A program made the translations under genes and the position numbers. The notes below the pieces were generated by a model. That model worked only from the letters and a program-made list of their open reading frames with translations. It was not told where the DNA came from and ran no database searches. DNA of 63,803 bases, filler included, from Octopus bimaculoides (Eukaryota), in NCBI RefSeq assembly GCF_001194135.2. It is 6 parts of 5 records of this genome, joined end to end, with 100 filler letters (N's around TTAATTAATTAA, not from the genome) between each part and the next. Parts side by side here need not be neighbours in the genome. Positions count along the whole stretch, not along the records: positions 18,912 to 40,577 come from NC_069001.1; 5 more parts are not named here. The stretch is one strand, 5' to 3'. Below are positions 1 through 63,803 of the stretch, piece after piece (within the stretch, counting starts at the first letter, position 1; each line of letters opens with the position of its first letter).

Positions 1-282
1 TTTCTTTCCACGGATAACCTCCCCATTTATTGGGAATTTTCTGTATTAATTCGTATTTTTTGTAAATACCCCAAACGTTTTGCGATGTTTTTTTTTCATC
101 GTTGTCCCCACTTTTGTTTTTTTTTCTGCTTTGTTTTCGCCCCCCTCGAAAAGAAAAAAACTCTACATTTGTATTTTGTCCCCTCTGTGTTGAGCCCTGT
201 GTGGCTAATAAAGAAACCTATCTATCTGTTCATCGATCTATCTGCTGTCTGTCTATCTGTCTGTCTGTCCGACCATCCGTTC

Positions 283-354
<72 letters not shown>

Positions 355-1929
355 GCTGTCTCTCTGTCTTTCTGCCTATCTCTCTGTCTGTCTGTCCGTT
401 TGTTTGTCTGTCTGTCTAATCCCTCCATCATCTCTCTCTCTCTCTCTCTCTCTCCCACCCTTAATCTCACGATTTCTTTCCTTGGTGAATTATACTCCTT
501 ACATTATATTCAAAGCTCTCCATTACAATAATCTCTGAACTATTCTCCTTCCACGTGCACCTGTAAAAACATTGCTTCAGTTCTGAAAGCCCTGTAATAA
601 CACACAGTAAAATATATCTCCCTGACGTCCCTCAAATCATCTTATCGAATTACAGCTTATGTCCGCTTTTTCCCCCATTGGACACAAAACATAATTAGCC
701 CTACGAGGATTTGATTATAAATGCGCAGTAGTTATATTTAGTATATTAGTGTTTTATTTCTGTTTTAGTTATAATAGTAGTTTTGTATCGTGGTTTGTAA
801 GTAGAGGTATATGAAATTATGGTAACTGCGACAACAGTTTTATCAATTTACTGAAGCAATGTAGAAATAAGTCGATCAAAGCAATGTTACATCAAAGTGT
901 TACATAAACGATAGTAAAGTATGACCCCCGCCTTCCCCTTAAATATTGCAGCGAAGTATAGAAGAAAAAAATAATAATAATAATCTTGAATGATGTAGTG
1001 TAGCTGTGGTGCACAATTTCAGTATGGCAGTAAATACATCTATTCAGAGTTTCAATAAAAAGAACAGCGATATACGGCATCATATTCATAGATAACGCAT
1101 TGCAGTAAAATATTGCAGTTTATATATTATGTCAACTGTCATGGAAGTGACTCTGAAAACGTATCTGCACATTGTTGTTAGGATACTAGAAATAATCTTC
1201 AATCATCTTAAGTAGTTCTCAAATTCTTTACATTCGCACGCACGCGCGCGGTGCGCACTTATGCACATACGCACATACGCACATGCGCACACACATGCAC
1301 ACACACAGACGCACGCACGCGTGCGAACGCACACACACACACACACATACGTACATATTTAGCTACACAAGCACAGAGAAATTCACAAGCATAGAAACTC
1401 ACACAAATGAACACAACTGCGGGCGCACACACACACACACTCATGCACAAACTTGATAACAGTACAATGTAACTAGTGTGTGTGTGTGCGTGTGTGTGTG
1501 TGCGTGTGTGTGTACGTGTGCGAGTGTGTATATGTGTGTGTGTGTATAAATGTATAAATATGCAGTATGCATGTATATATATATATATATATGTATATAC
1601 ACGTATATACACACACATACATACAAATATATATATATATATATATACATACATACATATACGCTTTGTATATCTGCATATAGATGAGCGTGTAAGTGTG
1701 TATGTGCATATGTGTGCATGTGTGTAGTAACTACTACACCCACTGATGCATACGTCGCTAGAAAAGTCTTCCATGCTTGTCTCTGTCTCTTGTTATTCAG
1801 GATAGTTCCCAAGCTGTATTTTGTGGTTTTCATTTCTACTTCAAGCACGTCCAATCTATCTCTAGAGACAATTAGTCTTTATTGAAGATGCTTGTAGAGA
1901 GAAGAATGCGTGTGAGCGATGTATCATAT

Positions 1930-2720
1930 TTCGGATCCATTGCAAATTAGAGATTAAATGTATTGGGTTAGTCTGATTTTTTTCCCCATTGTATTGAATA
2001 AATTTGTCTTCTGAAGTAGAGCTCTTAAAGACATTCTTGGTTTTGCTGAACCAACACTGATTATTTTCGTTTATATTTACGTTTTATACACTTAATACTG
2101 TCTAAATAGTTGGTTCATAGTAACCACATCTGACAAGTCTTTTTGAGGGCCCGATTTTCTTAGTCGCTTAGTAAATGATTCAATATAATAAAAATATTCT
2201 GAGTGCACGATTTCCACAACGATCTTTTAAACATTCTGTGCTATCTAACTGGTGAGTTTTCCAGATCAATGAATTTTGTTTTGCATGGTGCTTAAGTATG
2301 TAAGACAACAGGATGGTTTGCTTAGTAATGTCCAGGTTTTATAACGTAACAAGTCGTTTCTGTTTAATTTCCTTCGAAGCATTTTGTGTTGCAACATTAC
2401 ATGTCCAAGTCCCAAAATCGTGCTGCAGATTTTAGACAAAAATGATCGTAAATCCAGAATAAAGATTCCTTAACAGATTCGTAAATCTCAGCAACATTCA
2501 GGCGAATCCAGCCAAATGGCCTCTCAAATTCAGTAACAGATTTCTCTGTGTAAGGAATCACTTTTATGTGCATATACTTGTCTATCAGTAACATACTCTG
2601 TAAAGTTTTCGCAAATAATATTTGCTTGTTTGTTCATTGTACGTAACTGACTTCAGCTGTTTTAAATTTTGAATCAGCGTTATTGAATAAAAGCAAACAG
2701 GCAGACATTTTCAGTTCTAT
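1930..2720 (-). mobile_element. Possible very decayed Penelope-like 3' half
   Basis: Scattered motif-like pieces in the expected order (HIKVIPY, KTWTLLS, ECLKDRCG, SVLVQQ, EDKFIQY) across several frames. Weak. Confidence 0.3.
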
Positions 2721-3018
2721 ATGAAAGATGAAAATTACACAAACGACATTCTACACTTCAATAGATTCTTTTTACTGTGGGGCTGTCCCCTATGTCTTTA
2801 ACAGGAATTATCTATAGCACTAAGAGATGTATTTTATTTTATTTTTACATTTTTAATTGTAGGTATAATTTTAACAGATAATCAATTTCTTTCGTTCATA
2901 TTCTATATTCGTTTATCCGTCATGAGACAATTTCAGAGTTTCTCAGCAAATGTTTATTAGATTTGCTAAAGCGTGTCAAAGGACAGTATCTCTACATTTC
3001 GTTATGCACATACTCACT

Positions 3019-3021
<3 letters not shown>

Positions 3022-3109
<88 letters not shown>
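3022..3109. repeat. (CA)n microsatellite, representative of many simple repeats
   Basis: Other examples: (TATC)n ~283-353, (GA)n ~6320-6388 and ~50953-51030, (TATG)n ~9696-9738, (ATAAT)n ~14899-14960, (AAT)n ~52125-52195, (TACA)n ~60516-60586, and 11-bp ATTAGTCCAGG x3 at 50411-50443. Confidence 0.95.
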
Positions 3110-3115
<6 letters not shown>

Positions 3116-3225
3116 GCCCACTGTACACGTGAGTTTGATAATCTGTTATTATGACAACAACTGTTCATAGACTCATTGGAAATATTTTATATATATATAT
3201 GTATTTATATATATATGTATATTTA

Positions 3226-3430
3226 CGAAGGGGCGCTGGAAAGTTCCTGGCTTTGCTTAAAAGAAAATACATGAGGATCAGTTAATAGTGATCTTAATCA
3301 ACATATTCCCCTCTCCGATACACACGCTTAATGCAGATGGGCCTTCAATTTTCCTAAGGCCTGTAGGAAGGGCTTCAACTAGACTTTCCGCAATACCTCT
3401 AAAGCCAGGAACTTTTCAGAATCCCTCACG
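3226..3430. mobile_element. Mariner-derived MITE (205 bp)
   Basis: TA on both flanks (3224-3225, 3431-3432). About 30-bp imperfect TIRs with a perfect inner 15-mer AAAGTTCCTGGCTTT / AAAGCCAGGAACTTT. Confidence 0.8.
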
Positions 3431-4442
3431 TATATTAGTAATTTTTCGAATTCTATATTTTCACCACTTCAATGCATGTTAGATTTCTCAACTATTACCT
3501 ACAAATCTTCAGTATAATTTAAAATTATACTGTTTTTCACTTCTTTTGAAAACCCTCGTAACGTAATGCCTCGGATAAGTTGTGTATGGCGGATACTATT
3601 CTTTATTCACGAAATGTTGCGAAGATACAAACTGAGGGTATTACAATGAAAGCATTAACGGACTTATAATATCGTAGACCATAATTATATTATAATGCTC
3701 CTTCACTTTAATATGGTTTTCTTTTATCCATTCCATTATATTTACAAACAAAATAACTACATTTACGTAAAATACAATGGTGTCACGCACAGTTGTGGCT
3801 ATGTGGTAAGCTTGCTTTCTAGCCACATGATCCAGGTTCAGTCCCACTACGTGGTGCACTTTGGGAAAGTCCCTTCTACTATAACCTCGGGCCCTCTAAA
3901 GCTCTTCTTAGTGGATTTTGTAGAGGGAAACTGAAAGAAGCCTATCGTATATATATATATNNNNNNNNNNNNNNNNNNNNNNNNNNNNNNNNNNNNNNNN
4001 NNNNNNNNNNNNNNNNNNNNNNNNNNNNNNNNNNNNNNNNNNNNNNNNNNNNNNNNNNNNNNNNNNNNNNNNNNNNNNNNNNNNNNNNNNNNNNNNNNNN
4101 NNNNNNNNNNNNNNNNNNNNNNNNNNNNNNNNNNNNNNNNNNNNNNNNNNNNNNNNNNNNNNNNNNNNNNNNNNNNNNNNNNNNNNNNNNNNNNNNNNNN
4201 NNNNNNNNNNNNNNNNNNNNNNNNNNNNNNNNNNNNNNNNNNNNNNNNNNNNNNNNNNNNNNNNNNNNNNNNNNNNNNNNNNNNNNNNNNNNNNNNNNNN
4301 NNNNNNNNNNNNNNNNNNNNNNNNNNNNNNNNNNNNNNNNNNNNNNNNNNNNNNNNNNNNNNNNNNNNNNNNNNNNNNNNNNNNNNNNNNNNNNNNNNNN
4401 NNNNNNNNNNNNNNNNNNNNNNNNNNNNNNNNNNNNNNNNNT

Positions 4443-4477
<35 letters not shown>

Positions 4478-4504
4478 TATGTATATTTTATTTATTTATT
4501 TATC

Positions 4505-5250
4505 TATCTATGCGTTTTATCCAAGTGGCTATATGGTCGTTCTGGAGCACCACCGTGACTTTCCGTCTTTATGCTGTGCTCTCTTCACGTTCCTTGCATG
4601 GCTCTTCTCCGCCACCTGATATAGTCCAATCACGAGTTCCGATGGCACATCTGGTGTATAAGAGCCATTGGTTCATTTGGTTTCGTGGAGAGGAAAGTGT
4701 CGAGTTTTGTTTTGAAGACCTCTATATCCATGTCTTGCAGGTCTCTCAAACGTTTTGGCAGGGCATTGAAGAGCTGAGGTCCTCTGAAACCGATGCTGTT
4801 GCAGTACCTTCTTATGTGAGATACAGTGGACGGTACCCTTGGTACTATGCAGTGGCGACCTGTGCAGGCATTCGTGTAGTAATTGATGCCAAAGTTTGGT
4901 ACCAGTCCTTCCAGTATTTTCCATATGTATATTATTACATATCTCTCCCGCCTGCACTCCGGGGAGTAGAGACCTAGTGCTTTCAGTCCCTCCCTGTAGT
5001 TCATCTGTTGGACTGTGGCGATCTTTTTTGTNNNNNNNNNNTGTTTGTGGTTCTGGGATTGCAGTACCTCCAGGTCCTGTGTATGCCAGTACGGGAGGGG
5101 GGCACTTGTGGCCTTGTAGCGCAGTACTTGAAATTTTTTTGCATTGAACCGCATATTATTTTGCTCTGCCCAAGGTGTATATTGCATTTAGGTCATTCTA
5201 CAGGCTTATAACATCATCAAGATTCTTTATTGCCTGTGCACATATGGTAT
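4505..5250 (-). mobile_element. CR1/Jockey-group non-LTR retrotransposon, decayed ORF2 C-terminus and 3' UTR
   Basis: Translation shows post-RT motifs: DLNAIY/WAEQNNMRFNAKKFQVLRY, NYREGLKALGLYSPECRRERYVIIYIWKILEGLVPN, GPQLFNALPKRLR, VFKTKLDTFL. Contains a frameshift, a stop and a 10-N gap. Clade assignment is from motif recall. Confidence 0.85.
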
Positions 5251-5609
5251 ATTTTAAAGATTAATAGAGAAGACAGAGTGCTCCTAAAATGAAACTTATC
5301 ATCAAGACAATTCTTTCGTCTTCATGATACGCTGCTTCATAGTGGGCGTGGAACGGTGCAATAACACCAGATGCAGATGGTGTTATTGCACCGTTCCACG
5401 ACCACAGGGGACCAGTGCAGCATGAAGGCGAATCAATTGTCATGATAATAAATTGCTTTTTGTGTGCACTCCGTCTTCTACGATGATCTTTAGTATATAT
5501 ATANNNNNNNNNNNNNNNNNNNNNNNNNNNNNNNNNNNNNNNATATGGGAGAATATACAAATAATAACAACAGACGAGGACAGGTGGTGTAAATGACAAA
5601 AGGATATAT

Positions 5610-5665
5610 AGGAACCGGTTTCGGATTTAACAAATTCTTACCATTTGTCTATTCCTCATCAGCCT
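5610..5665 (-). ncRNA. Minimal type I hammerhead ribozyme motif (canonical core)
   Basis: Minus strand: AGG-CTGATGA-GGA(ata GACAAAT ggtaaga ATTTGTT aaa)TCC-GAAA-CCGG-T-T-CCT. Palindromic helix III ACCGGT; stem I AGG/CCT. Confidence 0.7.
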
Positions 5666-6003
5666 GATTTGTAATGTAACCGTAATCATCAAAATCGTAT
5701 ACAGAGTTGCCCACCGCCATGGGTGCGCGTACATATGGTTCTGCTAATTACAGCTTAATGGTAAAATTCAAAAGTTTTCGTTTTGGCGCGCTAATTCCAG
5801 GAATATATTTGCAGAAAATATTTACTACGTCGTATATATTCAGTATGAGAACATGGGTAATGGGTAAAATATTATTATATAATCTGGTAATTAGTCATAT
5901 ATTAATTAATATCGATTTATTATCAGGAGCCCAGCACATCTAAAGAATCAAAGGGATTCAGAAATATTATCTGCAACCTCAGGGGATTAAGGTACATTTT
6001 AAA

Positions 6004-6172
6004 AAATAACGTTGACCACTAACGTGGACAATTAATGCGCTAGAAATAGATCACATTTTGTGTCTATTAAGACCTAAATTGTTCTCAACATGAAATATAG
6101 CAGCATACCAAAAACGTGAGCGGGCAAGACATTTAGTGCATTAATTGTCCACGTTAGTGGTCGACGTTATTT
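6004..6172. repeat. 35-bp inverted repeat (1 mismatch) with a 99-bp spacer, MITE-like foldback
   Basis: AAATAACGT(T/C)GACCACTAACGTGGACAATTAATGC at 6004-6038 and inverted at 6138-6172. Confidence 0.85.
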
Positions 6173-6193
6173 AAAAATACATATATATATATA

Positions 6194-6315
6194 TGAACCA
6201 AAACGTTGTTAACGCACCGGTAATTAATTAATGCTAATAGAGTCTTGGATTTATCACACAAGAGAATTTCCGGGATGGTCAGGCCGGAAAACCGTATATA
6301 TATATATATATATAC

Positions 6316-6390
<75 letters not shown>

Positions 6391-7430
6391 CTAAAAAATT
6401 AGGGAATGGGAATGGAGTATATAAAAATCCAAGCTGCTTATGTTTCATAGCTAGCGGAACCTCAGAAGTAGGAAATTATCCAAACACGTAACCTGGCAGT
6501 TCGGCAAAAGAGGCCGACAAAATAAGTACCAAGCTTTGAAAAACAATGTGCTGCGGTATATTCATTCGACTAAAGGAATTCCTCAACGCAGTGCCCCAGC
6601 ATGGGCGCAGTCTACTGACTGCAACAAATATAATACAAATGTTTGACATCCACGTAAAGCCTGATAATTCTGTTAGTGAGTATTTATCACTGCTTACATT
6701 ATCTTTAGCTTAAAATTCGCTCATTTCTTTATTTTGTTATGTCTGTGTCGTTCTTTCTAACTTAACATTTGTAAGATTTTACTTAAATTACATATCGTTT
6801 CTAAGTATAAAGTACAATCCAATTTGCTTTCTTTCCATCTATTAAGCCAGACACCGTTTTGAAATATTCCATTACTTTCTGGTATCACAGATAGAGAAAA
6901 GGACCCACCTAAGCCGTGGTTTAAGAGGAAGGTATATTGCATTTTGTCTCCCGGTCTTCTTTGCGTAAAAGCTGATTTCAGCTCTTTGTATAATAGGCTG
7001 ATTATTGGTATTATATATNNNNNNNNNNNNNNNNNNNNNNNNNNNNNNNNNNNNNNNNNNNNNNNNNNNNNNNNNNNNNNNNNNNNNNNNNNNNNNNNNN
7101 NNNNNNNNNNNNNNNNNNNNNNNNNNNNNNNNNNNNNNNNNNNNNNNNNNNNNNNNNNNNNNNNNNNNNNNNNNNNNNNNNNNNNNNNNNNNNNNNNNNN
7201 NNNNNNNNNNNNNNNNNNNNNNNNNNNNNNNNNNNNNNTATATATTCATATGATTGTGCATCGGCATGACGCCGTATGTTTTATTTTTTTTTATTTTTAA
7301 ATATGTCCATTATTCTTTTTCTTTTCAAACGGTTATCCGGCCTGACCATCCCGGAAATTCTCTTGTGTGATAAATCCAAGACTCTATTAGCATTAATTAA
7401 TTACCGGTGCGTTAACAACGTTTTGGTTCA
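6194..7430. repeat. 102-bp inverted repeat pair (6194-6295 / 7329-7430, 1 mismatch)
   Basis: Direct base-by-base comparison. Confidence 0.9.
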
Positions 7431-7819
7431 ATATTATATTGCACTACAAGACACTTGTAATTGTTTTATTCATTTTACTGGTTTCAGTCATTGGACATCA
7501 GCCAAGTTGAAGAACTGCCTTCAAGGGTTTAATTGATCGTAATGAACCCAATTCTTATTTTATCGATCTCTATTATTTATTTATCGAGTACTTGTTTTAT
7601 CGCTCTTTATTTGTCGGGGAACTAAGCTAAAGAAGACAATAGATTCCGTAAGAAACTGGTACTGTATATAACGGCACCTAATCCAAAAGACAAAACTGAC
7701 CTCAGTGTAATTTGAACTCAGAAGACAGAGAACTGGAAGGAACACTGCAAGGCGTTCTGTATTAACTTCTAAGACGAGTATAAATGCAAATATGTTGTGT
7801 GTCCTTTTATTATTATTAA

Positions 7820-8165
7820 AGAAGGCTAAGGCGGCGAGGTGGCGGAATCGTTAACGGCATTTCGTTTGTCTTTGTGTTCTGAGTTCAAATTCTGCTGAGG
7901 TAGACTTTGCCTTCCATCCTCTCAGATCAATGAAATAAATACCAGTTACATAGTGGGATCGATGTGCCTTGCCCCAAATTTGAGGCCTTGTGCTTCCAGT
8001 AGAAGGGATTATTATTAAAGAAGGCTAAGGCGGCGAGGTGGCGGAATCGTTAGCACGCCGGGCGAAATGCTTATCGGTATTTCGTCTGTCTTTACGTTCT
8101 GAGTTCAAGCTCCACCGAAGTCGACTTTGCCTGTCATCCTTTCGCGGTTAATGAAATAAGAATCA
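7820..8165 (+). mobile_element. SINE type 2, head-to-tail pair
   Basis: GCTAAGGCGGCGAGGTGGCGGAATCGTTA...TTCTGAGTTCAA...GACTTTGCC..TCATCC occurs twice. Related copies at about 8880-8995 (minus), 15010-15170 and 46646-46807 (minus). Confidence 0.85.
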
Positions 8166-9368
8166 GATTTTCTGTTCAGATACTATTTGCGTCTGCTATT
8201 TTCTAATTCTATGCATTCGTGAAACATTAGTAGAGATAACACTTTAATTTCACTTCTTGTCATAGGGCGGAGAGGAAGGGGTGTTTATTTATTTATTTGA
8301 AACTTTATAAATTTTTCTTGGAGATTCATAATCTCCGTATTCTTCTGCGTATATCGCGAAAAAAATTTTTTTTTTTTAAAGTGAAAATTTAAGAAATCGG
8401 GTGGGCGTTGGAGGGAGGTTTAACTTTTCAAATGCAGATTTTTTTTTGCAGATTTGGAATCTCCGCCCTCGATATAGTGTGTTCCAGTAAAAAAAAAAAT
8501 CCCAAAGAGGGTGCGCTCCATGATCTTTACCTTCACCGTAATCGACTAGCCCCCTACCCCAAAATTTCAGGCCTTGTGCCTATAGTTGAAAGAATTTTTA
8601 TAGAAGGCTGACCGTGATTTCAGAGATAGGTAAGGTTGCTACTTCTATCAAGTCACGTTACAGAATGATATCTGCTTCTGTGACTCGTGACTTTGGGTGT
8701 ATGACAGGAGTGTTGATGATGATGTCTCAGTGTGGAACTCAGGTATTGTTGGTGTTTAGCGCCACGCAGATCAAACCAGATACGTGTAGCAATAAGTGTG
8801 ACAGTTATTATCATAAAGCTAGGGATAGAAATACAGATATCCATTCTACTATTGGCATAAGGTACGAAATTTTCTTGGAATAGGGCGCTTGTCGATTACA
8901 TCAACCCAATTACTCAAATTATACTTATTTTATCGAGCGGATAGACGGCAATGTCGACCTCGGAGGAATTTGCGCTCAGAGTGTAATGACAGAATAAATG
9001 CAGCTATGCATTTTATTCGGCACGGCAACAATTCTATCAATCAGCGACCTTGGTAGTGATATAGATATTGAAACACTTTATATAGCAACATACGAATCTA
9101 TCTCGAGAGCTTCTAAATCAGGCTTGGCCGGCTCGAATTACATTGCGGGCGTCTTTAATTACAGAATTGAAAGCATTTTGCTTTCTCATGCTATTATTAC
9201 AATAATGAATGAATGATCGTTGATTCAACAGGAAATATTATCGCTGCAAAAACAGTGTCTTTCTTTTTTACTTTTCATTACAATCTTTAATTTTGGATAA
9301 AATTTCAAAAATGTCATTTAAATAAACCCATTGCAAGAAAGTATCAAGTGGGTTGCAAGATAAAAGTC

Positions 9369-9412
9369 TGCGGGCTGCATGCGGCCCGCGGGAATCAGGT
9401 TGGCCAACCTTG
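9369..9412 (+). mobile_element. hAT (Charlie-like) transposon right-end fragment
   Basis: GCGGGCTGCATGCGGCCCGCGGG..CAGGTTGGCCAACC resembles the GC-rich subterminal/terminal motif of hAT non-autonomous elements. No partner end found. Confidence 0.45.
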
Positions 9413-9738
9413 TTCTATCTGATCAAGCATCTTGCTAGAAATAGTATGTCTCCTTTAAATGATAATTCACCAGTCAAGACGGACCTGGAAATGAAAAACA
9501 ATATCATAGATGCAGGTATGGCTGTGTGGTAAGAAGCTCGATTCTCAACCATATGGATTCGAGTTCAGTCCCATTGTGTGGCACCTTGGGCAAGTGATTT
9601 CTAATATAGCCACGCCTTGACTAAAGCTTTGCAATTAGATTTGTTACATAGAAACAGAAAAACAAATCACACACACGCACACCCTCGTACATACGTATGT
9701 ATGTATGTATGTATGTATGTATGTATGTATGTATGTAT

Positions 9739-10098
9739 GCGTAGGAGTGGCTGTGTGGTAAGTAGCTTGCTTACCAACCACATGGTTCCGGGTTCAGTCC
9801 CACTGCGTGGCACCTTGGGCAAGTGTCTTCTACTATGGCCTCGGGCCGACCAGAACCTTGTGAGTGGATTTGGTAGACGGAAACTGAAAGAAACCCATCG
9901 TGTGTGTCTGTGCTTGTCACCTTAACATCGCTTGATGACCGATGCTGGTGTGTTTACGTCCCCGTAAAACTAGCGGTTGGACAAAAGAGACCAATAGAAT
10001 AAGTACTAGGCTTACAAAAATAAGTCCTGGGGTCGATTTTCTTGACTAAAGGTGGTGCTCCAGCTTGTCCACAGCCAAATGACTGAAATAAGTAAAAA
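9739..10098 (+). mobile_element. tRNA-derived SINE type 1, near full-length copy
   Basis: Head GGCTGTGTGGTAAG...GGTTCAGTCCC (A/B-box-like), core GGCACCTTGGGCAAGTGTCTT...GGATTTGGTAGACGGAAACTGAAAG, internal GT microsatellite, tail GAATAAGTACT...GGGGTCGA...GGTGGTGCTCCAGC...TGACTGAAA. Other copies or halves at about 3787-3947, 6487-6630, 9512-9662, 10145-10340, 15786-15936, 40028-40147, 46240-46405 (minus), 52440-52650 and 53535-53720. Confidence 0.9.
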
Positions 10099-10903
10099 CC
10101 GTAAAGAGAGAATGTATGTATGTATGTATTTGTGTGTCTATGTTACTGTTTGTCCCCCATCATTGCTTGACAACTAATGTTTGCTTGTTTACGTCCCCGT
10201 AACCTAGTAGTTCGGCAATAGAGGGTCGAAAGAATAAGTACCATGTTTTAAGAGAAAGAACTGGGGTCGATTTGTTCGACTAAACACATGAAGGTGGTGC
10301 CCCAACATGGGCGCAGTACACTGATTGAAACATGTAAAAGATGGCACACAAAGCATTTAAGGGAATAACTCAACAGGGGAGCCTATCTTTGTGGTTGTAC
10401 AATGTACTAGAAAGAGCAGTTAAATCTCTTATCAAATAACGTCAAACTGCCTTAGATAAAGGAAACATACGTCAGATTTTTAGAAAAAGATAAATAAACA
10501 AATAAATAAATAAATAAAAAATGCAGGACACGGCTGGAATGCTTTTAATTATAGAACTGCTCACTCAGGGCTGACCTCAGGAGATAAGCAAGAAGAAGAA
10601 CAACAGCAACAACAACAACATACGAGAACAACAATAGTAACAAGCAGGAGTATCAATAGTAACAACAATAGTAACAAGCCAGGAAAAGAACAACAATAAT
10701 GTCAAAATCACCCAACCCATACTTTACTAACGGAGGTAAGACTATTTTTATACCACAAATATTGATTTTCGCACTGCATCGCTGTATTCAGTCTTTGTGT
10801 CCAACAAGAACTTTCTTCGACCTATTGTCTCTCACTTTCTCTCTTTCACTCTCTCTCTCTCTCTTTCTCTTACACTCTCTTTCATTCTTTCACACATATA
10901 TAC

Positions 10904-10937
<34 letters not shown>

Positions 10938-11466
10938 TTAAAATTAACACTCACACACTCAGACACACACACACACACATGTAACACATTGTTATGTGTG
11001 TATATTTGTGGGTTTGTGTGTGTGTGTGTGTCTTTCTCATATTTTATTCTTACTTTCTCACTTCTTGAATTTTTTTTCTTTTCTTTTCTATAATTTTCCT
11101 CTGTCCGACTCTTTGTCTTAGTTTCATTACATTTCTTTTCACTTCCTTTTCAAATTTGTAAATGTCTGTATCTTTTTTTACCTTTCTTTTTTGCTGTATT
11201 TCACATTGTATCGCTTTCTGGGTGGGTGTGAGACGGTTTCTCCCATCTTCTTCTTCGGTATCACACTTTGTTTTTCACTACCCTTTTTTACTTATATCGG
11301 TTTCTCCTTTTACTTCTATGGATGTCAGTATATTTCTCTTTCTCTCTAATTCCATAGCCACCAATCTCCCCCCCCCCGCTCTCACAACCTTCAAGTCTCT
11401 TTTACTCTCTCTACTTCTCCCTCTCTCTTCTCTTTAGCTTTGCATTTGCAGCCGACAGTATTTCTT

Positions 11467-11523
<57 letters not shown>

Positions 11524-13085
11524 CTCATTCTTTGCCTCTTTCATTGTCACTCTATCATCAGAGGACCTCTCCCGTACACATTATCACCCATTTCTCTTTA
11601 CTTCCCTCTCCAACTCGTGACTCCTTTTCTCTCTCCCTCCCCCGTCTCCTTCTCTAAAAATGCGTCAGGCTTAACAGTTCCTAGGTTTAAGCGAACCTTC
11701 TTAGTTATTACGTAACTCTAACACATTGTATCTTGTTTCCAGGGATGAAACCAGGTCCTTCGCCGGATAACTTCCCCATTTTCTTACAGAAGTTTCAAGG
11801 TCATAAAAAAGTCATCAGTGTTCTTTTCCCACATCTGATTTTTCATATATTTTCACTTTATAGGCGCAGAGATGGTTGTGTGGTAAAAAAAAAAAAATTC
11901 TTCCCAGCCATATGCTTCGGACTTTAGTCCTGCTGCGTGACATGGGGACCGACCAAAGCTTTGAGAGTGGATATGGTTGCCGGAGATGAATGAAGCCTTT
12001 ATATCTATATATATATATATACTTATAATTATTACAATTAAAAGGGTAAAGGTTTATCAATTTATTAATTTATTAATAAATCAACAATTAATAATTTTTA
12101 CCAAGCCCTTCGGTATGTAAGCACCATTATCGGTGGAGAACTTATTTAAAAGTTCTTATACATTTATAAACATAATTAAGGGATCAGCNNNNNNNNNNNN
12201 NNNNNNNNNNNNNNNNNNNNNNNNNNNNNNNNNNNNNNNNNNNNNNNNNNNNNNNNNNNNNNNNNNNNNNNNNNNNNNNNNNNNNNNNNNNNNNNNNNNN
12301 NNNNNNNNNNNNNNNNNNNNNNNNNNNNNNNNNNNNNNNNNNNNNNNNNNNNNNNNNNNNNNNNNNNNNNNNNNNNNNNNNNNNNNNNNNNNNNNNNNNN
12401 NNNNNNNNNNNNNNNNNNNNNNNNNNNNNNNNNNNNNNNNNNNNNNNNNNNNNNNNNNNNNNNNNNNNNNNNNNNNNNNNNNNNNNNNNNNNNNNNNNNN
12501 NNNNNNNNNNNNNNNNNNNNNNNNNNNNNNNNNNNNNNNNNNNNNNNNNNNNNNNNNNNNNNNNNNNNNNNNNNNNNNNNNNNNNNNNNNNNNNNNNNNN
12601 NNNNNNNNNNNNNNNNNNNNNNNNNNNNNNNNNNNNNNNNNNNNNNNNNNNNNNNNNNNNNNNNNNNNNNNNNNNNNNNNNNNNNNNNNNNNNNNNNNNN
12701 NNNNNNNNNNNNNNNNNNNNNNNNNNNNNNNNNNNNNNNNNNNNNNNNNNNNNNNNNNNNNNNNNNNNNNNNNNNNNNNNNNNNNNNNNNNNNNNNNNNN
12801 NNNNNNNNNNNNNNNNNNNNNNNNNNNNNNNNNNNNNNNNNNNNNNNNNNNNNNNNNNNNNNNNNNNNNNNNNNNNNNNNNNNNNNNNNNNNNNNNNNNN
12901 NNNNNNNNNNNNNNNNNNNNNNNNNNNNNNNNNNNNNNNNNNNNNNNNNNNNNNNNNNNNNNNNNNNNNNNNNNNNNNNNNNNNNNNNNNNNNNNNNNNN
13001 NNNNNNNNNNNNNNNNNNNNNNNNNNNNNNNNNNNNNNNNNNNNNNNNNNNNNNNNNNNNNNNNNNNNNNNNNNNNNNNNNNNTA

Positions 13086-13121
<36 letters not shown>

Positions 13122-13278
13122 TGCATGTATGTATGTATTATGTATGTATGTATAAAAGTAACAAAGTAAGGAAAATAATATCTTCAAAATGGTGTGTAAA
13201 GCATCTAATTTACTGCTACGTCATTTGAATACCACATAAATAGGGGTACTATGCAAGTTACAAACAATAAATTAAATA

Positions 13279-13695
13279 TGTGGCTATATGGTAAGTACCT
13301 TGCTTACCAACCACACGGTTACGGGTTGAGTCCCACTGCCTGGCACTTTGGGTAAGTGTCTTCTACTATCATCTCGGGCCGACCAAAATCTTGTGAGTAA
13401 ATTTGGTTGCCGGAAACTGAAAGAAGCCCGTCGTATATATGTATATGTATGTATGTATGTATGTATATATGTATGCATATGTGTGTTTGTCACTGTGTCT
13501 GAACTTGTTCCCCTGTCACCGTTTGACAGCCAGTGTTAGTGTGTTTACGCTTATGTAACGTAGCGGTTCGGCAAAAAAAGAACCGATAGAATAAGTACTA
13601 CGCTTAAGAAATAAGTCCGAGGATAGAGTTGTTCGACTAAAACCCTCCAGCATGGCCACAGTCAAATGGTTGAAGCATATAAAAGAATGAAAGAA
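13279..13695 (+). mobile_element. SINE type 1, full-length copy with internal TA/TATG microsatellite
   Basis: Same head, core and tail modules as 9739-10098. Confidence 0.85.
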
Positions 13696-14292
13696 TGTGT
13701 GCGAGTTTATGTACCTATGTGTGTATGTGTTTGCGTTTGCGTTTGTACCCCACTACCATTTGACTATCAGTGTTGAGGTGTTTAAGTATCCGTAACATAG
13801 CACCTCGGCCAAAGTGCCGGGTTCAATCAAGCTCTTTAACGCAGTAACCCAACATGGCTGCAGTTGAGTGAGTGAACCAGGTAAATGACGATAAACAAAA
13901 GAGCATATCGAACAGGTTCATGTTTCTCTGCGAGTCTCATCCCTCTTCCTCTCGCTGTTGCTCTTTCACTTTCGCTTTTTCTCTCACACCCGACTCATTT
14001 CACACACACGCACACACGCACGCATACGCGCGTGCACAGACGCACACACATACACAAACACACACGTACACATGCACACAGACACATCTACACATACAAG
14101 TAACTATTTTTTGTGTGCAAACTAGTCAGTAGAAACGAGAGATAAAGTCCATAACAGTTTCCAGTCAATCTCATACAAGCGAAATTAATGCGGATAATAT
14201 TCAATATGAAATGGCAGGTTTGTATGTATGTATATTCATAAACACACACACACACACACACATGTATATATGCTATTCTCTCTTTATGTCCA

Positions 14293-14346
14293 CGTGTTCC
14301 TTTCTGATGAAGAGCGTACGCTCGAAACGTAAAAGACTTTCTCACG
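14293..14346 (+). ncRNA. Minimal hammerhead ribozyme motif in a short repeat (family A)
   Basis: CTTT-CTGATGA-A-GAGC GTAC GCTC-GAAA-CG-T-A-AAAG. Helix III palindrome ACGT, GUA triplet. Distal stem I pair CGTG (14293-14296) / CACG (14343-14346). Confidence 0.7.
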
Positions 14347-17300
14347 TTCCCGAGCGTCAAACTAGTACACCTGCTTGTTGTTCACACACCTGTTTTCGTC
14401 TTTTATTTTTCTATAAATTTCAATTATATATATATATATNNNNNNNNNNNNNNNNNNNNNNNNNNNNNNNNNNNNNNNNNNNNNNNNNNNNNNNNNNNNN
14501 NNNNNNNNNNNNNNNNNNNNNNNNNNNNNNNNNNNNNNNNNNNNNNNNNNNNNNNNNNNNNNNNNNNNNNNNNNNNNNNNNNNNNNNNNNNNNNNNNNNN
14601 NNNNNNNNNNNNNNNNNNNNNNNNNNNNNNNNNNNNNNNNNNNNNNNNNNNNNNNNNNNNNNNNNNNNNNNNNNNNNNNNNNNNNNNNNNNNNNNNNNNN
14701 NNNNNNNNNNNNNNNNNNNNNNNNNNNNNNNNNNNNNNNNNNNNNNNNNNNNNNNNNNNNNNNNNNNNNNNNNNNNNNNNNNNNNNNNNNNNNNNNNNNN
14801 NNNNNNNNNNNNNNNNNNNNNNNNNNNNNNNNNNNNNNNNNNNNNNNNNNNNNNNNNNNNNNNNNNNNNNNNNNNNNNNNNNNNNNNNNNNNNNNNNNAT
14901 ATAATATAATATAATATAATATAATATAATATAATATAATATAATATAATATAATATAATATATGTATATAATGCGGATAATATTCGAGATGATCTTGCT
15001 GAAGTAGACTGGCAATTCTGTTGGAGGATCAGCAGAAATGCTTTGCTGTAATTAGTTACATCCCTTTACATTTCTGAGTTTAAATCCTGTTGAGATCGAA
15101 TTTGCCTTCCATCAATTTGGGGAACGTTAAAATAAAGTACCGTGTGTGCTGATGTCGATATAATCCACTGTGTGCCTGGGGGTAGTCAGGTCGGTTGTTG
15201 AGTATTAGTCAAATGCCGAACCCACTAATTCTCACACAAGCAGATATCCGGTATCCTTTGGACACCGACCGTATCTGAAAAGATTCACAACTTAAGTGGT
15301 GCCACAACCTACACTAGAACAATGACTTGACAGTGAAAACGGCCAGAACGAAATTACAAGGCTGTAATAAGAAGTGCTCAAACTAGTTGAGACAAAAGTA
15401 CAAAATTAATTGCAGAATAAAACCATTAGGTCATCGACTCAAAAAGCCACAACCCCCCAATGACCACATATAGGAAGTACAGCATAAACCACAAAACCAA
15501 AGTAGCAAAGGGAAGTAAAAATGTTATACCTAAGAATAAAATCGATTAAAAAATATAATAGAATAACATAATTAAATAAACTGCGATTAAAAATATTATA
15601 AAGCGGTACATATATAGTGGAATAAAAAAAATATTTTTTTATAAATATATATATATACATATACAAATACATGTTTTTAAATAAACACATATCCACCTAT
15701 GTATATATATTACATAATGTATATATATATATGGATGTATGTATACGTTTGTATGTACGGACGTATGTATGCATATATATACACACAGGCGTGGGTGTAT
15801 AAGAAATTTGCTAACCAACCACATAGTTCTGGGTTCAGTCCCACTGCGTGGCATTTTGGACAAGTGTCTTCTACTATTACCTCGCGCTGACCAAAGCCTT
15901 GTGGGTGGATTTGGTACACGGAAACTGAAACTAACCTTTTGTACATACATACATACATACATACATACCTAATGATATATTGCGGAAGTAGAATCGGTGC
16001 TCCATTATCACTGACAAGCACAAAAGTAAATTTTATGGGTCTATGTGATTGACTGGTTGGAAACCTATGACGAAAGAGACAATTGTTCGAAAACGCATGT
16101 TATAAAAATTAAGTAAAGTAAACTATTTTGAATAAAAGTATGTAAATAAATTTACAGTTTGTTGTCTTAAGATTTTTAGATGTATTGCGGTTTATATTAG
16201 ATTCTAATAGTTTGTAGTATTTTATTGCTGAGAAAGATGGAGTGATTTTCAATAAATTCTTTGGTTTTACTGTTTAACTGTCTGAGTTAAGCCATTGTTA
16301 ACACGATTATGATGTTTCGGACTATTAACCTTTTATCTTTTGAGAGAAAAATGTTTTGATATTTTCTCGTACAGTACGTTCCGATCAGTTTGATTATCAG
16401 GCGTTTTATTTCCGTAAATTTTAAAGTAGGTTTTTATATTCATTATTATTATTATTTTTATGTCTTCATTCCAACAGTTGAAATTAATGATCTGAAAATA
16501 TATAGTTTTATATTATCAGAAACCAGGGGGTGGGGTACTTCAAGACATTGGAATGCAATTGTGCTACTGATATGTAACATTAAAAACAGAGAAATTAAGA
16601 TTTAAACGACTACAACGGTTTATGAATTAACATCATGTTCGATACCCTATATCTTGCGAAACTGAGACTGTACACCAGGAAAGTTCCTCTATAAGATATA
16701 AATATGGGGCAAAGTGATTTATCGTAGACAACCAACCAGTTGCACATTCATGCGCATTTTTCTCTTTGTGCCATCTATTGTTGTTCAAGGAGGGAAAGAG
16801 AGAGTAAGAGAATGAGAAAGAGGGAAAAGAGTAAGTGAGTGATGCAGTTTGGGACCAGTGTCCTCGCAGTATTGGACAACAGAACTAACAGATGTAGAAC
16901 ACACCGATAGCCATTTCGACCGAAACTTAAAAATTCCGCCAACCCAAAGACCTTAGAATAGTATCTTTTCATCAAGAGATAATAAAGGCAAAGCTGGGTT
17001 TGACTTCGATGGAATTTGAAGCCTGAGTGATGTGGATCGTGGTTCTAACGACTCTGACCATTCGTGAGAAAAAATATGATGCAAAATTCAGGACAGAATA
17101 TGCTTCTTAATTTGGTGGGGACGATAGAGTAGATATCTCTTCCGGCCAATGGCTTACTGGACTGTTTATAAGTGAGAAACTTAAAGGCAGATATAATTCG
17201 AATGGGAGATGGAATTGCGAGCAAAAGTGAAATTTGGTGGAGAAAAAGCTATGGTAGAATGTGATATGAGGGACGTTTCGCTGTCGGTTTTAGCAATGTT

Positions 17301-17461
17301 TTCACAACACACACATATACACGCACACATATGAATATATTTGTCAGCATATGTGGGTAATAAATATGTTTCGTACATACATGCATGAATGCATACATAC
17401 ATGCATGAATGCATACATACATGCATACATACATACATACATAAATAAATAAATATTGTTG

Positions 17462-17841
17462 TTGGCACTCCGTCGCTTACGACAACGAGGGTTCCAGTTG
17501 ATCCAATCACCGGAACAGCCTGCTCGTGCAATTAACATGCAAGTGGCTGAGCACTCCACAGACACGTGTACCCTTAACGTAGTTCTTGGGGATATTCAGC
17601 GTGACACAGTGTGACAAGGCTGACCCTTTGAATTAGAGGCACAACAGAAACAGGAAGTAAGAGTGAGAGAAAGTTGTGGTGAAAGAGTACAGCAGGGTTC
17701 GCCACCATCCCCTGCTGGAGCCTCGTGGGGCTTTAGGTGTTTTCGCTCAATAAACACTCATAACGCCTGGTCTTGGAATCGGAACCGCGATCCTATGACC
17801 GCGAGTTCGCTGCCCTAACCACTGGGCCATTGCGCCTCCAC
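17462..17841 (-). mobile_element. tRNA-derived SINE type 3, long variant
   Basis: Minus-strand head GGCGCAATGGCCCAGTGGTTAGG (A box) ... GGTTCCGATTCC (B box-like). 3' module TTCAAAGGGTCAGCC...GTCGTAAGCGACGGAGTGCC is shared with 41669-41990. Confidence 0.85.
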
Positions 17842-18380
17842 ATAAATACATATAATTATAATTAAGGGTACTGAAGAGGCACCACCATACCAGAAATAGC
17901 AGTCACAACTAACTATAGAACCACATCATGTCTTCATATAGCACAAGTGATATAAGATAAACGAACAAAGAAATTAGCAAAAGTTGAATGGCTAATTTCA
18001 TATCGACGATTTCAGGCTGGTAATAAAATACTTTGCCTTCATCAGTGGAAATACACCAAAATTAATGGGGGTGGTTGAGTGGTGGTGGAGTGGTATCAAT
18101 GAAGAGAGCAGGTGCAGAAACGACGTACTCCGAAGGAATTAGAAGATAACGTAATCCAAGGGTAGAGTAAGAAATCCATGAATCAGGCACTTCGATTCAG
18201 TCGGAAAGACAAAGATGATCCGTGTGAGCGTTCAATAAATAGCCAATTCAAATAAACAAATACAAATAAACGGATAAAAGACGAAAAAAAAAGAAGTGAA
18301 ACAACGAATATGAGGATATGCACAGGAAGTGTCCGTTGGCGATTTCTTCTTCTCCTCCTCCTCTGGACTTTTCCTTTTTT

Positions 18381-18413
18381 TTTCCGACGAAGAGCTATGC
18401 TCGAAACGTTAAG
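18381..18413 (+). ncRNA. Degenerate hammerhead motif, family A (core U4 to C)
   Basis: TTT-CCGACGA-A-GAGC TAT GCTC-GAAA-CG-T-T-AAG. Confidence 0.45.
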
Positions 18414-18911
18414 CTACCTCCTTTCACCGAGCGTCGAGCGAATACATTTCTTGTACATGTCCTCACGTTTGTTGTTGTTCTTTTTTCGTTTTCTATCCAT
18501 TTATTTTGTTTGTTTATTTGAATTGAGTATGTATATGTAATATGTACATGCACATACATACACATATAGACACACAGAGATGGAGACTGCGTCAGCAATT
18601 TTAGGAAAAAACAAACAAACTAAAGTGTCAGAAGTGGTACGAAAATTAAACTGAATATCCTCACATAATATTTAATCCTATCATGGAAGCTTCAAATTTA
18701 ACGCAGACGAAGAAAGAACATGCTGTTTGCGTTACTTTAGATTTGCTAGCTTATTAAATGTCACCTGACTTTTCATGATTAACATCAGAAAATAAACACA
18801 TGCGCGCGTGTNNNNNNNNNNNNNNNNNNNNNNNNNNNNNNNNNNNNNNNNNNNNTTAATTAATTAANNNNNNNNNNNNNNNNNNNNNNNNNNNNNNNNN
18901 NNNNNNNNNNN

Positions 18912-21900
18912 ACGTACGAACTTACTTACGTACGCACGTTCTTTCCTTCCTTCGACCATTTGTTCATACGTACGATCGTTCGTTCGTTCGTACGTTCGTT
19001 AGTTTGTTCGTTCGTTCATACGTACGTACGTACATATGTACCTACTTACGTACGTTCGTTTGTTCGTTCGAACATACGTACGTTCAATTCTTTGTTCGTT
19101 CTTTCTTTTTTCGTACCTACGTACGTTCGTTCGTTTAATCGTTCGTTCTTTCGTTCGTACGTACGTTAGTCCGTTTCTTTGTTCGTTCGTTTGTTCGATC
19201 GTTCGTTCGTTCTTACATACGTACTTACGCACGTAAATCCGTACGTATGGACGTTCGTTCGTTGCCTCGTTCTTTCGTACGTACGTACTTTCGTTCATTA
19301 GGTCGTTAGTTTTTTCGTTCGTTCGTTCGTTTCATTCGTTCGTCCGTCCGTACGTTCGTTCGTTCTGACATACGTTCGTACGTACGTACGTTTCTTCGTT
19401 CGTTCGTTCGTTCGTTCATTCATATATATATACGTAGGNNNNNNNNNNNNNNNNNNNNNNNNNNNNNNNNNNNNNNNNNNNNNNNNNNNNNNNNNNNNNN
19501 NNNNNNNNNNNNNNNNNNNNNNNNNNNNNNNNNNNNNNNNNNNNNNNNNNNNNNNNNNNNNNNNNNNNNNNNNNNNNNNNNNNNNNNNNNNNNNNNNNNN
19601 NNNNNNNNNNNNNNNNNNNNNNNNNNNNNNNNNNNNNNNNNNNNNNNCTTACATACGTACTTACGGACGTAAATCCGTACGTACGGACGTTCGTTCGTTA
19701 GTTCTTTCGTACGTACGTACTTCGTTCATTAGGTCGTTCGTTTGTTCGTTCGTTCGTTTCAATCGTTCGTTCGTTTGTCCGTCCGTACGTTAGTTCGTTT
19801 TGACATACGTTCGTTCGTACGTACGTTTGTTCGTTCGTTCGTTCGTTCTTTCTTACGTACGTAAGTACGTACGTTCAATCGTTACTTCGTTCTTTCCTTC
19901 GTTCGTTCGATCGTTCGAACGTACGTACGTTCATTCAATCGTTCATTCAATCGTTCTTTCGTTCGTTTGTTCGTTCGTTCGTACGTACGAACTTACTTAC
20001 GTACGCATGTTCTTTCCGTCCGTTCGTTAGTTTGTTCGTTCGTTCATACGTACGTACGTACATATGTACCTACTTATGTACGTTCGTTTGTTCGTTCGAA
20101 CATACGTACGTTCAATTCTTTGTTCGTTCTTTCTTTTTTCGTACCTACGTACGTTCGTTCGTTCTTACATACGTACTTACGCACGTAAATCCGTACGAAT
20201 GGACGTTCGTTCGTTGCCTCGTTCTTTCGTACGTACGTTCGTTCGTTCGTCCGTCCGTTCGTTAGTTCGTTTTGACATACGTTCGTTCGTACGTACGTTT
20301 GTTCGTTCGTTCGTTCGTTCTTTCTTACGTACGTAAGTACGTACGTTCAATCGTTACTTCGTTCTTTCCTTCGTTCGTTCGATCGTTCGAACGTACGTAC
20401 GTTCATTCAATCGTACATACGTTCAATCGTTCTTTCGTTCGTTTGTTCGTTCGTTCCTTCATTTCGTTCGTTCATACGTACGGACGTACGTTAATTCTTT
20501 CGCACGTACGTACGTACCTTTGTTCGTTCGTTCGTACTTTAGTACGTCCGTACATTCTTTCGTTCAATCGTTCGTTCATTCCTTCGTACGTACGTTCATT
20601 CGTACGTTCGTTAGTTTGTTCGTTCGTTCGCTCGTTCGTTCGTACGTTCGTTCTTACGTACGTGCGTACGTTCGTTCATACATACGTACGTACATATGTA
20701 CCTACTTATGTACGTTCGCTTGTTCGTTCGTTCGTACATACGTACGTTCAATTCTTTTTTCGTACGTTCGTTCGTTTAATCGTTCGTACGTACCTTAGTC
20801 CGTTTTTTGTTCGTTCGTTTGTTCGATCGTTCGTTCGTTCTTACGTACGTAAATCCGTACGTACGGACGTTCGTTCGTTAGTTCTTTCGNNNNNNNNNNN
20901 NNNNNNNNNNNNNNNNNNNNNNNNNNNNNNNNNNNNNNNNNNNNNNNNNNNNNNNNNNNNNNNNNNNNNNNNNNNNNNNNNNNNNNNNNGTTCGTTTGTT
21001 CGTTCGTTCGTACATACGTACGTTCAATTCTTTGTTCGTACGTTCTTTTTTCGTACCTATGTACGTTCGTTCGTTCTTTCGTTCGTACGTACGTTCGTCC
21101 GTTTCTTTGTTCGTTCGTTTGTTCGATCGTTCGTTCGTTCTTACATACGTACTTACGCACGTAAATCCAAACGTACGGACGTTCGTTCGTTGCCTCGTTC
21201 TTTCGTACGTACGTACGTTCGTTCATTAGGTCGTTAGTTTTTTCATTCGTTCGTTTCATTCGTTCGTTCGTCCGTCCGTACGTTCGTTCGTTCTGACATA
21301 CGTTCGTACGTACGTACGTTTTTTCGTTCGTTCGTTCGTTCATTCATATATATGTACGTAGGAACATACGTACGTTCGTTCGTTCATAATTACGTTCCTT
21401 CTTTCGTTTATTCGTTCGGATTTACGAACTTACTTACGTACGCAGGTTCTTTCCTTCCTTCGACCATTTGTTCATACGTACGATCATTCGTTCGTACGTT
21501 CGTTAGTTTGTTCGTTCGTTCATACGTACGTACGTACATATTTACCTACTTATGTACGTTCGTTTGTTCGTTCGAACATACGTACGTTCAATTCTTTGTT
21601 CGTTCGTTCTTTTTTCGTACCTACGTACGTTCGTTCGTTTAATCGTTCGTACGTACGTTAGTCCGTTTCTTTGTTCGTTCGTTTGCTCGATCGTTCGTTC
21701 GTTCTTACATACGTACTTACGTACGTAAATCCGTACGAACGGACGTTCGTTCGTTAGTTCTTTCGTTCTTTCGTACGTACGTACTTCGTTCATTAGGTCG
21801 TTCGTTTCAATCGTTTGTTCGTTCGTCCGTCCGTACGTTAGTTCGTTTAGACATACGTTCGTTCGTACGTACGTTTGTTAGTTCGTTCGTTCGTTCGTTC

Positions 21901-24900
21901 ATTCATATATATGTACGCAGGAACATACGTACGTTCGTTCGTTAGTTCTTTCGTTCGTTCGTAATTACGTTCCTTCTTTCGTTTATTCGTTAGTACGTAC
22001 GAACTTACTTACATACGTACGTTCGTTCGTTTTTTCTTACGTACGTAAGTACGTACGTTCATTCGTTACTTCGTTCTTTCCTTCGTTCGTTCGAGCGTTC
22101 GAACGTACGTACGTTCATTCAATCGTACGTACGGACGCTCGTTTTTACGTTCATTCTTACGTACATACGTTCAATCGTTCTTTCGTTCGTTTGTTCGTTC
22201 GTTCCTTAATTTCCTTCGTTCATACGTACGGACGTACGTTTGTTCTTTCGCACGTACGTACGTATCTTTGTTCGTTCGTTCGTTCTTTCGTACGTCCGTA
22301 CATTCTTTCGTTCAATCGTTCGTTCATTCCTTCGTACGTACGTTCATTCGTACGTTCGTTAGTTTGTTCGTTCGTTCGCTCGTTCGTTCGTACGTTCGTT
22401 CGTACGTACGTGCGTACGTTCGTTAGTTTGTTCGTTCGTTCATACGTACGTACGTACATATGTACCTACTTATGTACGTTCGTTTGTTCGTTCGAACATA
22501 CCTACGTTCAATTCTTTGTTCGTTCGTTCTTTTTTCGTGCCTACGTACGTTCGTTCGTTTAATCGTTCGTTCTTTCGTTTGTGCGTACGTTAGTCCGTTT
22601 CTTTGTTCGTTCGTTTGTTCGATCGTTCGTTCGTTCTTACATACGTACTTACGCACGTAAATCCGTACGTACGGACGTTCGTTCGTTGCCTCGTTCTTTC
22701 GTACGTACGTACGTTCGTTCATTAGGTCGTTAGTTTTTTCGTTTGTTCGTTTCATTCGTTCGTCCGTCCGTACGTTCGTTCGTTCTGACATACGTTACTT
22801 CTTTCGTTTATTCGTTCTTTCCTTCGTTTGTTCGTTGGAACGTACGCTCGTTTTTACGTACATTCTTACGTATGTACGTACACACGTTCAATCGTTCTTT
22901 CGTTCCTTCGTTCCTTAATTTCGTTCGTTCATACATACGGACGTACGTTAGTTCTTTCGCACGTACGTACGTTCGTACATACGTAATTACGTTCGTTCGT
23001 TCTTACGTTCTTTCTTTCGTTCGATCGTTCCTTCATACTTACGTACGTACGTGCCTGCCTTCGTTCGTTCGTACTTACGTACGTACGTTCGTTCGTTCTT
23101 ACGTACGTAAGTCCGTACGTTCATTCGTTACTTCCTTCTTTCCTTCGTTTGTTCGTTCGATCGTTCGTACGTACGTATGTTCACTAAATCGTACGTACGT
23201 TCATTCAATCGTACGTACGTACGTTCGTTCGTACGTTCTTTCTTACGTGTGTACGTACATACGTTCAATCGTTCGTTTGTTCGTTCGTTCCTTAATTTCG
23301 TTCGTTCATACGTACGGACGTACGTTAGTTCTTTCGCACGTACGTACGTTCGTACATACGTAATTACGTTCGTTCGTTCTAACGTTCTTTCGTTTGATCG
23401 TTCGTACGTACGTATGTTCATTCAATCGTACGTACGTTCATTCTTACGTGTGTACGTACATACGTTCAATCGTTCGTTTGTTCATTCGTTCCTTCATTTC
23501 GTTCTTGCATACGTACGGACGTACGTTAGATCTTTCGTTCGTACGTACGTACGTTCATTCGCTCGTTCGATCGTTCCTACGTACGGATGTATGTACGTAC
23601 GTTCTTTCCTACGTACGTACGTTTGTTTGTTCATTCATTCCTTCGTTTGTTCATACATACGAACGTGCGTACCTTCTTTCGTTTGTTCGATCGTTGTCTC
23701 GTTCGTTCGTTCTTCCATTCTTTCTTTACTTCGTTCGTTCATTCGTTTGTTTGTTTCGTTCGTTCGTTCGTTCTTTCGTTCGTTCGTTTGTTTCGTTCTT
23801 CCGTACGTACGTACGATCATTCGTTCGTTCCTTCGCACGTACGTACGTACCTTTGTTCGTTCGTTCGTTCTTTCGTACGTACGTACGTTCGTTCATTCCT
23901 TCGTACGTACGTTCATTCGTACGTTCTTTCGTACGTTCGTTAGTTTGTTCGTTCGTTCGCTCGTTCGTTCGTACGTTCTTTCGTTCGTTCGTACGTACGT
24001 GCGTACGTTCGTTAGTTCGTTCGTTCATACGTACGTACGTACATATGTACCTACTTATGTACGTTCGTTTGTTCGTTCGTTCGTACATACGTACGTTCAA
24101 TTCTTTNNNNNNNNNNCTACTTATGTACGTTCGTTTGTTCGTTCGTTCGTACATACGTACGTTCAATTCTTTGTTCGTTCGTTCTTTTTTCGTACCTACG
24201 TACGTTCGTTCGTTCAATCGTTCGTTCTTACGTACGTTCGTCCGTTTCTTTGTTCGTTCGTTTGTTCGATCGTTCGTTCGTTCTTACATACGTAGTTACG
24301 TACGTAAATCCTTACGTACGGACGTTCGTTCGTTGCCTCGTTCTTTCGTACGTACGTACGTTCGTTCATTAGGTCGTTAGTTTTTTCGTTCGTTCGTTTC
24401 ATTCGTTCGTTCGTCCGTCCGTACGTTCGTTCGTTCTTTCGTTCGTTCGTAATTACGTTCCTTCTTTCGTTTATTCGTTCGTATGTACGAACTTACTTAC
24501 GTACGCACGTTCTTTCCTTCCTTCGACCATTTGTTCATACGTACGATCGTTCGATCGTACGTTCGTTAGTTTGTTCGTTCGTTCATACGTACGTACGTAC
24601 ATATGTACCTACTTATGTACGTTCGTTTGTTCGTTCATTCGTATATACGTACGTTCAATTCTTCGTTCGTTCGTTCTTTTTTCGTACCTACGTATGTTCG
24701 TTTGTTTAATCGTTCGTTTGTTCGATCGTTCGTTCGTTCTTACATACGTACTTACGTACGTAAATCCGTACGTGCGGACGTTCGTTCGTTAGAACGTACG
24801 AACTTACTTACGTACGTATGTTCGTTCGTTCTTTCTTACGTACGTAATTACGTACGTTCATTCGTTACTTCGTTCTTTCCTTCGTTCGTTCGTTGGAACG

Positions 24901-27900
24901 TACGTACGTTCATTCAATCTTACGTACGCTCGTTTTTACGTACATTCTTACGTATGTACGTACACACGTTCAATCGTTCTTTCGTTCGTTCGTTCCTTAA
25001 TTACGTTCGTTCATTACGTACGGACGTACGTTAGTTCTTTCGCACGTACGTACGTTCTTACATACGTAATTACGTTCTTTCTTTCGTTCGATAGTTCCTT
25101 CATACTTACGTACGTACGTACGTACCTACCTTCGTTCGTTCGTACTTACGTACATACGTTCGTTCGTTCTTACGTACGTAAGTACGTACGTTCATTCGTT
25201 ACTTCCTTCTTTCCTTCGTTTGTTCGTTCAATCGTTCGTACGTACGTTCGTCCGTTTCTTTGTTCGTTCGTTCGTTCTTACATACGTACTTACGCACGTA
25301 AATCCGTACGTACGGACGTTCGGTCGTTGCCTCGTTCTTTCGTACGTACGTACGTTCGTTCATCAGGTCGTTAATTTTTTCGTTCGTTCGTTTCATTCGT
25401 TCGTTCGTCCGTCCGTACGTTCGTTCGTTCTGACATACGTTCGTACGTACGTACGTTTTTTCGTTCGTTCGTTCGTTCATTCATATATATGTACGTTGGA
25501 ACATACGTACGTTCGTTCTTTCGTTGGTTCGTAATTACGTTCCTTCTTTCGTTTATTCGTTCNNNNNNNNNNNNNNNNNNNNNNNNNNNNNNNNNNNNNN
25601 NNNNNNNNNNNNNNNNNNNNNNNNNNNNNNNNNNNNNNNNNNNNNNNNNNNNNNNNNNNNNNNNNNNNNNNNNNNNNNNNNNNNNNNNNNNNNNNNNNNN
25701 NNNNNNNNNNNNNNNNNNNNNNNNNNNNNNNNNNNNNNNNNNNNNNNNNNNNNNNNNNNNNNNNNNNNNNNNNNNNNNNNNNNNNNNNNNNNNNNNNNNN
25801 NNNNNNNNNNNNNNNNNNNNNNNNNNNNNNNNNNNNNNNNNNNNNNNNNNNNNNNNNNNNNNNNNNNNNNNNNNNNNNNNNNNNNNNNNNNNNNNNNNNN
25901 NNNNNNNNNNNNNNNNNNNNNNNNNNNNNNNNNNNNNNNNNNNNNNNNNNNNNNNNNNNNNNNNNNNNNNNNNNNNNNNNNNNNNNNNNNNNNNNNNNNN
26001 NNNNNNNNNNNNNNNNNNNNNNNNNNNNNNNNNNNNNNNNNNNNNNNNNNNNNNNNNNNNNNNNNNNNNNNNNNNNNNNNNNNNNNNNNNNNNNNNNNNN
26101 NNNNNNNNNNNNNNNNNNNNNNNNNNNNNNNNNNNNNNNNNNNNNNNNNNNNNNNNNNNNNNNNNNNNNNNNNNNNNNNNNNNNNNNNNNNNNNNNNNNN
26201 NNNNNNNNNNNNNNNNNNNNNNNNNNNNNNNNNNNNNNNNNNNNNNNNNNNNNNNNNNNNNNNNNNNNNNNNNNNNNNNNNNNNNNNNNNNNNNNNNNNN
26301 NNNNNNNNNNNNNNNNNNNNNNNNNNNNNNNNNNNNNNNNNNNNNNNNNNNNNNNNNNNNNNNNNNNNNNNNNNNNNNNNNNNNNNNNNNNNNNNNNNNN
26401 NNNNNNNNNNNNNNNNNNNNNNNNNNNNNNNNNNNNNNNNNNNNNNNNNNNNNNNNNNNNNNNNNCATACGTACGGACGTACGTTAGTTCTTTCGCACGT
26501 ACGTACGTTCTTACATACGCAATTACGTTCTTTCTTTCGTTCGATAGTTCCTTCATACTTACGTACGTACGTACCTACCTTCGTTCGTTCGTACTTACGT
26601 ACGTAAGTACGTACGTTCATTCGTTACTTCCTTCTTTCCTTCGTTTGTTCGTTCGATCGTTCGTACGTACGTATGTTCATTCAATCGTACGTACGTTCAT
26701 TCAATCGTACGTACGTACGCTCGTTCGTACGTTCATTCTTACGTGTGTACGTACATACGTTCAATCGTTCGTTTGTTCCTTCATTTCGTTCGTTCATACG
26801 TACGTTCATTCAATCGTACGTACGTACGCTCGTTTTTACGTTCATTCTTACGTATGTACGTACATACGTTCAATCGTTCTTTCGTTCGTTTGTTCGTTCG
26901 TTCATACGTACGGACGTACGTTAGTTCTTTCGCACGTACGTACGTACCTTTTATCGTTCGTTCTTTCGTACGTCTGTACATTCTTTCGTTCAATCGTTCG
27001 TTCATTCCTTCGTACGTACGTTCATTCGTACGTTCGTTAGTTTGTTCGTTCGTTCGTTCGCTAGTTCGTTCGTACGTTTGTTAGTTTGTTCGTTCGTTCA
27101 TACGTACGTACGTACATATGTACCTACTTATGTACGTTCGTTTGTTCGTTCGTTCGTACATACGTACGTTCAATTCTTTGTTCGTCCGTTTGTTCGATCG
27201 TTCGTTCGTTCTTACATACGTACTTACGCACGTAAATCCGTAGGTACGGACGTTCGTTCGTTGCCTCGTTCTTTCGTACGTACGTACGTTCGTTCATTAG
27301 GTCGTTAGTTTTTTCGTTCGTTCGTTTCATTCGTTCTTTCGTCCGTCCGTACGTTCATTCGTTCTGACATACGTTCGTACGTACGTACGTTTTTTCGTTC
27401 GTTCGTTCGTTCATTCATATATATGTACGTTGGAACATACGTACGTTCGTTCTTTCGTTCGTTCGTAATTACGTTACTTCTTTCGTTTATTCGTTCGTAC
27501 GTACGAACTTACTTACGTACGCACGATCTTTCCTTCCTTCGACCATTTGTTCATACGTACGATCGTTCGTTAGTTTGTTTGTTCGTTCATACGTACGTAC
27601 GTACATATGTACCTACTTATGTACGTTCGTTTGTTCGTTCGAACATACGTACGTTCAATTCTTTGTTCGTTCGTTCTTTTTTCGTACCNNNNNNNNNNNN
27701 NNNNNNNNNNNNNNNNNNNNNNNNNNNNNNNNNNNNNNNNNNNNNNNNNNNNNNNNNNNNNNNNNNNNNNNNNNNNNNNNNNNNNNNNNNNNNNNNNNNN
27801 NNNNNNNNNNNNNNNNNNNNNNNNNNNNNNNNNNNNNNNNNNNNNNNNNNNNNNNNNNNNNNNNNNNNNNNNNNNNNNNNNNNNNNNNNNNNNNNNNNNN

Positions 27901-30900
27901 NNNNNNNNNNNNNNNNNNNNNNNNNNNNNNNNNNNNNNNNNNNNNNNNNNNNNNNNNNNNNNNNNNNNNNNNNNNNNNNNNNNNNNNNNNNNNNNNNNNN
28001 NNNNNNNNNNNNNNNNNNNNNNNNNNNNNNNNNNNNNNNNNNNNNNNNNNNNNNNNNNNNNNNNNNNNNNNNNNNNNNNNNNNNNNNNNNNNNNNNNNNN
28101 NNNNNNNNNNNNNNNNNNNNNNNNNNNNNNNNNNNNNNNNNNNNNNNNNNNNNNNNNNNNNNNNNNNNNNNNNNNNNNNNNNNNNNNNNNNNNNNNNNNN
28201 NNNNNNNNNNNNNNNNNNNNNNNNNNNNNNNNNNNNNNNNNNNNNNNNNNNNNNNNNNNNNNNNNNNNNNNNNNNNNNNNNNNNNNNNNNNNNNNNNNNN
28301 NNNNNNNNNNNNNNNNNNNNNNNNNNNNNNNNNNNNNNNNNNNNNNNNNNNNNNNNNNNNNNNNNNNNNNNNNNNNNNNNNNNNNNNNNNNNNNNNNNNN
28401 NNNNNNNNNNNNNNNNNNNNNNNNNNNNNNNNNNNNNNNNNNNNNNNNNNNNNNNNNNNNNNNNNNNNNNNNNNNNNNNNACTTCTTTCGTTTATTCGTT
28501 CGTACGTACGAACTTACTTACGTACGCACGATCTTTCCTTCCTTCGACCATTTGTTCATACGTACGATCGTTCGTTAGTTTGTTTGTTCGTTCATACGTA
28601 CGTACGTACATATGTACCTACTTATGTACGTTCGTTTGTTCGTTCGTTCGTACATACGTACGTTCAATTCTTTGTTCGTCCGTTCTTTTTTCGTACCTAC
28701 GTACGTTCGTTCGTTCTTACGTACGTAAGTACGTACGTTCATTCGTTACTTCCATCTTTCCTTAATTTCGTTCGTTCATACGTACGGACGTACGTTAGTT
28801 CTTTCGCACGTACGTACGTTCGTACATACGTAATTACGTTCGTTCGTTCTTACGTTCTTTCTTTCGTTCGATCGTTCCTTCATACTTACGTACGTACGTA
28901 CCTACCTTCGTTCGTTCGTACTTACGTACGAACGTTCGTTCGTTCTTACGTACGTTCATTCTTACGTACGTACGTACGTACATACGTTCAATGGTTCTTT
29001 CGTTCGTTTGTTCGTTCGTTCATACGTACGGACGTACGTTAGTTCTTTCGCACGTACGTACGTACCTTTGTTCGTTCGTTCGTACGTCCGTACATTCTTT
29101 CGTTCAATCGTTCGTTCATTCCTTCGTTCGTACGTTCGTTAGTTTGTTCGTTCGTTCGTTCGCTCGTTCGTTCGTACGTTCGTTCGTACGTACGTGCGTA
29201 CGTTCGTTCGTTTGTTTGTTCGTTCATTCATACGTACGTACGTACATATGTACCTACTTATGTACGTTCGTTTGTTCGTTCGTTCGTACATACGTACGTT
29301 CAATTCTTTGTTCGTCCGTTCTTTTTTCGTACCTACGTACGTTCGTTCGTTCTTACGTACGTAAGTACGTACGTTCATTCGTTACTTCCATCTTTCCTTA
29401 ATTTCGTTCGTTCATACGTACGGACGTACGTTAGTTCTTTCGCACGTACGTACGTTCGTACATACGTAATTACGTTCGTTCGTTCTTACGTTCTTTCTTT
29501 CGTTTGATCGTTCCTTCATTCTTACGTACGTACGTACCTGCCTTCGTTCGTTCGTACTTACGTACGTACGTTCGTTCGTTCTTACGTACGTAAGTACGTA
29601 CGTTCATTCGTTACATCCTTCTTTCCGTCGTTTGTTCGTTCGATCGTTCGTACGTACGTATGTTCATTCAATCGTACGTACATTCATTCTTACGTGTGTA
29701 CGTACATACGTTCAATCGTTCAATTGTTCGTTCGTTCCTTCATTTCGTTCTTTCATACGTACGGACGTACGTTAGTTCTTTCGTTTGTTCGATCGTTGTC
29801 TCGTTCGTTCCTTCGTCCATTCTTTCTTTACTTCGTTCGTTCATTCGTTTGTTTGTTTCGTTCGATCGTTCGTTCGCTCGTTCTTTCGTTCGTTCGTTTG
29901 TTTCGTTCGTTCGGACGTTCTTTCGTTCGTTCGTACGTACGTGCGTCCGTTCGTTAGTTTGTTCGTTCGTTCATACGTACGTACGTACATATGTACCTAC
30001 TTATGTACGTTCGTTTGTTCGTTCGTTCGTACATACGTACGTTCAATTCTTTGTTCGTCCGTTCTTTTTTCGTATCTACGTACGTTCGTTCATTCAATCG
30101 TTCGTACGTACGTTCGTCCGTTTCTTTGTTCGTTCGTTTGTTCGATCGTTCGTTCGTTCTTACATACGTACTTACGCACGTAAATCCGTAGATACGGACG
30201 TTCGTTCGTCGCCTCGTTCTTTCGTACGTACGTACGTTCGTCCGTCCGTACGTTCGTTCGTTCTAACATACGTACGTTTTTTCGTTCGTTCGTTCGTTCG
30301 TTCATTCATATATATGTACGTAGGAACATACGTACGTTCGTTCGTTCTTTCGTTCGTACGTACGAACTTACTTACGTACGCACTTTCTTTCCTTCCTTCG
30401 ACCATTTGTTCATACGTACGATCGTTCGTTCGTACGTTCGTTAGTTTGTTCGTTCGTTCATACGTACGTACGTACATATGTACCTACTTATGTACGTTCG
30501 TTTGTTCGTTCGAACATACGTACGTTCAATTCTTTGTTCGTTCGTNNNNNNNNNNCGTTTGTTCGTTCGAACATACGTACGTTCAATTCTTTGTTCGTTC
30601 GTTCTTTTTTCGTACCTACGTACGTTCGTTCGTTTAATCGTTCGTTCTTTCGTTCGTACGTACGTTAGTCCGTTTCTTTGTTCGTTCGTTTGTTCGATCG
30701 TTCGTTCGTTCTTACGTACGTCCTTACGTATGTAAATCCGAATGTACGGACGTTCGTTCGTTAGTTCTTTCGTTCTTTCGTACGTACGTTCGTTCATTAG
30801 GTCGTTCGTTTGTTCGTTCGTTGGTTTCATTCGTTCGTTCGTCCGTCCGTACGTTCGTTCGTTTTGACATACGTTCGTTCGTACGTACGTTCGTTCGTTC

Positions 30901-33900
30901 GTTCGTTCGTTCGTTCGTTCATTCATATATATGTACGCAGGAACATACGTACGTTCGTTCGTTCGTTCGTAATTACGTTCCTTCTTTCGTTTATTCGTTA
31001 GTACGTACGAACTTACTTACGTACGTTCGTTCGTTCTTTCTTACGTACGTTCATTCGTTACTTCGTTCTTTCCTTCGTTCGTTCGTTCGATCGTTCGAAC
31101 GTACGTACGTTCATTCAATCGTACGTACGTACACTCGTTTTTACGTACATTCTTACGTATGTACGAACATACGTTCAATCGTTCTTTCGTTCGTTTGTTC
31201 GTTCGTTCATACGTACGGACGTACGTTAGTTCTTTCGCACGTACGTACGTTCGTATATACGTAATTACGTTCGTTCGTTCTTACGTTCTTTCTTTCGTTC
31301 GATCGTTCCTTCATACTTACGTACGTACGTACCTACTTTCGTTCGTTCGTACTTACGTACGTACGTTCATTCGTTCTTACGTACGTAAGTACGTACGTTC
31401 ATTCGTTACTTCCTTCTTTCCTTCGTTTGTTCGTTCGATCGTTCGTACGTACGTATGTTCATTCAATCGTACGTACGTTCATTCAATCGTACGTACGTAC
31501 GCTCGTTCGTACGTTCATTCTTACGCGTGTACGTACATACGTTCAATAGTTCGTTTGTTCGTTCGTTCCTTCATTTCGTTCGTTCATACGTACGGACGTA
31601 CGTTAGTTCTTTCGTTCGTACGTACGTACGTTCATTCGCTCGTTCGATCGTTCCTACGTACGGATGTATGTACGTACGTTCGTTCGTACGTACGTTCGTT
31701 CGTACGTACGTTCGTTTGTTTTTTTCTATCTTTCTTTGGTTCGCATATGCGTTCTTTCCTACGTACGTACGTTTGTTTGTTCATTCGTTCCTTCGTTTGT
31801 TCTTACATACGAACGTGAGTACGTTCTTTCGTTTGTTCGATCGTTGTCTCGTTCGTTCCTTCGTCCATTCTTTCGTTACTTCGTTCGTTCATTCGTTTGT
31901 TTGTTTCGTTCGATCGTTCGTTCGCTCGTTCTTTCGTTCGTTCGTTTGTTTCGTTCGCTCGTTCGTTCGTACGTTCTTTCGTTCGTTCGTACGTACGTGC
32001 GTCCGTTCGTTAGTTTGTTCGTTCGTTCATACGTACGTACGGACGTATGTACCTACTTATGTACGTTCGTTTGTTCGTTCGTTCGTATATACGTACGTTC
32101 AATTCTTTGTTCGTTCGTTCGTACGTACGTTCGTCCGTTTCTTTGTTCGTTCGTTTGTTCGATCGTTCGTTCGTTCTTACATACGTACTTACGCACGTAA
32201 ATCCTTACGTACGGACTTCGTTCGTTGCCTCGTTCTTTCGTACGTACGTACGTTCGTTCATTCGGTCGTTAGTTTTTTCGTTCGTTCGTTTCATTCGTTC
32301 GTTCGTCCGTCCGTACGTTCGTTCGTTCTGACATACGTACGTTTTTTCGTTCGTTCGTTTGTTCGTTCGTTCATTCATATATATGTACGTAGGAACATAC
32401 GTACGTTCGTTCGTTCTTTCTTTCGTTCGTAATTACGTTCCTTCTTTCGTTTATTCGCTCGTACGTACGAACTTACTTACGTACGCACGTTCTTTCCTTC
32501 CTTCGACCATTTGTTCATACGTACGATCGTTCGTTCGTACGTTCGTTAGGTTGTTCGTTCGTTCATACGTACGTACGTACGTACATATGTACCTACTTAT
32601 GTACGTTCGTTTGTTCGTTCTAACATACGTACGTTCAATTCTTCGTTCGTTCGTTCATTTTTCGTACCTACGTACGTTCGTTCGTTCTTACATACGTACT
32701 TACGTACGTAAATCCGTACGTGCGGACGTTCGTTCGTTAGTTCTTTCGCTCTTTCGTACGTACGTACGTTCGTTCATTCATATAGATGTACGCAGGAACA
32801 TACGTACGTTCGTTCGTTCGTAATTACGTTCCTTCTTTCGTTTATTCGTTAGTACGTACGAACTTACTTACGTACGTTCGTTCGTTCTTTCTTACGTACG
32901 TAAGTACGTACGTTCATTCGTTACTTCGTTCTTTCCTTCGTTCGTTCGTTCGATCGTTCGAACGTACGTACGTACGCTCGTTCGTACGTTCATTCTTACG
33001 TGTGTACGTACATACGTTCAATCGTTCGTTTGTTCGTTCGTTCCTTCATTTCGTTCATTGAACGTATGTACGCACGAACGAAAGAACTAACGTACGTCCG
33101 TACGTTCAATCGCTCGTTCGATCGTTCCTACGTACGGATGTATGTACGTACGTTCGTTTGTTATTTTGTTCTATCTTTCTTTTATTCGCACATGCGTTCT
33201 TTCCTACGTACGTACGTTTGTTTGTTCATTCATTCGTTCGTTTGTTCTTACATACGAACGTGCGTACGTTCTTTCGTTTGTTCGATCGTTCGTTCGTCCA
33301 TTCTTTCGTTACTTCGTTCGTTCTTTCGCTCGTTCGTTCATTCGTATGTTCGTTTGTTTCGTTCGCTCGTTCGTTCGTACGTTCTTTCGTTTGTTCGTAC
33401 GTACGTACGTTCAATTCTTTGTTCGTTCGTTCGTACGTACGTTCGTCCGTTTCTTTGTTCGTTCGTTTGTTCGTTCGTTCTTACATACGTACTTACGCAC
33501 GTAAATCCTTACGTACGGACTTCGTTCGTTGCCTCGTTCTTTCGTACGTACGTACGTTCGTTCATTAGGTCGTTAGTTTTTTCGTTCGTTCGTTTCATTC
33601 GTTCGTTCGTTTCATTCGTTCGTTCGTCCGTCCGTACGTTCGTTCGTTCATTAGGTCGTTAGTTTTTTCGTTCGTTCATTCATATATATGTACGTAGGAA
33701 TATACGTACGTACGTTCGTTCTTTTGTTCGTTCGTAATTACGTTCCTTCTTTCGTTTATTCGTTCGTACGTACGAACTTACTTACGTACGCACGTTTTTT
33801 CCTTCCTTCGACCGTTTGTTCATACGTACGATCGTTCGTTCGTACGTTCGTTCATACGTACGTACGTATATATGTACCCACTTATGTATGTTCGTTTGTT

Positions 33901-36900
33901 CGTTCGAACATACGTACGTTCAATTCTTCGTTCGTTCGTTCGAACATACTTACGTTCAATTCTTTGTTCGTTCGTTCTTTTTTCGTACATACGTACGTTC
34001 GTTCGTACGTACGTTAGTCCGTTTCTTTGTTCGTTCGTTTGTTCGATAGTTCGTTCGTTCTTACATACGTACTTACGTAAATCCGTACGTACGGACGTTA
34101 GTTCTTTCGTACGTACGTACTTCGTTCATTAGGTCGTTCGTTTGTTCGTCCGTGCGTACGTTCGTTTTGACATACGTTCGTTCGTTCGTACGTACGTTTG
34201 TTCGTTCGTTCGTAATTACGTTCCTTCTTTCGTTTATTAGTTAGTACGTACGAACTTACTTACGTACGTACGTTCGTTCATTCTTTCTTACGTACGTAAG
34301 TACGTCCGTTCATTCGTTACTTCGTTCTTTCCTTCGTTCGTTCGTTCGGACGTTCATTCAATCGTACGTACGCTGGTTTTTACGTTCATTCTTACGTATG
34401 TACGTACATACGTTCAATCGTTCTTTCGTTCGTTCATTCATATATATGTACGTAGGAACATACGTACGTTCGTTCGTTCGTTCTTTCGTATATACGTTCC
34501 TTCTTTCGTTTATTCGTTCGTACGTACGAACTTACTTACGTACGCACGTTCTTTCCTTCCTTCGACCATTTGTTCATACGTACGATCGCTCGTTCGTACG
34601 TTCGTTAGTTTGTTCGTTCCGTCATACGTACGTCCGTACATATGTACCTACTTATGTACGTTCGTTTGTTCGTTCGAACATACGTACCTTCAATTCTTCG
34701 TTCGTTCGTTCTTTTTTCGTATCTACGTACGTTCGTTCGTTTAATCTTCGTTCTTTCGTTCGTACGTACGTTAGTCCGTTTCTTTGTTCGTTCGTTTGTT
34801 CGATCGTTCGTTCGTTCTAACATACGTACTTACGTACGTAAATCCGTACGTGCGGATGTTCGTTCGTTAGTTCTTTCGCTCTTTCGTACGTACGTACGTT
34901 CGTTCATTAGGTCGTTCGTTTGTTCGTTTCATTCGTTCGTTCGTTTCGTTCGTCCGTCCATACGTTCGTTCGTTTTGACATACGTTCGTTCGTACGTACG
35001 TTTGTTCGTTCGTTCGTTCATTCATATATATGTACGCAGGAACACACGTACGTTCGTAATTACGTTCCTTCTTTCGTTTATTCGTTAGTACATACGAACT
35101 TACTTACGTACGTTCGTTCGTTCTTTCTTACGTACGTTCATTCGTTACTTCGTTCTTTCCTTCGTTCGTTCGTTGGAACGTACGTACGTACGCTCGTTTT
35201 TACGTACATTCTTACGTATGTACGTACATACGTTCAATCGTTCTTTCGTTCGTTCCTTAATTTCGTTCGTTTATACGTACGGACGTACGTTAGTTCTTTC
35301 GCACGTACGTACGTTCGTACATACGTAATTACGTTCGTTCGTTCTTACGTTCTTTCTTTCGTTCGATCGTTCCTTCATACTTACGTACGTACGTACCTAC
35401 CTTCGTTCGTTCGTACTTACTTACGTACTTTCGTTCGTTCTTACGTACGTACGTTCATTCGTTACTTCCTTCATGCCTTCGTTTGTTCGTTCAATCGTTT
35501 GTACGTACGTATGTTCATTCAATCGTACGTACGTTCATTCAATCGTACGTACGTACGCTCGTTCGTACGTTCATTCTTACGTGTGTACGTACATACGTTC
35601 AATCGTTCGTTTGTTCTTTCGTTCATACGTACGGACGTACGTTAGTTCTTTCGTTCGTACGTACGTTCATTCGCTCGTTCGATCGTTCCTACGTACGTAT
35701 GTATGTACGTACGTTCTTTCCTATTTACGTACGTTTGTTTGTTCATTCGTTCCTTCGTTTGTTCTTTCGTACGTCCGTACATTCTTTCGTTCATTCCTTC
35801 GTACGTACGTTCGTTTGTTCGTTCATTCGCTCGTTCGTTCGTACGTTCTTTCGTTCGTTCGTACGTACGTGCGTACGTTCGTTCGTTCATACGTACGTAC
35901 GTACATATGTACCTACTTATGTACGTTCGTTTGTTCATTCGTTCGTACATACGTACGTTCAACTCTTTGTTCGTTCGTTCTTTTTTCGTACCTACGTACG
36001 TTCGTTCGTTCAATCGTTCGTTCTTTCGTTCGTCCGTTTCTTTGTTCGTTCGTTCGTTCGTTCTTACATACGTACTTACGCACGTAAATCCGTACATACG
36101 GACGTTCGTTCGTTGCCTCGTTCTTTCGTACGTTCGTTCATTAGGTCGTTAGTTTTTTCGTTCGTTCGTTTCATTCGTTCGTCCGTCCGTTCGTTCTGAC
36201 ATACGTTCGTACGTTTTTTCGTTCGTTCGTTCTTTCATTCATATATATGTACGTAGGAACATACGTACGTTCGTTTGTTCTTTCGTTCGTTCATAATTAC
36301 GTTCCTTCTTTCGTTTATTCGTTCGTACGTACGAACTTACTTACGTACGCACGTTCTTTCCTTCCTTCGACCATTTGTTCATACGCATGATCGTTCGTTC
36401 GTTCGTTCATACGTACGTACGTACATATTTACCTACTTATGTACGTTCGTTTGTTCGTTCGAACATGCGTACGTTCAATTCTTTGTTCGTTCGTTCTTTT
36501 TTCGTACCTACGTACGTTTAATCGTTCGTACGTACGTTAGTCCGTTTCTTTGTTCGATCGTTCGTTCGTTCTTACATACGTACGTACGGACGTTCGTTCG
36601 TTAGTTCTTTCGTTCGTACGTACGTTTGTTCGTTCGTTCGAACGTACGTACGTTCATTCAATCGTACGTACGTACGCTCGTTTTTACGTTCATTCTTACG
36701 TATGTACGTACATACGTTCAATCGTTCTTTCGTCCGTTCGTTCCTTAATTTCGTTCGTTCATACGTACGGACGTACGTTAGTTCTTTCGAAGGAAGGAAC
36801 GAAGAAACGAACGAACGTACGAATGGTCGTACGTACGTACGGAAGAACGAAATAAACGAACGAAACAAGCAAACGAACGAAGTAACGAAAGAATGGACGA

Positions 36901-38383
36901 ACGAACGAACGAGACAACGATCGAACGAAAGAACGTACGTACATACATCCGTACGTAGGAACGAGCGAACGAACGTACGTACAAACGAACGAAAAAACGA
37001 TTGAACGTATGTACGTACATACGTAAGAATGAACGTACGAACGATCGAACGAACGAAGGAAGGAATGAACGTACGTAAGAACGAACGAAGGTACGTACGT
37101 ACGTAAGTAGGTAGGAAAGATGGAACGTAAGAACGAACGAATGTAATTACGTATGTACGAACGAACGTACGTAGGTACGTATATAAGTACCTACGTACGA
37201 ATGAACGTAAATACGTCCGTAACAAGGAAGGAACGAACAAACAAATGAACGAACGAACGAGCGTGCGTATGTTCGAACGTACATATGTATGAATGAACGA
37301 ACGAACGAACAAAAGAATGTACGTACGTACGAACGAACGTACGTACGTATGACCGAACGTACGTACGTACGAACGAACGTAAATACGAACGAACGTAAGT
37401 ACGAATGATCGTACGTATGAACAAATGATCGAAGGAAGGAAAGAACGTGCGTACGTAAGTAAGTTCGTACGTACGAACGAATAAACGAAAGAAGGAACGT
37501 AATTACGAAAGAACGAGCGAACAGACGTACATACGTACGAACGAACGTATGTCAGAACGAACGAATGTACGGACGAACGAACGAACGAACGAAACGAACG
37601 AACGACCTAATGAACGAACGTACGTACGAAAGAACAAAAGAACTAACGAACGTCCGTACGTACGGATTTACGTACGTAAGTACGTATGTAAGAACGAACA
37701 AACGATCGAAAGAACGAACGAACGATCGAACGAAACAAACAAACGAATGAACGAACGAGCGAAAGACCGAACGAACGAACGATCGAACAAACGAAGGAAC
37801 GAATGAACAAACAAACGTACGTACGTAGGAAAGAACGCATGTGCGAACGAAAGAAAGATAGAACAAAAAAACAAACGAACGTACGTACGAACGAAAGAAC
37901 TAACGTACGTACGGTTGTACGAACGATCGTACGTATGAACAAATGATCGAAGGAAGAAAAGAACGTGCGTACGTAAGTAAGTTCGTACGTACGAACGAAT
38001 ATACGAAAGAAGGAGCGGAATTACGAACGAACGATCGAACAAACGAACGAACAAAGAAACGGACTAACGTACGTACGAACGAACGAACGATTGAACGAAC
38101 GAACGTACGTAGGTACGAAAAAAGAACGAACGAACAAAGAATTGAACGTACGTATGTACGAACGAACAAACGAACGTACATAAGTAGGTACATATGTACG
38201 TACGTATGAACGAACGAACAAACTAACGAACGAACAAACTAACGAACGTACGCACATACGTACGAATGAACGAACGTACGTACATACGAACGATTGAACG
38301 AAAGAATGTACGTACGTACGAAAGAACGAACGAACGAGCAAACATACTGCGAAGGAACGAACGAACAAACGAACGAATGATCG
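18912..38383. repeat. Large CpG-rich complex satellite built from TTCG/TACG tetramers with higher-order organisation; 36789-38383 inverted
   Basis: Continuous degenerate (TTCG)n/(TACG)n with recurrent landmarks (GACCATTTG, CATATGTACCTACTTATG, GTAAATCC, CATTAGGTCG, TGACATACG, GTAATTACG). Strand switches to (CGAA)n at ~36789. Several N gaps inside. Confidence 0.97.
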
Positions 38384-38688
38384 TTATTCATTATTCGTTT
38401 CATTTTGTTTGTTTCTCTCTTGAGTTATCTTCTCTCNNNNNNNNNNNNNNNNNNNNNNNNNNNNNNNNNNNNNNNNNNNNNNNNNNNNNNNNNNNNNNNN
38501 NNNNNNNNNNNNNNNNNNNNNNNNNNNNNNNNNNNNTAAATATATATATATATAAATAAATACAAATAAATATATATATATATATAAATAAATATAAATA
38601 AATATACATATATAAATAAATATATATATATATAAATAAATATATTGGAGAAAAAAAGATCATCATATTATATAACAGTTTACTCATA

Positions 38689-38714
38689 TTTATTTACAAA
38701 CAAAACAATTTATT
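38689..38714 (-). terminator. Two candidate AATAAA polyadenylation signals in the LTN1 3' UTR
   Basis: TTTATT on the plus strand at 38709-38714 and 38689-38694, about 140-165 nt downstream of the stop codon. Confidence 0.6.
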
Positions 38715-38853
38715 TCTGATCAAATACAACTTGGACTCTTCTGGTTCATTGCAGCATCTGTTCAGCTTCGTTTAACATTAACTGTTCACTGACCAATGTT
38801 CATCGATGTTTCACAAGATTAAAATGTGTGGAGGGGTTTGGTTGACGAGGAGT

Positions 38854-38928
38854 TCAGTGCCGTTGCAGGACGAATGCTGTACGACATAAGGGACAACTAG
38901 AGTTCTGACTTTCTGTAAACCATTTGTA
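38854..38928 (-). CDS. LTN1: LTN1 last coding exon (YKWFTESQNSSCPLCRTAFVLQRH-stop)
   Basis: Acceptor ttttctttctgatttgtatttcAG, phase 0, continuous with the previous exon. Supplies the final CxxC of the RING (YKWF...S.CPLCR motif). TGA at 38854-38856. Confidence 0.95.
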   Translation of the reverse strand, partial: YKWFTESQNSSCPLCRTAFVLQRH

Positions 38929-38987
38929 CTGAAATACAAATCAGAAAGAAAACATTTTCAACAGAGACTAGAATTACGAATGCAATA

Positions 38988-39102
38988 GGCACAGCAATGG
39001 CTGCGTAGTTGAGAAGCTTACTTCCCAACCACATGGTTTCAGGTTCCAGCCCAACCAAAGCCTTGTGGGTGGATTTGGTAGAAGGAAACTGAAAGAAGCC
39101 TG
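38988..39102 (+). mobile_element. SINE type 1 head inside the last LTN1 intron (antisense to the gene), internally deleted
   Basis: GGCTGCGTAGTTGAGAAGCTTACTTCCCAACCACATGGTTTCAGGTTC joined directly to CCAAAGCCTTGTGGGTGGATTTGGTAGAAGGAAACTGAAAG. Confidence 0.8.
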
Positions 39103-39136
39103 TTGTGTGTGTTTAGTAGATAAAAACAAAAAAGTT

Positions 39137-39170
<34 letters not shown>

Positions 39171-39371
39171 CATATATACATACAGTAAATATATATATAT
39201 AAATATATATGTATATACACACACACGATTGTGCATGCATGTGGTGTTTCTGCCCCCCTCCTCCTCCCAATGACATCCCCATATTTGGCAGTTATGGCCA
39301 CAGTCCAGTGATTGAAACAAAAGACACACAAAAGTGCTTAATTATAAAAAATATAATTGATCAATTCTCAC

Positions 39372-39539
39372 CAGACAAATGGAATGGAACTTCTTGTGGC
39401 AGGTCTTACATTGTTTCTGTGGCAGATGGTAGTCGGTGCCGTGGACGACACAGTAGCAGATGGTACATTCTTCAACACCTTCAAATTTCTTGTCAATATA
39501 CCGTTTCCATAGACACAGGCCATCCATGATATTGCCGTT
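39372..39539 (-). CDS. LTN1: Listerin E3 ubiquitin ligase (LTN1), penultimate coding exon, N-terminal part of the C4HC3 RING
   Basis: Minus strand: pyrimidine tract ctcatccttgctacttctataccctcacAG, then 168 nt (56 aa) NGNIMDGLCLWKRYIDKKFEGVEECTICYCVVHGTDYHLPQKQCKTCHKKFHSICL, then GTgag donor. Matches the characteristic listerin C-terminus ([46 protein letters not shown].CL) as recalled. Confidence 0.95.
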
Positions 39540-40252
39540 CTGTGAGGGTATAGAAGTAGCAAGGATGAGTTTGTGTAGATGTAGGTGGGTGGGGAAGGGG
39601 TCACGGCAGGCTGAAGCTAGTGATAGATTGGGATTAGGGAAGGGCCAGATTAAAACCCATAGAGGCCCTAAGCACTTAAAAGAAAAGAAAAATATAATAA
39701 ACCACAAAATAAATTTCTATTTTTCAAAATGAAACAAAACTAACAGCAAGATGGAAAATAATATTTTGAGATAATGAATATTTTGAAATTCTATTTCTGA
39801 CCAGATAAAAATCACTTTGAATATTATTTTAGCAAGTTTAAGGTAAGATGGAAAATGTTTTATTTTGATAGACTTCCACAATTTATATTTGAAAAGTTTC
39901 TTTTTCTTTAATTGTTAATTCTTGGATCAAATCCTCACTATGACACCGTGGACACTTCCAAATCATATTTCCAATCATATAAAAAGTTGATTGGAAATAA
40001 CAGAGTAATAGAAGTGGTGATAATAATGGCCGTAGTGGTTGCTTCGTAACCACATGGTCTTAGGTTCAGTCCCATTGCACGGCACCTTGGGCAAGTGTCT
40101 TCCTCCTGAGCGGATATGGCAAATGGAAACCGAGAGAAACCCATCGTGTGTGTGTGTGTGTGTGTGTTACTGTCTCCTTGCCTTGACTTCACTTCATGTT
40201 GTAGTTGTAAACAAGTGTCACTGTCATACAAGCAATGTCAGTCCTTTCCAAT

Positions 40253-40577
40253 CATCATCATCATCATCATCATCATTTAACGTCCGCTTTCCATGCTAGC
40301 ATGGGTTGGACGATTTGACTGAGGACTGGTGAAACCGGATGGCAACTCCAGGCTCCAATCTAAATTTGACAGAGTTTCTACAGCTGGATGCCCTTCCTAA
40401 CGCCAACCACTCAGAGAGTGTAGTGGGTGCTTTTACGTGTCACCCGCACGAAAACGGCCACGCTCGAAATGGTGTCTTTTATGTGCCACCCGCACAAGAG
40501 CCAGTCCAGGGGCACTGGCAACGATCTCGCTCGAAAACCCTACAAGGCCAGTCAGGCGGTACTGGCAACGGTCACGC
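40253..40577 (-). mobile_element. SINE or LINE end with an RTE-type 3' tail
   Basis: Minus strand ends CCAACCCATGCTAGCATGGAAAGCGGACGTTAAA(TGA)n and contains GGTTGGCGTTAGGAAGGGCATCCAGCTGTAGAAAC. An older relative lies near 61630-61700 (plus). Confidence 0.7.
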
Positions 40578-40677
40578 NNNNNNNNNNNNNNNNNNNNNNN
40601 NNNNNNNNNNNNNNNNNNNNNTTAATTAATTAANNNNNNNNNNNNNNNNNNNNNNNNNNNNNNNNNNNNNNNNNNNN

Positions 40678-40732
<55 letters not shown>

Positions 40733-40835
40733 CACACTCACACACACTTATTGTCTTTCGCAGTTTAGTTTATTCTTTATTTCATCATCATTATCATCAT
40801 CATCGTCATCATCGTCATCATCATCATCATCGTCG

Positions 40836-40866
<31 letters not shown>

Positions 40867-41602
40867 CGTCATCGTCGTCACCACCAGCACGAGCACCACC
40901 ACCACCACCACTACAACGATCATCATCATTTTTTGATTTGATTTTTTGATTTGACTTCCGCTAAAAAGATATCTGCTGATCTCAAAGAATGTACAGATAT
41001 NNNNNNNNNNNNNNNNNNNNNNNNNNNNNNNNNNNNNNNNNNNNNNNNNNNNNNNNNNNNNNNNNNNNNNNNNNNNNNNNNNNNNNNNNNNNNNNNNNNN
41101 NNNNNNNNNNNNNNNNNNNNNNNNNNNNNNNNNNNNNNNNNNNNNNNNNNNNNNNNNNNNNNNNNNNNNNNNNNNNNNNNNNNNNNNNNNNNNNNNNNNN
41201 NNNNNNNNNNNNNNNNNNNNNNNNNNNNNNNNNNNNNNNNNNNNNNNNNNNNNNNNNNNNNNNNNNNNNNNNNNNNNNNNNNNNNNNNNNNNNNNNNNNN
41301 NNNNNNNNNNNNNNNNNNNNNNNNNNNNNNNNNNNNNNNNNNNNNNNNNNNNNNNNNNNNNNNNNNNNNNNNNNNNNNNNNNNNNNNNNNNNNNNNNNNN
41401 NNNNNNNNNNNNNNNNNNNNNNNNNNNNNNNNNNNNNNNNNNNNNNNNNNNNNNNNNNNNNNNNNNNNNNNNNNNNNNNNNNNNNNNNNNNNNNNNNNNN
41501 NNNNNNNNNNNNNNNNNNNNNNNNNNNNNNNNNNNNNNNNNNNNNNNNNNNNNNNNNNNNNNNNNNNNNNNNNNNNNNNNNNNNNNNNNNNNNNNNNNNN
41601 NN

Positions 41603-41664
<62 letters not shown>

Positions 41665-41668
41665 AAGA

Positions 41669-41990
41669 GCACTCCGTCGGTTACGACGATGAGGGTCCCA
41701 GCTGATCCGATCAACGGAACATCCTGCTCGTGAAATTAACGTGTGAGTGGCTGAGCACTCCACAGACACGTGTACCATTAACGTAGTTCTCAGGGAGATT
41801 CAGCGTGAGACAGAGTTTGACAAGGCTGGCCCTTTGAATTACAGGTACTACTCGTTTTTGCCAGCTGAGTGGACTGGAGGAACGTGAAATAAAGTGTCTT
41901 GCTCAAAGATACAAAACGTCGCCGGGAATTGAACTCACGAACTTACGATCGTGAGCCGAATATCCTAACCACTGAGCCACGCGCCTTCAC
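41669..41990 (-). mobile_element. tRNA-derived SINE type 3, variant with a CORE-like middle
   Basis: A box TGGCTCAGTGG and B box GTTCAATTCC. Middle GCAAGACACTTTATTTCACGTTCCTCCAGTCCACTCAGCTGGCAAAAA. Same 3' module as 17462-17841. Confidence 0.85.
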
Positions 41991-43844
41991 ACACACACAC
42001 ACACGCACATACACATATGTGCGTGTGTGTGTGTGTGTGTGAAATGCATGCGTGTGCATGCGCTCGCGCGCGCGCGTTTGTATGGGCGTCACCTCTAATC
42101 CGTTCAAAATCGAGACAATTCCGCCGAACAAAGCCAGCTCGGTTTCCAACCCTTCGTCTGCTTTTGACAGGAAACGCGAGGACAATCGCCAGTGTTTCTT
42201 CTGCTATACAACCGACATAAGTGTTGCAGAGAAACAGATAAAGCTGACGACTATACAACCGGCCGGCCTATAAGTTCAAGATAGACTTAATAACATTATT
42301 TATTGGACGACAGATGTTCTTAGAGATATTCAACCGGTGATGCCGGGTATAGAGCATCTGAAGTGTGGCTGAAATATGTGTTGAGGGGGTGGAGTGGGGG
42401 GTGGGGGTAAGTCACCACACTACGACCACCGTTACTGATACCACCACCACAACCACCACCAAAACCACCACCACCACTGCTATTATAATCACTACTTACA
42501 TACCACCACCGTTACCACCATCGCTATCACTCCTACTATCACCATCACCTTAACCACTGTCCCACACCATCCTTCCACCTTCACCCCAGAGTTACCCCAG
42601 AGCCAAACTAATCCTCGCCCCAACCCCACCATCATAATCCACAATTCTGGTGCAACTGGATATCAACAATAGGGAGTGAGTGTCACATTCGGGTGAAGGT
42701 AGTTATCTGGATTTAGGAAAGGTCATACCGTACCGGACAGGTCATTACACTCCTTCTCTCTATCCACCCACCCATCCATCTACCCATCTATCCATCCATC
42801 TACCCATCCATCCATCCATCCATCCATCCATCCATCCATCCATCGAAATCCTCCATCCGTCTGTCCATCCGTCAAATAAATGAACTAAATACGTGTGAAT
42901 GTGTGTAAATGCTGACATTCTGCGCTTTGCATGGAAATACGGTGAGTTATAGACTTCGAAACAATCGTCCGCAACTCTTCGTTTTCGAAGATGTGAGGAA
43001 TAACNNNNNNNNNNNNNNNNNNNNNNNNNNNNNNNNNNNNNNNNNNNNNNNNNNNNNNNNNNNNNNNNNNNNNNNNNNNNNNNNNNNNNNNNNNNNNNNN
43101 NNNNNNNNNNNNNNNNNNNNNNNNNNNNNNNNNNNNNNNNNNNNNNNNNNNNNNNNNNNNNNNNNNNNNNNNNNNNNNNNNNNNNNNNNNNNNNNNNNNN
43201 NNNNNNNNNNNNNNNNNNNNNNNNNNNNNNNNNNNNNNNNNNNNNNNNNNNNNNNNNNNNNNNNNNNNNNNNNNNNNNNNNNNNNNNNNNNNNNNNNNNN
43301 NNNNNNNNNNNNNNNNNNNNNNNNNNNNNNNNNNNNNNNNNNNNNNNNNNNNNNNNNNNNNNNNNNNNNNNNNNNNNNNNNNNNNNNNNNNNNNNNNNNN
43401 NNNNNNNNNNNNNNNNNNNNNNNNNNNNNNNNNNNNNNNNNNNNNNNNNNNNNNNNNNNNNNNNNNNNNNNNNNNNNNNNNNNNNNNNNNNNNNNNNNNN
43501 NNNNNNNNNNNNNNNNNNNNNNNNNNNNNNNNNNNNNNNNNNNNNNNNNNNNNNNNNNNNNNNNNNNNNNNNNNNNNNNNNNNNNNNNNNNNNNNNNNNN
43601 NNNNNNNNNNNNNNNNNNNNNNNNNNNNNNNNNNNNNNNNNNNNNNNNNNNNNNNNNNNNNNNNNNNNNNNNNNNNNNNNNNNNNNNNNNNNNNNNNNNN
43701 NNNNNNNNNNNNNNNNNNNNNNNNNNNNNNNNNNNNNNNNNNNNNNNNNNNNNNNNNNNNNNNNNNNNNNNNNNNNNNNNNNNNNNNNNNNNCCACCACC
43801 ACCACCACCACCACCACCACCACCATACAGATATCACTGTAAGT

Positions 43845-44345
43845 CCCTTTATTTCATTAAATACTTCCGGAAAAAGTTATACATATAATGTTTTTAGTAA
43901 GAACAATGTTAAACTAAATGTTAGTTGTTCACAAAATTTGGTAGCAGAAATAGAAAAGATTAAAAAATCTTAGATGGTTATTCACATTTAATCTTTCCCG
44001 TTTGTGTTATCATAATCCCGTACGCTTTTCATTAAATAATCGACATCTTTCAAAATCAACTGTTTATTTTGTGAAAATATCTAAAACTAAGAATTCAAGA
44101 TCTACATCTTATATCGGGTTGACAACAAACACTTTAAGACTACGATTGGACTCATACACTTACACCTTCAGAAACCTGTTATGATATTCTGATACAAAAT
44201 TGTTCAATTACATTTCGATATAACAACATCTGGAACTTTAAAATCAATAAGGAAACGCATCAAACGTTATTCTCATGGTTAGAGTAGTAGTAGCCTTCGT
44301 ATTTCAGATCATTTAGAAGTGCTTCTTTTTAATACGTACGTCTTA
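43845..44345 (+). mobile_element. Second, different Penelope-like element remnant (RT C-terminus to GIY-YIG)
   Basis: PFISLNTSGK..YNVFSKNNVKLNVSCSQNL, then STVYFVKIS...SYIGLTTNTLRLRL..YTYTFRN..SDTKLFNYI, with stops and frameshifts. Confidence 0.7.
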
Positions 44346-44785
44346 TATTCAGCAGTGGTTATTTCTTTTGCACATCTGTTTCATTCATTCGAGTTGGTAA
44401 TGTGTAACTAGATTTGCTATTTCTGATAAAGCAATATACATATACATACATGTACACCCACACCCAACCAAACACACGCACATGCACTCATGCACACACA
44501 CAGAGACACACACTCCTCCACACACCCACACGTACTCCATCCACAAGCGATTAATGCATAAAAACAAAAAGACAAATTTCCCATATGTTATATACTGTAA
44601 TTGTGTTCATTGCATTCAACAGCTGTTTCATCAAGATAAACATCAAGGAATGTATAGTTACATAAGTGTGATACATAATTAAATTAAATTAAATATTAAA
44701 TTAAATCAAATTAATGAAGGGAAATAGTGTTTATTCACACCATCAGGAATGTTATGTTAAATAGAAAACCTTTTGCATTTTGGAT

Positions 44786-44818
<33 letters not shown>

Positions 44819-45702
44819 NNNNNNNNNNNNNNNNNNNNNNNNNNNNNNNNNNNNNNNNNNNNNNNNNNNNNNNNNNNNNNNNNNNNNNNNNNNNNNNNNN
44901 NNNNNNNNNNNNNNNNNNNNNNNNNNNNNNNNNNNNNNNNNNNNNNNNNNNNNNNNNNNNNNNNNNNNNNNNNNNNNNNNNNNNNNNNNNNNNNNNNNNN
45001 NNNNNNNNNNNNNNNNNNNNNNNNNNNNNNNNNNNNNNNNNNNNNNNNNNNNNNNNNNNNNNNNNNNNNNNNNNNNNNNNNNNNNNNNNNNNNNNNNNNN
45101 NNNNNNNNNNNNNNNNNNNNNNNNNNNNNNNNNNNNNNNNNNNNNNNNNNNNNNNNNNNNNNNNNNNNNNNNNNNNNNNNNNNNNNNNNNNNNNNNNNNN
45201 NNNNNNNNNNNNNNNNNNNNNNNNNNNNNNNNNNNNNNNNNNNNNNNNNNNNNNNNNNNNNNNNNNNNNNNNNNNNNNNNNNNNNNNNNNNNNNNNNNNN
45301 NNNNNNNNNNNNNNNNNNNNNNNNNNNNNNNNNNNNNNNNNNNNNNNNNNNNNNNNNNNNNNNNNNNNNNNNNNNNNNNNNNNNNNNNNNNNNNNNNNNN
45401 NNNNNNNNNNNNNNNNNNNNNNNNNNNNNNNNNNNNNNNNNNNNNNNNNNNNNNNNNNNNNNNNNNNNNNNNNNNNNNNNNNNNNNNNNNNNNNNNNNNN
45501 NNNNNNNNNNNNNNNNNNNNNNNNNNNNNNNNNNNNNNNNNNNNNNNNNNNNNNNNNNNNNNNNNNNNNNNNNNNNNNNNNNNNNNNNNNNNNNNNNNNN
45601 NNNNNNNNNNNNNNNNNNNNNNNNGAATTGATTTTTTTCAAAAGCAAAGCAATGTAAGTTATAAGAATTAATACATGTCGATGTCTTCTACTTTTATCTT
45701 GT

Positions 45703-45742
45703 ATTTCAATATTTCGGGGTTAGGACCCCTTCTTCAGGAAAT
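45703..45742 (-). ncRNA. Minimal hammerhead ribozyme motif
   Basis: Minus strand: ATTTC-CTGAAGA-A-GGGG TCCTAA CCCC-GAAA-TA-T-T-GAAAT. 5-bp stem I, palindromic ATAT helix III. Confidence 0.65.
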
Positions 45743-46164
45743 CTTCGGAGAATTGCTGCAGTGACCTGATTCCCAACAAAATATAAAAAGGAACATCGAC
45801 TTGGATTACTTTTTCTAAATTGCATTGTTTAGGCTTAAAAACAAATAAACACACACGCACACACACACATACATATATATGTATATATATATATACACAC
45901 ATATGTTTGTTATATATATGTTTTATATATATTTGTAAATATGTATGTGTATATGTATGTATATGTATATGCATGCGTGTCCTTGTGTAAGTAGAGAGGC
46001 TGTATTAGGCAAGTGACACACCCTAATCTCTAATTCCTTCAGCAAATGCCTGACCCATTAATGTAGAATTATGGAGTTAGTTCAACTGGGAGAAACGGCA
46101 TTGTGGCATCTATCTGCCTTCCTGCCTGCCTGCCTGCCTGCCTGCTTGCCTGCCTGTCTGTCAG

Positions 46165-46201
<37 letters not shown>

Positions 46202-46645
46202 TTTTTGTATATATATATATATATATATACTCTTTTTTTTTTACTCTTTTACTTGTTTCAGTCATTTGACTGTGGCCATGCTGGAGCACCGCCTTTAGTC
46301 GAGCAAATCGACCCCAGGACTTATTCTTTGGAAGCCTAGTACTTATTCTTTCGGTCTCTTTTGCCGAACCGCTAAGTTACAGGGACATAAACACACCAGC
46401 ATCGGGGAAAGTCGGTTACATCGACCCCAGTGCATAACTGGTACTTATTTTATCGACCCCGAAAAGATGAAAGGCAAAGTCGACCTCAGNNNNNNNNNNT
46501 CAGTCATTTGACTGTGGCCATGCTGGAGCACCGCCTTTAGTCGAGCAAATCGACCCCAGGACTTATTCTTTGGAAGCCTAGTACTTATTCTTTCGGTCTC
46601 TTTTGCCGAACCGCTAAGTTACAGGGACATAAACACACCAGCATC

Positions 46646-46807
46646 GGGGAAAGTCGGTTACATCGACCCCAGTGCATAACTGGTACTTATTTTATCGACC
46701 CCGAAAAGATGAAAGGCAAAGTCGACCTCAGCGGGATTTGAACTCAGAATGTAAAGACAGACGAAATGCTCCTAAGCATTTTACCCTCCGTGTCAGCTCG
46801 CCGCCTT
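46646..46807 (-). mobile_element. SINE type 2
   Basis: Reverse complement of GCTAAGGCGGCGAGCTG...CTGAGTTCAAATCCCGCTGAGGTCGACTTTGCCTTTCATC...GGGGTCGATGTAACCGAC. Confidence 0.85.
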
Positions 46808-47706
46808 AGCGTAGTGGATAACAACGTTAACCTTAGTTTATAAATAAAGGTTCCTGGTTCGAATTCAGTCTGGAATTATGTATGAATTCACCAATAAGAC
46901 ATCTGGAGATTATTTGATGCGAAAATCTATCAAAATATAGACAAGATGTAAATGTTTGAAAAGACGGAGGTAACAGTCCTAAAAGTTATAATAATTTGAT
47001 TAACACCAGTTCTGTTTCCAGTATTTTCACCATTCCAATGTTGGGAAAACATGGTTCCAGCATCTGCAGATTCAATCTTGTTCTTTATGTTACCATCTTT
47101 GCAACTGCCATCAAACCACAGGGAGCCAAACTGATCATGTTAGCTGCGTGAAGCCTTTAGGAATATCTTTACTGATTTTCAATGATTCGGTTGATAGCTT
47201 GACAGGTTCTATCCAACTTCCCTTCAACTTCCTCGACATACCGGAAACCAAGAGGGAAAGGATGATTAGCGTAAACAACAGTATCCGGTTTGATATTATA
47301 CCACTGACCCTATGGACACGCACAAATGAGATGTGTTACCGTGTTTGTGAGCGGTTGAAGACAAGACCTCACAGAATCTAACCGAACCTTTGTAGTTTTT
47401 CAATTTCTCTTGCTTGTTTTTTGTTGTTTTATTGAACACCAAATCGTCAAATTTTATGACTATTATGCCTCCACCCACATCCCGCTTTGAAGAATAGGTG
47501 CAAGATGTATGGAAGGAAGCAGTTGGCAGGGATCGAACTGTTAAGCGTAAATAGGTTTTGTAAGTTTACCAAAGTTTCGAGGACGGTATGTGAGAGAACG
47601 AAGTTTGTTGAGAAGTTCAACGAATGGACGATCATGGAGTCAGTCATGTGACTTGATTTGTACGAATCGATCTTCCGAGCAACGCAGCCTGATCTCTCTC
47701 TCTCTC

Positions 47707-47775
<69 letters not shown>

Positions 47776-48039
47776 ATTTGTCTGTCTGTCTGTCCCATTA
47801 AATTTCTCAACAAAATGTATCATCATACTGTCACAAAAACATACGAAATGTCTTCTGCGGAATATTTCACGTGAAGAGTGAATTAAAGAGCTTGCCTACA
47901 TTTTGGTGAAATGGAAACTGGAATGAAGCTCTGAACAAGTTCGATGCTTTTTAAACATTTTCCAATGTATTGGTGAAGCCATTTGGAAAAGACCAATTCA
48001 AGTTCATTAGGAACATGCATTCGTTGTTTGTTAGCGGTT

Positions 48040-48299
48040 GTGATGATGATGAAAGCGGTGACGAAGATTGTGGAGATGATGATGGTGTTCAGCATGATGA
48101 TGTTGATGGTGATGATGATGATGTTGTTAGTGATGATGATGATGGTGGTGGTGGTGGTGGTGGTGGTGTGACAGTGGTGATGTTGTTGTAGGGGGTTGAG
48201 ATGGGAACAGTGAGGATGGTGACAGTCACTATGGTAGTAGTAACGGTGGTTGTTATGGCAACAGCGATGCTGATGGTGGTTTTGGTACACTTAGTAGGT

Positions 48300-48351
<52 letters not shown>

Positions 48352-48501
48352 CAACAGCAGCAGCAGCAGCGGTTGTAGTTTTGGTTGTAGTATCTCTAGT
48401 GTTAATAACAAAGTCAAGTGAGACCCAGCACGTGACGATTAATTTCCTCGACTTCTTAAACTATAATCCGCTTTAATCCTTCCTCGTCGTTGTCGTCGTC
48501 G

Positions 48502-48532
<31 letters not shown>

Positions 48533-48535
48533 AAT
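48040..48535. repeat. Compound trinucleotide microsatellite region (GAT, GGT, GTA, GCA, GTT runs)
   Basis: Directly visible. A similar GAT/GCT compound lies at ~49165-49330. Confidence 0.9.
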
Positions 48536-48782
48536 ATGTCGTAATTGCTGTTGTTTTTGATTCTTACATTCTTCATAGTTGCGCTCGTAATAATCATCAA
48601 AACCACAATGTTTCCATGGTGACAGTTGTGTATTCATGTGTGTAACTGGTCGTATGCGTTCGTACGTGTGTGTGTATATGAGTGTGTGTGTGAGACAGTA
48701 TTACTTTGTGTGAATATGTGCTTGTATGTATACATGTATATGTATATACATGTTTGTATTTATATATATACATATATACTAT

Positions 48783-48814
<32 letters not shown>

Positions 48815-48908
48815 CGTAAGCAAATGCTTACGTGCATATGTATGCATAAATACACACACACACATATGCTTGTATGAATATGTATGTACGCATGTAGATA
48901 CATAAATT

Positions 48909-48954
<46 letters not shown>

Positions 48955-49218
48955 GGTGTCAGCCAGAGCTGTTTAATATTTGAATTACAGACTCGTCCCT
49001 CACCAACTCAATACCGATCTGGGATTATAAGGGCCTTAAATGAAGAAAGAGGACATTGTTAATGGAGTGGGGGACACTGATGTGTCCCTTAAGTAGGGAG
49101 ATTAGGGGGTCAAGGCTATTGTTTATCTTGAGATAGGGTAGTAAAAGTCATCTTTTGTCGAAGAAGGGATTATATTGATGATGATGATGATGTTGATAAT
49201 AGTAGTGATGAGAACGCA

Positions 49219-49282
<64 letters not shown>

Positions 49283-49444
49283 ATGATTATGATGATGATG
49301 ATGATGATGATGATGATGGTGATGATGATAAAACATTGACAACATATGTCTGCCCAAAGATATGCCAATCCCAGCAGACTTCAACTCATCTGTAAAATTA
49401 ATTGAATTTAAATAAATCTAAAGAATCATCAATAATTATAGCTT

Positions 49445-49705
49445 TGGGGTTCAGTCCCATTGCGTGGCACTTTGGGCAAGTGTCTTCTACTTTAGCCTCT
49501 GACCAACCAAAGCCTTGTGAGTGGATTTGGTAGAAGGAAACTTAAGGAATCCCGTCGTATATAAATGTGTAACTTAGCGGTTCGGCAAAAAGAGACCGAT
49601 AGAATAAGTACTAGGCTTACTAAGAATAAGTCGTGAGGCCGATCTTTTCGACTAAAGGCGGTGCTCCAGCATGACCGCAGTCAAAGGACCGAAAAAAGTA
49701 AAAGA
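49445..49705 (+). mobile_element. SINE type 1, 5'-truncated copy
   Basis: Core and tail motifs shared with 9739-10098. Confidence 0.8.
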
Positions 49706-49723
49706 ATAGAATATATATATATG

Positions 49724-49756
<33 letters not shown>

Positions 49757-49902
49757 NNNNNNNNNNAGAGAAAGGTTCCGAGTTCAATATCCACAAAAGA
49801 TGGCATTTCAAAGACATCAGGAGGAGACGGAAGGGTCGTGACCTTTTGTAATCCCTTCTCTTTTATCAGCCCGATGCACTTGTTTGAGCTTGACAGCAGG
49901 TC

Positions 49903-49946
<44 letters not shown>

Positions 49947-50633
49947 ATACACGTTCTTACACAGCAGATTTTTCACCTCTAAGTAATAAGCATTCACAAA
50001 GGTATATAATTTGTTTAGTTAATTAATCCTAATCTGGTAATGACACAGTTTATCTGGCAGATTAGTGGATTATCTCATTTAATGGTCCATCTGCTAAATA
50101 ATCTGTTAGAGAATGTTTGAGTAAAAGTAAATTTTGGAAACCAGAACTATAAACAAAAGACAACGAATATAATAAATATTTTCTTTCTAATAAAGGAACG
50201 ATCCGACCAAGCAGGATGATCATATCAGGAACGCGGCTTTAAATTTGATAATATTTATTGGAAGAACAAAACAAAGGAAAATCAGAGTAAAAATTCCTCA
50301 AAGAATGCAGAAAATGTGAATGGTGCGGTCATTGTTGAGCTTTGAATTTGAGTGAATAAATGAGAAACAGAAAATGGTAAGTAGCAAGGGGTGGGTGGGT
50401 GGAGGTGTGAATTAGTCCAGGATTAGTCCAGGATTAGTCCAGGATTTTTTCTTGGGCATTTAATTTACCATTTTGTTACCAGACACAGACAAATGGTGAG
50501 AGCAGCTTCGACATTAAGACTAGGGTCAGATTTGAGGAAGAGAGGAAAAGGAGTGAGACGGAAATAGACAGAGGAGGAAGGAACGAGAAGAGACAGAAGA
50601 GGAAGGAACGGACGATGGCAGCGCCATGAAGAT

Positions 50634-50665
<32 letters not shown>

Positions 50666-50953
50666 CAAGAGAAATAGAAACGGGGGGAGGGAGAGAGAGA
50701 GAAGGGAGAGGAAGTAGAAAATGGTTTCTGTAGAAATGGAAAGGATAAAAGAAGAAACTAAGAATTATTCCTCCTCTTCCTCCTCCTCCTCCTCTTCTCC
50801 TCACCTCCTCTCCTCCAGCATCTTTTCACAGTTACTTGTAAAACAAATATTTGAAATGATTTCCGGTTGTAACGATTATTTTTATCTGTTAAAATTTCCC
50901 ATTTTATAGTATCTAATATCAGTCATCGTTTATTGGTGTGTCATTGAGGAAGG

Positions 50954-51025
<72 letters not shown>

Positions 51026-51400
51026 AGAGAGAGACTGAAGTTAAATGGATATTTATATTGTCTTCTCTCTCTCTTGTAGTAAAGATACTCAACGGGGGAA
51101 TGTAAAAGGCAGAGTTTCAGGTTAAACATACTTCATTCCCCATTCCTCAAAGTCACGAGTTCAAAAGTGAACTTTCCTAATCCTTTCGTCTATTTTAGAA
51201 TATGATTTAATCCAATACATAACACGCCAGCAAGTACGGTGAGATTTTACATCAGCTGAAGAGCCACAAACTAGGCTGAAACATCTATATATATATATAT
51301 AGTGAATCCAAACAAAGAAGAACAAAAAAAAAAAAACAATTACGCGAGGATGTGGTACAAGTACTGTATTATCAGATGCTCAGGAAAGGAAGAAAAGAGG

Positions 51401-51435
51401 ATTTAACGTTTCGAGCCAAACTCTTCTTCAGAAAT
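51401..51435 (-). ncRNA. Minimal hammerhead motif, family A
   Basis: Minus strand: ATTT-CTGAAGA-A-GAGT TTG GCTC-GAAA-CG-T-T-AAAT. Flanks align with the repeat at ~18330-18500. Confidence 0.6.
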
Positions 51436-51590
51436 AGAGGAAAGTCCAAAAGAAGGGAAGATGGAGGAAGAAAATCGCCAACGATACACACGTAGTTACA
51501 TTTTGAAATGACCGGAAGGGAATGGGTGAAGAAAAGGTTCTTTCACTTTTGTAATTATATGTATATAGATAGATATACGTATAAATAATG

Positions 51591-51638
<48 letters not shown>

Positions 51639-52139
51639 GCATGTTTGTATGTCGATACCTGCCCTTGTCTGTGAGTACGAAAGAAACAAAAACAAACAAA
51701 AAATAAATCACAAAAAGTCGAGAACAAACAAGTTGTAAAGAAGAATTATAGAGATATAATATTTGGTAGACCAATATGGTGTGTGTGTGTGGGGGTGTGT
51801 GTGGAAAGGACAAGATGGCAGTCTCTTGTAAAACATTCCTGAAATGGACACCGAACAACTCTGATTGTAGCATCTCAATAACTAAAAAGATTTGGAAAAA
51901 TAATTCAAAAATGTCGGTGACCTCATGGAAGAGGAAGGAGAGGAAGAAGGGGAAAAGGGAGGAAAGGAGAGAGGAGGAGGAGGAGGAAAAGATCAACAAA
52001 AAGGGATTGGAAACTGTAGAACCAGCAACTTCAACAACACCAACAACAACATCAGGAACAATAAACATGAAGAAACAAAACGTCATCCTAGTTTTGGCTT
52101 TCTTGAAATTTGACCTTCTGGATTAATAATAATAATAAC

Positions 52140-52198
<59 letters not shown>

Positions 52199-52319
52199 CG
52201 GAAACGATTAAATTTCTACCCTGGGAAACAATAAGCCAGGAAGAAATATCTTGATACAAACACCACCACCACCACCACCACAACCACCACTTAACTGGTA
52301 CTCTCTTTCTCTCTCTCTT

Positions 52320-52379
<60 letters not shown>

Positions 52380-53392
52380 NNNNNNNNNNATATTAATATA
52401 TTTATACATATATACATGTGTGTGTGTGTGTGTGTGTGCCCGCGCTTTTGCGTCTATGCTTGTGATCTCCATCACTTGACAACCGGTGTTGGTGTGCTTG
52501 CGTCTCTGTAACTTAGCGCGTCGGCAATAGAAACCGATAGAATAAGTACTAGAATTAAAAAATAAGTTCAGGGGTCAGCTAAAATTCTTACGGATGGTGC
52601 TCTAGCATGGCCGCAATCAAATGATTGAAATATGCAAAAGATTAAAAGTTTCATGCATACATACGTACATACATACATACATACATACATACATACGTGT
52701 GTGTGTGAAATGCGATGATATATATATATGTCGTGGTTTTGACTAGGGCGGATCTCAACTTGCTAGGATGTGACCCATGAACTGTGGTCAACAAGACATT
52801 CTCTGTGGTACATCTCAAATGTGACCTGCAGGATATGATGGCGAAATTGCTACGGACTGCCGTAAACCCAGATATCGCTTGAGCTCCACCTTCCTAACCC
52901 TACGCTCTCCTATTGTCCCCTTCCGAGCAGTTTAACCTTTGAGATTATACGTTTTCATACTCTTCTTCTGCCGTCGGAGACCTTGACTATTCTTTAGAGA
53001 TCTGCTCCTCTAGATTTGCCCACGTTCTTCCCGTGGAGATTTTAGCTGGGACGGTCTTGCTGCCAAATCAGGGGTTCAGACCTTTCTCTGAAAATGACTG
53101 ATCGCCTGAGGATGTAAGGACTTGTGCTTGAGAGTCAAAATATTGTTTGTCTCTCAGTGAAAGGCGCTACCTCTATGCAACATTTAACCTATATATATAT
53201 ATAGTGTTGTGTGTGAGGAGAGGAGAGAGAGATAGAGAGAAAGATACAGAGAGAAATCAGTACATTATATATATATATATATATATATATATNNNNNNNN
53301 NNNNNNNNNNNNNNNNNNNNNNNNNNNNNNNNNNNNTTAATTAATTAANNNNNNNNNNNNNNNNNNNNNNNNNNNNNNNNNNNNNNNNNNNN

Positions 53393-53423
<31 letters not shown>

Positions 53424-54123
53424 TGCATACATAAAAAATAGCACATCAAGTACAGGACATCACCAACGAACGAAAACACGCAAACACACGAGAGACAAGC
53501 ATAGGCCAAAAAAAGTGTGTGTATGTGGATTTTGTCCTCCATCACCGCCTGATAACTGGTTTGGGTTTGTGTACGTCCTCGTAATTATAGCAGTTCAGCA
53601 AGAGAGACCGATAGAATAAGTAACGGGCTTTAAAAATGTACTGGTATCAATTTGTTGGACTAAAACCTACATAGCTGCAGTCCAACGACTGAAACAAATA
53701 ACAGGTAAAAGGTTAAAAAGACATATGAATATATATGTCAAATGCATATTTTGAATATGGCTGTAGAATATTAAACCACCGGCCTTTAATATGTTTCAAT
53801 GCTTAAAGTTATTTGGCCACAAGGAACCACCATTGATATTTAAAAAAATTCTTTGCTACAGGAACTATGAGTTGGAACTACCAATATGTTGAACTAGCAA
53901 TATATTGAAATTGTTGACACCTCCAGAGTGTTGGTCCATGGCTTTGGTTTTTCAGGTAATTGCGTTTCTTTACTTCTGTTGAGGTTTGGGTGATTGGGCT
54001 TACTTTCATGGTGGTAACTTTGATCCGATGTTTAAGTTATCGGTTGATGAGAATAAACATACAGAAGTCTGAAATTTGAGGAGGGGTTTTACAGCAAGGA
54101 AAATCAATGCCTATATTAACGTT

Positions 54124-55017
54124 ACTAGCTGACATACCCGGTAATTCCCGGGAAAGCGGGGCTTATCCTTTGGTTCCGTTCTCATAATTGTTTCGCTAAT
54201 CCAATAACAACAATACAAAGTATGTAACCCTTAAAACAGTTTTTGTGCATTTACAGAAAATACCGAACTGTCTTAGACAGGATCTTGTTTTTAGGAATTC
54301 CCAATATGTTATGAATACCCAAATTGTGAAGTCAGTTATGTAATAACATGAAATTAGTTACCCGATAGTAAGAATTCAAATAAAGTAGCCCCGAAAAGGG
54401 CTTTAATGCGTTCCCAAAGTATATAGAACACTGTAGGAAATACTAATTAAGGTATGTATACTAAAATCATGAAGCATATTACGTAATAACAGGCTAATCA
54501 GATATGAGATAATAGCAATTCAAAGTAAATAACTCTAAAAAGGGCTTTTGTGCGTTCCCAGAGAATATTATCCTCAGGGGCGCTAGTATTGGAATATTCG
54601 TGAATAAATCACTAACCGAAATAAGTGGATCTATTGTTTAAGCGTTGTACTGGATAAATTGCGAAAATAACTCTAATAGTTCAAATACTAGGAAATAAGC
54701 ATACTCAATTTCATTTTTACCAAATAATTTAGAAAAATTAATGGGTCATTTCTCTTGGCTATATAAAAGGATCCCTTCCAAGGGCGAATGGGTTATTTCC
54801 CTTGGCTTTTAAAATAAAATATATTAGATATATATATAAGGATCCCTTCCAGGGGCCCTATTATCGATTTTTTTTTCAAAAATCTGAGTATGCCATCAGG
54901 TTTCCAGACGTGAGTTCTACTCACGTATCAAGTTTCATCAAAATCGATAAAACGATGTAGGAGGAGTTAGCTTAACAAACACACTCACAGACAGAATTTC
55001 CCACATATGTAGTAGAT
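54124..55017 (+). mobile_element. Helentron/Helitron-related non-autonomous element (HINE/Lep1-like)
   Basis: 5' ACTAGCTG..ACCCGG-TAATTC-CCGGG mini-hairpin. 3' AAGTTTCATCAAAATCG...ACAAACACACTCACAGACAGA...TAGTAGAT resembles Lep1-type ends. Internal direct repeats. Classification is from motif recall only. Confidence 0.5.
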
Positions 55018-55422
55018 TAAAGTTAGAGATGATAATTAATTCATTCATGTATTTTTTTTCCGATGGTATCTGTAATTTCATAATGCTGCGCTGCTTCTTT
55101 TGTTTGTATGGCTCTGGAAGAAGAACAATATTTACGTGAGAGATGGTTAGTATATCTGTAGGAAAGTATGTCTCCTATCAGTGCCAGTTGTACAATAAGG
55201 CTAAGGACATGAATGTCTGAGTAACGATATACTGTAAGCTGGAAATATCAAATATTTATAAAATTTTACTCTGTTTAAGGTATTGAAGTATTCCTTTTTC
55301 ATGCTTATCGTGTACATGATCCCACCTATAAACACACAAATAATTGTACGCTGCACCCACATGTCGAACACTCTAGCCGAGCCGAGACAACCAGTTTGAA
55401 TATAGAATGAAAAACATCTCTA

Positions 55423-56083
55423 GGATCTATTTCAAAACGGGGGCACCAGTTTTCATTTATGTTTTATGTAGTGTTTTTGGCACCGAAAGACTTTCAAACT
55501 TCGTATACTTATCTATTTTGTGTTATAGAACAGAAAAATATTTTTATATTCGAATTTATTTCATGTAAAAAATTGTCTTATTTCGATAATTTCTACTAAT
55601 CACTGACGTCTATTCAGTTGAAAACAGTTAGCGCTGTAACGGTGTATATCGTATTAATCCCCTAACCCTAACCCTAACGCTAACTAGACTGTTAACCCTA
55701 ACCCTAACCCTAAAACTAACCCTAACTCTAGAATCCGAACTCTAAAATTGTTACACACATAGATACGCACAGCGTAATTTATTATATAAACAATATATGC
55801 GTATAAATTACGATTAAACCGGATGAAATATGTCACAGGGAATAACATTTTTATGACCGCCCAGCAGTAACTCTATTCAGCTGAATAGACGTCAGTGATT
55901 GGTTGAAATTACAGAAATACGACAACTTTAACATGGAATAACTTGCGATGTACGTTTTTTTGTTAAGAAGACTAAGAGTAAAAGATGTTTTATATGACAC
56001 ATTCTACCAGTGTCCCAAGTTTCAAAGTGTTTCGTTAGTGTTTCGTTAAGAAAATACTGGTGCCCCCGTTTTGAAATAGATCC
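55423..56083. mobile_element. Non-autonomous DNA transposon with 28-bp perfect TIRs, 8-bp TSD and internal (CCCTAA)n
   Basis: TIR GGATCTATTTCAAAACGGGGGCACCAGT at 55423-55450 and inverted at 56056-56083. Flanks CATCTCTA / CATCTGTA (7 of 8 match). Inner inverted repeat 55598-55622 / 55876-55900 (24 of 25 match). Telomere-type hexamers at ~55659-55730. Confidence 0.88.
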
Positions 56084-58209
56084 CATCTGTATAACGAGGA
56101 ACATGATCTGCATAAAACTGTCAATCAGTGAAGGCATTCTCAAATAATGTATTGGAAATTCCACTTTTACAAGGACTGTCTAGTAAATCCCACTGTACTA
56201 CACACTATGAATAAAATCGCGAAACTGCCTTCCACAAATTAAAGAAATTAAGAACTTTGAAACGAAACACCTGGAGATTCTTAAAATACAACACATTTAT
56301 AACGAAGACGTTTTAGCTTGGGGTCACCACATATAACGAGGAGGGTGAATGAGGAATGTGTTGTGAGATATGTACAACTTGAGATGGAATAAACTGGTAA
56401 GTGACGTTTTATTCTTCGTTATAAAATACGATCTTTGCAATACATGAATTAACATAACATAACAGGTTATTACAAAGATGTGTGAAAGAACTTCGTGGTT
56501 AGGTTGGACTGTTGATGTTGTAGGCATAGTTGACGTGATGTTGGTGGTGTGTAGAGAAAACTGTTGGTCGTGTGATGTTCATACAGCAATGGTGTAGACA
56601 GGCATCTGGAGGAGATGATGAGAACGGAGACTGGCTGGTGTCGTTGCTGGAGACAAGATGCATGTGTGGTCAGTGGCGCGTGCCAAAGACCTAGAACAGT
56701 CGAGAACTGCTTTACTTATAGGGAATAGGAGGCTCCCAGAGCTGGTGATTAATTTGTCACGTAAGGAAAAATAAACTGTTGCACCAACGTGATTGGACGG
56801 CTGGAAGCCGACCAATACAAACAACAGAGTCGTTTAATCACGAAGTCATGTGACCTCTAGAAGGAAAAGGGCTTGAGGAGCCGTTTTATGGGTATTTAAG
56901 CCTAGATGAGTTAAAACGATAACATCTCACAACGAAAGTGTAAATCACTTCTGCTACAAATGTAAACCTAAGTCTGACACTACGACTAACAAAATTTAGA
57001 TTAAAATATATACGCAGAACACCGTTTGAAATTACGTGAAAGCTAATCACCAATTCCAAAGAGAATTTAACCATAACAAAAAAAAATAATATTCACAATA
57101 CTCAAACAATGAAAAATGCAGCGTTTATCCATACATTAAGCATTCGTAATCTTTACAGAGCCAGGTCGACAAATTTTGAAAAAAATTAATTACTGCTCAA
57201 TCAAGCTACGCTGTAAGTTCTAAGGGAAACGCTACGCTCTAGAACATAGATTAAATTAATAGTTGGTATGGATGCCGAATTTCGTTATGCAATCATAATA
57301 TATTATCTTTTATAAGTCCATACTGTGTTCACCTATGTTAACATTTTAAATTTATGTACTGAATCGTGCAAGCATGAAGTGGATTCGATCCACCATAGCC
57401 AAATTTAAATTAACGCTTCAACAGAACTTTTCTCTAGGTGGAACAATAATTTTTCTGTAACAGCAGTTTTACATTTGCCAGATTGCCTTAGCTAGGCCGA
57501 AATAATGCCTTCACCACTTGACCTTTCTCACTTCTATTTCACCAAAAGCTAGAATTAAGATAACAAGACCACCAACTAAATCTATTGTTCTCAACGATAT
57601 GTCTATCCTTCTGGATAGTTATAAAAGCAACAACCCCAAGCAAAAATCAGTTAGTGACTTGGTGACAACTGAGTTAGTGGGCTTGTGACAACTCAATCAG
57701 TTAGTTAATGAATGACAAACTCGAGTCAGAGACAGCTACCATCAGTTAGGGAACAGAACGCTAGAATCATGATCCAAAGCAAGGCAACTACTAAAGACAA
57801 TGGTCAAATGGAGAAATGAAATTTCCTGTCAGCAGCTATGAGACCCAACTTCCCACGCTCTCCCACTTCTCTGCACATTACTATATCTCTTTCTATGGTT
57901 TACTACTAAAATACGAACATACAGGCCGAAATTAACTTTTTTTACTTCGCACGCTCTAGGATTTTATTCACTTGCCCGTCGAGGCAAGGTATATTTGATG
58001 TAACGGTAAATGAATATTTTCTTCACAACTTCAATCACTGTTCTTTCATCTTTACATAATGGCTATCAACGAAGAACCAATCCTTACGCACTAATTACGA
58101 CTCCGACATTCCATGCTACTGTGTATCGACTATATTTAATATACTTGGTAGTATATTATGGTTGCATAACGGAATACAGTGTCCATACCAGCAATTAATT
58201 CAATTTCAC

Positions 58210-59045
58210 CTCACATTGCTTTACTCTTTGCTTCTTCTCGGGTGGCTAGTAGAAATATTCCTATATTGTCACAAACTACAAGTGCACGGGAGGACGTGCA
58301 GAGTGCAGCAACAGCAGGGGAATCTCTCTTCTGGTTACCACCGACAAGATCCTCTCGTATTCTCTCTGACATCTATTTCATGTTGTCGACTTGGTTCTTC
58401 CTAAGTGCCAATACAGATTTCGACCAGAAAGAAACACTTCCTATATAATATTTGTGGCCCGTCTACTCGTTGAAAAATGTCTTGCACAAAAGATAGATGT
58501 TACGCCTTCATCTATCTAACAAAAGCGTTTGACACCGTCGACCGTCCTATGCTGTGATGCCTGCCTCAGATATTTAGCTGTCCACCAACATTTCTCTCAA
58601 TCGTCCAGAATAACAATCGGCAGTGAAGCCTCGGATCCTTTTGATGACCAGGTAAAGAAAAGATGAGTCCTTGTTCCTGTACTGTTTAACATTTACCGCT
58701 ATGATAGCAGCATCTTTATCATTCGGCGCCTAAAAGCCACATCAAAACCCTTCTTTACCACAGTGTACGAAATTCAGTATGCTAACAATTCAGCTGAACC
58801 ACCTCATACATCTGCCTCTCTTCAACGCATGACGAACTCAACAGACAGTGCCTATTCTTAGATCGGTCTTCAAGTGAATCATCGAAAAATTGAAGTTCTT
58901 CGGTCAGCCTCTTCGTACTCACCTCCTTCTCAGCCTGTCCTTGTTGATGGTGCTCTTCTACTGCAGGCGGACTCATTCTGCTATCTTGGAGGTACAATCT
59001 CTAACACTGGACTCCTTGACGAGGCGATACTCCATCGGATCGACT
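58210..59045 (+). mobile_element. RTE-clade LINE reverse-transcriptase fragment, heavily mutated
   Basis: Across frameshifts: YKCTGGRAECSNSRGISL, KILSRIL, FRPERNTSYIIFVARLLVEKC, YLTKAFDTVDR, VLVPVLFNIY, EIQYAN, VDGALLLQADSFCYLGGTISN..LDEAILHRI. These follow the order of RTE RT domains. Confidence 0.85.
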
Positions 59046-59070
59046 TTCGGGAGATACAGGGAACGTCGTA

Positions 59071-59295
59071 GTCATCATTATAGAAGCATAAGTGTCCATG
59101 TTGTGTCGGCGTCAGGGTTACCATCATCGATGGATAGTTGTCCATGTCTGGTCACCATTATAGTTGGATTGTGTCCACGTCCCGTCGGACATCATTATAG
59201 AAGGATAAGGTGATGGATATGTTCATTTTCACGTCAGGGTCAACACTTTAGATGGTTTGTGTCCACATCACGTCGGGGGTCACCACTTTAGTTGT
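59071..59295. repeat. Degenerate ~40-bp minisatellite
   Basis: Motif GTCA(C/T/A)CA(C/T)T(A/T)TAG recurs at 59071, 59151, 59188, 59239 and 59279, most followed by TGTCCA. Confidence 0.6.
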
Positions 59296-60469
59296 TATCG
59301 GTTGTAGTGTCATCTAATGAGACTCCGCTCAGAAGGCTGTTATATTATTTGGTGGTAAAGAATGTATAAAACACAAGGTGGTGACTTTAAATACGTTTAT
59401 TGTGGTCACACAAGCTGAATGGAAGTGGTTGATGTACATTTGCATATATATCTACAGGCATCTGCGTGGGTTGTATGTTAGCTGTTAACCCTGGTGAGAA
59501 TCTCACGAACAGCGATGTGTAGGAACTAGTGCAGTGTGTTGGTGCTGTTTAGATGTTGGCAATGTTGGTGAGAGACATCAGTGGTGGCGACGAAGATGGG
59601 GGTCGCTGCAATGTGGTCAGTGGTTAGACCTTAGAAAGTCTGGAACCAACTGACGCCGAGCCTATTAATAATCATGCTCGTTTGGAACAGACTGTCTCAC
59701 GAGGCTTATTTGAAGGCTGCGATTGGTTGGGTTGCATATTGGCGCGCGATGGAGTAAGAGACAAATTGCGCCAATACCAACCAATCGAGTGGTAGACACA
59801 ACGGAGTCCAAAACAGCGCCCAAAGGTTAGCTGTTACCTGCTACGTTCGTAAGTATGTAATATAAGAGAGGAAGCTCACTAGAGTTCGCTACAGACCTTT
59901 TATCGGCACCACATAAGACAACTGGAAGCGTTCCATATCAGATCTCTCAGATCGTTCCATATCAGATCTCTCATACTAAAATCCTCCCGAGGGCCGGGAT
60001 CTATAGCGTTGAGGCCTGCATCCTTTGTTATCTTCTCCGCTGGGTCGGCCATTTGANNNNNNNNNNNNNNNNNNNNNNNNNNNNNNNNNNNNNNNNNNNN
60101 NNNNNNNNNNNNNNNNNNNNNNNNNNNNNNNNNNNNNNNNNNNNNNNNNNNNNNNNNNNNNNNNNNNNNNNNNNNNNNNNNNNNNNNNNNNNNNNNNNNN
60201 NNNNNNNNNNNNNNNNNNNNNNNNNNNNNNNNNNNNNNNNNNNNNNNNNNNNNNNNNNNNNNNNNNNNNNNNNNNNNNNNNNNNNNNNNNNNNNNNNNNN
60301 NNNNNNNNNNNNNNNNNNNNNNNNNNNNNNNNNNNNNNNNNNNNNNNNNNNNNNNNNNNNNNNNNNNNNNNNNNNNNNNNNNNNNNNNNNNNNNNNNNNN
60401 NNNNNNNNNNNNNNNNNNNNNNNNNNNNNNNNNNNNNNNNNNNNNNNNNNNNNNNNNNNNNNNNNNNNN

Positions 60470-60518
<49 letters not shown>

Positions 60519-60586
60519 CATACATACACACATACATACATACATACATACATACATACATACATACATGCATACATACATACATA

Positions 60587-61041
60587 CGAGGGTGGGTTGA
60601 AAAGTTCATAGGCTGATTATGAAGGAGTGACGCTAGAGTAGTGGAATCTAGTATGCATTAATTTAAACCATTCTTATTAATAACCGAGTTGCTTCTTTCT
60701 AGGGTGACTAACATCTAACTATTCAAAGAAGACTTCAAAAGTAATTAGTAGCGACTTCTCTTGATAATGGACAAAATTTGGATTCGTAATGTCATCAAGT
60801 ACCTGCAGAAAGGGGTTTATCTCACAATGACATTCATACTGACATAGTTGCTACATTAAGAGATGACGCTCCAGCTTTATTAACATTGCAAAAGTGAGCA
60901 GCTGAATTTAGGAGGGGAAGAGAGTCTTGAAGATGACCCAAAGTCTGGATGTCCTGCAACTGCCATTGCCGATGAAAACATTGATTGTTTCACCACATGC
61001 TGATAGATGATAGGCGATTGACTTTAAATGAAATAGGCAAT
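60587..61041 (+). mobile_element. Mariner transposon 5' end (left TIR plus N-terminal HTH of transposase), decayed
   Basis: TA|CGAGGGTGGGTTGAAAAGTTC terminus. ATG at 60767 gives MDKIWIRNVIKYLQK.GLSHNDIHTDIVATLRDDAP....K*AAEFRRG.ESLEDDPKSGCPATA..DENID....MLIDDRRLT, typical of mariner. Contains frameshifts and a stop. Confidence 0.92.
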
Positions 61042-61305
61042 TGTTATGTTTCCCTCGGGTGACTCGCAGAGATAACATAACGAGTTATACAATTTAATTA
61101 TTACATTTATTGTTCAATTACATACAAAGAACGCACTCACCCAATGTTCGTTATGAATAAACAAAAGTCATGTCCGCCATATATATATCAATGACATTTT
61201 ACTACGACAGTCCCACAAGACAACAACAATGAAACAATGAACTCAGACGAACCACATGACACACGGAACGTCAGACGAATTACATATCTAACAGTCCATA
61301 TAACA
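61042..61305 (-). mobile_element. Solo LTR (264 bp) inserted into the mariner transposase
   Basis: Termini TGTTAT...ATAACA with exact 5-bp TSD GCAAT at 61037-61041 and 61306-61310. On the minus strand a TATA-like run precedes AATAAA, as in a U3-R-U5 layout. Confidence 0.85.
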
Positions 61306-61444
61306 GCAATNNNNNNNNNNNNNNNNNNNNNNNNNNNNNNNNNNNNNNNNNNNNTTAATTAATTAANNNNNNNNNNNNNNNNNNNNNNNNNNNNNNNNNN
61401 NNNNNNNNNNGTGTGTGTGTGTATGTATGTGTGTGTGGGTGTGT

Positions 61445-61482
<38 letters not shown>

Positions 61483-62471
61483 GTTTATTTGTGTTAACCA
61501 TTGTCAAAACATTCCGTGATTGTTGTAAGTGAACAATTATTGTCCTGCAAGGAAAACTGTTCGTCTCCAGTTTTCCGCGGAAAACATGCCAAACCATGAG
61601 AAAATATTACCCCGCTCGGAAATAGGTGAGGTTTGGCGACGGGAAGGGTATCCCACTGTAAAATTTCCACATCAGCTAATTGCATTTGACCCATGCAGTT
61701 CAGTGATCATCAAATACGCAGCTGGTTACTGGAATTTAAACTTTAACAAGAAACATCTTGTAACACATTCTATTAAATTCATTTGATAGTAATGTTCATT
61801 TAATTGTAACAACAATAACAGAAATAAATGTACTTAACTTTGGTTCTTATTGATTCGTGCGTTCAATTCTAATTCATTCCTGCTTAGTAAATCTCAGCAC
61901 ACACAAGAAAATGTATTGTTTGCAGTTTTCAAATTATAGGAACGGCAATTCCCAGCCTAACTGTAAATAATTGTAGCAGTATCTTTCACTAAAAAAGCGA
62001 AACCACATCGTGCCTTTTAGTCCGCTGAAGTAATTTTAAGCGGGCTTCGTTGTGCTCTTATGGAAAATGTCTAAATGTAAATATAATTTTTTTGCCCACA
62101 AACCCCTTTGATTCCTATTTTACTCAGATGGACCCTCAGAGTCATACAATGTTTAAATAAATTCCTTTTATATTTTTATAATTAAATATTATTAGGAATT
62201 GTATTAAATAAATTGTTGAAATATTTTGTGTCTTGTAGAGGTATAATCAATTTATTGCAGATAAATTTTAGTAAAATCATATGTGAACTCCAGGGACCAT
62301 ATAGATCCCGGTTGAGAACTACTACTCTACTGTCTACAAGCGTGTATAAAAATTACAAGCACATCTTCGCTGTATACACACATAACTGTACTTACACACA
62401 TACATGTATGTATTATTCATTAACTAGAAAATAAGAAAGGATTCTTCTATCTGGAAAAAAGAACAAAAAAT

Positions 62472-62628
62472 CAGGAGTGGCTGTGTGGTAAGTATCTTGC
62501 TTACCATCCACATGGTTCCGGGTTCAGTCCCAATACGCGGCAGCTTGGATAAGTGTCTTCTGCTATAGCCTCGGGTTGACCAAAGCCTTTTGAGTGGATT
62601 TGGTAGACGGAAACTGAAGGAAGCCTGT
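62472..62628 (+). mobile_element. SINE type 1 head/core
   Basis: CAGGAGTGGCTGTGTGGTAAG...GGTTCAGTCCC...GGAAACTGAAGGAAGCC followed by (TA)n and a gap. Confidence 0.85.
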
Positions 62629-63431
62629 AGTATATATATANNNNNNNNNNNNNNNNNNNNNNNNNNNNNNNNNNNNNNNNNNNNTTAATTAATTAANNNN
62701 NNNNNNNNNNNNNNNNNNNNNNNNNNNNNNNNNNNNNNNNTCAAGTTGTCTACATGACAGTTACTTTGTTGAAGGTTGTGTATACGCACATATATACATA
62801 TGCATATACACATATGTAAACACACACACACACACATATATGTGTGTGTGTGTGTGTTTGCCCCTCTCACCGTCGTCTAACGGTGAATTGATACGACGTC
62901 TTAGATACATATATGTACATATATAACCTTACTTATACATATATAAACAAGTATACACAATCATATTGACACTCATACACACTCACAAATATACATATTA
63001 TCTTAAAGTATACACGCATATACGCTTAACCATCACTACACCTATACATATACACACACACACATATACACATACACATATACAAATACGTATGACACTA
63101 ATACAAGGATAACGGTTAAAATTCAAATATGCATTGTTTTCCTTTTCTTTTATTATAACCTTTTTTTTTTCTCAATAAACATACCACACATAGATGTATC
63201 TACACATACTCATATCTACACATACTTATACGCCCATGCATGCACACACTCATAGTCACATACACAACACATACACACATGTGCACACACACATACATCT
63301 ACACACACGCACATACATATCAAACTTTATACGCTCATACGGTTATATATAATAACATATATGTATGTATTATGCATCTCAACATGTATGTATGGAAAGG
63401 AATTCCACGTATAAAAGAGAAAGAAGAGTGA

Positions 63432-63803
63432 CTATAGAGGTGTACTCCCGTGTGGAATTTGGATGTTACCCCACTCGGATTTACGGTTGAGAGAGGGTTT
63501 GTACTCCTGTATACAGACAGCTTCAGTGACTTGTCTCAGCATTGCATCAGTGGGATGTTTGGACAAGATATTTAATTTAAGTTTCCCTAAGAAGCCCTTG
63601 TGGCAGTCTACAGCATGCTGATAGAAGATGGAGTTTGGTTTCTTTTCAATGTAGTTGTCCAGGTGTTCTTTGAACTTATCATTGATACTCCTAGAAGTCT
63701 CACCAATGTATGACTCTGGGTTAGTCGCGCAAGCTCCTTCTTGGCACTTGATCTGCTATACAGTGTTCTTGGTTTTGCAGTTCACGTGTGGTTTTTTTTT
63801 GCA
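63432..63803 (-). mobile_element. Penelope-like element, GIY-YIG endonuclease C-terminus (runs off the window end)
   Basis: Single frame CKKKPHVNCKTKNTV*QIKCQEGACATNPESYIGETSRSINDKFKEH...HAVDCH...MLRQVTEAVCIQEYKPSLNRKSEWG. One in-frame TAG (63756-63758) sits at the Tyr position of the VY motif; terminal stop at 63432-63434. Confidence 0.9.

What the first reader, a model, noticed from the sequence alone, without database searches (positions are those of the whole stretch)
18912..38383. ~19.5 kb CpG mega-satellite written in a two-word TTCG/TACG alphabet, abutting the LTN1 3' end
Seen: the array keeps a 4-nt phase with CpG at positions 3-4 almost throughout, in otherwise AT-rich, CpG-poor sequence. 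It is neither a simple microsatellite nor a classical satellite with a unique monomer: long units are spelled by the order of TTCG versus TACG words plus point variants. It ends ~470 nt (including a 100-N gap) from the LTN1 stop codon. Inference: this may be a microsatellite-derived complex satellite acting as a methylation sink, heterochromatin or boundary block, or a centromere-associated repeat. I do not recognise it as a named family.
Basis: partly seen in the sequence, partly recalled or inferred. Interest (0 to 1): 0.75.

Follow-up and report, generated by a model that had tools for sequence, protein, structure and literature searches.

The report
Decayed TTCG/TACG microsatellite-derived satellite block
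This is a real, non-coding block of at least 17 kb, built from decayed TTCG and TACG four-letter repeats that were re-duplicated in long patches beside the LTN1 gene; it is an ordinary kind of repeat with no sign of a special function.

Summary
From 18912 to 38383, 97% of CpG-to-CpG spacings are multiples of 4. CpG observed/expected is 3.4, against 0.55 in the flank. TTCG and TACG make up 53% of in-phase tetramers, and 91% lie within one substitution of either word.

There is no fixed long monomer. Modules of 100-650 bp recur about 8 times at about 92% identity, in shuffled order.

- The last 1.6 kb (36789-38383) is inverted.
- Both 10-N gaps are scaffolding overlaps (56 and 47 identical bases), and the 792-N gap dovetails at 97%.
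- The array is cut off by the piece's left edge.

It is not coding (all three + frames are equally open, no Pfam match) and matches no Rfam family.

Copy-private substitutions show no excess of CpG transitions (1.3-1.5% against 1.2-1.4% for non-CpG C>T). This argues against the "methylation sink" reading.

My best reading is a cryptically simple, microsatellite-derived complex satellite that grew by slippage, point decay and unequal exchange. It is probably neutral.

Other TTCG-based arrays exist in unrelated metagenome contigs, one of them 4.6 kb long.

Heterochromatin, boundary or centromere roles could not be tested here. Adjacency to LTN1 rests on a 100-N scaffold gap. Interest is low to moderate.

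The parts
18912..36788 (+). Main array, T-rich strand up. It consists of in-phase TTCG/TACG words and their one-base derivatives, arranged as a patchwork of 100-650 bp modules. It is cut off on the left by the piece's edge.
   Evidence: AT skew is about -0.5 throughout.
36789..38383 (-). Inverted block of the same satellite, reading CGAA/CGTA on the + strand. The junction lies at TTCG|AA.
   Evidence: AT and GC skew flip here. TRF consensus is CGAA. All 101 HSPs to the main array are on the minus strand, at 92.3% identity with 87% coverage and depth 4, against 6-10 for control blocks. The arms around the junction are only 70-78% complementary, so this is not a fold-back artefact.
38384..38436 (.). 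T-rich tail with one CpG (TTATTCATTATTCGTTTCATTTTGTTTG...). It may be a decayed forward-type remnant and ends at the 100-N gap.
   Evidence: Read directly. It gives only 11-12 bp matches to the array, so this reading is tentative.
24107..24116 (.). 10-N gap that is a contig-overlap join. The 56 bases on either side are identical.
   Evidence: 24051-24106 equals 24117-24172 at 100%. Three ungapped paralogs imply a distance of -56.
30546..30555 (.). 10-N gap that is a contig-overlap join. The 47 bases on either side are identical.
   Evidence: 30499-30545 equals 30556-30602 at 100%. Five ungapped paralogs imply -47.
27689..28480 (.). 792-N gap whose flanks dovetail. It is either an overlap of two contigs or a real tandem copy 1005 bp apart.
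   Evidence: 27476-27688 against 28481-28697 gives 211/217, with both alignments ending exactly at the gap.
19439..19647 (.). 209-N gap inside the array. Its true size cannot be determined. The same applies to the gaps at 20890-20989 and 25563-26465.
   Evidence: The same repeat on the same strand lies on both sides, but paralog spans give inconsistent distances.
38437..38536 (.). 100-N scaffold gap between the array and the LTN1 side. Linkage of the two rests on scaffolding only.
38537..38645 (.). AT-only microsatellite (TAAA/TATA, period 4-32) between the gap and the LTN1 3' UTR.
   Evidence: TRF rows for 38537-38645.
38854..38928 (-). Last coding exon of an LTN1 (listerin) homologue, YKWFTESQNSSCPLCRTAFVLQRH*, with the stop codon at 38854-38856. 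AATAAA-type signals lie about 140-165 nt downstream on the minus strand.
   Evidence: The homologues found carry Pfam zf-RING_2 and LTN1-type domains.
39372..39539 (-). Penultimate LTN1 exon, the first part of the RING ([56 protein letters not shown]). It has an AG acceptor and a GT donor.

Best explanation
This is a non-coding, cryptically simple satellite that arose from a compound tetranucleotide microsatellite, (TTCG)n with a one-base variant word TACG.

What the sequence shows:
- The two words cluster in short runs.
- Most other words are single substitutions of them.
- One-base indels shift the phase about every 200 bp.
- Stretches of 100-650 bp recur about 8 times at about 92% identity, in shuffled order.
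- The terminal 1.6 kb is inverted.

What I infer:
- The tract first grew by replication slippage and then decayed by point mutation.
- Long pieces of the decayed tract were re-amplified by unequal crossing-over or segmental duplication. Breakpoints fell in the low-complexity TTCG runs, giving a patchwork rather than a fixed monomer.
- CpG stays dense because the array is not, or only weakly, methylated in the germline, so CpGs mutate no faster than other cytosines.
- It most probably has no sequence-specific function. Its likely effects are side-effects: a hairpin-prone, recombination-prone, hard-to-assemble block just beyond the 3' end of LTN1.
For: - Four-base phase and word composition.
- Same-word neighbours are enriched over shuffles: TTCG-TTCG 441 against 324 +/- 13.5, and TACG-TACG 383 against 235 +/- 12. 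No shuffle out of 500 reached the observed value. This is the footprint of slippage.
- The longest pure runs are only 7 TTCG and 4 TACG units, so the tract is old and decayed.
- The module map against 21449-24106 shows shuffled, colinear patches. Neighbouring patches overlap by 1-24 bases at most junctions, which is microhomology.
- 97% of the array has internal paralogs, with median depth 8. Identity is about 92% whatever the distance between copies.
- No long period.
- No foreign insert.
- Not coding: stop frequency is 1.1-1.3 per 100 codons in all three + frames alike, the period of 4 is not a multiple of 3, and there is no Pfam hit.
- No Rfam family and no tRNA.
- CpG transitions are not elevated among copy-private changes.
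- In Octopus bimaculoides fewer than 10% of CpGs are methylated, and repeats are largely unmethylated (PMC9476566). This applies only if the organism is an octopus.
- Similar TTCG-based tracts exist elsewhere. L005 is a 4.6 kb array of period 12/16. L004 and L006 are 300-400 bp TTCG/TACG compound microsatellites.
- Single-strand folding gives z = -5.3, from self-pairing TACG runs.
Against: - The order and number of modules come from a gapped short-read-style scaffold. At least two joins are artefacts, so part of the patchwork could be an assembly product.
- The private-substitution counts are small (20-23 per class) and could include sequencing errors. Biased gene conversion could mask CpG decay.
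- PMC9476566 reports that satellites, as a class, are somewhat more methylated than other octopus repeats.
- Absence of function cannot be shown from sequence.
- The organism was not identified with the tools.
Confidence: 0.75

Rival explanations
1. It is largely an assembly construct. The repeat family is real, but the 19.5 kb length, the module order, the inversion and the adjacency to LTN1 come from mis-joined or collapsed contigs of a dispersed or much larger repeat.
For: - There are six internal gaps plus one gap before LTN1.
- Both 10-N gaps are overlap joins that leave duplicated sequence.
- The 792-N gap dovetails at 97%.
- Linkage to LTN1 crosses a 100-N gap.
- The TACG runs are hairpin-prone, which is typical of regions that sequence badly.
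Against: - The longest N-free contig (30556-38436, 7.9 kb) already shows the patchwork, the inversion junction and the array's right edge.
- Paralogs differ by about 8%, enough for unique assembly paths.
- The inversion arms are only 70-78% complementary, unlike chimeric fold-backs.
Confidence: 0.3
2. It is a functional chromatin element: a methylation sink, a heterochromatin block, or an insulator or boundary beside LTN1. It would work through its dense CpGs, for example by binding methyl-CpG or CXXC proteins.
For: - CpG density is extreme (observed/expected 3.4, one CpG per 6.6 bases).
- Satellites are the one repeat class with somewhat raised methylation in O. bimaculoides (PMC9476566).
Against: - There is no CpG hypermutability, so heavy germline methylation is unlikely.
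- There is no conserved motif beyond the repeat words themselves.
- TTCG-based arrays occur in unrelated contigs in other contexts, including an intron.
- No chromatin data are available.
Confidence: 0.08
3. It is a centromere-associated or pericentromeric satellite.
For: It is a tandem, strand-asymmetric repeat with a strand switch, features also seen in some centromeric satellites. I found no description of cephalopod centromere sequences in the literature searches.
Against: - There is no regular monomer or higher-order period.
- Only about 17 kb is seen.
- It lies nominally about 0.5 kb from the stop codon of a housekeeping gene.
- The marker 21-mer was not found in any metagenome contig, so there is no sign of high abundance. 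That collection is a poor test, though.
Confidence: 0.04
4. It encodes a low-complexity (FVRS/YVRT) protein.
For: ORFs of 150-370 aa are present on the + strand.
Against: - All three + frames are equally stop-poor, because the two words contain no stop triplet.
- The period of 4 breaks any codon register.
- No Pfam family matches.
- Database hits are only unrelated low-complexity FIHS/FVRS translations at 57% identity or less.
Confidence: 0.01

Closest known systems
Bkm (banded krait minor) satellite of snakes, made of (GATA)n and (GACA)n
   Same: A satellite written with two tetranucleotide words that differ at one base, interspersed in one larger repeat (PMC5793158).
   Different: - The words are different (GATA/GACA, no CpG).
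- Bkm accumulates on heterochromatic W or Y chromosomes. The chromosomal position here is unknown, and this array sits beside a housekeeping gene.
- No sequence relationship.
Human satellites 2 and 3 (HSat2/HSat3), derived from the pentamer (CATTC)n (from my own knowledge, not tested here)
   Same: A short simple motif that has diverged by point changes and been re-amplified in long, irregular higher-order blocks, with strand switches within arrays. They are detectable only as an imperfect short-period repeat.
   Different: HSat2/3 are Mb-scale, pericentromeric and pentameric. This array is at least 17 kb as seen, tetrameric and CpG-saturated, and its location is unknown.
Cryptic simplicity, or compound and imperfect microsatellites (concept of Tautz, Trick and Dover 1986; from my own knowledge)
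   Same: Scrambled arrangements of a few short motifs generated by slippage plus mutation. Same-word clustering exceeds chance.
   Different: Such regions are usually tens to hundreds of bases long. Here there is a second layer, re-duplication of modules of 100-650 bp, that extends it to tens of kb.
TTCG-based arrays in unrelated metagenome contigs: L005 (Ga0058701_10028794), L004 and L006 (OFEP01044645.1, OFHQ01036762.1)
   Same: They use the same base word. L004 and L006 mix TTCG and TACG in phase over 300-400 bp. L005 is a 4.6 kb decayed TTCG array.
   Different: - L005 uses TTCA/TTCC as second words, has a clear 12/16-base period and almost no TACG.
- None shares the long modules. The marker 21-mer has 0 hits.
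- Their organisms are unknown.
CpG islands
   Same: Very high CpG observed/expected (3.4) over a long stretch, apparently escaping CpG decay.
   Different: GC is only 42-43%, below the usual 50% criterion. It is a tandem repeat, not a promoter, and sits at a gene's 3' side.

Membership tests
Microsatellite (simple sequence repeat) | Head-to-tail copies of a 1-6 base unit | tested here: met
   Period 4 throughout. 97% of CpG spacings are multiples of 4.
Microsatellite (simple sequence repeat) | High purity of one unit, with tracts usually under 1 kb | tested here: not met
   Only 70% matches to CGTT. The longest pure runs are 7 x TTCG and 4 x TACG. 17.3 kb is sequenced.
Classical satellite with a defined monomer or higher-order repeat | A monomer of fixed length repeated at a constant period | tested here: not met
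   No offset above the smooth decay of the 4-base signal up to 3.2 kb. Marker spacings range from 487 to 2515 bp. The module order is shuffled.
Microsatellite-derived complex satellite (HSat2/3-like or Bkm-like) | Diverged copies of a short motif as the ground pattern | tested here: met
   91% of in-phase words lie within one substitution of TTCG or TACG.
Microsatellite-derived complex satellite (HSat2/3-like or Bkm-like) | Longer segments of the decayed tract re-amplified within the array | tested here: met
   Median of 8 paralogs per position, 87-98% identity, HSPs up to 684 bp.
Microsatellite-derived complex satellite (HSat2/3-like or Bkm-like) | Heterochromatic location and high genomic copy number | not testable with these tools
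   No reads, no genome of the organism and no chromatin data. The marker is absent from metagenome contigs.
Centromeric satellite | Binding of centromeric histone (CENP-A), in Mb-scale arrays at the primary constriction | not testable with these tools
   Only a 21.7 kb piece is available.
CpG island (Gardiner-Garden and Frommer criteria) | GC at least 50% and CpG observed/expected at least 0.6 over at least 200 bp | tested here: not met
   Observed/expected is 3.4, which meets the criterion, but GC is 41-44%, which does not.
Protein-coding gene | One reading frame kept open against the others, with homologues or domains | tested here: not met
Structured RNA family (Rfam) or tRNA-derived element | Match to a covariance model at gathering score | tested here: not met
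   0 matches over 18912-40577. 0 tRNAs.

The most novel reading that the evidence does not exclude
The array could be a germline-unmethylated, CpG-saturated platform with a chromatin role of its own. One possibility is a landing pad for CXXC or Polycomb-type proteins that insulates the 3' end of LTN1. Another is one copy of an abundant, strand-switching satellite that marks cephalopod (peri)centromeres. I found no sequence-level description of cephalopod centromeres in the literature searches.
Probability: 0.05. Interest if true: 0.6.

Novelty: new member of a known kind. Interest (0 to 1): 0.25.

Why it matters
If my reading is right, it matters little for biology. It is one more example of how a compound microsatellite can decay and then be re-amplified into a patchwork satellite.

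It has some practical uses:
- It marks a scaffold region whose gaps, duplicated overlaps and inversion should not be trusted.
- Gene callers can be fooled by its long ORFs.
- It offers a clean natural test of whether CpG-dense repeats in this invertebrate genome escape methylation. The substitution spectrum here says they do.

Tried and rejected
1. Species identification through the LTN1 C-terminus. The best database hit is only 65% identical. Its Logan contig looks like an LTN1 transcript, with only 229 bases after the gene and no array. The organism stays unidentified. The flanking SINE-like elements remind me of octopus repeats, but that is memory, not a test.
2. Search for orthologous or paralogous arrays through an array ORF. 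Only unrelated FIHS/FVRS low-complexity translations came back, at 57% identity or less. The exact-ORF look-up found nothing.
4. Rfam, tRNA and Pfam gave nothing.
5. Literature searches for an octopus or cephalopod satellite, for TTCG/TACG satellites and for AACG/ACGT microsatellites found no description of this repeat.
6. A fixed higher-order period is rejected.
7. A fold-back artefact at the inversion is rejected, because the arms are only 70-78% complementary.
8. Word swapping (TTCG<->TACG) as a favoured mutation is rejected. T>A and A>T at word position 2 are the rarest private changes, at 0.15-0.26%.
9. Local homogenisation is at most weak. Identity is about 92% in all distance bins, with only slightly more copies at >=96% identity within 2 kb.
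10. Dfam and Repbase are not available here, so "no named family" remains unchecked.
Full report
**What is there**

The piece runs from 18912 to 40577. Positions 18912 to 38383 form one uninterrupted repeat block.

- Every N-free stretch of it has 42-43% GC and a CpG observed/expected ratio of 3.39-3.49. The 2 kb flank has 38% GC and a ratio of 0.55.
- Of 2625 CpG-to-next-CpG distances, 1586 are 4, 541 are 8 and 292 are 12. In all, 97.0% are multiples of four.
- Phase slips of one base occur every 160-300 bp. The median in-phase chain is 46 words.
- Read in phase, TTCG is 28.5% and TACG 24.1% of words, and 61.7% of words end in CG.
- 52.6% of words are exactly one of the two, 38.5% are one substitution away and 8.9% are further.
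- No 60-base window has three or fewer CpGs, so nothing foreign is inserted in the sequenced parts.

**Long-range structure**

- TRF reports only period 4 (CGTT) at 70% matches, plus a few local 13-109 bp periods.
- Base identity at offset d falls smoothly from 0.70 at d = 4 to 0.50 at d = 100. No offset up to 3.2 kb stands out.
- A strict self-comparison nevertheless gives 577 HSPs, the longest 684 bp. Median identity is 92% (5th-95th percentile 87-97%).
- 97% of the forward array has at least one paralog of 100 bp or more, at median depth 8. Identity is about 92% whatever the distance between copies.
- Mapping the whole array on the longest clean stretch (21449-24106) gives short colinear patches in shuffled order. 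Neighbouring patches overlap by 1-24 bases at most junctions.

So there is no monomer. There is a library of modules of 100-650 bp, re-used in variable order.

- AT skew, GC skew and the TRF consensus flip at 36788/36789. Positions 36789-38383 are the reverse complement of the same satellite.
- All 101 HSPs from that block to the main array are on the minus strand. Identity is 92.3%, coverage 87% and depth 4, against 6-10 for forward control blocks.
- The junction reads TTCG|AA. The arms around it are only 70-78% complementary, which is the background level for this repeat. It is therefore not the near-perfect palindrome a chimeric fold-back would leave.
- After 38383 come 53 T-rich bases that may be a decayed forward-type remnant. 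The support is only 11-12 bp matches.
- The left end of the array is the edge of the piece.

**Gaps**

- Both 10-N gaps are overlap joins. 24051-24106 equals 24117-24172 (56/56) and 30499-30545 equals 30556-30602 (47/47). Three and five ungapped paralogs imply distances of -56 and -47. The sequence there is continuous, and the N plus one duplicate are artefacts.
- The 792-N gap has a perfect dovetail: 27476-27688 against 28481-28697, 211/217. It is either an overlap of two contigs or a real tandem copy 1005 bp away.
- For the 209-, 100- and 903-N gaps, the same repeat on the same strand lies on both sides. Paralogs give discordant distances, so the gap sizes are unknown.
- 17,345 bases are sequence-supported.
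- The array and the LTN1 side are joined only across a 100-N gap.

**Flank**

On the minus strand lie the last two coding exons of an LTN1 (listerin) homologue.

- 39372-39539 encodes NGNIMDGL...KKFHSICL.
- 38854-38928 encodes YKWFTESQNSSCPLCRTAFVLQRH*, with the stop codon at 38854-38856.
- Database relatives carry RING and LTN1 domains.
- Poly(A)-type signals lie about 140-165 nt after the stop. An AT-only microsatellite follows at 38537-38645.

**Not a gene, not a known RNA**

- The + strand carries ORFs of 150-370 aa.
- All three + frames are equally poor in stops (1.07, 1.21 and 1.31 per 100 codons, against 3.7-4.9 on the other strand). The two words simply contain no stop triplet, and a period of 4 cannot keep a codon register.
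- Three ORFs have no Pfam match.
- A database search returned only unrelated low-complexity FIHS/FVRS translations.
- Rfam and ARAGORN found nothing.

**How it arose (inference)**

- Same-word neighbours are enriched: TTCG-TTCG 441 against 324 +/- 13.5 and TACG-TACG 383 against 235 +/- 12. None of 500 shuffles reached the observed values. This is the footprint of slippage.
- Pure runs are now short, at most 7 and 4 units, so the primary tract is old and decayed.
- The second layer, modules at about 92% identity in shuffled order with microhomology at junctions, fits unequal exchange or segmental duplication inside a tract where misalignment is easy.
- Single-stranded DNA from the array folds much better than shuffles (-55.2 against -37.2 +/- 3.4 kcal/mol, z = -5.3). 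TACG runs are self-complementary. That would favour slippage and fork stalling, and may explain the assembly gaps.

**Methylation**

I inferred the ancestral base at each position from four or more paralogs with at least 80% agreement, and counted changes private to one copy.

| Class | Count | Rate |
|---|---|---|
| CpG C>T | 22/1730 | 1.27% |
| CpG G>A | 23/1734 | 1.33% |
| Non-CpG C>T | 12/877 | 1.37% |

- With phase assignment the figures are 1.37% and 1.48% against 1.16%.
- The ratio is about 1.2. By my own rough estimate from these counts it is unlikely to exceed about 2, far below the roughly tenfold excess expected of germline-methylated CpGs (established knowledge).
- Among fixed word variants, transitions (NNCA + NNTG, 17.2%) barely exceed transversions (NNCT + NNCC + NNAG + NNGG, 15.8%).
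- The array therefore does not behave as a methylation sink in the germline.
- If the organism is an octopus, this agrees with the finding that fewer than 10% of CpGs are methylated and repeats are largely unmethylated. Satellites as a class were somewhat higher, however (PMC9476566).
- Caveats: the counts are small, errors are possible and gene conversion could interfere.

**Comparison with known things**

- Functionally and structurally, the closest models are microsatellite-derived complex satellites. These include the snake Bkm repeat, built of GATA and GACA words (PMC5793158), and human HSat2/3, built from decayed CATTC (my own knowledge).
- TTCG-based tracts are not unique to this genome. 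A 24-mer of pure words hit five metagenome contigs.
- L004 and L006 carry 300-400 bp in-phase TTCG/TACG tracts. The one in L004 looks intronic.
- L005 is a 4.6 kb decayed TTCG/TTCA/TTCC array with a 12/16-base period.
- None of them shares the long modules, and the marker 21-mer has no hit.
- I found no published description. Dfam and Repbase could not be searched.
- If the organism is an octopus, it would be the genome reported to hold the most SSRs among 719 eukaryotes (PMC6387519).

**Verdict**

The structural interpretation is supported. The functional suggestions are unsupported, and for methylation the evidence runs against them.

It is a new member of a known kind of repeat. It is of low to moderate interest, mainly as an assembly caveat and as a small natural experiment on CpG stability.

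Noticed in passing
window 38975-39150 and 40015-40175: Two partial copies of one SINE-like element in the LTN1 introns. They share motifs such as AACCACATGGT..AGGTTC and GGAAAC.GA.AGAA.CC, and each ends in a (TG)n/(TA)n tail. No tRNA was detected by ARAGORN. From memory they resemble the abundant octopus SINE, but this was not tested.
   Followed up: partly
window 40251-40577: An (ATC)9 run is followed by GC-richer, TE-like sequence with internal near-repeats (GCCAC.CGCAC.A...GCCAGTC.AGG..CACTGGCAAC). It runs into the piece's edge.
   Followed up: no
window 39139-39230: A compound (TG)n(TA)n(CA)n microsatellite inside the LTN1 intron (TRF row 39155-39217).
   Followed up: no
L005 423-4993 (Ga0058701_10028794): An unrelated JGI metagenome contig is almost entirely a decayed TTCG/TTCA/TTCC array with period 12/16 at 75% matches, running off the contig end. 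Multi-kb TTCG-derived satellites therefore exist in at least one other, unknown eukaryote.
   Followed up: partly
L004 630-1000 and L006 285-714 (OFEP01044645.1, OFHQ01036762.1): In-phase TTCG/TACG compound microsatellites of 300-400 bp. In L004 the tract sits between two exon-like stretches with splice-site-like borders, so it appears to be intronic.
   Followed up: partly
L001 (Logan SRR21705869_350527): The closest LTN1 relative found (65% identity over the RING) lies on a 5.8 kb intron-less contig that carries LTN1 in several broken ORFs. It looks like a transcript assembly of another animal.
   Followed up: no
window 31455-31754: Single-stranded DNA of the array folds at -55.2 kcal/mol, against -37.2 +/- 3.4 for shuffles (z = -5.3). 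The cause is self-complementary TACG runs, which give hairpin or cruciform potential.
   Followed up: partly
window 28561-28955 and 29197-29591: The youngest duplication seen: 395 bp at 98.0% identity, 636 bp apart. This points to recent local tandem duplication inside the array.
   Followed up: no
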